Shown: positions 1 to 64,000 of the stretch, one piece after another | Layout: every line of letters begins with the position of its first letter | How positions within the stretch are numbered: position 1 is the stretch's first letter | Assembly (NCBI RefSeq): GCF_021869535.1 | Contig: NW_026262637.1 | Coordinates: 19,034,001 to 19,098,000 of the forward strand | Length of the DNA stretch: 64,000 nt | DNA from: Mytilus californianus | Taxonomy: Eukaryota | Reading direction: 5' to 3' | Position numbers and translations under genes: made by a program | Notes under the pieces: model-generated | The model's input: only the letters and a program-made list of their open reading frames with translations | What the model was told of the DNA's origin: nothing | Database searches by the model: none

Positions 1-1763
1 ACATTGTAGACGAGAATAGACTTCATGACAAAAATCTCTATTTTGTTGATCTGGTATTACTGATCTTTTAGTCTGTTTAGTTTCTCTCTATCTTCTTTAG
101 TTTTTGCTCAGAAAACAAAAGAGGGTGAAAAAAATCCTCATTTAAAGGCAATCACTCCTATGAAGAGTGACAGTCTACTAACTATATCGGCAAAATTTTG
201 ATTTTTAATAAATCTTGCCTTGCTGATAATTTTTGTGATTTAAAGTGTCTATTTATCTATTATAATTTAAATCATATAACGCATAACGGGAAAAAATTTT
301 CTCTCTCTAAATATCATAGTTTTCATGATAATAGGCAAAAATGAAATAAAAAAAATGGTAAAATTTGTCATTTATGGGCAATAACTTCCATAAGAATTTG
401 TCTAACAGTTATGACGTATATGAACAATTGGTAGAGCTCATTATTCTGAACATTTTTGCTCCTTTCAGATTTTATCTATTTATAACGGTTCAGAACATTA
501 TAGACAAAACATGCATTTCATCCCTATGTTCTATTTTTAGCCATGTCGGCCATGTTGGTTGGTAGGCAGGGTCATCGGACACATTTTTTAAACTAGATAC
601 CCTAATGATGATTGTGGCCAGTTTGGTTAAATTTGTCTCAGTAGTTTCAGAGGAGAAGATTTTTGTAAAAGATTATAAATTGACTATAAAGGGCAATAAC
701 TCCTTAAGGGGTCAATTGACCATTTTGGTCATGTTGACTTATTTGTAGATCTTATATTATTACTTTGCTGAACATTATTGCTGTTTACAGTTTATCTCTA
801 TCTATAATAATATTCAAGATAATAACCAAAAACTGTAAAATTTCCTTAAAATTACCAATTCAGGGGCAGCAACCCAGCTACGGCTTGTCTGATTTTATGA
901 AAATTTCAGGGCAGATAGATCTTAACCTGATGAACATTTTTACCACGTCAAATTTCCTCTAAATGCTTTAGTTTCAGAGATATAAGCCAAAATCTGCATT
1001 TTACCCCTATGTTCTATTTTAAGCCATGTCGGCCATGTTGGTTAGTAGGCAGGGTGATCGGACACATTTTTTAAACAAGATACCCTAATGATGACTTTGG
1101 CCAAGTTTGGTTAAATTTGTCTCAGTAGTTACAGAGAAGATTTTTGTAAAAGATTACAAAAATTTACAAAAAATTGTTAAAAATTGACTATAAAGGGCAA
1201 CAACTCAAAAAGGGGTCAATTGACAATTTTGATCATTTAACTTATTTGTAGAGCTTACTTTGTTGAACACTTTTGCTGTTTACAGTTTATCTCCATCTAT
1301 TATAATTTTCAAGATAATAACCAAAAACTGCAAAATTTCCTAAAATTACCAATTCAGGGGCAGCACCCAACAGCGGGTTGTCTGATGCGTCTGAAAATTT
1401 CAAGCCAGATAGATCTTGACCTGATGAAAATTTTTACCCCAGTCAGATTTACTCTAAATGCTTTACTTTCAAAGATATAAGCCAAAAACTGCATTTTACC
1501 GCCATGTTCTATTTTTAGCCATGGCGGCCATCTTGGTTGATTGGCGGGATCATAGGATACATTTTTTTTAAACTAGATACCCTAAGGATGATTTAGGCCA
1601 ATGTTGGTTTTATTTGGACCAGTAGTTTCAGAGGAGAAGATTTTTGTAAAAGTTAACAGACGACGACGGACGACGACGACGATGGACGGCGACGACGACG
1701 GACGACGGACGCCAAGTGATGAGAAAAGCTCACTTGGCCCTTTTGGGCCAGGTGAGCTAAAAA
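1..1763 (+). mobile_element. Helentron-associated (HINE/pearl/CvA-like) non-autonomous element with internal ~485-bp tandem repeats; 5' end probably outside the window
   Basis: The block ccctatgttctattttt...gaggagaagatttttgtaaaag recurs at ~521, ~1005 and ~1500. A (GAC/GACG)n microsatellite lies at ~1659-1711. A 14-bp terminal hairpin agctcacttggccc-tttt-gggccaggtgagct (1727-1758) is followed by aaaaa. This layout matches known bivalve HINE/pearl-type elements; the family name is inferred. Confidence 0.75.
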
Positions 1764-2201
1764 TGAAGTTTAAATTTGGCAATTCGAACTTGCATCAATA
1801 CTGGAAATAATATCATGTGCTTTGGAAGAGTTAGTATAGTAAGCAGCACCTATCTAATAGAACAAAGGTGGCCAGTAGTGAAATTCCGTTAATGTAATAA
1901 ATCGGTCATAATCGTTTAGTACCGCAGTACCATCAAATATCGGAAACATAAATGTGAAATGTCACCTAAACACAAGAGGGTAGAACAATTATAACTCTTG
2001 TAAAGTCGTTTACGTTTAATTTGCTTTTTGATACCAATCTAGCAGGTGAACAGTACGATGAAATTATCTTAATCTAAATGACGCTCAAAAAAATGTACCA
2101 AAAGCAAACAAAATGTCTTTAAGGAATTTTGAAATTAATACGAAACTAAATAGTATACATATAGGTATTTGATAGTAAATGTATAGTAAGTTTTGTCCCA
2201 T

Positions 2202-5200
2202 TCATGCTGACAATGTCTGAAATACTGCAAATTCTTCTTTGATTTCCTTTAACAGGTCTTTGTTTTGATACAACTCTAAACAGGTTAACGCCATCGCCTT
2301 TCCTTGAGTAAGGGTCGGTGGTTGTGCATTTGGGTCACCTTTAATCAAAGTATATATGATCATTTCAACGTAAAAAAAATATTTAAGCAATCAAAACAAT
2401 GAATAAATAGTTGTTTTATATAAGATTTCTGAAAGGATTCGAAGTGCAAATCAATATCTTTTTAAAGTCAAAGTGCTGAAATGGTTTTACTCGATTAAAT
2501 CTGTTTTATTGCATTACACAGCCAAGATCGACAAAAAATGAGAAATAAAAAAAAAAGGCAACGCATTAGACTGCACTAGTTCTAATTTTGTCAAAATGTA
2601 TTAAATCATACGTTTTGTGAACTTTTTAAGCCATTCAAAAGGTTGAAATTCCATACTTTTTCGTCATAGTGATATTTTCGTTACAAATGTCCCTTTATCA
2701 TATCATAAAGTCTCGATCCTTTGGTACCTTTAAAATGTATCGGGCTAATCAAATGTAATCGTAAAATTATCAATGAAACGTTTATAATTGACAAAAAACT
2801 CTTTTACGGTAATGTCGGGGTCTTTTAAAACCAACCATACAGTATGTGTTTTTCTCATTGTTGATGGTCGTACGGTGGCCTAGTATGGCTTACTGCCACT
2901 TCATTGTATCTTAGATGGATAGTTGTCTCATTCGCAATCATATCACGTCTTATTTTGTTATATTTGAATAAGTCGCAAGCATACAGTTTTTATTAATTCC
3001 TGACTATTTTGACTTGGATGGAGAGTTGTCTCATTGACACTCATACCACATCTTCTTATATCTATCTTGACAATATTGGTTAGAAATGAAATTCACCGAG
3101 AAAGTGTTACCGTGAATTTTTCGGATAAGGTAACTCAAAACGGATTGACCTATAGTTTACACTTTATTAACCAGACTGAAATCTTGACCATAAAAGAACA
3201 GACAGATAAACAACATTTTGATGATTATATCTGTTGGAAAATGGTGTCCAAGGATCACTTGGCTGTCTTCAATGTGGTTTTTGACATGTGATACAAGTAG
3301 TTCAATAACAGATTGAATCATACACCGATAAACATGATCTCGATTACATGACTGAATAAATACATTGTCGATTAAGCACGCTAGTTTGCTTTTCTAACTT
3401 GTCTATTCTAGAGTCAACATCTTCAAGGTTATATAACGACTAAGTTTAAAGGCAATGTATCAAATAATCACCAAATAGTCTCGAATAAGACAGCCTTATT
3501 CTTTAATGTATTAATAGATTATTATCTTAGTTATAACCTCCCTTCAAAATAATATACTTTCCCTTAAATATAACCAGTCTTTCCTATGTAACCTAACGTT
3601 TAGTAAAAGAAAATATTGTATTCATGTAAACAGTTGTAAACGAGAAATATTTAACAAAGCCTTTTTTCAGACTTCACATTTTTACTGAATTGAAACATTA
3701 TCCTTGTACCAAACTCCATCTTCTTACAGTTTGAAATAATTCCTTCTGTCAAAACAGTATTAAACAAATTGTTTGTCAGACTCCCTTATACAAGTTTTTA
3801 GTTAGCTATAAAACCAGGTTTATACAAAGTCAGGAATATGGCAGTTGTTTTTCACTTTTTGCGTTGATGTATAGCGTTTTTATCTATGGACCTCTCCTTT
3901 TTTAATTTGCCGTGGACTTCGGTATTTTTGTTATACTTTTTTATGTTGTGAATGCTATAAATAAGGATATGGTTTATGATTGTCGATGAGTAAACTCTCC
4001 ACCACAGATATAAACAATATTAAGAAATAAGACCTTTCCTACTCACTTCTCTTTATGAAGAATTAATTTTGGATTTTCTTCAAGATTTCTTACACTCATG
4101 TTTGATTTTACTTTATTTGACATATTAAATGTACCTGATGCTAAAGCAAAGTCTTTTGAATGATTAACAGAAGTTGTTCCAATTCCATAAAACGGGTGAA
4201 TGCTTGGAACAACTTGGGATACATTGCCCATATCAGTAGATCCTCCAATCTGACCTTCTGCTGAGTCAAACTTCACCCCTAAATACTCAGCATTTCCCCT
4301 AAAAGCAGCTTCTAAACGCTTGTTGGTTACAACATTCAGACAAGGTCTTCCTGTGAACTCATACTCAACCTGAAAGTTTGTTTACAATGTGGTATATTAT
4401 TTTACAATGACAAAACTGAAGGAGAAATAAGCGTTTTCTAAATCAAAGTAATGAACCACTTGACCTAGTTGAATCCATTTTTTTCAAATTTGTTTAACGG
4501 ATGTAATTTTTGAGTCTATAGCTTTGGTATAGACCCACCATCCTTATTATGAAAAATATAAGGAGCAGTCTCTAACCGATATGTTAATATCTTAATCTGG
4601 CTTATCGCTAGTTTCTTCTACTCCCAATTCTGCGATTTATATTGTATCTCAATGCTAATTACAATTATGGTCTGACAGATCGTGATACCAATTTATTTGC
4701 CTCACAAGCACTTATCAATATACTAATGTGTTGAACTTCTACCTACATGTATCCCATTGGAAATGGGTAACAACATTATGGTTTCGCAGCTTTTGTAGAG
4801 GAAATTTCTTACAAAATAAATACAAATATTAAGCTGAGTTGGTTTAATACATACGTTGATTAGTGTATGATTTTAAACAGAAAAAATGTTTTGATGGCAA
4901 AACTCAAAGTAGTTTAAAAACTTGATATTATAATTCGAATAGTACTTAATCAGATGAAGTGACTATTTGCGTGAATGATTTTTTGTATCAAATTATACTG
5001 CATGTTTTTTTTCAAATTCATGTTTGCGATGTTGGATTATTATCTCGTGAATATAATTGTACTTTGTAAAAGCATTAGGAAAGACCGTCGAACACTTTAT
5101 GTAAAACGTGAAACGCCTCCCACTTTAGAATGAATATTCAGGTAATGAAATTTTAAATTCATAAAATGAAACATTCAACGTTTATAACAAAATTAGAGTT

Positions 5201-8200
5201 GAAATTCAGAACAACATTTTTTTTAAATGAAATGAATCCACATGATCATCATAATTTTGATAATATCCATTCGAAATTTCTATTGCATTAATTTGTCTCA
5301 GAAACTCGAGGTAAACAAACATCTATGAGTTTTGACTGATGAAATGTACTGAAGAACGTTGCATACAGACGTCACTCTGTGGGTTTAATATGAAGAAGTT
5401 TACTCCCAATACTATGCAAGATATAAATTCGATTGCCTTCCCAAAAATAAATCTGGTTGATACTCTAAAAATAATACTACATTTTCTTTATTTAAAATAG
5501 ATAACTTATCCGACAGAGAAGTATTGGTTCGGAATCACTTTTAATGAAAAAAGTTAGGCCTTCTGAACTATGTATCTTCAAGGGAATTAAACAAACCTGA
5601 CAGCATGTCGCCACAGCAGCTGCCTCAAAACATGCTTTCATTTTGTCTCTTAGTTCATCCAATTCCTTTTTGCTTGGTGTCCTGAAGTAGAACTCTAGCT
5701 CTGATAAATCTGGTATGATGTTTGGCTTGACTCCTCCATTCTTTATTATCCCTTGTCATTGAAAAGAAGCGGTACATTTATTTCTTTACGTTATTGTAAC
5801 TATAATACAGTATATAAAGCATAGATTCGACCAAGATAAGTTTGGTCGATGTTCTACATTCTTGAAAACTTGATCTTTTTATCTTTGAAAATTAAAGCAA
5901 AATTTCATTATACTTTCCAAGAAGTTTTTGCCTTTTTCATATCATATAAATGTATTTGAATAATGTACTATACCAAAATCATTTCTATTTTAAAAGTTAT
6001 ACTGGGTCATGAAATATATTTGGAACAAACAATCGTATTAATATAATATACATTTACAAAGCAACTTTTCCTATATTCAATTATTTACCGTGTACTCTCC
6101 ATGTTTGTTTCAACTGTTGTCTCAAGCAGGAAACATTTTGGTAGCATAATACAGCAGCATCAAGGGCATTTACTCCTTCCCAAGGATAAGCTGCTGCGTG
6201 AGCTGCTTTTCCTATATATTTGATAGTGACTCTAAAATAAACATAGCTTAATCATTTGAAATTTCTATTTATAGTTCAATATCATAAATGTATTATTCCA
6301 TTTGTCTTATTCACGATGGTTTGACTAATGTTTTAAACAATGAACATAATATGTGTATTGCAGGATGCCATGATAGCCTTTGTATTGTACCGGTGTTTAC
6401 AGTTCTTATTCACAAAGTCTTAGTTACCAGTATTGTTTTGTATAATTGTCAAGATTTCTTATTCTGGTATTTACTATCTTCACTCTTAATTAGTTGTTTA
6501 CCCTCATTTTATAATCACTTCGGTATCCTTTACATAAAGATTTCACATTATCTCTTAGATTTATAACTATAAACCAGTAACTTGTATGCAATAATATTTG
6601 AACCATATTCAGTGAAGCATAACACTTACCCATCAATAGCAAGCATTTGTACATTTGAAATTGTCTTTGGGAACGGATGTACCATCATGGCTACATCTAT
6701 CTTATTGAATGCACCAGATTCAATCAAGTCTATTTTACCGCCATATCCTTCTTCATCTGGAGTTCCCAAGATAGTAATCTAAAATGGAGTTTTCTATGAG
6801 ATGTCAATTCTTAAGTAGAATGCACCGCGTAAACACACTGTCTTAAACGTGACAAAAACTAAACTTACAACTGGAAGGGGAAGATTATTTTAAACAAACC
6901 AAAATGCATTCAAAGAAAACATACAACACCGATTGCTTAATTCGGAAACATGAAACGACTACAAACTATATTTCTGGACATAAAATTTAAAAAGAAAACA
7001 AAAACGATGCACTATGTTTGTATTTCCTGTGTTGATATTCTCCTAAACACTTCGAAAAATCTATTGATATTAAATTGATCTGACTAACTATTTGCATTTC
7101 AAGAAGTTTTAAACAATTATATATTCTATCTATAAAACTAATTGTGACATTAACGGGTACCATAATCGAATGTTTACTTGAACACCAGAGTTCACACTCA
7201 GTTTTAATTTATTTTAAATCGCGTCGCTCAATCTTTACTTGTAGTGTAGTGTATAACCCGGAAGATTTGGACAAATGTGAATTAGAAATAAAGCAAATTC
7301 AGACAATATATTTTAAGTGCTAAAGTGGCAATTTGTTAATCCGTTTATCTCACCTTTTACCTTTCTTTGTGTTTAATTAATTCTATTGTTAAATATATAT
7401 TTGTCGTAATGGAAATCACTTGACGATGACAAGTTAATCCGTTGGACACTAATTCTTTTCTATAGATACTGTTATTTGTCTTTTCGTCGTTTCACTTTTG
7501 GACAATGTATTGTTTGTTGTTTCACTTGTTTTTTAGGTATGGTTACTGATTGTGTCGTTGGTTATATCTTACCCATTATGAGACGAGACTCGCGGCTGGA
7601 ATTACATTATGATCTCATATGTGGCACATAACTTCACCATCAACAGCAAGCCTTGTAACATTTTATTTGTTTCATATTATCACATTTTTCATAACGAAAA
7701 GGGATATATGCAAATTTAGTCGTCAGACATGCTTGCATAGCGTATGTCAAACTATGAAATCATTGTGTCTACCATTATATTAATGAAATAATTAGAATAT
7801 GAAATCGAGTCTGTGTAACGTATGTTTATTGGTATTCTACAGTAAGGATGTGCTTACCTTTCCCATTGGAGTCCCTAACCGTTTGAATGCTGCTTGCACA
7901 CCAATAGCTACAGCAATTCCAGATTCTGCAATCAAATTATGACCACAAGCGTGACCAATCTCGGGAAGAGCATCATATTCGCAAATAACTGCAATGTTCG
8001 GTCCGTTATCTGCTGATCCTAATTCAGCTTTGAAAGCCGTGTCTAGTATAAAGTTTCTTTGTACCGTAAACCCTTTCTGTTCTAGTATATTCGTAAGGAC
8101 AGTGTGAGCATGAATTTCGTTTAATCCTAGTTCTTGCCTTTTCCACAATATTTGGCTAATGCTGTTCAGTTCTTCCGATCCATTATCTATTGCTAAACAA

Positions 8201-8223
8201 GCAACTTGTCTCAGGTTTTCCAT
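2202..8223 (-). CDS. PM20D2: PM20D2-like peptidase M20D (Xaa-Arg / beta-Ala-Lys dipeptidase family), copy A, intact, 394 aa
   Basis: Exons are 8223-7858 (366 nt), 6778-6630 (149), 6231-6089 (143), 5751-5597 (155), 4369-4135 (235) and 2338-2202 (137). All introns are GT-AG, the phases are compatible, and the total is 1185 nt with no internal stop. Motifs: [75 protein letters not shown]. Confidence 0.93.
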
Positions 8224-8469
8224 TGTTAAAAAACCGACTGATACAACATGTATTCAGTTGTAAAGACAATCTTGTTTATTGCAAACTTTTATCTTTCAAA
8301 GAAGGTGAAAATATGGAACATGAAGATCTTATAATGGTTATTCAACGTTATTACAATACATTACGAAACAAGAGGAAGACTATACGAAAGGATTGCAATA
8401 AATAAAAATAAACTTTTCGAAGAATAGACAAAACCTTCGCCACAAAACACTATACAGAAAACTAGAATA

Positions 8470-8887
8470 CTGTGGATTCATTTATTTTCGTGGGTATCAA
8501 TTTCCTTGGATTGAGGAAAACTTATATGTTCGTGGATATTTAATTTCGTGGTTTTGCCGATGTCTGCATACATGCTTATAAAACATTTGTAGTTCGTTGA
8601 ACATTTGATTTCGTGGTTTGCCTGTACACACGTAATCCACGAAAATTGGTATCCAACGAATAATTATGAATCCACAGTACTGTGGATTCATTTATTTTCG
8701 TGGGTACCAATTTTCGTGGATTGAGGAAAACTTGCATTTTCGTGGATATTTAATTTCGTTGTTTTGGCAAAGTCTGCATACATTCATTTAGAAAATTTGC
8801 AATTCGTTGACTATTTAAAATCGTGGTTCCCCTGTACCCACGAAATCCACGAAAATTGGTATCCAACGAATACTAATAAATCCACAG
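8470..8887. mobile_element. Head-to-tail dimer of a 208-bp Tc1/mariner-like MITE (TA target)
   Basis: TIR ctgtggattca...tgaatccacag. Units are 8470-8677 and 8680-8887, with TA at 8468-69, 8678-79 and 8888-89. The paralogous site upstream of copy C (~30617) is empty. Confidence 0.85.
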
Positions 8888-8899
8888 TAAGCGACACGA

Positions 8900-9080
8900 A
8901 TTCCACAAATAATCGGGGTGAAAACTGTTCCGAAAGGTTGAACAGTGCATGTTCCAGAACTATCATCTTCATGTAAATTAATTGTGCACATCACATCTAC
9001 TTGTTTCTTATTTTATTTATTGTACTCATATGACGCAGAATTCATACAACACCTTCTCAAAGACAAAATAAAATGCATCG
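8900..9080. mobile_element. Small decayed Penelope-like element remnants (3'-UTR piece on the minus strand, RT piece on the plus strand)
   Basis: The plus strand translates to LYSYDAEFIQHLLKDK, which resembles RT LFLYxYEAxFIxELL in the better copies. 8905-8955 resembles the reverse complement of the PLE 3' UTR. A paralogous copy lies at ~30650-30810. Confidence 0.5.
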
Positions 9081-9839
9081 TGTCAAATAGAAAAATAAAG
9101 GATATGGGGTATCCATCAAATCAGTACATCAAAAAAACACTCAAAAAGCAAAGGCACAGCGCTTTTATTGCTCAAAGTCACAGTGAGGCCCTCACACGGA
9201 TCAAAACAAACCCCAAAGAAACAAAAGATCTCACCTCACTGCAAGCCCAAGAAGGCCCCTAGCACCGGTCCGAGTGGACCTGCAAAATGACTCCGATAGA
9301 CTCTGTAAGATGTATCACCATCAAATCGGGCCCGGTGAAAAAAGTACATACTGAAAAGTAGTACACACCTACAACAAAACAGCCCCCACGTATAGGCGCA
9401 AATATAAAACTATGTAGAATATATTTTCATTATTAAGGTATCAAATTGAAAGCGAAGGACCGGCGATCCCTGCAGAACACATATCGACTGATAATTATTA
9501 ATTATACAAAAAGGCATGAATTAATTCTAAAATTGAGGGCATATAACTATAATAATAACTTTACAAATACAGAAGAGCATAAATATCAAGCACGGAGTAA
9601 CTTTCTACGGCCTCCACACAGCTCGTCTAGTTTTTATTAAATTCTCTTTCAGATAAATTGTCACTCAATAAAGCACATTTTAGAAAGTACGTGTATCCTG
9701 TGTGTATTGGTTGATTAAGACAACATTTCAGTTACTCAACAAAAAGAAATGTTTTCCCAGTCTTAGGTCTAAAGAGGAGTAATTAATTTTCTATTGTTTC
9801 CTGTCTCAGCTATTGTTACATTCTATCAGTCGCAAAGCG

Positions 9840-10365
9840 CATCTTCAGCTCAGTAGTCAGTACTTTGTACTGACATGATGACATAATTTAAAACAAACCT
9901 TTTGGCTTTAAAGCTCTTCGACTGTCTCGGTTCTTATACATCCTTAACTTTCAAATATTCGGTTTTGGCGTTCCTGATGAAGGTTAATCTAGAAAAAATC
10001 TTTTGACGCATGAAATTCATAATGTGTTGTTTTTTTTTTAATTTCTAAAAGCCCTGAGTCGATACCGCTGCTTGGGGACTATCCGTCCCCAAGGGTATCT
10101 TCACTTCAGTAGTAAGTACTGACATGATTTACAATTAACCTTTCTCAAATTGTCCTTTTATAAATTATTAAGAAACTAAAGTTTCAACTCCCTCAGGCAA
10201 AGTTGACCTTGAGTGGATCTGGCTATTATTTTAAGGTCTCTTTTGATCGTATATCTCTTAAAAGTTTTCGGTTCTTATACATCCTTAGCTTTTAAATATT
10301 TGGCTTCCTGAGTGTGCCTTATGAAGGTAAATCAAGAAAAGCGCTTCGGTTGCATGAAATTAAAA
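9840..10365 (+). mobile_element. Retrozyme-like tandem repeat (~344-bp period) with two degenerate minimal type-I hammerhead motifs
   Basis: The block ggttcttatacatcctt...ctgatgaaggt-aat--agaaaa...gcatgaaatt is repeated. Cores are ctgatga (9974) and cttatga (10318). The second motif retains gaaa-a-gcgc-t-tc. Both motifs carry core or stem mutations. Confidence 0.65.
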
Positions 10366-10368
10366 AAA

Positions 10369-11278
10369 ATCTGCATTCCCATGGGAACCAACTATGCCCC
10401 TCTTCTTGCCGACTTGTTCCTTTATTCACATGAGGCTAGCTTCATACAGGAACTTCTCAGGAAGAAAGAAAAGAAGTTAGCAGTATCCTTTAACTTAACT
10501 TTCCGCTACATAGATGATGTTCTCTCACTAAATAATTCAAAATTTGGTGACGATGTTGAACGCATCTATCCAATCGAACTTGAGATAAAGGATACAACAG
10601 ATACAGTTAAGTCTGCCTCATATCTTGACTTACATCTAGAAATTGACAATTAGGGTCGGTTGAAAACAAAACTTTATGACAAAAGAGATGATTTTAGCTA
10701 CCCAATTGTGAACTTTCCATTTTTATGTAGCAACATTCCAGCAGCGCCTGCATACGGAGTATATATCTCCCAGTTGATATGATACTCCAGGGCTTGTATT
10801 TTCTATCACGATTTCCTTAATAGAGGGTTGCTGCTCATAAGGAAGCTATTAAACCAAGAGTTTCAAGTGGTGAAGTTGAAATCATCCCTTCGTAAATTTA
10901 CGGACGCCATCGCGAGTTGGTTGACCGTTACGGAAAACCCGTTTCACAGATGATAGCGGATATGTTCATAGCGTCGTAACTACGATGCAGTCCCCTTTTC
11001 CCGAATGTGACCTACCGAATTAGACTTATTACCGAGTTTGTACTAACATGAGCAACACGACGGGTGCCACATGTGGAGCAGGATCTGCTTACCCTTCCGG
11101 AGTTCAGAAATCACCCCCAGTTTTTGGCGGGGTTCGTGTTCCTCAGTCTTTAGTTTTTCTATGTTCTGATTGTGTACTATTGTTTGTCTGTTTGTCATTT
11201 TCTTTTAGCCATGGCGTTGTCAGTTTATTTTCGACTTATGAGTTTGAATGTCCCTTTGGTATCTTTCGCTCCTCTTTT
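10369..11278 (+). mobile_element. 5'-truncated Penelope-like (Naiad-type) retroelement: RT C-terminal half plus 3' UTR
   Basis: Translates to [17 protein letters not shown]...[12 protein letters not shown]...YLDLHLEIDN, then TAG (10651-53), then KTKLYDKRDDF...[17 protein letters not shown]. The 3' UTR (ggagcaggatctgcttacccttccgg...) is shared with the copies at 46464 and 53165. Confidence 0.88.
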
Positions 11279-12244
11279 AAAAAGGAGTTGTTTTCTTTTT
11301 TTTAAATCGATTCTTATTGCTGGTGATGCATACATAGGAGGAGAGCCTTACTAGTCTCGATTCGGTTTTAATTGTTAAAATTCTTTTGAGTTTTGTATTT
11401 TAATCATAATTTGTATACTTTGATTTACACGACTTGAACATTGATAAAGTCCTATTGCCTTAAATGAGTAAATTTAAACTTAATCTTAATCGTATTACCC
11501 GATGATTAATAAAAAAACAAATAGAAACTAAGGTTCCAACTTTCTCATTCAAAGTTCACCTCAGATGATTCGGCTATTCTTTCGATTCCCATTTTGGTCT
11601 AAAGAGTCTAACTTGTGTACGTACATTTACAGCCCTGTCTTTTAAGTGAATATGACTTAAGATTTAACAACATAAACTCACAAAAACACCAGTTGATAGA
11701 TTGTTTGTTCATATATGTAGATACAGAGACACGATATTATCTCCGAACAATTCATATTTCTCTTAATGTATCAATTCAATTCAATTCACCAATTTAGTTC
11801 ACTCTTCGGGTAATACTAAATTGATAACAAGTTTCTAAAGAAACTTAGTTTAACTCCGTTACATGTTCATGTGTTTGTTAAAAATAAGGCAACGTGCAGT
11901 GATTGCCTTATGTCATTTATCCATGATTACATTAAATATGAATTGTTGGTTTTGTCTCTTAGTTGTTTTTTTTTTTTTTGTTTATCAATTTCATTTTTAT
12001 TTTATTTTTATGCGAATTTGGTTTCTGTATACATTTTTCTTATTGGTGCGATTTATAGCTTGACATCTGGAAAGCACCTGTCTAATGTTGCAGACGTTAT
12101 TTGGAACTCTAAATGTCGTTTATATGTTCATGTTGGGTAGCTATCTCATTGAGGTATACCTTAACTCTTCTTTTATCTATAATAAGTAAAATTGGTTTAT
12201 TCATTTTCAATTATTATTTTCATCTCACATATCCTAGTTAGATT

Positions 12245-12478
12245 GGGATTAAGGATACTACTAAAACTAAGAGGTCTGCTCATGTCTTGAAATTGACACA
12301 GATGCGCGACTTCAAACTGGAATTTATGACACACGTGATTTTTTAAACTTTCCAATTTGTCGCATTTCGCTTTGCAGCAGTTACAAGCCCCCTTCTAAAT
12401 CATTTGGCGTTGACACATCTCAATTGATACGATACGCTCTTTTATGTTCATACTGTACGGACTTTATTACCAGGGATG
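12245..12478 (+). mobile_element. Old decayed PLE RT C-terminal remnant just downstream of gene B (paralogous copy at ~33325-33565)
   Basis: Degenerate matches to IKDTT..RSA..LEIDTD.RLQT..YD.RD..NFPI and SQLIRYA. Confidence 0.55.
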
Positions 12479-13723
12479 TACTCCTTACAACTAAAATCAA
12501 TAAATTAATAAAGAAAATGGTAACATCTGGTTAAAAAAGTTACAAAATTAAGCAAATCCAGCAGTTTACATAAATCTGTAAGGTTTCAGAACTTTTTTGT
12601 CATCGCCGATTTCATTGTGAATTTTGTTTGAATACTGCAAATTCGTCCCTTATATCTTTCAATAAGTTTTCATTCGTAAATATATCAAGACAGGTAAGTG
12701 CCATAGCTTTCGCTTGATTCAGAGTATGCAACTGAGCTTTTGGATCACCTGAAAAATATTAAGCATGTAAAGATTATAAAAGCATCCCGGTCAACAAAAT
12801 GCTGTACAATTGAACAAATGTGCGTTCGTTTTAAACATTCATTAAAAGAAGGCTTTTGATTAACTTCCCTTTAAAAAAACGAAAAACACTGATAACACTA
12901 TTTGATAGTTAATATTTTAGAAACTGAAACTACAATTTTCTAAGTACAGAAATAAAGGAATATTATTATGAAAAAAAGTTTTTTTTTCTAAATATTACAT
13001 GAAGTTGCCTGCCTTGATGCATGACCCTTTTATGATAATTATACAGTCGAGAGTACGTTTAGTAATCAACAAGTTCTTTTCGAGTTGATGAAATTAACTT
13101 TAAGTTGATGTTTGAATAATTTGAATCTTATATCTCAAGAACTTTCCATAACAGTAACAGTCCTTATTGGGTACTAGGATTTCAGTAAACGGGTACGCAT
13201 CAAGCCTGTCATATAATGCTTCTTTTTCATAATGGAGACACCATCTTCATTATCGAAATGTGCATCTGGTGCAGTAAAATAGGTGCTGCTAATGTTATTT
13301 CTTCATATAAAACATGTAAGCATTTTGAATGAATGATTTAACGCATATTTTGTGTATAATGAGGAAAGAAAATAACACAGGAACATCAATACAAAAAATA
13401 TAAACACGAAAATAAAGAACCTATTTCAGTGTACCGAGTCTCACAGATACATACACATGTTTATCGACTACGAAAAGGACAATTATTGCTGTATACATTA
13501 GATTTATTTAAAGTTAGCTCTTTGGGCAGGAGTAAATTATCACAGTGTACTAAAATAAAACTTTTATTATTAGACATTTTGCGGAAACTACTTCTTTACC
13601 TAGGATTACACTAAGACTTAAACCCAATTGAGATACTTAGTAAAATGAAATGATATTTTTTTATCATATAAATACGTATTTTCGACGACACACAAATGCG
13701 GAAACATATGGTCACAACAGATG

Positions 13724-14052
13724 TATGAAATTTGAAAAAATCTGCATTCCCATGGGAACCAACTATGCCCCTCTTCTTGCCGACTTATTCCTTTATTCAT
13801 ATGAGGCTAGTTTCATACAGGAACTTCTTAGGAAGAAAGAAAAGAAATAAGGAGTATCCTTTAACTTAACTTTCCGCTACATAGATGATGTTCTCTCACT
13901 AAATAATTCAAAATTTGGTGACTATGTTGAACGCATCTATCCAATCGAACATGAGATAAAGGATACAACAGATACAGTTAAGTCTGCCTCATATCTTGAC
14001 TTACATCTAGAAATTGACAATTAGGGTCGGTTGAAAACAAAACTTTATGACA
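13724..14052 (+). mobile_element. PLE RT fragment within a ~660-bp insertion (~13556-14215) in intron 5 of copy B
   Basis: It is collinear with 10353-10681 at a constant offset of 3371 and shares the TNY change and the TAG stop (14022-24). The insertion is absent from the matching intron of copy D (~34975). Confidence 0.85.
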
Positions 14053-14970
14053 TTATTCAACTATAGAAAAACATCATAGGAGTTAGTCTTTTTTTTTTAA
14101 CCGACGGTTTATATTTACACTTTGAAACGACCTAAGATTTAAATGCTACCTGAAAGTGTAATTGTAATCCTAATCGTAGGTGTATGACAGTTCCGCAAAT
14201 GTCTACTAGTAGTACAAATATCATAAAGGAAATGAATGCTAAGTTTTATATTGTTTTCTTTTTAATGCAATATGGCTACAATTTCTCCTTTCATTTAAAG
14301 GACATGAATATTAAAACAATAGTAGTATAAAAAGAAATTATTCTTTAATGGTGTTAGCAACAATCTGCAAAAAGAATTTATAGAAGTACCCTATTACTGA
14401 TTAAATTGTTCCTTTTTTAATAATGCCGTTTCTTTAACTATATCTAATATGCATTTAGGTCAATTTGATATTGTGAAAGGAGAAAACCTTTAAAATATAT
14501 AAAGCTCCCAGCATATATCGATAGTTCTCATGATAGTGGAGAAATATATCTATTTTAAACTAAGAAGTGAAACATATAACTTTTATTGAACACGAGGTCT
14601 TCTGGGACGATTTCCCTGCTTTATCTTACAAACATGATACCATACCTGCCGCAGTGGTAAAATCTTTGGTATGATTTCCATAAATCGTGTCAATGTTGTA
14701 AATTGGATGAATGCTTGGAATAATTTGTGAAACATTCCCCATATCCGATGAACCTCCTATTTCGTCTTCCTTTGCGTCAAATTTTACACCAAGAGATTCT
14801 GCATTACTCCTGAAGGCGTCTGCCATTCGATTGTTACTTACCATATTCAAATAAGGCTTGCTAGAAAAATCGTACGATACCTATAACCAAACATCAAATA
14901 AATGATTTTAATAGGAATGAAAAAATATTAACACAACATCGTAGAACAAATAAAACTAAAAAAAAACTAT

Positions 14971-15408
14971 CAAGTAACTTTAAACATTGAAATTACCACA
15001 ATGTCATTAATGTACTATGACTACAAGTAACTTAAAACATTGAGATAACCACAATGTCATTAATGTACTATGACTTCAAGTAACTTAAAACATTGAAATA
15101 ACCACAATGTCATTAATGTACTATGACTTCAAGTAACTTAAAACATCGAAATAACCACAATGTCATTAACGTACTATGACTTCAAGTAACTTAAAACATT
15201 GAAATAACCACAATGTCATTAACGTACTATGACTTCAACTAACTTAAAACATTGAGATAACCACAATGTCATTAATGTACTATGACTTCAAGTAACTTAA
15301 AACATTGAAATAACCACAATGTCATTTATGTACTATGACCTCAAGTAATGTCAAACATTGAAATAACCACAATGTCATTAATGTACTATGACTTCAAGTA
15401 ATGTCAAA
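14971..15408. repeat. 53-bp minisatellite, 8 full copies plus a partial, in intron 4 of copy B
   Basis: The unit caagtaacttaaaacattgaaataaccacaatgtcattaatgtactatgactt starts at 14971, 15024, 15077 ... 15342, with a partial at 15395. There are no unique spacers. Confidence 0.95.
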
Positions 15409-17342
15409 AAATATTATACTGATTACTTTTATAAAACTTACAGAAATGATAATGACCTTTTAAGAATGGTTCTTCGTAAAAATTTCCACCTATGACCAAA
15501 GGACCGTGATGTGAACAGCTATAGTTCACCGAGTAGTTTTCAACAAAAAGCAAAACTGAAACCGTATATCAAGTTATAAAAGCCCCCGGGATAACAAAAT
15601 TTGTAACATCTCAATGGACAAAACGAAAGACCTGATTTATGTTAAAAACAGAAACAATAAAAAGACTAATTTTGCAGAAAAAAAAATCTGAATTTTATAT
15701 TAAAATAAGGAGATTTTGTATAATAACAAATAAGGCAACTACCCAACCAAAGACCAATAAAAATTAAAGTTATCAACGTTAAGTCACCATAACACCATCA
15801 AGTAAGCTATAAAGGTCACCGACATGACAAAATGTGTTCAAACAGTTCAAACGAGAAATCCATGTCTAGATAAAATAATTTTAGAAAAAATCATGGTATA
15901 AAAAATCATGAAAGAACATTTTTACTCAATGTATTACATTCGTTATGTATATGAAACTAGGAATATGTTACATTTTTAAAAGGATACTAAGGTCTTTTTA
16001 GCATGTAGATCTTTCTTCTATTCAGTATTACAAACATTTACAATACATAGCTAGATTATAAGAAATTTTCAAGTCAAAATATGAAATTAAATGCAGTTTT
16101 TTTTTTCGGAAAATCAGCTGATTTCTCCACATTCATAAAACAGGAAATGAAATTTTATAGCTTGATAATTTTTTTTTTGCATTTTGCGTTTGCTGGCTCT
16201 TATGCCTTTAGAAAATTAAAAAAACTTTTTTCTTTGTTATCATCCTGATTTGATCAATTCTATTTCATACGACTTTCTATTAAAGTATATTTCAAACGCA
16301 GGTCTAAATGTATTAAATGTCATTAAGACTTCTTGTATGCCTCAAGTGTTTATATGTTCGTTTTTATATAACTTTGAATGCATGCATGGCCAATTTCTTT
16401 AAAAATTGATTGTTTAAAATGAAAATCTGTTATTTGGCATTTAATTTAATATCGCAACTTTCTTTAATTGCTGTACGAATTCTGAAAATAAATGTCAAAA
16501 TGTTTGCCAATTGATAAAAAAAAATGTCTATACGGTCTCTACAGTAAATATTAATTATATAATCCCTACTAAACAGCGGGGCTGTATATCTAAGGACCGG
16601 AACAGCCAATCGAATGTGACTTGAAGTTATTGAAATATAATTTTGAGCAGAACATCATTCAGACAAGTTGCTATCACTGTCAATCTATTCATGACATCAT
16701 TAGTTAGTTTCAATGTTAATACATGTTAAATATTAGACTATATCAACTTATTGTTATTAACTTAAGGGACTTCAAGGGACTACAAATACTTGTCTTAAAG
16801 TTCTGGCTTATTATACCTGACACCCAGTGCCTGTTGCTGCTGAGTCAAAACAGGATCTCATCTTGTCTTTCAGCTGATCTAGTTCTTGTTTGTTTGGTGC
16901 TCTGTATGAATATTCGAGTTCAGTTAATTCTGGTATGATATTTGACTTGATTCCACCATTTTTTATTATACCTACAAAAAAAACTTCTTCTACTAATATC
17001 AATACAATTCATATAAAAGATAAAAGGGATTACAGAAAAAAAACATGTTCAACAGACACTCGTCAATACCCTGTTGTAGTCCTTTGTGTTCAATAAACTA
17101 AATGATTCCCTGTGTTTGCATATATCATTCTTTTTCTATTCCTAAATTTAAAAATTCGTTGAATGTTATTTTTTTTCTAGAACATTATATTTACAGGTTA
17201 GATAAAGATTGGAAAGTATTCAAAAGTATATGGTTTCTGTTAATCTGTAAAAGTTACTTTTGTGTTATTGCAAGGAATAACCCAGTCAGCTACATTAGAA
17301 GATTCATTTGGCAAACCCTACAAGATCTGAAATATGCATACC

Positions 17343-17763
17343 TGACATGTGCATATTCTGACACCGGACTCAGACTTCTTTTAAACTGAGTTTTACTGTG
17401 CGTATTGCTGTGTGTTTGTTTATTCTACATTGGCTAGAGGTATAGGGGGAGGGTTGTGATCTCACAAAACATATTTAACCCCGCCGCATTTTTGCGCCTG
17501 TCCCAAGTCAGGAGCCTCTGGCCTTTGTTTGTCTTGTAGGTTTTTCAATTTTAGTTCATGTATATGTTTTGGAGTTAAGTGTGACGTCCGTTTTCATTGA
17601 ACTAGTACACATGTTTGTTTACGGGCCAGATGAAGCCCACCTCCGGGTGCGGAATTTTCTCGCTGTGTTGAAAACCCATTAGTGGCCTTCGGCTGTTTTC
17701 TGCTCTTTTGTCGGGTTGTTGTCTCTTTGACACATTCCCCATTTCCATTCACAATTTTATACC
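17343..17763 (-). mobile_element. Interspersed non-autonomous repeat inserted in intron 3 of copy B
   Basis: Absent from the matching site of copy D (~38122). Flanked by the direct repeat atacc (17338-42 and 17759-63). It shares the cctgacttgggacagg core with 20350-20910, 41210-41785 and 58495-58825. Confidence 0.7.
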
Positions 17764-20349
17764 ATAACATATGACAAGAGGAGCATCGCCATCTTAAAAA
17801 AGAGCAAAATTATTATCGTCTTATTTCTCGAATATTTAGTTGAAATTTTTAAATTTTGTACCAGTTTTGTCATAGATACGATAGACACAATTGATTGTTA
17901 CTACTAGCTTTATTAAGCTATACATGTAATTAATATGCTTGTTTCTTGCTTGCTGGGAAGTTTAACGTTCACCAGTACTGCTCCGTAATATTTTATTGCA
18001 CTAGTGTACGTTTTAATTACGGGTATAAAATCTGTTTGTATTTTCGATGAACATTATTAATTTTTCTGGTGATATATTCAAAACAGATTTTCAGGATTTA
18101 ATTTATCCGTATATACTTATAGGACATGCCATTTTGAGTAAACATCTCTTATGATTCAATTCATTTTCATACCATGAACTCTCCATGTAGGTTTCATCTG
18201 TTGCCTTAGGCAGGACACCGTCTGATAGCATAGTACCGCTGCATCAAGGGCGTTAACTCCATTCCATGGGTAGACTGCAGCGTGTGCAGCTTTCCCAATG
18301 TATTTGATATTAACCCTGCCAAAATAACTCTGGCTAAGATAAAAAGTTCAATGTATTTATGAAAAGCCATTTTGAAATATCATTGTACTTTATAAATGGT
18401 CAGTTTGAGTATTGGAATGTATTGGATTAACAAACATTGGGTTTTAAGAAACCATATTTTACAAAAAATGTAATAATTAAATTGTTAGTTTCAATATGAA
18501 AGCAACATAATTATACCGATGTTATAGTCTCATAAATCGATTAAGAAAACAAATCAAGGTAATAACATGAACACCAAAAGGTTGTAGAACAGATTCCTCG
18601 ACAGGGTACCTTAAAACATAATGATAATTGTTTTTAAATTATTCATTATGTATTCAAACTCTTGTTTTTGAATTGCAGTAATTGATATATATATATATTT
18701 ATCAAACATCAATCTAAGATACCAGGCTTATATTTTGTACGCAAGACGCGCGTTGCGTTTACAACAGTAACGCTCGAATCAAAAAAGTTAAAAAATCAAA
18801 TTATAAAGTAAGATAGACTGAACTTTATATGGTATTTTCCTTAAATTGTCAAATACTAGTAGATCAATATCAATATTAATAAAATTCTTACCTATCAATC
18901 GCTGTCAGGGAAACATGAGAGCTAGTTTTTTGAAGAAGGATGAACCATCATGGCTACATCAATATCATCAAAGACACCATTATTGATCATGTCAATTTTC
19001 CCGCCCCCTCCTTCCTCTGCAGGGGTACCTAAAACAGTTATCTGAAAACCCAAATAAATACACATTTATAAGACACATTTTATCATTATTCATTTGTTGA
19101 CATGTTGTATAAAAACGGCTGCAATATGTCTCGTTCAAATGGGCAGTCAAACTTCATTGAACAGCATTGCGTAACGCTCAAACAATTCACTGATAAGTCT
19201 AATGTACACAAAAAGCGTGTCTGGCGTAATTAATAAAATCCCTAACGTCTTTCCTTACTTTTTGAGGAAATTGCATTAATGCGTAACTGAGCGAGACCAG
19301 GTGCTTCAACAGAGTAAAGACTTTCTGCTATGCATGCGAATTTAAGCTCAGTGAAAATGTCACAATAGAGAAAAAGAACAAAAGGATAAATTTACAGATC
19401 ATACGTTAATAAAACGGCAATCTTAAGACCCAATAGAAAAAGAAGATATCTCAATTTTCCGGCACCAGATAATATATGTCATAACAATATGTCAAAGTCA
19501 CCTCAAGTCGGAAACAAATGTGAATGAAAAAAAAAACTATCATATATTTCAAATCAACGCCGAATTCCCAAAAGAAAAACGTTAACAAACCACTCACTAG
19601 ATTCATGATATTGAAAATGCATGTAAGCAAAAAGGCGAATTAAATGAACTCCTGATTTCCATATGCCACAGTGTCCTATGCAACAATAGGTCCAGACCTT
19701 TTAACACCGGGTTATATTTGGGTCAGTTTATTTCTTATGTTCATAATCTAATATGTATAGGCTACTGGATTAAAGATGTCCTTGTAATGAAAAAGATCTA
19801 TTGGTTGTAAAGTTTAAGACAAACGTCGAAGAAGAAAGCGAAAGCATGACTTATAGAAAAATAACGAAAAAAAGAAAAATAATAGTAAAAACAGAAAAAA
19901 TACATATGAATCAAAAAAATTAGCAGCAAAAACGTTGTTAAATTCAGTGCTTCACTAAAAGTAAGTAGTTTCTCCTTCTCAACTGGCGACACCTATTGCA
20001 TTGCTCAATGTTGAGGAGCAATAAAAACAAAATAACAAATATGAGCATAATAAATGTCGGTTTCCTCTAGTCTCGTTTTACTTCTATTGGGCTATTGACC
20101 ATGCTAATGAACTAAAATTCCTCGAAAGAATAAAATTCCGTCAGCAATTTCTTTTCTACAGACAAGATACTTGTTGATATAGATACTTGGACATTTTTAT
20201 GTTATAATTTTCTCAACTGAATGCACATAATACATTTGTATATCTATTTGTGGTATTTTCAGTATATTGGTCCTCCATACTGGATACTTTCGATTTTCGA
20301 TTTAAAATATTTTGTAACGAGCAGCCCTGGAAATGCACAACTGGTGAAT

Positions 20350-20910
20350 CAATATAAAGATAAGGAGATGTGGTATGATTGCCAATGAGACACTTCCACC
20401 AAAGTTCAAATGAAGTGGATGAAAGCAATTGTAGGCAACCTTACGGCATTCCACAATAAGAAAACCCAATACCGTATAGTCGGCTATTAAAGACCCAGAC
20501 ATGAAAAATATGAAACAATTTAATTGAGAAATCCAACAGCCTAATTTATAACAAAACAATTTACGAAAAACAAATATGACAGACATGAACCAATTGCAAG
20601 TACAACCACTATACTACAGGATCCTGACTTAGGACAGGCACATAAAGTAAACATGTTTGAACGCTCCAACCCTCCACTAACCTGTAACAGTGGTGTAACA
20701 GTACAACATAAGAACAAACTATGAAAATCAGTTGAAAAAGGCTCTTCAGATCAATAAAAAGCAGAAAAACACAGATCGGACGTGGCTGGATATTTATTCT
20801 TCCCCCATAACAAAAAATACTTAGAATACAGAGCTAAGAGTAATCTCAGTTACTGACAGCTAGTTCAAAGCAAATAACCACTAATAAGAAAATATTGTAT
20901 CTAAGACCAA
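20350..20910 (+). mobile_element. Interspersed repeat (ataaggagatgtggtatgattgccaatgagac family) in intron 1 of copy B; paralogous copy at 41210-41785 in copy D
   Basis: The same family head recurs at ~2830-3070 (minus strand), ~3950, ~41220 and ~58495. Its class is not determined. Confidence 0.65.
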
Positions 20911-22490
20911 GACAAGTTTCTTTCGAAATATTATAGAATGATGTCACTGCTGGTACAAAGCTGCCCAAATCCTATCCTTATGCAATCAAAGGACATGTGT
21001 TGCAGCCGACTATTTCTCTTTATTTTCTCGCTTAACGTTAACCTACAAGTAACGGTTTTGCTTACCCTGCCAAATGGTTTTTCCAATTTCTCCAATGCTG
21101 CTTTTATTCCAAGACCAGCCGCAACACCAGCTTCAGCAATCAAATTATGTCCGCATGCATGTCAAATCTCCGGTAACGCATCGTACTCACAAATTACAGC
21201 AATATTGGGTCCAATTTTGGCGGTGCCTACTTCAGCTTTAAATCCAGTCTCTAAAACAAATTTTTTGGTAACGTCGAAGCCCTTAGATTCAAGAAAATTG
21301 GCTAGTTTTTCGTGTGCATGATGTTCAATAAAATTAAGTTCCGGATTTCGCCATATATCTTTGCTCAGTTCTTCAAGTTCTTCTGATGCCTCGTCGATTC
21401 TTTGAAATGTCGATTGTTTTAATAAATCCATTTAATCAATAGTAACCAGTTTGCTTATACTTATACGTTGTCCATATAGTTATGCTTGTGATTACTTATA
21501 TTCTCTGGAAGCAAAGGTTATAATATTGAGTATTTGATTTATCAAAAAACAGTTTATTTAAAGTTGTAGTCATAACGTGCATGAATTTACGTTTATTAAA
21601 TGGTATGATACAAAAGGAATTCAATGTCAAACAAATTGTAATTCAATACAATTAAAATTGCCGGTGGATGATCATTGTTAATAATAGAATAAAGTTGAAT
21701 ATATTATAGTTTATTTAGAAAAATGCCAAAGAGTACACATTTATCTGTATGATATCCAATAAGGTAAATTTTATATACATAATAAACGGAAGTATTTTCA
21801 GTGACCTAAAAACTATGTAAAATCAGTTCTCGATTCAATTGGTTAGCGCACTTACATGTATTAGCACGCACGGTGTTTGATAATAAATAAAGGGGGTGAT
21901 TTATGTAGAATGCACATTTAGGGATTATTTGGCACTGTGGATTAACCGAACATTAATACACTGCATTATATCATTGCTTATACTTTTCAATTGTTCTAGA
22001 AATTTGAATATAAGTAACAGATTAATTAGGGTTCAATGCAAAAATACGATTTCCATAGACAAATTGTACGAAGTTTTTTTATTTAGTTATCCTTATTAAA
22101 ATGAACAAATTTGCCGTTAAGAGAGTCAATTACATACGAACGTTCTCACTCAAGAAAATGATGCTGTTATACAGTTGATATTAAAACACGTAATATTTCC
22201 TGAACGAACAAAACATGATGAGAGATGCATTTCCAAGGGAAAAAATACAACTTCAAAATTAAACCAAATTAGAGATCTGAATTGGTATATATATTTCTCA
22301 ATATAGTGGTTCAACAGTAGATAAATGTCTATAAAGTTTTAAATCACTCGATTCTATCGGGAATAAATATAACAGAAACAACGAAATACCCCTCATCCCC
22401 TATTTAGAATTTGTATTAGAAGCGTGTAAGTAAGTTCAAAGTATAAGATGGGAATTAAAATTTAGAATGGAATCAACAAGGTCATTGTAA

Positions 22491-22610
22491 TTTTAATATC
22501 CCATTCTGTTCACCCTGTATGAAAGGCTTCTTTCAATATCCCCTTCTGTTAACCTTGTGTGGAAGGCTTCTTTTGATATCCCATTCTGTTAACCTTGTGT
22601 GAAAGATTTT
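22491..22610. repeat. 40-bp minisatellite, ~3 copies
   Basis: ccattctgtt/cccttctgtt recurs at 22501, 22541 and 22581. Confidence 0.85.
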
Positions 22611-22651
22611 TAAATAGGTCCTATTGCCAAGATAAGATTCTAAACTATTTA

Positions 22652-22859
22652 CTGTGGATTCATTTATTTTCGTGGGTATCAATTTTCGTGGATTGAGGAA
22701 AACTTATATGTTCGTGGATATTTAATTTCGTGGTTTTGCCGATGTCTGCATACATGCCTATAAAAAATTAGTAGTTCGTTGAACATTTGATTTCGTGGTT
22801 TGCCTGTACACACGAAATCCACGAAAATTGGTATCCAACAAATAATTATGAATCCACAG
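22652..22859. mobile_element. 208-bp Tc1/mariner-like MITE (same family as 8470-8887)
   Basis: TIR ctgtggattca...tgaatccacag, flanked by TA at 22650-51 and 22860-61. Confidence 0.85.
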
Positions 22860-23414
22860 TACACCCAAGGTCGTTTGAATACCAAGACTAGACGTCTGCA
22901 TACTAAAATTTTACCGATTTTACATACATAAGAAAGAAATTGTAAGAAGTAATCAACGAAACATTAAGCACAGTGGTACCGTTTATGATTTTGGCATTAC
23001 ACAACCTGCTACATATGCAACATTTAGCAAATTTGTTTGTCAAAAAAATGAAAGTATTAAACAGAGACTAAAATCCTAGTGGTGTCAAGGAGATTGAAGT
23101 AAAGACCATCTACAGAGTAGTTTTAAGCAATTTCTTTGATACTGCTACTGTCTTTATTATCTATACGGTCGTGAAAGACCAATAAAGGAGGAGACAAATC
23201 AAAAGAAAAATAAATTAAACAAAAATATCGAACTCCAAAGGTAAATTCAAAAAGGAAGTCCAAAAAACTGACAAAATAAAACGTTATCAATTATCTTAAC
23301 GAGTGAAAAACGGCTGTCAAACTCCCGAATAAATGCAGGCATTTTCCGAAGAAAGAGGTGGGTTAAATCTGGTTTTATAGCTAGCTAAACCTCCTACTTT
23401 TATGATAGTTGTTA

Positions 23415-23585
23415 AAAAGAGGCGAAAGATTTCAGAGGGACATTCAAACTCATAAGTCGAAAAAATAAACTGACAACGCAATGGCTCAAAAAGAAAAAGA
23501 CCAACTGACAAACAATAGTACACAAAACACAACATAGAAAACTAAAGACTGAGCCACACGAACCCCACCAAAAACTGCTGGTAAT
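23415..23585 (-). mobile_element. Solo 3'-end fragment of the Naiad-type PLE
   Basis: Reverse complement of the PLE terminus seen at 11100-11278 (aaaagaggcgaaaga...gaacccca). It lies in the junction between the two duplicated units. Confidence 0.75.
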
Positions 23586-26019
23586 ATTTCCATTATATTG
23601 ACAAAATTGGGTGAGCAACCCAAACAGACATAATAGGGAAATGTGAGAAACGAAACAGGTTTTAAGATAAACAAACAAAACGAATATGAAAAGTAAAAAC
23701 ACAAAAATAGAATTTAAATTTGGCTGAGACGAATTTTCATAAAAATCGGAAATAATATCATGCTTTGGAAGTGTATGGTCGGTAAGGAGCACCCATTGAA
23801 GGGAACAAAGCGGTTATTAGTGGAATTCAGTAAATGTCAAAATTGGTACAAATCGTTTTGTACCGCAGAACAATAGAATTTCGGAAAATTAACTTTGGAA
23901 CAATACCTTGAATAGAAGAGGACGATAGCACAATCATAACTCTTGTCAAGTCTTAAGTTTTAATCGCCATTTGATACCAATCTAACAGGTGTAAAGTACG
24001 ATGAAGGCCAACTTAATCTAAATGACGCCCACAAAACATGTACCAAATGCAAAGATAATCTCATGAAGGAATTTTAAGTAGTTCGAAAATAAATAGGGTA
24101 CATTGAAAACTCAAATGTGAATATAAAGTTAGTTTTGTTCCATTCATGCTGACAACTTCTGAAATACTGCATATTCTTCTTTGTTTTTCCTTTAACAGAT
24201 CTTTGTCTTGATACAACCCTAAACAATTAACGCCATCGCCTTACCTTGAGTAAGGGTCGGTGGTTTTGGCTTTTGGGTCACCTTTAATTAAGAGTATGAT
24301 AGTTCCAATGTCATATTAAGACTTTAACGATCAAAACCATGAATACATAGCGGTTCAATATACGATGTTTTAAGGGATTCGCAGCGCAATAATTGTCGTT
24401 TTTTATTCATAGTACTGAAACGTTTTTATTCGATCAAACTGTTTATTACATTAAATATTCGAAATTGGCAAAAAATGCAATACAAAGGAAAAAGTCAATG
24501 TATTTGACTATACCAGTTCTAATGTTGTCAGATAGTGTTCATACGTTTTGTGAACTGTTTCAGCAATTCAAAATGTTGCAACTTCAGTAATTTTCTAGAG
24601 ACTGATTCTTCTTTTATTTTGTGATTGAACTATGTTCTGATTATATCTTTTTACATAATGATACTTTCTTTACAAATTTCGCTATATTATACATTAAAGT
24701 CTCCATTCTCGCATTTTATATGCATCAGATTTATCAAATTTCATTGTAAAACAATAAATGAAACGTTTATCATTGACAAACGTTGTTTCTACTCTTTTAC
24801 GGTAAAAAGGTATATTTTCCGGATAAATTAACTCAAAACGGAATAACAGATACATTTTGATGATTGTTCTGATGGAAAATAGTGTCAAATGGTCAATGGT
24901 CACTTGGCTGTCTTCAATGTGGTTTTCGACATGTCAAACAACAGATTGAATCATACACTGATAAACATTATCTCGATTACATGACTGAATAAGTAAATTG
25001 TCGATTAAGCACGTAAGACTTAATATCTAACTTGTCTATTCTAGAGTCAACACATTCAAGGTTATATAACGACTTAGTTTAAAGGTAATGTGTTTTAAGC
25101 CTACCTTTCTACTAACCAATATCAAATAAACACCAAATAGTCTTGATTAAGACATTCTTATTTTATAGTATTAAAGGGGATCTTATATATAACCTCATCA
25201 ATTTCACAATATTATACTTTCCTTTAAACATAATCAGTCTTTCCTATATGTTAGTAAAAGACAAATAGTGTATCCATGTAAACAGTGAACGAAAAAATAT
25301 TTAACAAAGCTTTTATCAGACGCCACATTTTTACAGTATTGGACTCCATGTACCAACCTAATAATTCCTTTTTTCATAATAGTATTGAATAAATTGTTTT
25401 GTCCGACTCCCTTATGTTGTGAATGCTATAAATACAGAGATGTTTTATGATTGCAAATGAGACATATTCCACAACCACAAACTTAGGGACGAGGGTGTAA
25501 ACATAATAAGTAATAAGGCCTTTCCTTTTCACTTCTCTATGTGAATAATCAATTTTGGATTAGTTATTCTTTGTGTTGGCAGTAATAATGCATATTTAAT
25601 GTACCTGATGCTAAAGCAAAGTCTATTTGATTAACAGAAGTTGTTCCAATTGCATAACGGGTGAATGCTTGGAACAACTTGGGATACATTGCCCATATCA
25701 GTAGATCCTCCAATCTGACCTTCTGCTGAGTCAAACTTCATCCCTAAAGACTCAGCATTTCCCGTAAAAGCGGTTTCTATACGCTTGTTGATTACAAAAT
25801 TCAGACAAGGTCTTCCTGTGAACTCATAATCAACGTTAAAAATTGTTTATAAAGTGATAACATTTCTTGTCTTTACAAATAAAAGTGTACGAGTAATAAC
25901 CGTTTCAAAGTAATTAACCACTAGACCTTACTCCTCCAATCTTATTTCTTTCCCGCAATAATTTTCCAACAGCTGCTGTGGTATATACCCACCATTATTT
26001 TCATCAAAAAATAAAAGGA

Positions 26020-26370
26020 ATAAATAAAGGCAACAGTAGTATACCGCTATTCAAACTTCATAAATCGATTAAGAGAAATCAAATCCGGGTTACAAACTAA
26101 ATCGAGGGAAACACATCAACATGATCAACAAGAAGAGGAAAACAACGGAGCAACAGAAACACTGAACCGCAACATACATAGAAACGGACTATTTGATAAC
26201 AACTGCCATATTCCTGACTTGGTACAGGACATTTTAAGACAAAATGGTGGGTTGAACCTGGTTGTATGGCTAACCAAACCTCCCGTTTATATGGCAATGT
26301 TAAAAAATATCGCTAAAATGACAACACTACGTGACAGGAATACTGTATTGATAAATACAAATAAAGCCAT
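26020..26370 (+). mobile_element. Interspersed repeat (aaggcaacagtagtataccgct family) in intron 4 of copy C
   Basis: Absent from the matching intron of copy A (~4560). It shares the ctgccatattcctgacttggtacagg core with other copies in the window. Confidence 0.65.
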
Positions 26371-28719
26371 GAATTGTCTGTGACCGATATATTTATACAG
26401 ATTTTGATAGCAATTACTTTGCTTCACTGAAATTTAGAAATATATTACTAATGTCCTGAACTATTACTTACATCTAGAAATATATTACTAATGTCTTGAA
26501 CTATTACTTACATCTATCCGACTTGAAATGAGGAACAATATTACGGTTTTGCAGCTATTTTTAGAAGGAAATATCTTAAAAAATAAATTTAGATATAAAT
26601 CTAGGTTGATTTAGAAAACATGCCTCGGTTAGTGTATGATTTCAAACAGGAAAAAGTTTCCATGGTAAAACGTTAAGTAGTTTGAAAACTTGATGTTAGT
26701 TCGAATAATAATTTATTAGATGATGTGACTTTGTGTGTGGTCACTGAGTGATTTTTCGTACCAAAATATACTGCATGCTTAACAAATTCATGTTAGTGAT
26801 GTTTGATTATTATCTCGTGAATATAAGTGTACTTTAAAAAAGCGTTAGGGAAGACCGTCGAAAACTTTATGGGAAAGTACAACCTCACTTTAGAATGTAT
26901 ATTTAGGCAACAATAATTTAAAATGAAATGTATCTACATAATCATCATAATTTTGAGAATATTCATTCGTAATTTCTATTGCACTAATCTTATTGCTGTC
27001 TTGGAGACACTAGGTGATAAAAATCTATCAATTCTGACTGATGAAAACCACTGACGAACGTTGCATACAGACGTCACTCTGTAGGTTTATTATAAAGAAG
27101 TTTACTCCCAATACTATGCAAGACATAAATTCGATTGCCTTCCCAAAAATAAATCTGGTTGATACCCTCAAAATAGTAATACATTTTCTTTATTCAAAAT
27201 AGATGACTTATCTGACAGAAAAATATTGGTTCGGAATCACTTTGGATGACAAAAGTGGGCTTTCTGAATTATGTATTTTCAATGGAATAAAACAAACCTG
27301 ACAGCATGTCGCCACAGCAGCTGCCTCAAAACATGCTTTCATTTTGTCTCTTAGTTCATGAAATTCCTTTTTGCTTGGTGTTCTGAAGTAGAACTCTAGC
27401 TCTGATAAATCTGGTATGATGTTTGGCTTGACTCCTCCATTCTTTATTATCCCTTGTCATTGAAAAGAAGCGGTACATTCATTTCTTTACGTTATTGTAA
27501 CTATAATACAGTATATGAAGCCTAGATTCGACCAAGATTAGCTTGGTCGATGTTCTACATTCTTGAAAACATGATCTTTTTATCTTTGAAAATTAAAGCA
27601 AAATTTCATTATACTTTCAAAGAAGTCTTTCCCTTGTTCATATCATATAAATGTATTTGAATAATGTACTATACCAAAATCATTTCTATTTTAAAAGTTA
27701 TACTGGGTCATGAAATATATTTGGACTAAACAATCTAATTAATATAATATACATTTACAAAGCAAATTTTCCTTTATTCAACTATTGACCGTGTACTCTC
27801 CATGTTTGTTTCAACTGTTGTCTCAAGCAGGAAACATTTTGGTAGCATAATACAGCAGCATCCAGGGCATTTACTCCTTCCCAAGGATAAGCTGCTGCGT
27901 GAGCTGCTTTTCCTATATATTTGATAGTGACTCTAAAATAAACATAGCTTAATCATTTGAAATTTCTATTTATAGTTCAATATCATAAATGTATTATTCC
28001 ATTTGTCTTATTCACGATGGGTTGACTAATGTTTTAAACAATGAACATAATATGTGTACTACAAGATGCCATGATAACCTTTGTATTGTACCGGTGTTTA
28101 CAGTTCTTATTCACAAAGTCTTAGTTACCAGTATTGTTTTGTATAATTGTCAAGATTCTTACTCTGGTATTTACTATCTTCACTCTTAATTAGTTGTTTA
28201 CCCTCATTTTATAATCACTTCTGTGTCCTTTACTTAAAAATTTCACATTATCTCTTAGATTTATAACTATAAACCAGTAACTTGTATGGAATAATATTTG
28301 AACCATATTCAGTGAAGCATACCACTTACCCATCAACAGCGAGCATTTGTACATTTGAAATTGTCTTTGGGAACGGATGTACAATCATGGCTACATTTAT
28401 CTTATTGAATGCACCAGATTCAATCAAGTCTATTTTACCGCCATATCCTTCTTCATCTGGAGTTCAAGATAGTAATCTAAAATTGAGTTTTCTATGAGAT
28501 GTCAATTCTTAAGTAGAATGCACCGCGTAAACACACTTTCTCAAACATTGTTAAATTTGATAGATGCTTTGTGTGCTTCTTTGTTAAATGTTTGTTTGTT
28601 TTGAGATTGTGACACAGTGATGACTGCTGTACCCATATTTTGACAATGTTACCTATTATGTCTGTTTTTGTTCACGCATCGTTGTAAATATAGTGAAGTT
28701 TGATGCAACTGTCATACAG

Positions 28720-28905
28720 CAGAGATGTTTAACGCTATAAAGCCAGGTTCAATCCACCATTTTCTACATTTGGGGATGCCTGTACCGTGTCGGGAATGTG
28801 ACAGTTGTTGTCCATTCGTTTGATGTGTTTTGTCGTTTGGCTTTGCCGTTTGATTTGGGTTTTCCTCGAAGTTCAGTATTTTTGTGATTTTGCTTCTTAA
28901 ACGTG
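28720..28905 (-). mobile_element. Short interspersed repeat (gaaaattcaaaacggaaagtccc...cctgacttggtacagg family)
   Basis: Related copies lie at ~23200-23400, ~38870-39065, ~50985-51125, ~52400-52640, ~57600-57670 and ~3800-3940. This copy is absent from the paralogous intron of copy A. Confidence 0.65.
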
Positions 28906-31760
28906 ACAAAAACTAAACTTACAACTGGAAGGGGAAGATTATTTTAAACAAACCAACATTCATTCAAAGAAAACATACAACACCGATTGCATAACTCGGA
29001 AACATGAAACGACTACAAACTATATTTCTGGACATAAAATTTAAAAAGAAAAATTGCTAGATCATTACCGTCAACAAAAACGATGCACTGTGTTTGTATT
29101 TCCTGTGTTGATATTCTCCTAAACACTTCGAAAAGCCTGCTCGTTAGTTTTTGGTGTCGTGATCGAACTTATGATATTAAATTTGATCTGACTAACTATT
29201 TGCATTTTAAGAAGTTTTAAACAATTATATATTCTATCTATAAATCATTCGGTTTAAAAATTACAAGTTGTCTGCAGCCATTCCTTCCAATAAACACTCT
29301 TTGTTTCTTTTCTTTTATTTTGAAAGCTCTCACAACATCACGTAAACATAACATTCGAAAAATGGCTTTCGAAAGATTTACACACACACAATCATTTGGT
29401 TGATTGTTATGGTATATCTGTGTCACATATAAAACCGGGAATGTTCCACTTGTTCTAACCACAAACTTAACTGTGACATCACCCCGAACAATCACCGAAT
29501 TTTTGACTTGAGCACCTGAATTGACACTCAGATTTTATTGATACTAAATCTTGTCGCTCAATCTTTACTTGTAGTGTAGTGTTTCATGTATGTATATTTG
29601 TCTTTTCGTCGTTTCACTATGGCCAAAGTATTGTTTGGTTTTTTTTTTATTATTTCTGGTTTTTGATTGCGCCGTTGGTTTTTATCTTACCCTTTACGAG
29701 ACTCGCGGCTGGATAATATATTAGGATTGCCGATGTAGCTTATCACTCATCAATCAACAGGAAGCATTGGTACATTTGATTTGTAAATATATTGATATTA
29801 TCAGATTGATAATAACGAAAAGGGACATATACATATACAGTCTTCAGACATGCTTGCATAGAATTTATTAAACTAGATGAAACCATTGTTTCTACCATTA
29901 TATTAATAAAATAATTAGAGCAGAAAATCGAGTCAATAGATGTTACGTATGTTTATTGGTATTGTACAGTAAGGATGTGCTTACCTTTCCCATTGGAGTC
30001 CCTGACCGTTTGAATGCTGCTTACACACCAATGGCTACAGCAATTCCAGACTCTGCAATCAAATTATGACCACAAGCGTGACCAATCTCAGGAAGAACAT
30101 CATAATCGCAAATAACTGCAATGTTCGGTCGGTTATCTGTTGATCCTAATTCAGCTTTGAAAGCCTTGTCTAGTATACAGTTTCTGTGTATTCTAAACCC
30201 TTTTATTCTAGTATATTCGTCAGGACATAATGAGCATGAATTTCGTTTAATCCTAGTTCTTGCCTTTTCCACAATATTTGGCTAATGCTGTTCAAATCTT
30301 TCGATGCATTATCTATTGCTAAACATGCAACTTGTCTCAGGGTTTCCTTTGTTAAAATACCGACTAATACTACATGTATTCAATTCAAAGACAAGTTTAT
30401 TTATTGTAAACTTTTATCTTTCAAAGAGGATGAAAATATGGAACATGATGTTCTTATACTGTTTATTCAGCGTTATTATAAAACATAACGAAAAATGAGG
30501 AAGACTATATGAAAGGGGGATAGGGCAATCAAAAATCACTATTCGAAGAACAGAAAATACCTTGGCCAAAATAAAACGGCGAAAACAAGTCCACAAAACA
30601 CTATACAGAAAATAAGATATAAGCGACAAAAATTTCACCAATAATCAGGGTGAACTCAATTGTTCCGAAAGGGTGAACAGTGCCTGTTCCACAAGTATCA
30701 TGCTCATGCTTGTTAAATGTGCACCCCTACTAGTCAACTTGGTCTTTTGGTTGCTCTTTTTCATATGACGCAGAATTCATGAAATACCTTCTCAAAGACA
30801 AAATAAAAGCATCATGTATAATTCCTTAATTTCTCCCGGATTTGGTTTTTTTCTCAATCGATTTATGAATTTCGAATAGCGGTATACTACTGTTGCCTTT
30901 ATTCAGAACGATTGTCACTCAATAAACCACATTTGAGAGAGTATTTGAATCTTGTGTATCCTTGCAGTGAAGTTGAAATTAAAAATTCGTGAAATATACT
31001 ACCGAAACTCGATGGTCTGCTTAACATCTGGATCTTTTACTTGATATTGACACAAATGGACTTAAAACGTTACAATTTCAGGTTTCATCTTTCTCAGCAG
31101 TAACACAATATGTCATATCGTATGGCGATATCTCAATTGATACGTAACGCGTGCATGACATTTAAACATTTCAAAAACTTCATTATCAAGGCTGTGCTTC
31201 TGACGCAATAAAACTGCCCCAGCACGGTAATGAGAAAAGGACGACTGAAATGGACTAAACAATTGTTGTGAACATCATGAACGTCTGTTACTCAACAACA
31301 AAAATGTTTTTCCATGCTAAGGTCTAAAGAAGAGTAGTATAATTTCCGATTGTCTCCTATCAGCTATTGTTACATTCTATCAGTTCCCTAGAGTATCTTT
31401 AGCTCAGTGATCAGTACATAGGTAAGTGTTGTTTTCATTTTTATTTTATTAACATTTATTGCTGGTGACGCATATATAGCAGAAGAGCCTTATTTTCTAT
31501 TCTTTATTTTTTTATATACTTTGATTTACGCGATTTGAGCATTGATAAAGTCCTACTGTTGCAAATGAATAAATTTAAACTTAATTATAATCGTATTTCC
31601 CGATGATCAATCAAAACAAATTTAAAACTAAGGTTCCTACTCCCTCACTCAAAGTTTACCTTAGATGATTTGTCTATTCCTTTTAGTCCCTTTTTGGTCT
31701 TATTTAGCCTAACGTGTCTACGTATTTTTACAGCTCTGCCTTTCAAATGTTTACGACTGA

Positions 31761-31802
31761 GCGTTCCTGATGAAGGTATATCCAGAAAAGCGCTACGGAC
31801 GC
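31761..31802 (+). ncRNA. Minimal type-I hammerhead ribozyme motif, probably inactive
   Basis: gcgttc-CTGATGA-aggtatatcca-GAAA-a-gcgc-t-ac-ggacgc. Stem I (gcgttc/ggacgc) and the palindromic GCGC loop are intact, but the cleavage triplet is UAC rather than NUH. Confidence 0.7.
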
Positions 31803-32213
31803 ACAAAATTAAAAAGTGTTATTTTCGTTCATTATCGCAAATGCTTTTTATTTCCAGATTACTAAACTATATCCTCTTGAAGTTTTAAACAATCAATGAC
31901 AATAGTTCTGGAAACTTTAGAATTTTTTAAATAAGATTTCAAAATTGATATAGCTTTTTAGGGTAACAAGGTCTAAACTCAGCACCCAAGAACATTGCAT
32001 TACTCTGTCAACTAAACTAAGAGCTTATTCTATATGCACAATATAGTCAGCTATTAATTAACCAGGGACAGAAACAAAAAGTAACATTTATTTGTTATGC
32101 ATTATCGTCTGCTCAAAAATATTAGCTGTAGTAAAATACATATGACCAATACCATATATAAATATAATAGAGAAAAGATTTCCAAGGATCTCAGGTATTC
32201 TTTGAAATACAGA

Positions 32214-32463
32214 GGGCCGCGGTAGCCAAGTGGTCTTAGAAGTCCAAATACTGTATCACTAGCCTATTAACACTGAGGTTGTGAGTTCGAATCACGCACG
32301 TTGCAGGTGCGCTCGACTCCAATCTTAATTTACTAGGATTGTCAGTTTTCCTACCGAAATTCGATTGTTCTATCTGGGCACTCCGGCTTCCTCCACAATA
32401 AAAACGGACCGCCATGAAATAGCACAATAGTGCAGAAAGTGGCGTTAAACACCAATCAATCAC
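32214..32463 (+). mobile_element. tRNA-derived SINE
   Basis: Pol III A box tagccaagtgg (32223-33) and B box gagttcgaatc (32283-93), body ctccggcttcctccac...gaaagtggcgttaaacacc, and (caat)n tail. It is present only in duplication unit 2. Confidence 0.8.
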
Positions 32464-34044
32464 GAAGTGTATCAAAATCTTTTGGTCTTGGATAAGCTAC
32501 ATTCTCTTGAAGGTCAGTTTTTCAGTATTGAAAGATTTGATTAAATAAATCATTTTTGATTGATAATATTAATGTTTGTTTTTTAAATAAAGTATACCGT
32601 AAGCTGATTACAATTCCATCGAAGACTACCATTACCAACCTTATTAAATATGTATTCCTCTTCCTTTATTAATGAAAGTTCTTAAGGTAATACCATGGAA
32701 GTAAATAGTCAATATAATACTTCCATTGTAATAACAATTTGATAACATTTTTTTCAAAAGGCAACATTCAGTGATAGCCTTATTTCATTTATCATTGGTT
32801 ACATAAAATATAAAATGTTGTGGCTTTTTTTCTGGCGGTATATTTTGTAAATCAATTTTATTTTTATTTTCTATTTTGTGAATATCGTTTCTGTATACGT
32901 TTTTCTTAATGGTGCGATTTGTAGCTTGCCATTTGGAAAGCACATGTCTAATGCTGCAGACTTTATTTTTGAAATCTAAATGTCTTTTGAATATTCATGT
33001 TTGGTTGCTATCTCATTGACGTATACCCTAACTGTTCTTTTATCTATAACAAGTAACATTGGTTTATAATATTGACCGACAGCATATTTGTTGAGTTTGA
33101 TGGATTGATATTTCAACAGACAGTCGGTAATGCAATGGGTATTGATACGGCGTTCTAACGGGTCGACTTTTTTGTACTTATTTAAAGCAGAATTCATACA
33201 AAACCTACTTAAGGACAAATAGAAAAGCAATCTCGAAAAGTTCTGTTATTTAACGTTCAGATATATTGATGTTTACTCATTTTTCAAGAAGTGTTTGCAT
33301 CTCATGTATCTCAATAAACTTTGGTTTAAGGATACTACCGAAACTAGGAGGTTTGCTCATGGGTTGATCTTTTCCTAGATATTGACACAGATGGGTGACT
33401 CCAAACTACAATCCATGACACAAGTTATTTTTTAAACTTTCCAATTTGTCGCATTTCCGCTTCGCAGTACTTTCCTGCCCACTTTTAAATCATTTGCCAT
33501 TGACATATTTAAATTGATACGACATGCTTTTGTATGTTCACACTGTACGGACTCTATTACCAGCAGAGATACGAGGAAAATCGGTTAAAATCGACCCTAC
33601 ATAAGTTTTACCGATAGCATCACGCATTTGGTTGACTGGTACGATAATTCTGTGTCTCAAACCACTAGCGACATGTTTTCACAGTCTTACACATTTAGAT
33701 ACCAAAATAGTCGTCTTATTTGTAATCTGTATTGTGACAATTTGACTGAGTGTTGATTCGCATAGCATAGGAGTAGACGCTAAACCTGTCGACGCATCCT
33801 ATATTGCTCATTTTGCTATTCCCTTAATATTAGTTTGTAACCTTGATATGTCTTCGTAATCGATTTACGAAATGTCAAAATCAGTAAACTACTGTTGCCT
33901 TAATTTATTTAGAGGCTTGACCACTTTTTTGAGACAAGATAATTTAACTACAACCAATAAGTTTGTTAATCTAATTATATGAAAGCAAATCTAGCAGTGT
34001 ACATAAATCTGTAAGGTTTCAGAATTTTTTTGTAATCGCTGATT

Positions 34045-37000
34045 TCATTGTGAATTTTGTTTGAATACTGCAAATTCATCCCTTATTTCTTTCAATAAGT
34101 TTTCATCTGTTAAAATATCAAGACAGGTAAGTGCCATAGCTTTTGCTTGATTCAGAGTATGCAACTGAGCTTTTGGATCACCTGGAAAAATAAAACATTT
34201 GATTATAAAAGCATCCGGGTCAACAAAATGCTGTACAATCGAACAAATGTGCGTTCGTTTTAAACATTCATTAAAACAAGGCTTTTGATTAACTTTCCTT
34301 TAAAAAATGAAAAACATTGATGACACTATTTGATAGTTAATATTTTAGAAACTGAAACTATAATTTTCATAATACAGAAATAAAGGAATATTATTATGAA
34401 AAAGTTTTTTTCTAAGTATTAAATGATGTTGCCTGCCTTGATGCATGACCCTTTTATGATAATTATACTACAGTAGAGAGTACATTTAGTAATCAACAAG
34501 TTCTTTTCGAGTTGATGAAATAACCTTTAAATTGATGTTTAAATAATTTGAATCTTATATCTCAAGAGCTTTCCATAACAGTAACAGTCCTTATTGGGTA
34601 CTAGGATTCCAGTAAACGGGTACGCATCAAGCCTGTCATATAATGCTTCTATTTCATAATGGAGACACCATCTTCATTATAGAAATGTGCATCTGGTGCA
34701 GTAAAATAGGTGCTGCTAATGTTATTTCTTCATATAAAACATGTAAGCATTATGAATGAATGATTTAACGCATATTTTGTGTATAATGAGGAAGGAAAAT
34801 AACACTGGAATATCAATACTAATAATATAAACACGAAAATAAAGAACCTATTTCAGTGTACTGAGTCTCACAGTTACAGACACATGTATATCGACTACGA
34901 AAAGGACTATTATTGCTGTATACATTAGATTTATTTAAAGTTAGTTCTTTTGGCAGGAGTAAATTATCACAGTGTAATAAAATATCATAAAGGAAATGCT
35001 AAGTGTAATATTGTTTTCTTTTTAATGCAATTTACAAGAATATATACTGAATTTGGCTACAATTTCTCCTTTCATTTATAGGATATAAATATTAAACAAA
35101 TATTGGCATAAAGAGAAGTTATTCTTTAATGGTGTTAGCAACAATCTGCAAAAAGAATTTATAGAAGTACCCTGTTACTGATCAAATTTGTTTCTTTTTT
35201 TAATAATGCCGTTTCTTTTTCTCATATGCATTTAGGCCAATTTGGTATTGGGAAAGGAGAAAGCATTTAATATATGTAAAACTCCCAGCATATATCGATA
35301 GTTCTCATGATAGTGGAGAAATATATCTATTTTATACTAAGAAGTGAAACATATAACTTTTATTGAACACAAGGTTACATTGATTGTACTTCTGGGACGA
35401 TTTCCCTGCTTTATCTTACAAACATGATACCATACCTGCCGCAGTGGTAAAATCCTTGGTATGATTTCCATAAATCGTGTCAATGTTGTAAGTTGGATGA
35501 ATACTTGGAACAATTTGTGAAACATTCCCCATATCCGTAGAAGCTCCTATTTGGTCTTCCTTTGCGTCAAATTTTACACCAAGAGATTCTGCATTACTCC
35601 TGAAGGCGTCTGCCATTCGATTGTTACTTACCATATTCAAATAAGGCTTGCTAGAAAAATCGTATAACACCTATAATCAAACATAAAATAAATGACTTTA
35701 ATAGGAATGAAAAATACTAACACAACATCGTAGAACGAATAAAACTAAAAACAAACTATCAAGTAACTTAAAACATTGAAATTACCACAATGTCATTAAT
35801 GTACTATGACTTCAAGTAATGTCAAAAATTATGATACTGATTACTTTTATAAAACTTACAGAAAAGATGATGATCTTTTAAGAAAACCGGATTTTGTTCA
35901 CCTTTGCACAAACAAACCGAAAAAATTAGCCTTTAGGTTTGAAGTTAACACTTGTTATTCTTTACTTTTGGTTCTTCATAAAAATATCCACCTATGACCA
36001 AAGGACCATGATGTGATCAACTATAGTTCACCGAGCAGTCTTCAACAAAGAGGAAAACTGATACCGTACATCAAGTTATAAAAGTCCCCGGTATAAGACA
36101 ATTTGTAACATCTCAATGGACAAAACGAAAGACCTGATTTATATTAAAAACAAAAACAATAAAAAGACAAATTTTGCAGAAAAAAAAATCCAATGTTTAG
36201 AATTGTTTTATAACCACATTTGAATATTTATACAAACATTGATTAGTTTTTAGTCTCCTATCCGGGGAAATTTAAAACTGTGGGATTTTATTGCTCGCTT
36301 CTTTCTTCTTCTGTTTTGTTCTATAGTCTGCAAATATCTCTCTTGTCAATCGTATTTATTTATCATGAACCACATCAATGCACAATTTTATATCAAAAAA
36401 AGGAGATTTGGTATAATAACAAATAAGGCAACTAACCAACAAAAGACCAGTAAAAAGTTGAAGTTATAAACTTTAAGTAACCATAAAACTTCCATCTATA
36501 ATTCACTAAAAGACCTCCAACAATGAGTTAAGCCCTCAAGTAAGCTATAAAGGGCACCGACATGACAAAATGTTTGCAAACAGTTCAAACGAGAAATCCA
36601 TGTCTAGATAAAATAATTTTAGAAAAAATCATGGCATAAAACATTTTGTAAGATCATTTTTCCTCAATACTATACATCCGTTATGCATATGAAATTTTTA
36701 AAAGGACACTTGGGTCTTTTTAGCAAGTAGATCTTTCTTCTATTCAGTATTACAAACATTTACAATACATAGCTAGCTTATAAGAATTGTTCAAGACAAA
36801 ATATGCAATTAAATGCAGTTTTTCTTCTCGGAAAATCAGCTGATTTCTCATCATTCATAAAACAGGGTCTATGCAATAACGTGAAATTGTATACCTTCAT
36901 GAAAATATAAAAAATGTTGTTGGTTTTTTTTTTTTTTCTGTTTTTTTTTTTTTTTTTTTGCGTATCTGGCTCTTATGCCTTTAAAAAAAATTAAAACTTT

Positions 37001-40000
37001 TTTCTTTGTTAACATCCTCATTAGCACAAATTTGATCAATTCTATTTTATACGATTTCTATGAAAGTATATTTCAAACGCAGGTCTAAATGCATTAAAAT
37101 GTTATCAATTATCAAGACTTCTTAGATCCTTCAAGTATTTATATGTTCGTTTTATATAACTTTGAATGTCTGCATAAAAATGAAAATCTGATATTTGGCA
37201 GTTAATTTAATATCTCAACTTTCTTGAATTGCTATACGAATTCAGAAAATTAATGTCAAAATGTTTGCCAATTGATAAAACAAATGTCCATACGGTCTCT
37301 ACAGTAAATATTAATTTTATAGAATCCCTCCTAAACAGCGGGCTGTATATTTAAGGACCATAACAGCCAATCGAATGTGACTTTAAGTTATTAAAATATA
37401 ATTTTGAACAGAACATCATTCAGGCAAGTTGCTATCACTGTCAATCTATACATGACATCATTAGTTAGTTTCATTGTCAATACATGTTAAATATTAGACT
37501 ATATCAACTTATTGTTATTTTCTTAAAGAAATTTGTTTATCGGTTTTCAAGGGACTACAAGAACTTGGCTTAAAATTCTGGCTTATTAAACCTGACACCC
37601 AGTACTGGTTGCTGCTGAGTCAAAACAGGATCTCATCTTGTCTTTCAGGTGATCTAGTTCTTGTTTGTTTGGTGCTCTGTATGAATATTCAAGTTCAGTT
37701 AATTCTGGTATGATATTTGACTTAATTCCACCATTTTTTATTATACCTACAAAAAGATATTTTGTTCTACAAGTACCAATACAATTCATATAAAAGATTA
37801 CCAAAAAAAACATGTTTAATAGACACCGGTCAATATCCTGTTGTAGTCCTTTGCGTTGAATGAACTGAAAGATTCCCCGTGTTTACATATTACATTCTTT
37901 TTCTATTACTAAATTTAAAAAATTCGTTGAATGTTGATTTTTGCTAGAAGATTATATTTACAGGCTAGATAAAGATACCGCTGTAAAAAAAATGGAAAGT
38001 ATTCAAAAGTCTATGGTATCTATTAATCTCTAAAAGTTACTTTTGTGTTATTGCAGGTAATCGCCCAGTCAGCTACATTAGAACATTTATTTAGCAAACT
38101 CTACAAGATAGGAAATGTGCATACCATAACATACGACAAGAGGAACATCGCCAACTTAAAAAATGGCAAGTTTTATCGTCCTATTTGTCGAATATTTCAG
38201 CTTAAATTTTTCAGTTTTGTACCAGTTTTGTCTTGCAGGTTGTTACTACTAGCTTTATTAAGCTATAAATGTAATTAATATGTTTGTTTTTGCTTGCTGG
38301 GAAGTCTATCGTTCACAAGTACTGCTCCGTTACATTTTATTGTACTATTGTACGTTTTAATACGCATATGAAATATGTTTGTATTTTGATGAACATTCTT
38401 AATTTTACTAGTGATATGTTCAAAACAGATTTTCAGGATTTAACCAAAACGATCAACATATCCATATATACTTATAGGACATTACATTTTGAGTAAACGT
38501 TTCTTATGAATCAATTTATTTTCATACCTTGAACTCTCCATGTAGGTTTCATTTGTTGCCTTAGACAGGACACCGCCTGATAGCATAGTACCGCCGCATC
38601 AAGGGCGTTAACTCCATTCCATGGGGAGGCTGCAGCGTGCGCAGCTTTCCCAATGTATTTGATAGTAACCCTGTTAAAAAAAACTCTTGCTAAGAAAATA
38701 AGTTCAATGCATTTGAGAAAAGTCGTTTTGAAATATCATTGCACTTTATAAAGGTCAGTTTGAGAATGGGAATGTATTTGATTAACAAACATAGGGTTTT
38801 AAGAAACCATATTTTACAACAAAAAAAACTGTAATTATGAAATTGTAAGTTTCATTATGAAGGCAAAAAAAATATAACAAAAATACTGAACTACAAGAAA
38901 ATTCAAAACGGAAAGTCACTTATTAAATGGTTAAAATCAAAAGCTCAAACATATCAAACGAATGGAAAACAACTGTCATATTCCTGACTTGGTACTGACA
39001 TTTCCTTATGTAGAAAATGGTGGATTAAACCTGGTTTTATAGATAGCAAAACATCTCACAGATGTATCCCGATGTTATAGTCTCACGAATCGATTAATAA
39101 AATAATTCAAGGTAATCGCATGAACACCAAAAGATTCTATACCAGATGTCTCGACAGGGTACTTTAAAACATAATGATTGTTTTTAAATTATTCATTATG
39201 TATTCAAACGCTTGTTTTTTGTACGCAAGACGCACGTTTCGTCTACAAAAGTAACGCTTAAATCAACAAAATTAAAAGGTCAAAAAAAGTAAGATAGACT
39301 GAGCTTATGACGTCTTATGACGTCTTTATTTTAAATGCATTGGAGATATAGAGAATGATATTTTTGTCTTTGAAAACTTATCTTTTAGTTGATTTGGGCT
39401 ACGAGCTAGCTTTCAGTAACTGCAAGTTCGTTATGTCTACTGTCGTGTTTTTGTATTTTTGCTTGGTATCGATCTAATGTCTTAATATAACACTTTGGAG
39501 ACGTTATGAGGTATTTTCCTTAAATTGTCAAATACTAGTAATTCAATGTCAACAGTAATAAGATTCTTCTTACCTATCAATCGCTGTCGAGGAAATATGA
39601 GACCTAGTTTCTGGAGAAGGATGAACCATCATGGCTACATCAATATTATCAAAGACACCAGCATTGATCATGTCAATTTTTCCTCCCCCTCCTTCCTCTC
39701 CAGGGGTACCTAAAACAGTTATCTGAAAACCCAAATAAAAAAAACCTAAAAGACACATTTTATCATTATTCATTTGTTGACATGTTGACGTATAAAAACG
39801 GCTGCAATATGTCTCGTTCAAATGGGCAGTCAAAATTCATTAAACAGCATTGCGTAACACTCAACCAATTCATTGATAAGTCTATTGTAGATAAAAAGGG
39901 TGTCTAGTGTAATTAACAAAACCCTAACGTCTTTGCTTATTTTTTGCAACGGAAAAAATTAAGTCATCTCCTTTGTTGTATAATGCTTAATTCTAAAAAT

Positions 40001-42294
40001 CGACCCATATTGTCGTTATCAGGATGCTCGTCAGGATATAAAATAGAGACAATTGTTGTTTACTGATGTCTTAATCGTGTGCATTCATTTAGAATATACA
40101 AATCAAGATGAAATAAAAAACAAATGAGGAAATTGCATTAATGCATAACTGAGCGAGACCAGGTGCATGCGAATTTAAGCTCAGTAAAAATGCCACAATA
40201 GAGAAAAGAACAAAGAGATAAAACAGATCATACCTTAATAAAACGAAATTCCGAAGATCCAATAAAAAAGAAGATATCTAAATTTTCCTGCACCAGATAA
40301 TAATTATATGTCGTAACAATATGTCAAAGTCACCTCAAGTCGGATACAAATGTGAATGAAAAAAAACCTATCATATATTTCAAATCAACACCGAATTCCC
40401 AAAAGAGAAACGTTAACAAACCACTCACTATATTCATGACATTGGAGAGACATGAAAGCAAAAGGGCAAATTAGATGAACTCCTGCTTTCCATATGCCAC
40501 AGCGTCCTATGCAACAATAGTTCCAGACCTTTTAACACCGGGATATGTTTGGGTCAGTTTATTTCCCATGTTCATAATCTCACATGTATAGGCTACTGGA
40601 TTAAAGATGTCCTTGTGGATGAAATGTCTTCCAGTAATGAAAAGGATCTATTGGTTGTTAAAGTCAAACGTCAAAGAAGAAAGCGAAAGCATTACTTAAA
40701 GAAAAATAACGAAAAGAAGAAAAATAATAGTATACATCAAACAATACATATAAATCAAAAGAATTAGCAGCACCATCCCTATCTCCACCAAAAACGTTGT
40801 TAAATTCAGTGCTTCACTAAAAGTAAGTAGTTTCTCCTTCTCCACTAGTGACACCCACTGCATTGCTCGATGTTGAGGAGCAATAAACACAAAAACATTG
40901 AGCATAATAAATGTCGTTTTCCTCTTGTTTCGTTTTACTTCTATTGGGCTATTGACCATGCTCATGAACTAAAATTCCTCGAAGGAATAAAATTTCGTCA
41001 GTAATTTTTTTTTTACTAGCGAGATACGTCATTAACCTAGATACTTTGGACATTTTTATGTTTTAATTTTCTCAGCTCAATACACATAATATATCATTTA
41101 GCTATTTTTTTTATGGTATTTTCAGTATATTGGTACTCCATACTGGATACTTTCGATTTTTGATTTAAAATATTATGTAACGAGCAGCCCTGGAAATGCG
41201 CAACTGGTGAATCAATATAAAGATAAGGAGATATGGTATGATTGCCAATAAGACAAATATCCACCATAGTTCAAATAAAGTGGATGTCAGCAATTATAGG
41301 CAACCGTACGGCATTCAAGAAAACCCCATACCGTATAGTCGGCTATAAAAGACCCCGATACGTAAAATATGAAACAATTCAATTGGGAAATTGTACGGCC
41401 TAACAAAACAATTTACGAAAAACAAATATGACAGACATGAACCAACGAAAACCACTATATTACAGGCTCCTAACTTGGGACAGACACATAAAAAATGTGC
41501 GGGGTTAAACATGCTTGAAGGCTCCAACCCTCCACTAACCTGTAACTGTGGTGTTACAGTTAAACATAAGAACAAACTATGAAAATCAGTTAAAAAAGGC
41601 TCATCAGATCAATAAAAAGCAGAAAAACATCTAACAAAAAACACAGACCGGGCGTGGCTGGGTATTTATGCATCCCCCACAACAAAAAAAAGACTTAAAA
41701 TACAGAGCTTAGAGTACTCACAGTTACTGACAGCTAGTTCAAAGCAAATATCAACTAATAAGAAAATCATGTTTCAATGACTTAGACAAGTTTCTTTCGA
41801 AATATTGCAGAATGATATCAAAGCTGCCAAAATCATATCCTTAAGCAATCATAGGGCATGTGTTGCAGCAGGCTGTTTTTCTTTATTTTCTCTCTTTACG
41901 TTAAGCTACAAGTAACGGTTTTGCTTACTCTGCCAAATGGTTTTTCCATTTCCCCCAATGCTGCTTTTATTCCAAGACCAGCGGCAACACCAGCTTCAGC
42001 AATCAAATTATGTCCGCATGCATGTCCAATCTCCGGTAACGCATCGTACTCACAAATTACAGCAATATTGGGTCCAATTTTGGCGGTGCCTACTTCAGCT
42101 TTAAATCCAGTCTCTAAAACAAATTTCTTGGTAACGTCAAAGCCCTTACATTCAAGAAAATTGGTAAGTTTTTCGTGTGCATGATGTTCCATAAAATTAA
42201 GTTCCGGATTTCGCCATATATCTTTGCTCAGTTCTTCAAGTTCTTCTGATGCCGCGTCGATTGCTTGAAATATCGACTGTTTTAAGAAATCCAT
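34045..42294 (-). CDS. PM20D2: PM20D2-like peptidase M20D, copy D, intact, 394 aa
   Basis: Exons are 42294-41929, 39722-39574, 38670-38528, 37746-37592, 35670-35436 and 34181-34045 (366/149/143/155/235/137 nt). All introns are GT-AG and there is no stop. HACGH, EE, VHP, STDMG and NH motifs are present. Confidence 0.93.
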
Positions 42295-43959
42295 TTAATT
42301 AACCAGTTTTCTTGTGCTTATACTTTGTACATATGGTTTACTTGTGATTAATTATATTCTCTGGAAGCGAATGTTATAATACTGCGTATTTGATTTATTC
42401 AAAACAGTTTATTTAAAGGTGTAGTCATAACGTGCATGAATTTACGATTTATTCAGTGACATGATACAATAGAAATTCAATGCCAAACAAATTGTAATTC
42501 AATACAATTATAATTGCAGGTGCACGATCATTGTTACTAACAGAATAAAGTGGAATCTATTACAGTTTACTTAGAAAGATGCCAAAGAGTACACGTTTAC
42601 CTCTTTGTTAATGCATTCAGGTATATTTTATAAACATAGTAAACGGAAGTATTTTCAGTGACCTAAACATTATGTAAAATTTATATTTTACTCAATCGGT
42701 CAGCGCGCTTACATGTATTAGCACGCACGGTGTTTGATAATAAATAAAAAAGGTCGATTTCTGTAGAATGTACATTTAGGGATTATTTGGCCCTGAAGAT
42801 TAACCGAACATTAATACACTGCATTATACCATTGCTTATACTTTTCCAATTGTTCTGGAAATTTGAATATAAGTAACAGATTTAATTAGGGTTCAAAGCA
42901 AAAATACGATTTCCATAGACAAATTGTACGAAGTTTTTTACTAGTTATCTTTATTAACAAGCTTCGTTTTCCGCTCTTTAATATATATATATTCATCCCA
43001 ATGGTTTTGAAACAAAATATACTCTCCTGAAGTAAACTTTTGTGTGTGAGACCAAGAAGGTCAAAGTTTAATGATATAACTTTAGCTTGAAATATGAACG
43101 TTTTCATATATATTGTCACTTGTTCAGACGAACTTAATTATTTCTGTGACTGCATCATACGATCCTTTAGTACAGATAACTTAGCATCTGCTATCAATTC
43201 CATCTTCATGCCTAATATATCATGTACTGTGTTACAACTCTAGATTCTACTGACGAGGAAAGGTAACACTAGGCCACCGAAAGCTGAATTTTTAGTTCAG
43301 TCTAGGTTTTAGAATTAATGCAACCATATATCTTTGGAGTCCAAGTAATGTAAGCTTCCGTCCGACAACAAATATACAAAGTCATATACGTTGTCATTAG
43401 ATTTTATTAGTTTTATTTACACTGAATCGAAAAGTATCTGGTTTATATGGATTAATAGATTTGTGAGATTTGCACATTAGTTAACTACTGTTGCCTAGTT
43501 ATATATATTATGTAAATAATCTTGCTACTTCTAGATTATCGAAAGTGACTCCAGGTGCTACATATGAGACTTATTTATGTTAATTCCAAAAATACATTAG
43601 TATTGATTTCATATTTTTGTTAACAGTTTTGGTTCCATTTAAACATGAATTGAGAACAATTATGAAATTGAAAAGGGAAAGACTTTTAATTGTTCATGAA
43701 CAATTGACTTTTAATTTTCAGCTTTACTATATTAATAGTTTGGATCACTAAATTAAAGTTGGTGCAAGACATGTCAATTTCAGATACTTCCAATACGTTG
43801 TTAAAATGTTTCGAAATATTAGATTTGTTTTGGAACAATTAAAAGACTTCTATGACTGAAATGTTTTTATAAGATTTTTAATAGTTGGTACCAAATAACC
43901 TTTGTTGGTAGAGTTAATAAAAGAATTTACATTCATGTTTGTCATGTATAAAAAGACAA

Positions 43960-44140
43960 ATAACACTTTATGAATTGCATACGTCATACGCTCGTTATAC
44001 CATCAGGAACGTTCAAACCTAAACATTTGGAAGCCCGTATGTATAAATATGTAGAACCGTTAAGAGCTATATAACCAAAGGGACCTTAAAAGAATAAAGA
44101 AAGTCCTAAAGTCATCTAAGGTAAATCTTGCCTGAGACAA
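43960..44140 (-). mobile_element. Decayed retrozyme-like unit (same family as 9840-10365)
   Basis: The reverse complement reads ...atagctcttaacgg...caaatgtttaggtttgaacgttcctgatg..., with the hammerhead core partly deleted. Confidence 0.5.
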
Positions 44141-45469
44141 TTGAAGGTTTCAATTCTGTAAATATAGACAATGCAATTTCCCATAGGAACTCCCTTTGCG
44201 GCTAAAACTGTGCCACTTTTACTGTGAAGTTTCGTGAAAAATTATATCCCAGAACGGAAAGTTGATATGCACTACTATTGTATTCAAAGGTCAACATATA
44301 GGGCTGTGCGGCATATTTTCAACATTTATATGCCCTGAACTTCTAAGAGTTTAAACTTGTACTAAAATTCTATACAACCCCTACCTCCATTTTTGAACCT
44401 CCTAAGAATTAACTTTTAGGCGCTACCATGTTTTTCTATACTGGTAACATTCCCAAGTTATGTCTCTATGAGAAGAAACCCATAGATCATATCTGGGAAC
44501 CAGTACGTTAACAAATTAACATATCTATGAATATTATATATCTCCCCAAAAGAGGCGTGGCTTGTGAAACAGCTGTATTTACAAAGTGCAACCTATAACT
44601 AATTTTCATACTATTTTCACATGTCTCAATCGGTGTGAGAAAAATATTTCTCATCTCTAGAAAAAACTTTGTTCTCGGCAAGTGATTGTTCGAAATTCTA
44701 ATTATGACGTCAAATTTTCTTGATTTTCTTCTGATTTCCTATTGTGACGTCATGAAAAAAGCCGACCATGACTGATGACGTCACATATAAAAAACACAAA
44801 TTTCTTCAAATCTTTGGATAAACTTGATTAGATATCGTCTAAAACTCATTAGAGAAACAGATTCCACCACTATGTCACGTGTATTACGATATTTCTCTAC
44901 TCTCAACAGTTAAACTTTGAAATTTAACTGTCTCGAGTGGAGAAATATCATAACACACTTGATGCAGTGGTGGAATCTATATTTCTTAAAAGGTCAATGG
45001 AAGCACCTCGGGAGTCATTATACCATGATACTGGTAAACCACATCATCCCATTAATATCATTAACTTTTTTGGTTTGTATAGTTTTGTGATCAATATGTT
45101 TTATTTTTTAATTATATTTTCTTTCGAAATATGTTTGTGGTTTATAAGGTAGCTAGCCCGAAATCTATATAATTCATTATATTCCATATAAACAACATTC
45201 ATTGTCAAATATAAATCTACCAAATAATCACCGTTATACTAGCTTGGTATATCTAGAGAAAATTGTATAATTTCTTTTTTAATTATTATCGTATGTTTGT
45301 ATGTTACAAGCTGTTACAACATTTTGGAAATTATCTTAATCAAGGAATATATCTCACTCATGCAAAGCTCAGATTCCTTGCCCGACTTTGCCTATTTTTT
45401 TTTGCCCTTTTGGGTTTATAAGCTCTTCATTTTTTAACATGCTTTGGATTTTCAAATATTTTGGCCTCG

Positions 45470-45509
45470 ATCACTGAAGAGACATTTATTGTCGAAATGT
45501 GCATCTGGT
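45470..45509 (+). ncRNA. Minimal type-I hammerhead ribozyme motif (PLE/retrozyme type)
   Basis: atca-CTGAAGA-gaca(tttat)tgtc-GAAA-t(gtgc)a-TC|tggt. Stem I is atca/tggt, stem II is 4 bp, stem III has a near-palindromic loop, and the cleavage triplet is AUC. Confidence 0.85.
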
Positions 45510-46199
45510 GCAAAATAAATTGGTACCGTTTAATGTTATGACAAATCATTCTTGCTTATTTGGCTTAGGTACAAACTTTGAATATGGCGTCAAACGTTCA
45601 TGTCAAGGTCGACAGCAAACGAAATTTTGCACGTGCTTCTGGACCTCCTTGAAAAAAAATAAAAGTCGGTTTATGTTCATTACTATATTTTTCTACTGGA
45701 GTGTAAAAACTCTATTTTGAGGTATTGTTGTATAATTACAATTAATCTGTTTAAATATCAAATTTACAAAAATACACTTATTAGACATACAAAGAAATGA
45801 TAAAAGCCATTAGTATTTATTGATTATATGTGTATTTTGGAGATAAAAGTATATCGTCTATTAATTTGTATTTATGATGGAGACTAACTGTCTCATCTTT
45901 CAGAATTATAACTCTAATGCAAAGAATAACAATGCTATACTTAACTTAAAAAAACTCACCACTTGATAGCTATGTTAGACAATATCTGTAGACATTTAGA
46001 CGATATATACTCTGTAAAAAATCCAGATTTTTGTAAATATTTATATACTTATATATATATAATATGTAAAATATGAAGCATAATAAACAAGGCCCATGTG
46101 GACGGAACGGTGCAATTTGCCGGTAGTGTGATATACTCAATTATTTACAAACTGTTGACCTTCAATTATAAATAACAATAACGGTACCGATGTTACAGC

Positions 46200-46239
46200 A
46201 CCAGATGCGAATTTCGACAATTAATGTCTCTTCAGTGAT
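46200..46239 (-). ncRNA. Minimal type-I hammerhead ribozyme motif, inverted relative to 45470
   Basis: The reverse complement reads atca-CTGAAGA-gaca(ttaat)tgtc-GAAA-t(tcgc)a-TC|tggt. The core is intact and the stem-III loop palindrome is broken by one substitution. Confidence 0.85.
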
Positions 46240-46463
46240 TCTCAAGGCCATAATGGTTAAAATTCCAAAACCTAATATAAACGTCGAAGAGGTGATAAAA
46301 CTAAAAAGGACAAAAAGAAAGTCCAATTATCTTTCAAATGTTGTGACCATTTTATCAACGTATGGAAGTCTAGCGACGAGTTATATTAAATTCATCTACA
46401 AAACTTTTCTCAGACAGAAACCAAAGTTGCTACTCTTCATTTTAATTCAATGGATATATTCGT

Positions 46464-48960
46464 AAAAGAGAGGCGAAAGATACCAAGGGAACATTCAAAC
46501 TCAAAAGTCGAAAATAAACTGACAACGCCGTGGCATAAAATGGAAAACACCAAAAGACAAACAACAGTATACAAAGCATAACATAGAAAACTAAAGACTG
46601 GGCAACACCAACCCTACCCAAAACCGGGGGTGATCTCAGGTGCTCCAGAAGGAAAGCAGTTCCTGCTCCACATGTGGCACCCATCGTGTTGTTCATGTTA
46701 TTATAATCCCAGTGATAATTCGGGAAAAGGGGGACAGGATTGTGGTTATAACGATCAAAACATATCCGTCGTCATCTGTGAAGCAGTATTCGATAACGGT
46801 CAACCAACTCTTGATGGCGTCCGTAAAATTTTCGAAAGAATGATTTCAACTTCACCACTTGGAACTCTTGGTTTAATAGCTTCCTTCTGAGCAGCACCTC
46901 TCTTTCAAGGAAATCATGATAGGAAACGCAAGCCCAGGAATATCGTTTCAACTGGGAGATATATACTATATATGCAGGCGCTGCTGGAATATGTTGCTAC
47001 ATAGAATTGTAAAGTTCACAATAGGGAAGCTGAAATCATCTCTTTTGTCGTAAAGTTTTGTTCTCAACCAACCCTCATTGTCAATTTCTAGATGTAAGTC
47101 AAGATATGAGCCAGACTTAACTGTATCTATTGTATCCTTTATTTCAAGTTCGATGGGATAGATGCGTTCAACAAAGTCACCAAACTTTGAATTATTTAGT
47201 AGGAGAACATCATCTATATAGCGGAATGTGAAGTTAAAGGATAATGCTAGCTTCTTTTCATTAGGAAGTCAGCCTGAAATAAATAAAAAATAAAAATGTC
47301 GGCAAGAAATGGAACAGTTGGTTCCAATGCCAATTGTTTGTTGAAAAACACGTCCTCCAAACGTAACAAATATGTTGTCAATCAGGAAATCAAGCATCTT
47401 GATAATGTCAGTTTCAGGGAATTTTTATTTGAATCAGAGTGACTTTTTGCAAAGTACGATGTATCCTTTCCTAAGACAATATACTTGTATCGACCATTCT
47501 TTTTTATGAAACAACGCAGGACCAACTCTTTCAATTTGTCTTTTAGTTCGGAATGGGGATTTCTTGTGTAAAGTGTAGAAAGTCAAATGTTTTAATACTA
47601 TTATAAAATCTTTATAGTTTTAGATTGTATGTTCTCTTACAGATCTTTGAGATTTTTTTAGTATCCAATCTGATTCACGCCGCCTCTAGAATAGGTAGTT
47701 TCACAATAACCTTGAATCCCAGCTTTGATTGCTGATAAAAAAAATGTTGTTTATAATCTAGAAAAAGGATTCGTGGACGACCCAGTAATATAACGTTGTT
47801 TGTAAGGACATTTATGTAATTTAGGCATCCAATACGGTAAAGGAAGATCCAGTTCTTCATCTTTGGTTGCAATCCCAAAGGAACATCGAACAGACCTATG
47901 ATTATCTAGGATTTCCTCCTTGGTAAGTGTCATGGGTGTATATGTTGAGTTTCAAAGTGAATTGTCAATACCTAATTCAATTATTAAGCAGTTGATGTAA
48001 TGTGATTTACACACGAAACGATGTTATTTTATCTGCGGGAACAGCAACATTTTTGGCAACATTTGGGTCATAAAATATTGATGTAGCATGTGTATTCATA
48101 GACCCATTCAGTTTTAATTCTGATTTGTTTCAACGACCTCACAACCTCAATCCATTCCTAAAGAGTATCTACGTCTTCTTTCTCACGTTTAGCCCATAGC
48201 CTGGCATTATCGTCGACTGAATCCATCAGTATTTTCAAGTTGTATTTCCAATTGATGGATTTAGACCCACGATATTTCGGACCTTTGGATAACACATTTT
48301 GCAGAGAAGAGTTATTGACAATGTTTAGGTCACCAGTAATACCGTGGCCAGTCGTACTGTATATGAATGGGGAACAAGCACAGGTGAAATCAGGGGGCTT
48401 AGACTTGAAGGCGTCAATATTGAGATCCTGCACCGCGTGTTTGAAATTGAAAATTTTAGTTGTATTCAATTGGTACAGGTATAAAAAATGATAGGTGCAG
48501 AATGATTTTTAGAATAGGGAGGTATTTCCGAGTGAACTGATTTATAATGAAAGATGTTGCCCAAATTGATGGCATCGAGACCTTTGTTGGCAAAGGAAAG
48601 TTTTAGAAAGGATCTTTTCTTCTTTTCACCTTTACCAATGCGAACTGGTTTGAAAAGTCTGTGATTGATAATTTCGGAGATGATAGCTGTCATAACATTA
48701 ACGGTACAAATTTTTCTGCACCAGATGCGCATTTCGACAATTATGATGCGAACTTGCATATGAAGGATTGGATTGATCAGGCGGATAAAAATGCTGGTAA
48801 ACAATGTCGCTTGCATTGTTGTTGATGTCTGATCTATGGCCGCACATACTTAAATCCTTTCGTTTCAGCGATATATACCAATCCGCAAAGGTTACACTCT
48901 AATCCGTAGACGAGATTCGTAAGTGAGAAATCCGTAATTGGTGGTGATGTGGTCTGTTGA
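46464..48960 (-). mobile_element. Degraded Naiad-type Penelope-like retroelement (~2.5 kb, internal deletions) with GIY-YIG endonuclease upstream of the RT
   Basis: The minus strand gives TNLVYGLECNLCGLVYIAETK (~48920-48858, GIY-YIG-like), then LSKGPKYR (PLE-typical), LYWx[13 protein letters not shown] and the shared 3' UTR. An N-terminal EN is the known hallmark of the Naiad/Chlamys clade. Confidence 0.85.
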
Positions 48961-50009
48961 ACAGTCAAATATTTTCGATAATTCCTTTTATCCTTTTCAT
49001 ATATATTATTTTTAATATATACACCTTATTTCACTTCTATGATAATAAAAATTATCTAAACAAACTACTTTAACTCCGTCATATATTTATGAGTCGTTCG
49101 AAAGTCAGTGGTTGTCTGATGTCTTATCATAATAGTTCTTATTTAGAGAAATTGGTGTTTGATTGAAGATCTTTGTCTATTTCTGATTAATTGATTTACT
49201 GCTTTGTTACACTTGGGTTGAACATTACGTGTTGTATAGACATTTGCCTTTTATGTGTTCGTGTATATGGTACCATATGTGTCTTTTGGCTACTTGTATT
49301 AGTCTGTCTCATTGACGTATACCCACATCTTTTTTAGTTCATACTAGCTATAGTCTACTGAAAAGTATTATTTTATGTACTGGAAGGCTCGAGCACTATT
49401 GTGAGACAAAATAATTTAGTAACTTGGCATGATCTATTATAGCTGGCTATATGGTATAGGTTTTGTTCATTGTTGCTGTCACCTATAGTTGGCTTACATT
49501 CACGTTACTTGGACTCTGGTAATTATACTTGTCCTATTCGTAATAAAACCACATCTACTTATTTTCATACTATAAAAAGCGATAGGTTTTTTAAGGAAAA
49601 AGTGCTTTACGATGCATTAAAATTCAATATTTGAAAAATGACTTTTCCCTCATAGTATGCAAAGTTACCCTTAGATAAATTTTCATATACTTTGTATGTG
49701 AAATTTGGCAATATTCTCCTCACGCACTCAGGTATTTATACATTCTTGGCTTTCAAGTGTTTGAAATGTTTTACTTTTTTTTTCTTAAAGAGTTGAATAA
49801 TCCAGAAAAGCTCCCCTGGAACACACGAAATGTATAAAGTTTTATTTTCATTTTCATTTTCAATTTCATGAAATAAATATGTTTGACATACTTTATTATA
49901 GACCATTGATTAACTGGTAAATATCTATTTAATGCAAAAACAATTTGATAGAATCTTTGACTGCTTAATATATCCGTAAGTTTCCATTTCTTTTTCTTCA
50001 TCGTTTATC

Positions 50010-53000
50010 TCATTTTGAGTTTTTGTTAAACATTGCAAATTCATCTTTTATATCTTTTAATAAATTTTCATCTGTAAAGATATCAAGACAGGTAAGTGCC
50101 ATAGCTTTTGCTTGATTCAGGGTGTGCAACTGAGCCTTTGGATCACCTGGAAAAAAATAAAGCATGAAATAATTAAAATAATTCTAAAATTACATAAATA
50201 TATCTGCCATATGTTATATGAAACGAGTATCTTGTAATTTTAATGGTAAGAAAATTATCGGACCAATGCATGCATATATATTAAACTAAGTCCTCTATGA
50301 ACGCTTTTTACATTGATTTCGAATCTACAACGTATTCACAAACGACAAATTATGTTTCATTGATTATCGGATAGTGACCGTGAAAAACAATCAACACATA
50401 ATCATGACGTGCAAAATAAGTGAATTGATAGAGGGATGTTTTTAAAAATATAAATACATATTTTCCATGCGTTTCCATTTTTTATTTAATCTTTTCCATA
50501 ACAGTTGTTAAATGATTTTGTGTATTTAATTTGTTCTTTAGGAATCAATTATCACTATTTACCTTCCAGTGCACGTTTTTTTACAGTGCAGTGGCCTAAG
50601 TTCTAACGAGAGGTCTCTAGTAGAGGTCACTGCATACGGAAAAATATCGGCGAATAAGAGTACGAGGAGACATTAATACGATAGCAGTACTTTTCTGAAG
50701 ATTTTGATCAGATAAAGGATGTTCTTTAAGAAAGTCCATGTACACTTGTTTTATAGTAAATGTCATTCATGTATATAAAACATATTTATTTTTTTTTTAT
50801 ATTTGAAGTATCATACGACTTTAACATATGATGTCATGTTATTCGTGTAATTGTTTGTGAATGACTCAAATAGAAGCTGTCCTTTCATAAAATTTGATTT
50901 TGTTGTTATAAAATTTAGCATTCATATATGATTTATAATCATGGACAAGTATGAACAAATGGAAATTCATAATGTGTAGAAAGTAAAATAACAAAAATAC
51001 CGAACTTCAAGAAAAACTCCCTTATCAAATGTCAAAATTAAAAGCTCAAACACATCAAACGAACGGAAACGACTGTCATATTTCTGACTTGGTACAGGCA
51101 TTTCCTTATGTAGAAAATGGTGGAGGGTTCGAAGACAGTCCGTTTTATTCGCCATAATCAACAAAAAATGATGGGAACGTCACAGAACATGTATATATAA
51201 ATATTTGATTTTTTTGTATTAAAACTAATGTGTTGTACGAAGCGACATAACTCAATGATAACTTTCAAAAATATCACACAGGTCGCTGACAAAATTAATT
51301 GCATGATATAAAAATGATAAATGCTGTATCTGGTATCTAATAGTTATCTCAAGAACGAATATGTCATCACTGTAAAAATATATAAGATCATACATTTCCA
51401 GCACAATGAAATTTTTTAACGTCCTCCATACATCACGAGAACACGAACTCTGGGAAAATAACAGCATCCACCTGGTACCGGTGTAGAATTAAAATGAAGT
51501 GTTTAATGTTTTATTTAAGAAACTTCTGTTATGTTTGTCTATTTCAAATATATCTAGAATAAATCATATGTTCTTCCGATTTACTGAATTAAAAAGGAAT
51601 TGCGAATTAGTATCCATAGTCATTAATAGGACATGAATATTAAATTAGTATAGTGTCATAAACGGGAATAATTTTTGTGGGAGCAATTGGCACACTCTGT
51701 ACATACAAGTAAAATTTTATACTTTTCATTTAAATTCTGGAATTTACTTTTAATCATAATTATTATTTTTATAATCACAGCGCAGCATATTCTTATAGTT
51801 TTCATATCATAGTTGATAAGGTATTTTATTATGAATCATGAGGTAATATTTAGTGTAATTCCGAAAATTTCACTGCTTTACTTTACAAACATAATACCAT
51901 ACCTGACGCAGTGGCAAAATCTTTTGTATGATTTCCAGAGTTCGTTTCAATGGCATATATCGGATGAATACTGGGAATAATTTGTGAAACATTCCCCATA
52001 TCTGTAGAACCTGCTATTTCATCCTCTTTGGCGTCAAATTTTACACCAATAGATTGTGCATTACTCCTGAAGACGTCTGCCATTTTATTGTTAGTTACAA
52101 GGTTCAAATAAGGCTTGCTGGAAAACGAGTAGGACACCTGTAAACAAATATACAACGATTGACTTTAACGGGAAAGTAGAATACTAACATGATAACATTC
52201 AACTAAAAAACAAACTCATGTTAACAGAATAACCGGTTATTCATGAAAAACGTTAGCTTTATAGTTGCTGAATGTTCCAACCCGTACTAACACAATTACT
52301 TTTATAGTTTGTTGTCACTTATTAAATTATCTAATTGTATGTAAAACATTGGAGAATAAGACCCTTATATTTACCGTATGTATGACGCATCCTAAAAAGT
52401 AAAATAACAAAAATACCGAAATCCAAGGAAAATTCAAAACGGAAAGTCCCTTATCAAATGGCAAAATCAAAAGCTCAAACACATCAAACGAATGAAAAAC
52501 AACTGTCATGTTCTTGACTTGGTACAGGCATTTCCTTTTGTAGAAAATGGTGGATTAAACGTGATTTTATAGCTAGCTAAATCTCTCACTTGTGTTTTGG
52601 TCGCATAAAATTCCATTATATTGACAACAATGTGTGAACAAAGATTACTTCATCAAGTAACAAACAATATTAATTTAAAAGATGTCGAAATAGTTTGAAG
52701 TTTTAAGTAAACTCCAAAATAATCGAGTTAAAGGTTCTCAGCAGCAGGATACAAATGTAAATATATGGTGTTTAAAAATAGTAGTTTACAGATGTGGCTT
52801 ATTTTAATGTTCTGAAATATTAGACCTATACAAGTTACTTCAAAATTTTACTGGTGCACAATTTCAGTTGTAATTACTACTTTTATGTTTCAAATGTTCA
52901 GTCGTTTATACAACGATGTCATGTATGTATGCATGCAGATATGAATTTTAGTATACTACACCTGACATCCAGTGGCTGTTGCTGCCGAGTCAAAACAGGA

Positions 53001-56000
53001 TTTCATCTTGTCTCTCAGTTCATCTAGTTCTTGTTTGATTGGCGCTCTGAAGTAGTACTCTAGTTCAGTGAATTCTGGTATTATGTTTGGTTTGATACCC
53101 CCTTTGTTTATTATTCCTAAAAGATAATCTTTTATTTTACTAATCAGAGGACTCTATTTAATTAAAAGAGGGACGAAAGAATCCAGAGGGACAGTCAAAC
53201 TCACAGATCGAAAAAAAAACTGACAACGCCATGGCCAAAAATAAAAAGACAAACTGACAAATAATAGTACAGATGACACATAGAAAACTAAGCAACGCGA
53301 ACCCCACCAAAAACTGGGGGTGATCTCAGGTGCTCCGGAAGGGTAAGCAGATCCTGCTCCATATGTGGCACCCGTCGTGTTGCTTATGTTATTACAAATC
53401 CGGTAAATAGTCTAATTCGGTAGGTCACATTCGTGAAAAGGGAAGGGTATTGTAGTTACGACATAAGGAACATATCCGATATCATCTGTGAAACGGTTAT
53501 TCCATAACGGTCAACCAACTCGTGATGGCGTCCGTAAAATTTACGAAGTGATGATTTCAACTTCACCATTTGGAACTCTTGGTTTAATAGCTTCCTTGTG
53601 AGCAGCAATCCTCTAGTAAGGAAATCATGATAGGAAATACAAGCCCGGGAATATCGTATCAATTGGGAGATATATACTCCGTATGCAGGCGCTGCTGGAA
53701 TGTTGCTACATAGAAATGGAAATTTCACAATTGGGAAGCTGAAATCATCTTTTTTGTCGTAAAGTTTTGTTTTCAACCGATCCTCATTGTCAATTTCTAG
53801 ATGAAAGTCAAGATATGGGGCAGACTTAACTGTATCTGTAGTATCCTTTATCTCTAGTTCGATGGGATAGATTCGTTCAACATAGTCACTAAATTTTGTA
53901 TTATTTAGTGAGAGAACATCATCTATATAGCGGAACGTAGAGTTAAAGGATATTGCTAACTTCTTATCTTTCTTCCTAAGAAGTTCATGTATGAAGTCAG
54001 CCTCATAATAATAAAGAAACAAGTCGGCAAGAAGAGGGGCACAATTGGTTCCCATTGGAATTCCCACAGTCTGTTGAAAAACACGTCCTCCAAACGTAAC
54101 AAATATGTTGTCAATCAAGAAATCAAGCATCTTGAGGTGTAATACCACCATTGATTTTCCCCTATTAGTCTTTGTTAAATTTGCACTTTTCAAAAAATTG
54201 TGCAGAATTTATCTTTGTTTCAAATAAAGAAATACTTGGCATGAGTAAAGTTTGATCCTGTGCAGTACTATAGAAAAAATTTCACATAACATTTCATTGC
54301 ATATAAGAAAATAACCATCACTGGAAGTTAACCAATCAAATTTTCCCCCTTTTTTAACCTGTGTACAAGCTTTAGTAACCATGTAACCTCAAGTTTCCAA
54401 AATATTCTATAGAAACCCCAAATAAAAAAATAATGGTGCTTTGAAATACCCAAGATATATGTTTATGACCCAGAAATGTTTTACTGCAATGAAATGTTGG
54501 ATCAGTTACCTACAACTGTCAAATTCCAGGGAATATTTTTTTTCGACCTATTTTCGTATGCAACCGGATGTGACGTACTATGATTTGGTGGTATTACACC
54601 TAAAGAAGACTTTTTTGTTAAATAAACTGAATGTGACTTTTTTCCTTTGTAATACTGGTTATTTCAAGCATTCCTGTCAAGTTTTGTCATAATCAGTTCA
54701 ATAGTTTGAGAAAAATCTAGTATAATGTAAGACGACATCTACAGCGATTCGAGCTAAATTTCTTCGAAAAATCCAAACCAAGCCGCATCATGATATAATA
54801 TAGTGTGGACCAATAAATGATCAAATATTTATCTCATCTGCCTACAAACAGTTGAATATGATACAAAAGATGACTTTAGGATGATAAATACTACTAATGG
54901 ACCTCTTTGTCTTCCTTATAAGGTCTCTTTTGGTCCATTTATACCTCTCATTTCCTCAAAATTTCTACTTTATAGGCCAATAAATAAAAATTTGGGGGTA
55001 ACTTTCACTCATTTATGATAGAAATGTTATAATAAATGATTAATTGAAGTATTCAAGCTGAATGAACTATCCGTATAAAAGTTTACTGTCTCCAAGGAGG
55101 TTTCAATAAGTCCTTACGTAAAACTTAAATTTACGCCGCGTTCCAGAGAGGGACATAAAAAGCTTCTCTTTTGGTGAATAATTTGTTGTTACTGCTTTAA
55201 AAATAATTTCATTTACTTAAAACTATATATTTATTAAAGTATTACTTAGGAAAAATTTTCTAGTATAGCAGAATATAAGAAAAAAGGAGAAAAAGCTCCC
55301 CAAAACTCTAAGTATGGCTTATTCTGTCAACTAATATTCATGGTAAAGTCCTATTTCAAGGAAATTTTCTCATAAAATGTGTTTTGGAGACTCAATCCAC
55401 TCAGAATATTTCATTATTAGTAATATTTCACTTAAATAGCAAGAAATTTTAACACATGAGAGTACTCACAAGGTCAAAGGTGCATGTACAGCTTCCCATA
55501 ATAGGTGTAATACCACCATTGATTTTCCCCTATTAGTCTTTGTTAAATTTGCACTTTTCAAAAAATTGTGCAGAATTTATCTTTGTTTCAAATAAAGAAA
55601 TACTTGGCATGAGTAAAGTTTGATCCTGTGCAGTACTATAGAAAAAATTTCACATAACATTTCATTGCATATAAGAAAATAACCATCACTGGAAGTTAAC
55701 CAATCAAATTTTCCCCCTTTTTTAACCTGTGTACAAGCTTTAGTAACCATGTAACCTCAAGTTTCCAAAATATTCTATAGAAACCCCAAATAAAAAAATA
55801 ATGGTGCTTTGAAATACCCAAGATATATGTTTATGACCCAGAAATGTTTTACTGCAATGAAATGTTGGATCAGTTACCTACAACTGTCAAATTCCAGGGA
55901 ATATTTTTTTCGACCTATTTTCGTATGCAACCGGATGTGACGTACTATGATTTGGTGGTATTACACCTAAAGAAGACTTTTTTGTTAAATAAACTGAATG

Positions 56001-59000
56001 TGACTTTTTTCCTTTGTAATACTGGTTATTTCAAGCATTCCTGTCAAGTTTTGTCATAATCAGTTCAATAGTTTGAGAAAAATCTAGTATAATGTAAGAC
56101 GACATCTACAGCGATTCGAGCTAAATTTCTTCGAAAAATCCAAACCAAGCCGCATCATGATATAATATAGTGTGGACCAATAAATGATCAAATATTTATC
56201 TCATCTGCCTACAAACAGTTGAATATGATACAAAAGATGACTTTAGGATGATAAATACTACTAATGGACCTCTTTGTCTTCCTTATAAGGTCTCTTTTGG
56301 TCCATTTATACCTCTCATTTCCTCAAAATTTCTACTTTATAGGCCAATAAATAAAAATTTGGGGGTAACTTTCACTCATTTATGATAGAAATGTTATAAT
56401 AAATGATTAATTGAAGTATTCAAGCTGAATGAACTATCCGTATAAAAGTTTACTGTCTCCAAGGAGGTTTCAATAAGTCCTTACGTAAAACTTAAATTTA
56501 CGCCGCGTTCCAGAGAGGGACATAAAAAGCTTCTCTTTTGGTGAATAATTTGTTGTTACTGCTTTAAAAATAATTTCATTTACTTAAAACTATATATTTA
56601 TTAAAGTATTACTTAGGAAAAATTTTCTAGTATAGCAGAATATAAGAAAAAAGGAGAAAAAGCTCCCCAAAACTCTAAGTATGGCTTATTCTGTCAACTA
56701 ATATTCATGGTAAAGTCCTATTTCAAGGAAATTTTCTCATAAAATGTGTTTTGGAGACTCAATCCACTCAGAATATTTCATTATTAGTAATATTTCACTT
56801 AAATAGCAAGAAATTTTAACACATGAGAGTACTCACAAGGTCAAAGGTGCATGTACAGCTTCCCATAATAGGTGTAATACCACCATTGATTTTCCCCTAT
56901 TAGTCTTTGTTAAATTTGCACTTTTCAAAAAATTGTGCAGAATTTATCTTTGTTTCAAATAAAGAAATACTTGGCATGAGTAAAGTTTGATCCTGTGCAG
57001 TACTATAGAAAAAATTTCACATAACATTTCATTGCATATAAGAAAATAACCATCACTGGAAGTTAACCAATCAAATTTTCCCCCTTTTTTAACCTGTGTA
57101 CAAGCTTTAGTAACCATGTAACCTCAAGTTTCCAAAATATTCTATAGAAACCCCAAATAAAAAAATAATGGTGCTTTGAAATACCCAAGATATATGTTTA
57201 TGACCCAGAAATGTTTTACTGCAATGAAATGTTGGATCAGTTACCTACAACTGTCAAATTCCAGGGAATATTTTTTTTCGACCTATTTTCGTATGCAACC
57301 GGATGTGACGTACTATGATTTGGTGGTATTACACCTTGATAATGTCAGTTTCAGAGAATTTTTTGTTTGAATCAGAGTGATTCTTTACAAAGTAGGATTT
57401 ATCCCCCCAGCCCTCCCCCCCCCCCCCCCCCCCCCCCCAAGACAAGATACTTGTATCTACGTTCGCCATTCTTTTATCTTAAATATATTCAAATAAAAAC
57501 AAGATTATAAAACATAAACATTTTTCAAATACAGCTACCCTATTTGGCGTATATTAACTTCATTTGTCTGAAATTGAATTATCTCAAACAAACACATTTT
57601 ATTTTGCCAGTTTTTATGGACTCCCCCTTTTTGAATTTGCCTTGGAGTTCGGTATTTTTGTTATACTTTTTTACCTCAATGGAAATTAATTTAGAACAGG
57701 CAGTAGTACATGTTTGCAATATCTAAATATGTGATAGTAAAAAACAGGAATGTTATTTTACACTCCAAAGAAATAATTTCAATCGTATTAAATAAGAAAA
57801 ATGAAATCCTATTTGAATACATACATCAAGAAAAAAAGTATCGGAAAACTCCAAATGTATCGACAGGGTAGGCGTCTCCTTCCATTACTGCAGCACTTGC
57901 AATGCAAATTCAGATTCATTAAAGGTCGGGGTATACAATAGGACACAGATATTTACAGATCTGACAACCATACTCAGCGTCTTAATGCCAAATACCGCGA
58001 TAAAAACTTGCCTTTTGAGAGCCTCAGGCATATTTCATCAGTCAACAAATTTATGGGCATGATCCTTTTAAGGTAGCACTACAGTCAGACTTTTTTTATT
58101 CCAACCAACAGTATTTGAAGGTTAATTTCTCCAAAACTGCTCAATGGATTTTGAAAATCTATGATTAAAAGATATTTGTTATATGATCAATTAAAAAATA
58201 TAGCTCAATAACTGCCAAAAAGTGCTCTTTCAACTTGGAGGAAAAAAGCACATTCATGTCAAATCGTAGTAAAAATGTGTTTTCATCCCTTTAATTGACC
58301 ATACACAAACTACAAAACTGTGTCTCATATTTTTGATAAATGCCTCCAGTTAGAAGATATATTGATTTAACTGCTGGGTGCCATACCTCATTTCACCTTT
58401 CATCTTTTGAGACCTATAAATTCTTTCAGAAACAGATTATCCAAAAACTGGGACACAGTTTTGTACAAATTACTCCCTTGAATCACATATATCAAAAGAT
58501 ATAAGAAGATGTGGTATGAGTGCCAATGAGACAACTCTCCATCCAAGTCACAATTTGTAAAAGTAAATCATTATTGGTCAAAGTACGGCCTTCAACCCGG
58601 AGCTTTGGCTCACACCGAACAGCAAGCTATAAAGGGCCCAAAAAATTACTAGTGTAAAACCATTCAAACAGGAAAACCAACGGTCTAATCTATATAAAAA
58701 AACAAGAAACGAGAAACACTTATGAACCACATCAACTAACGACAATCACTGAAAATCAGATTTCTGACTTAGGACAGGTGCAAACAAATGCATCGGGTTT
58801 AAACGTTTTAATAGGAGCCAAACCAAAGGGGATACCAATAAAGTTTCTATTTTAATTTTTTGATAACAATTCTCATTAAAAATTGTTAGGAAAAAATCAA
58901 CTAAAAAAACTGAATACTCCCTTTGAACCCCTATAAATGCTATATAAATATCAAAACTCTTCTGGAAATACCCCAGGAGTGTTCTGACACTCTTACGTTA

Positions 59001-62000
59001 TCAATGGAACCCTAATTTAGCATTTGGCGGGAATTTTACGTCACAGATTTGACCAATATCTGTCAAGTAGTAATTAAATATGGTCAAAGCTCCTCCTCTG
59101 TCCAGACAGTCCAGACAGTCTAAGATAAGAGAATATGAAGAGTGACGAGCTGCATGATATCAATATTTAAACATTATATTCTCACGATGAAATAATAATT
59201 ATTATTCATATTTAAAACAAATATATGGTATTGTGGAATTAACTAGGACACAGAATGTGCAATACAAGATATATTCATACTACCTACTGTCCTCTACAAA
59301 ATAGAACAGTAAATTATAGTTGTTATGTAAAAAGTTTTACCACATTTTAAGAAAAAAATACACTACCACTACCATCCAGGTGATTTGTCTAGAATAAGGA
59401 TTGTTGTGAATGTCAACTTTTGCTGGTGTCAAATTCAGATACAAATTCTATTTGTCTTAGTAATAACATTTTGCAGAGGCTTTCAAACCTACTCTTGCAC
59501 ATTACTTTAGATTTTTCCCTCTACGTTTGTTCCTCTTTTACATTTTCTTTGTTTACCTTCATAGTTATATAAATTACTTTTAATTGCAACATAATAAGAT
59601 AAGTCCACAGTATTTATCTTGTGTCAGATATCAACAGCTGGACACTTGATATCAACAGATGATTGAAAGATAAGCTCCTCCCTTATCCTCTTATATGTAA
59701 AATATTTACCATGTGCTTTTATTTACATAATTTAATTATCAATGTATTCCCTGTTGTGACATGATAATGACTCTGGGATTTTTACAAAATGTTCAGATGG
59801 ACAAATATTTTAAAATGCTGTGATACCAAAATTCACTAAAAATTGTTACAAGACTGTAGTGCTACCTTAATTTGTGTAGTGTCGCTTTTAGAAACCTTCC
59901 TCGTTACTCTGCTGAGGGAGTTTTAGTGTTTGGAGCACAAACCTGTTTTATTTAAGTCCATATGATATTGTGAACATGCAACGGCGTAGCGTATCAATTT
60001 AGATAGGTAAAGATTGTAAGATAAATTGATTGGGTATGTTACTACTAAGAAGTGGGGAAAACTGAAATCGCAACGTCTGTCATAGATTAACGTTTGAAGT
60101 GGTCCATCTGTGACAATAACAAGTATAAGATCCAGATACGAAGAAGATGGGCTATTTCGGTAATATCCTTACTACCTAATTGTCAATTTTGAGGATGCAA
60201 ATTAGTACAATAATTAGTATTCAGTCCCCTGAAATACATGTTTGAAGGCATATAACTGAGGCCAAAGTTGATGCAGTATATGAGGACAAAGTATCTTTTA
60301 CATTTCGGTTTATTTTATCAATGTTCCTGGCTATTTTTGGCTTACTTAAATTGCATGGTTCCGATATTATTTGCTCCCTGTTTCTTCATTTACCATATAA
60401 ATTGTCATATTGTCCTAAAAATTACATTCAGTCACCTGATCAGGTATCAATCATAATCAAAGGGAGAAAAGTTATCACAATTTCTTGTAGACAACTTTGG
60501 CGCAAAATTATTGTTTTCTTTATTCAAACTATACCTAAAAGCAAATGACATAGGATTATACTAGTTACATAACACCTTTGTCGAATTGATCTAGTACAAA
60601 CGTAAGGAAGTCCCCGGACAAAACACAAGTGAGTTACATTTTCTAATTGTTGTATTCAGCCATACAATCCTTAATTCAAGGGTGAGCATGCTGATTTTCA
60701 AAGAATTAATGTAGTTTTTTGATAGGTATAATTTACATTTTTCAACGTTTGCATTTTAAGGTTGAAAATGTTCCATTGATATCGTATTGAAACCAGTATT
60801 GAATTAAACTGGAAACACATATCAATTGATTAAATGCTTGAAATTCATATATTTATGCCATTTGAACAGTGATTTAACCTCTGATTTCCCCGTTGACTGT
60901 CCAAGGTCAAACCTCATTTTTGTTGTGACCTTTTTCAAAATTTTGAAAAATACTTTGCATCAAAGCAATGTTGTTGTTGTTATCAATAGAGAAAAAATTG
61001 ATTTAATTTAAACAAAATTTTGGACTCCATTATGTTTCAATCATTGAATTTTTTCTCAATCTAAGGAAAAATTCCATTTTTGTTCGATAGAAAGACTAGA
61101 TATCCAGATCTGGATGTATAGTTATAATGATCCGACAATACAAGCGTAAAAGACGTACGTTTTGACTACTTTTTTTGAAACCTTATATTTGGATGAGTTC
61201 CTGTACCGAGAAGTTTCATCGACGTCGTTATGTGTTAAATAATGAAATTATATCGTAACTCATCATAGTTAACGGTAACAGTAAAACATACAGGTCAACC
61301 TTCTTTGAAGTAGGTCATAGACAAGGTTTCAAAAGATGCTTCATTGTCACGTTTATCGTCCTCATCGGTCTTATCTGCATGCCTGTTGAACTGTCCAACC
61401 GAATATGCAATTTTCTGCTTGGAAATTGCAGATATGTCACTATCATTACTATTGTTATCATTTATGCATAAATCAACAGAAAACCTGCTGCTTTGTTTGT
61501 ACGTTTTCCGCGAAAGAGCAACTTTGACATAATGCATACAGTGATTTCAAGGGATGGAATAGTAGTTGTTTTTGTAATGTACTCTTTAAACATTTATACA
61601 CGTTAAAGATATTGCATATGAACTATATTCCATTTTTTCGTACTTAATATAGAGTAGCAGGGATATTGACTGACCAGGATTTCATAATTACCTTAATATG
61701 ACAATTCACATGACCAATAACTACGACAATAAAACTATATATATACATATATAATTATGGCCCCGTCGTTAATGTTCAAAACTAGTAAAGATTGTGTGTC
61801 TTCAATGTTTTTGTTATTGTCGGATGATCATTACTATTATAAAGACTTGAAGGTCAATATAATCTAAAATCTCGAACTGTTGACGAAATTATTCACAGTA
61901 AGATAGCTTTCATTCAAAAAGTATGTAAATTGCTCTGTATGCAACATCGTTCTTTTAAAAAACACCTATACAGATTTCAAAATCCTATCATTGAATATAT

Positions 62001-63564
62001 TTCTGCGTTTCTCAACTTTACCATTTAAATTCGTAGGGCAGAATTAACAATAAACATTGTTTTTTTCCAAATTGGACATTAAGCATGTTGAGTGAATATC
62101 TTTTACAAGTTTCAATTTATCAATTTTGATACCATGAGCTCTCCATGTAGGTTTCATCTGTTGCCTTAAGCAAGACACATTCTGGTAGCATAATACCGCT
62201 GCATCAAGGGCGTTAACTCCTTCCCATGGGTAGGCTGCAGCGTGCGCAGCTTTCCCTGTGTATTTGATAGTAACCCTGCAATCAAAATAACACAGCTTAG
62301 GAAACAAAATTTCAAAAAGTAATCAGAACATTAGGAAAGATGGATTACGTCATTTGGTTGGGTTTTAAAAAATAATATTTACCAATAATGTTATAATGAG
62401 AGTGTGGGCTTTAGTAGATCACAATGCTTTTTTTGTACATGTCTTGTCGTTTCTTAACACTTTCATATTCCATTTTTTAAAATGAAAATAGATATTCCGC
62501 GACAATAATGTTTTTGTTTTCTGTTTTATTCATTTGTTTTCTATTAACGGATTTTGTTTAGAATATTTGCCTATCAATATTATATTATAGATCAATGTTG
62601 ATATAAATAAAACACATACGTATCAACAGCTGCAAAAGAACCATGGGATACAGTCTTTGGGCATGGATGAACCATCATGGCTACATCAATATCGTCAAAG
62701 ACACCAGCATTTATCATGTCAATTTTACCTCCACCTCCCTCCTCAGCAGGGGTTCCTAAAACAGTTATCTGAAAAAGAATATGATTGATCGAAAACCATG
62801 CATACAAAGTCATTTTAGTAATGTGTTGACAAGTGGTTTAATGGAATGGTGCTTCACTCAGATGTTATTACAATACAATTTTTCTTTCTTAGACGGAAAT
62901 GTTTAAGACTTCTGCAAGCTTTGAAGTTGATTGAATGATAAAAACAAACAATAAATAAAGATACCAAGGAGGAAATTAAAATTCGTATTTCAATTTTGTT
63001 TTAGTAATACGCATATGATGAATCGAAGTAATTCAGATGTAATTTTAAAGTATTACCAGTAGTTTGATGTCACTGCTGGTGAGATACAAGCTATCCAAAA
63101 AACTATCCTTTACGCAATCTTAGGCTTGGTTTTGCAGTCTAATTTTGTCTTTGTGATTCCCTCATGTACATTAATCTAAACATAACGGTTTAGCCTACCT
63201 TGCCAAATGGTTTTTCTGCTTTCTCCAATGCTGCTTTTATTCCGAGACCAGCGGCAACACCAGCTTCAGAAATCAAATTATGTCCGCATGCATGTCCGAT
63301 CTCCGGTAACGCATCGTATTCACAAATAACTGCAATGTTGGGTCCATTATCTGTGGAGCCTAGATCCGCTTTAAATGCAGTCTCTATCGCAAATTTCTTT
63401 CTGACATTGAAGCCCTTACGTTCAAGAAAATTGGTTAATATTTCATGCGCATGATGTTCCTCAAAGTTCAGTTCTGGATTTCGCCATATATCTGTGCTCA
63501 GCTTTCCCAGTTCTTCTGACGCCTCATCAATTGCTTGAAATATTGACTGTTTTAATAAATCCAT
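50010..63564 (-). CDS. PM20D2: PM20D2-like peptidase M20D, copy E, intact, 394 aa, with a 9-kb intron 3
   Basis: Exons are 63564-63199, 62768-62620, 62275-62133, 53116-52962, 52137-51903 and 50146-50010 (same sizes as A and D). All introns are GT-AG and there is no stop. Confidence 0.92.
53165..57478 (-). mobile_element. 5'-truncated Naiad-type PLE (RT plus 3' UTR) in intron 3 of copy E, split by a 3.2-kb insertion
   Basis: The RT frame is open from 54135 to the stop at 53456 ([14 protein letters not shown]). It continues across the insertion at 57336-57478 ([13 protein letters not shown]...[22 protein letters not shown]). The 3' end lies ~47 nt from the exon-4 acceptor. Confidence 0.9.
54136..57335. 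mobile_element. Composite array of three ~465-bp Kolobok-like MITEs separated by two 903-bp spacers
   Basis: 15-bp TIR ggtgtaataccacca...tggtggtattacacc. MITEs are 54136-54600, 55504-55967 and 56871-57335. The outer TSD is ttga (54132-35 and 57336-39). GG termini with a TTAA-like 4-bp TSD suggest Kolobok, which is an inference. Confidence 0.88.
58072..59866. mobile_element. Non-autonomous Kolobok-like DNA transposon (1795 bp), TTAA target duplication
   Basis: 15-bp TIR ggtagcactacagtc / gactgtagtgctacc, with ttaa at 58068-71 and 59867-70. It contains a nested interspersed repeat at ~58495-58825 and no transposase ORF. Confidence 0.85.
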
Positions 63565-63894
63565 TTAATCAATACCAAAGGAAACCAATGCATAAGCTGA
63601 GTGTCATATATTATATTTTGCTTGTGATAGACGTGAAGTTAGAAAATATTTATACCACCCACTTAAAAAAGTACAGGTTTACATTTATCTGAGGTCAATG
63701 ATACACGTACGATTTATGATAAACCTTCGTCATTTACCTTACCTTGTCGTTAAAAATATGATTTTGAATGCACTTTGTCCGAATTTAAAATTTCAGATAA
63801 TTAATGAACCAATTATCTAATAGTGTGCTAACATAGAAAAATAACTGTGATTTAAAAACGCTTTGTGCGGAAACAGTATAAATTAGGATCTTTG

Positions 63895-64000
63895 GTGAGG
63901 TTTTTTTCAACCGCTGGGTCGATACCACTGCTGGTAGAGGTTTTCCCCCGAGGGTACAAATAGCCTTGTAGTCAGCAATTCTGTGTTGACATGAATTTTC
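63895..64000 (+). mobile_element. Fragment of the retrozyme-like repeat family, running off the window end
   Basis: gtcgataccactgctggt...ccccgagggta...gtagtcagc...tgacatg resembles 10058-10115. Confidence 0.5.

What the first reader, a model, noticed from the sequence alone, without database searches (positions are those of the whole stretch)
54132..57339. Composite-transposon-like array: MITE-spacer-MITE-spacer-MITE bounded by one target-site duplication
Seen in sequence: three directly repeated TIR elements (465/464/465 bp) alternate with two 903-bp spacers that appear identical by eye. Only the outermost ends carry the matching 4-bp TSD ttga. The uninterrupted PLE copy at 47391-47415 (caagcatcttgataatgtc) shows the empty site with a single ttga. 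Internal junctions have different flanks (taaa / aata), and the spacer has no TIR or ORF. Inference: two MITEs mobilised the intervening foreign DNA as a unit, like bacterial IS-flanked composite transposons or IS26-type translocatable-unit arrays. The MITE+spacer module then amplified in tandem. This would be a route for DNA-transposon-mediated transduction and for satellite birth. The units are nearly identical, so the event is very recent or the copy number is an assembly artefact.
Basis: partly seen in the sequence, partly recalled or inferred. Interest (0 to 1): 0.7.

Follow-up and report, generated by a model that had tools for sequence, protein, structure and literature searches.

The report
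Non-autonomous KolobokP transposon dimer in mussel
The repeat-spacer-repeat-spacer-repeat block is real. It is a two-unit tandem copy of a gene-less member of KolobokP, a composite-like DNA transposon lineage of bivalves described in 2022, so it is a tidy example and not a new kind of element.

Summary
Three direct copies of a 465/464/465-bp element (A, with 15-bp terminal inverted repeats) alternate with two identical 903-bp segments (B). The block sits inside a decayed retroelement copy and is flanked by a TTGA duplication. A paralogous copy in the window shows the empty site.

This is not a local one-off. The genome (California mussel, according to an earlier scan note) holds at least 3,552 A ends and 1,840 A-to-B junctions. 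Forms present:
- Solo A copies, 83-99% identical to the window's A.
- A-B-A monomers.
- (A-B)n-A arrays, the longest seen 45 kb and 33 units.
- A-(B)n-A arrays.

All are bounded by target duplications of mostly 4 bp, sometimes 3 or 5.

These features match KolobokP (Kojima and Bao 2022, PMC9587614):
- Long terminal direct repeats of about 450 bp.
- Each repeat carries its own 11-18-bp inverted repeats with RR..YY tips.
- Solo repeats, multimers, and INT-INT joints with small deletions occur.

B has no coding capacity, so this family is non-autonomous. I did not identify its autonomous partner. "Captured foreign DNA" and "very recent local event" are not supported. I could not check the copy number against reads. 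Novelty: a new member of a known kind. The scan has already noted KolobokP copies elsewhere in this genome.

The parts
54132..54135 (.). Left target-site duplication, TTGA
   Evidence: It matches 57336-57339. The paralogous empty site has a single TTGA.
54136..54600 (+). LTDR 1 (A), 465 bp, with 15-bp TIRs GGTGTAATACCACCA at both ends and GG..CC tips
   Evidence: Identical to LTDR 3.
54601..55503 (+). INT 1 (B), 903 bp, non-coding internal region. It starts TAAAG and ends CATAATA.
   Evidence: Identical to INT 2. It is 97.2-99.3% identical to the 66 other genomic copies compared.
55504..55967 (+). LTDR 2 (A), 464 bp, shared by the two units. It has T7 instead of T8 at about position 408.
55968..56870 (+). 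INT 2 (B), 903 bp
56871..57335 (+). LTDR 3 (A), 465 bp
57336..57339 (.). Right target-site duplication, TTGA
53163..54131 (-). Left part of the interrupted host repeat, a decayed retroelement with weak RVT_1 similarity
   Evidence: aligns to 46463-47466 and, in part, to 10375-11280. RVT_1 E 0.0039, below threshold.
57340..57404 (-). Right part of the interrupted host repeat, as far as it aligns
47399..47402 (.). Empty target site (single TTGA) in the paralogous host-repeat copy

Best explanation
The block is one insertion of a non-autonomous KolobokP DNA transposon in dimer form, (LTDR-INT)2-LTDR.

Parts: A is the long terminal direct repeat (LTDR), 465 bp, with its own 15-bp inverted ends. 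B is a gene-less 903-bp internal region (INT).

Inferred mechanism, following the published model for the lineage:
- A Kolobok-type DDD/E transposase supplied in trans by an autonomous KolobokP recognises the short TIRs.
- Using the outermost pair of TIRs, it moves the whole unit and creates a 4-bp target duplication, here TTGA.
- Because every LTDR carries both TIRs, single LTDRs can also be cut out. This leaves INT-INT joints and gives mobile solo LTDRs.
- The direct LTDRs let the unit number grow and shrink in place. This could happen by unequal crossover, possibly provoked by the lineage's His-Me nuclease, or by a circular LTDR-INT intermediate.

The window's dimer arose in one of two ways. 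A monomer duplicated after insertion, or a dimer was cut out of an already homogeneous array.

Shown here: the anatomy, the target duplication and empty site, the family census, the in-place homogeneity of arrays, and the INT-INT joints.

Inferred: the enzyme, action in trans, and the route of multimerisation.
For: Anatomy and empty site.

Family census by exact patterns:
- 3,552 A right ends.
- 1,840 of them run straight into B.
- 339 B starts are not preceded by A.
- 117 B ends are not followed by A.

Forms seen:
- Solo A, 83-99% identical to the window's A.
- A-B-A monomers at many unrelated loci.
- Another dimer at C1:10554789-10557525.
- An array of 33 B (INT) units at C1:37854976-37900146, flanked by TTTA on both sides.
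- A-(B)~11-A at C13:19061273 onward.
- In the listing, C1:0-91 Mb holds 27 loci with one junction, 1 with two and 6 with four or more.

Target duplications: 21 of 33 scored insertions have a perfect 4-bp duplication. Most fit T-N-N-A (TTTA, TATA, TTAA, TAAA, TACA, TCCA, TTGA). Two are 5 bp and four read as 3 bp.

B-B joints come in three forms that lie 0, 2 or 5 bp from the exact A ends..TATTA|TAAAG....TATTA|AAG.. and ..CCCATA|AAG... The 5-bp form also occurs inside an array that carries its own C-to-T variant. These are what cuts at the A ends would leave.

B units cluster by array in a tree, and the A copies of one element share private variants. Both indicate amplification in place.

Match to KolobokP (PMC9587614):
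- LTDRs of about 450 or about 660 bp.
- 11-18-bp TIRs with 5'-RR..YY-3' tips.
- Target duplications of 3-4 or 4-5 bp.
- Solo LTDRs, (LTDR-INT)n-LTDR and LTDR-(INT)n-LTDR forms, with micro-deletions at INT-INT joints.
- Non-autonomous families of 1.7-3.3 kb; this monomer is 1,833 bp.
- Abundance in bivalves, including Mytilus.

By eye, the first 45 nt of A share the motif ACCACMATTRATTT..CTATTAGT..CTTT with published Mytilidae LTDR starts (KolobokP-6_MyEd, -1_MyCo, -3_MoPh).

The genome carries at least 150 zf-His_Me_endon ORFs, many in tandem arrays with 3.6-4.6-kb periods. These are presumably KolobokP multimers carrying the nuclease gene.
Against: - No autonomous partner with the same LTDR was found. 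A pattern search for the 14-bp TIR followed by non-A sequence gave only point variants of A ends and unrelated repeats. The two His-Me hits within the listed part of contig C1 have no exact A end nearby.
- No coding remnant links B to a KolobokP INT.
- The exact TIR is absent from the paper's supplementary sequences as held, which are machine-read and partly cut.
- LTDR homology to published families rests on a by-eye comparison of about 45 nt, not on a scored alignment.
- The unit number in this window could not be checked against reads.
Confidence: 0.85

Rival explanations
1. This is a fresh composite transposon. Two independent insertions of a MITE (A) 903 bp apart trapped unrelated host DNA (B). 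The outer TIRs then moved the trio, and B is not descended from a KolobokP internal region.
For: - B has no ORF or Pfam signal.
- B's tips, TAAA and ATTA/AATA, are AT-rich 4-mers like the family's usual targets, as expected if they were the inner target duplications of two separate insertions.
- Solo A copies reach lower identity (83%) than any A seen next to B (88%).
Against: - The LTDR-INT-LTDR architecture, the 465-bp repeat size class, the RR..YY tips and every derivative form are those of an old, widespread lineage whose non-autonomous members have short non-coding INTs.
- The A-B association spans 88-100% identity.
- No donor locus with B alone was seen. Every B-B array examined is A-bounded.
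Confidence: 0.07
2. This is a non-autonomous LTR retrotransposon (TRIM/LARD type). A is the LTR, B is the internal region, solo A copies are solo LTRs, and the arrays are tandem LTR-internal arrays.
For: - Direct terminal repeats, 4-5-bp target duplications, solo repeats and tandem arrays.
- Both A copies of a monomer share private substitutions (7 shared against 9 unshared across 10 monomers), as if regenerated at each cycle.
- A TGT..ACA motif lies 2 nt inside each A end.
Against: - The ends are GG..CC, not TG..CA.
- The 15-bp perfect TIR is far longer than usual for LTRs.
- No TGG-initiated primer-binding site follows A in the forward orientation. The only TGG in the reverse orientation is followed by sequence with no resemblance to a tRNA acceptor or T arm (read).
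- There is no polypurine tract before the downstream A, and no tRNA-like element.
- Three kinds of B-B joint lie within 5 bp of the exact A ends, which fits cut-out and not reverse transcription.
- The shared private variants are also explained by copies being drawn from arrays homogenised in place.
Confidence: 0.04
3. B is an older satellite of about 900 bp that a MITE (A) invaded once. The A+B higher-order unit then spread.
For: Pure B arrays with periods of 898-901 bp exist, for example 10 monomers at C13:19062635-19070746 and a mixed array of about 90 kb at C13:58.93-59.02 Mb.
Against: - The flanks of A inside arrays (ATTA|A|TAAA) cannot be derived from any of the three B-B joints by a 3-5-bp target duplication.
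- The examined B arrays are bounded by complete A copies and their own target duplications.
- B-B joints are of several kinds, as footprints would be.
Confidence: 0.03
4. The element is real, but the count of two units here is an assembly error, either a collapsed or an expanded tandem repeat.
For: The units are 100% identical apart from one homopolymer base, the situation in which assemblers miscount. I could make no read check.
Against: - A dimer and many other unit numbers occur elsewhere in this assembly, with clean target duplications.
- The 3.2-kb block is well within long-read length.
- The middle LTDR carries its own T7/T8 difference.
Confidence: 0.1

Closest known systems
KolobokP DNA transposons (Kojima and Bao 2022, Mob DNA 13:24, PMC9587614), especially the non-autonomous families (e.g. 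KolobokP-4N1_CorFlu, KolobokP-7N2_CorFlu) and the Mytilidae families with LTDRs of about 450 bp
   Same: - LTDR-INT-LTDR plan.
- LTDR of 465 bp with its own 15-bp TIR and GG..CC tips.
- Target duplications of 4 bp, sometimes 3 or 5.
- Solo LTDRs, (LTDR-INT)n-LTDR multimers, and LTDR-(INT)n-LTDR with small deletions at INT-INT joints.
- Monomer length of 1,833 bp, within the published non-autonomous range.
- Bivalve host.
- The first 45 nt of the LTDR share a motif with published Mytilidae LTDRs (by eye).
   Different: - The species is not in the paper's species table (Table 1), and this exact TIR is not in its supplementary sequences as held.
- The INT is very short (903 bp) with no coding remnant.
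- Copy number and array sizes are much larger than in the paper's tables: at least 3,552 LTDR ends, arrays of 33 units, and INT-only runs of 10 or more units against 4 at most there.
- LTDR-LTDR joints with 4-10-bp spacers occur; the paper's main text does not mention them.
- The autonomous partner was not identified.
Bacterial composite transposons and IS26 translocatable-unit arrays
   Same: Two self-contained TIR elements in direct orientation bracket a segment. The outer ends move the whole. Arrays of element+segment share one element between units.
   Different: The flanking repeats encode no transposase. In autonomous relatives the enzyme lies in the internal region. No circular unit or targeted conservative integration has been shown. 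The host is eukaryotic.
TRIM/LARD non-autonomous LTR retrotransposons (e.g. biv-TRIM, PMC6934838)
   Same: Direct terminal repeats around a short internal domain, solo repeats, tandem arrays sharing a repeat, and short target duplications.
   Different: There is no TG..CA, primer-binding site or polypurine tract. The TIRs are long. The repeat itself is excised. biv-TRIM has 202-218-bp repeats and a 77-80-bp internal domain and is not similar in size.
Tandem-repeat-containing MITEs of bivalves (DTC84 of Donax, pearl/CvA of oysters) and Helentron-borne satellites (PMC3879986, PMC7492417)
   Same: A bivalve mobile element that carries and disperses tandem repeats, giving short satellite-like arrays across the genome.
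   Different: In those elements, short core repeats sit between two different arms of one element. Here, whole TIR-bearing repeats alternate with the internal region, and the ends make target duplications, unlike Helentrons.

Membership tests
KolobokP (Kolobok superfamily) | [quoted passage not shown] | tested here: met
   A-B-A-B-A in the window. A-B-A monomers at more than 10 unrelated loci.
KolobokP (Kolobok superfamily) | Each LTDR has its own short (11-18 bp) terminal inverted repeats with 5'-RR..YY-3' tips | tested here: met
   15-bp perfect TIR, GG..CC tips.
KolobokP (Kolobok superfamily) | LTDR length of about 450 bp or about 660 bp | tested here: met
   465/464 bp. Published Mytilus families have LTDRs of 447-464 bp.
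KolobokP (Kolobok superfamily) | Target-site duplication of 3-4 or 4-5 bp around monomers, solo LTDRs and multimers | tested here: met
   21 of 33 insertions have a perfect 4-bp duplication, 2 have 5 bp and 4 read as 3 bp. TTGA here, with an empty site.
KolobokP (Kolobok superfamily) | [quoted passage not shown] | tested here: met
   The INT-INT joints lack 0, 2 or 5 bp.
KolobokP (Kolobok superfamily) | [quoted passage not shown] A non-autonomous member shares LTDRs with such a partner. | tested here: inconclusive
   - B is non-coding.
- The genome has at least 150 His-Me ORFs, many in tandem arrays with 3.6-4.6-kb periods.
KolobokP (Kolobok superfamily) | Sequence homology of the LTDR to named KolobokP LTDRs | tested here: inconclusive
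   By eye, 24 of 33 aligned columns match the start of KolobokP-3_MoPh, and a CTATTAGT..CTTT block is shared with KolobokP-6_MyEd. I ran no scored alignment, because the published sequences have no reference usable in the tools.
LTR retrotransposon (TRIM/LARD) | LTR ends TG..CA, a primer-binding site after the 5' LTR, and a polypurine tract before the 3' LTR | tested here: not met
   The ends are GG..CC. No tRNA-complementary site or purine tract is present in either orientation (read). No tRNA-like element was found.
Bacterial-type composite transposon / IS26 translocatable unit | The flanking elements are autonomous insertion sequences that encode the transposase | tested here: not met
   A is 465 bp. 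The only ORF touching it (83 aa, running from A into B) has no Pfam hit.
Helitron/Helentron-borne satellite | No target-site duplication, insertion at AT or TT, and a 3' hairpin | tested here: not met
   A clear 4-bp duplication with an empty site.

The most novel reading that the evidence does not exclude
This gene-less KolobokP family may be an active source of satellite DNA in the mussel genome.
- Transposase cuts at internal LTDRs turn (LTDR-INT)n arrays into pure 898-901-bp INT satellites tens of kilobases long. These stay bounded by LTDRs and so remain transposable.
- The rare LTDR-spacer-LTDR joints (4-10 bp, made of the two INT tips) are the reciprocal products of cuts at the inner TIR pair.

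Together these would be genomic fossils that bear on how KolobokP is cut and rejoined. They would also show that multimerisation does not need a nuclease gene in cis.
Probability: 0.3. Interest if true: 0.45.

Novelty: new member of a known kind. Interest (0 to 1): 0.25.

Why it matters
For annotation, the block should be labelled as one non-autonomous KolobokP dimer. It is not three MITEs plus unknown DNA, and the same applies to several thousand related pieces of this genome. By exact-match counts the family covers at least about 3.6 Mb.

For biology, the family is a large, young and very regular data set on an unresolved question raised by the 2022 description: how KolobokP units multiply in tandem and how LTDRs are cut out. 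It contains hundreds of INT-INT footprints, arrays homogenised in place, and a few LTDR-LTDR joints. It also shows a DNA transposon producing 0.9-kb and 1.37-kb satellite-like arrays that stay inside mobile ends.

None of this changes what is known in kind.

Tried and rejected
- Tandem Repeats Finder missed the array because its period limit is 500 bp. The repeat finder found it.
- Autonomous partner, attempt 1: a search for the TIR followed by non-A sequence gave only point variants of A ends and an unrelated 32-bp minisatellite.
- Autonomous partner, attempt 2: a Pfam PF05551 search found many His-Me ORFs. I did not try to read those letters by other means.
- The paper's supplements do not contain the exact TIR. 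The text is machine-read and one file is cut.
- An Rfam scan of the region found nothing relevant: one sub-threshold miRNA-like hit in the flank. No tRNA was found.
- B-satellite-first model: rejected, because the flanks of A cannot be derived from the B-B joints by a target duplication.
- LTR/TRIM model: I considered it seriously because both A copies of a monomer share private variants. I rejected it on the ends, the lack of a primer-binding site and polypurine tract, and the excision-type joints.
- biv-TRIM (PMC6934838) is a different, much smaller element.
- Superfamily assignment from the target duplication alone (piggyBac, PIF/Harbinger, Ginger, Sola): not pursued once the KolobokP match was found.
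- Scan notes looked up by place (near) and by sequence returned nothing.


Full report
**What is in the window**

- A 465-bp element, A, occurs three times in direct orientation: 54136-54600, 55504-55967 and 56871-57335.
- The two outer copies are identical. The middle copy lacks one T of a T8 run.
- Each copy starts with GGTGTAATACCACCA and ends with its exact reverse complement.
- Between the A copies lie two identical 903-bp segments, B: 54601-55503 and 55968-56870.
- TTGA flanks the whole block on both sides.
- I joined the two flanks with a single TTGA and compared the result with the rest of the window. It aligns collinearly, with no gap at the joint, to a paralogous copy of the same decayed repeat at 46463-47466 (82% over 1,057 bp). 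That copy has one TTGA at 47399-47402.

So the block is one insertion with a 4-bp target duplication. The host repeat gives only a sub-threshold reverse-transcriptase hit, so I did not verify that it is a Penelope-like element. B has no ORF above 45 aa lying wholly inside it and no Pfam signal. An Rfam scan and a tRNA scan found nothing relevant.

**The same parts in the rest of the genome**

The window is G000:C57:19034001-19098000 of a 1.65-Gb assembly. Both A and B are high-copy.

Exact-pattern counts:
- 3,552 A right ends.
- 1,840 of these run straight into the start of B.
- 339 B starts are not preceded by A.
- 117 B ends are not followed by A.

In the loci I could fetch the parts combine in a small set of forms:
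- Solo A, 83-99% identical to the window's copy.
- A-B-A monomers at many unrelated sites.
- (A-B)n-A arrays.
- A-(B)n-A arrays.

Examples:
- A second dimer at C1:10554789-10557525.
- An array of 33 B (INT) units at C1:37854976-37900146, flanked by TTTA on both sides.
- An A-bounded run of about eleven B units at C13:19061273 onward.

In the part of contig C1 listed (0-91 Mb), 27 loci have one A-to-B junction, one has two, and six have four or more. Exact-match counts alone put the family at about 3.6 Mb or more.

**Target duplications**

I scored 33 insertions.
- 21 have a perfect 4-bp duplication. Most fit T-N-N-A: TTTA, TATA, TTAA, TAAA, TACA, TCCA, TTGA.
- Two have 5 bp (TACAA, TAGTA).
- Four read as TTAA on the left and TAAA on the right, which amounts to 3 bp.
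- The rest are old or mutated copies.

**Joints inside arrays**

A inside an array is flanked by ..ATTA (or ..AATA, as in the window) on the left and TAAAG.. on the right. It therefore has no target duplication of its own.

B-B joints come in three forms:
- The two tips simply abutted: ..CCCATATTA|TAAAGAAG..
- Two bases missing: ..CCCATATTA|AAGAAG..
- Five bases missing: ..CCCATA|AAGAAG..

The five-base form gives the 898-bp period. It also occurs inside the large C1 array, where it carries that array's private C-to-T change, so it formed or spread within that array. All three forms are the simplest end-joining products of breaks exactly at the two ends of A. None of them can be turned into the A-containing joint by adding a 3-5-bp target duplication. 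This argues against the idea that B was a satellite which A invaded.

**Amplification in place**

In a tree of 68 non-redundant B units, every array forms its own tight cluster. The window's two B copies are each other's nearest relatives, at 100% identity. The next closest copies are 99.3% identical.

The A copies belonging to one element share private substitutions. The window's three A copies share four. Three simple monomers share two or three each.

**The LTR-like rival**

The last result is what LTR retrotransposons show, and the block also has direct terminal repeats, solo repeats and 4-5-bp duplications. I therefore took a TRIM/LARD reading seriously. It fails on these defining features:
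- The ends are GG..CC, not TG..CA.
- The 15-bp inverted termini are unusually long for an LTR.
- There is no TGG-initiated site complementary to a tRNA end next to A in the forward orientation. The only TGG in the reverse orientation is followed by sequence with no resemblance to a tRNA acceptor or T arm.
- There is no purine tract before the downstream A.
- The B-B joints are of the excision type.

The shared private variants are equally well explained if monomers and dimers are cut out of arrays that were homogenised in place. The known bivalve TRIM is a much smaller, unrelated element.

**Identification**

A literature search on superfamilies with 4-bp duplications turned up Kojima and Bao 2022 (PMC9587614), which describes KolobokP. 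The description fits point for point:
- LTDR lengths constrained to about 450 or about 660 bp.
- Target duplications of 3-4 or 4-5 bp.
- Frequent solo LTDRs.
- Multimers (LTDR-INT)n-LTDR that share LTDRs.
- LTDR-(INT)n-LTDR forms with micro-deletions of a few bases at the INT-INT joint, explained there by LTDR excision.
- Non-autonomous families of 1.7-3.3 kb.
- Particular abundance in bivalves, including several Mytilus species.

The monomer here is 1,833 bp.

By eye, the first 45 nt of A share a motif with published Mytilidae LTDR starts: ACCAC-M-ATT-R-ATTT, then CTATTAGT, then CTTT. A matches the start of KolobokP-3_MoPh in 24 of 33 aligned columns. I ran no scored alignment, because those sequences have no reference usable in the tools.

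The genome also carries at least 150 ORFs with the zf-His_Me_endon domain. Many sit in tandem arrays with periods of 3.6-4.6 kb, which I take to be KolobokP multimers carrying the nuclease gene. After I had reached this reading, the scan's own notes showed that other agents had filed KolobokP copies elsewhere in this genome.

**What remains open**

- I did not find the autonomous partner of this particular family. The TIR followed by non-A sequence occurs only as point variants.
- B shows no coding remnant, so its descent from an autonomous INT by deletion is inferred from the architecture and is not shown.
- The unit number in the window could not be checked against reads.

**How it most likely works**

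These steps are inferred from the published model.
- A Kolobok-type transposase made elsewhere in the genome binds the short TIRs.
- The outermost pair moves the whole block and makes the 4-bp duplication.
- Any single LTDR can be cut out. This leaves the INT-INT joints and seeds solo copies.
- The direct LTDRs allow the unit number to change in place. The route could be unequal crossover, a break made by the lineage's nuclease and repaired from the sister chromatid out of register, or re-entry of a circular LTDR-INT unit.

The window's dimer is either a monomer that duplicated after landing in the retroelement copy, or a two-unit piece cut from a homogeneous array. The data do not separate these.

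**Verdict**

- The claims of captured foreign DNA, a donor locus and a very recent local event are not supported.
- This is a new member of a known kind.

Two side observations may deserve follow-up. The first is the scale of INT-only, satellite-like arrays that stay inside mobile ends. The second is the nine loci where two LTDR ends abut with a 4-10-bp spacer made of the two INT tips. The paper's main text does not mention the latter.

Noticed in passing
G000:C1:39506247-39513158 (L063:961-965 and 2798-2802); also C1:47500538, C99:50495023, C99:75412766, C99:118979419, C143:37901516, C154:91435192, C165:66437148, C172:153034: At 13 sites in 9 loci, two LTDR ends abut with only 4-10 bp between them (TTTA, TAATA, TTTTA, TAATAA, TAAATTA, TATTTATTA, TAAATTATTA). 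Most spacers read as the first few bases of INT plus its last few, as if the whole INT had been removed by cuts at the inner TIR pair. A related variant unit, LTDR-TTTA-INT with a 1,372-bp period, occurs in L067; a 1,372-bp period on contig C41 may be the same variant (inferred from spacing only). The KolobokP paper's main text does not mention such joints.
   Followed up: partly
G000:C13:58933473-59024579; C13:19061273-19071742 (L061, L062): Long arrays in which INT units follow one another without LTDRs (periods 898-901 bp), mixed with LTDR-containing units. One stretch spans about 90 kb. The smaller C13 array is bounded by complete LTDRs, and its last INT is truncated at position 557 by a CATA microhomology deletion.
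   Followed up: partly
G000:C154:57869528-57954194, C88:39608505-39677046, C154:49955633-49996719, C99:49331531-49371828 and others: At least 150 ORFs with the zf-His_Me_endon domain, many intact (133-200 aa open). They sit in regular tandem arrays with periods of 2.2, 3.6-3.7, 4.1 and 4.4-4.6 kb. These are presumably KolobokP multimers of up to about 24 units that carry the nuclease gene.
   Followed up: no
G000:C154:112759614-112776193 and 112846292-112855668 (L043-L053, L059): Several arrays of this family share the same left flank (..CATTACACATAAA) and the same right flank (TAAAACCCGAGAAAAC..). An array plus its surroundings has therefore itself been duplicated, at least three times within about 95 kb.
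   Followed up: no
L067:6189-8213 and L064 (C1:2923599-2925849): Unrelated mobile elements are inserted inside INT copies. One is about 2.0 kb with 40-bp inverted ends starting CACTATAAACCAG. The other is about 2.25 kb.
   Followed up: no
window 57403-57438: A run of 36 C (85% pure) lies 65 bp to the right of the insertion, where the alignment to the paralogous host-repeat copy stops.
   Followed up: no
window 10375-11280, 46463-47466 and 53163-54131: Three copies of the same decayed repeat lie in the window, 82-88% identical. The copy at 53459-54130 (minus strand) gives only a weak RVT_1 hit, so its Penelope-like identity was not checked.
   Followed up: partly
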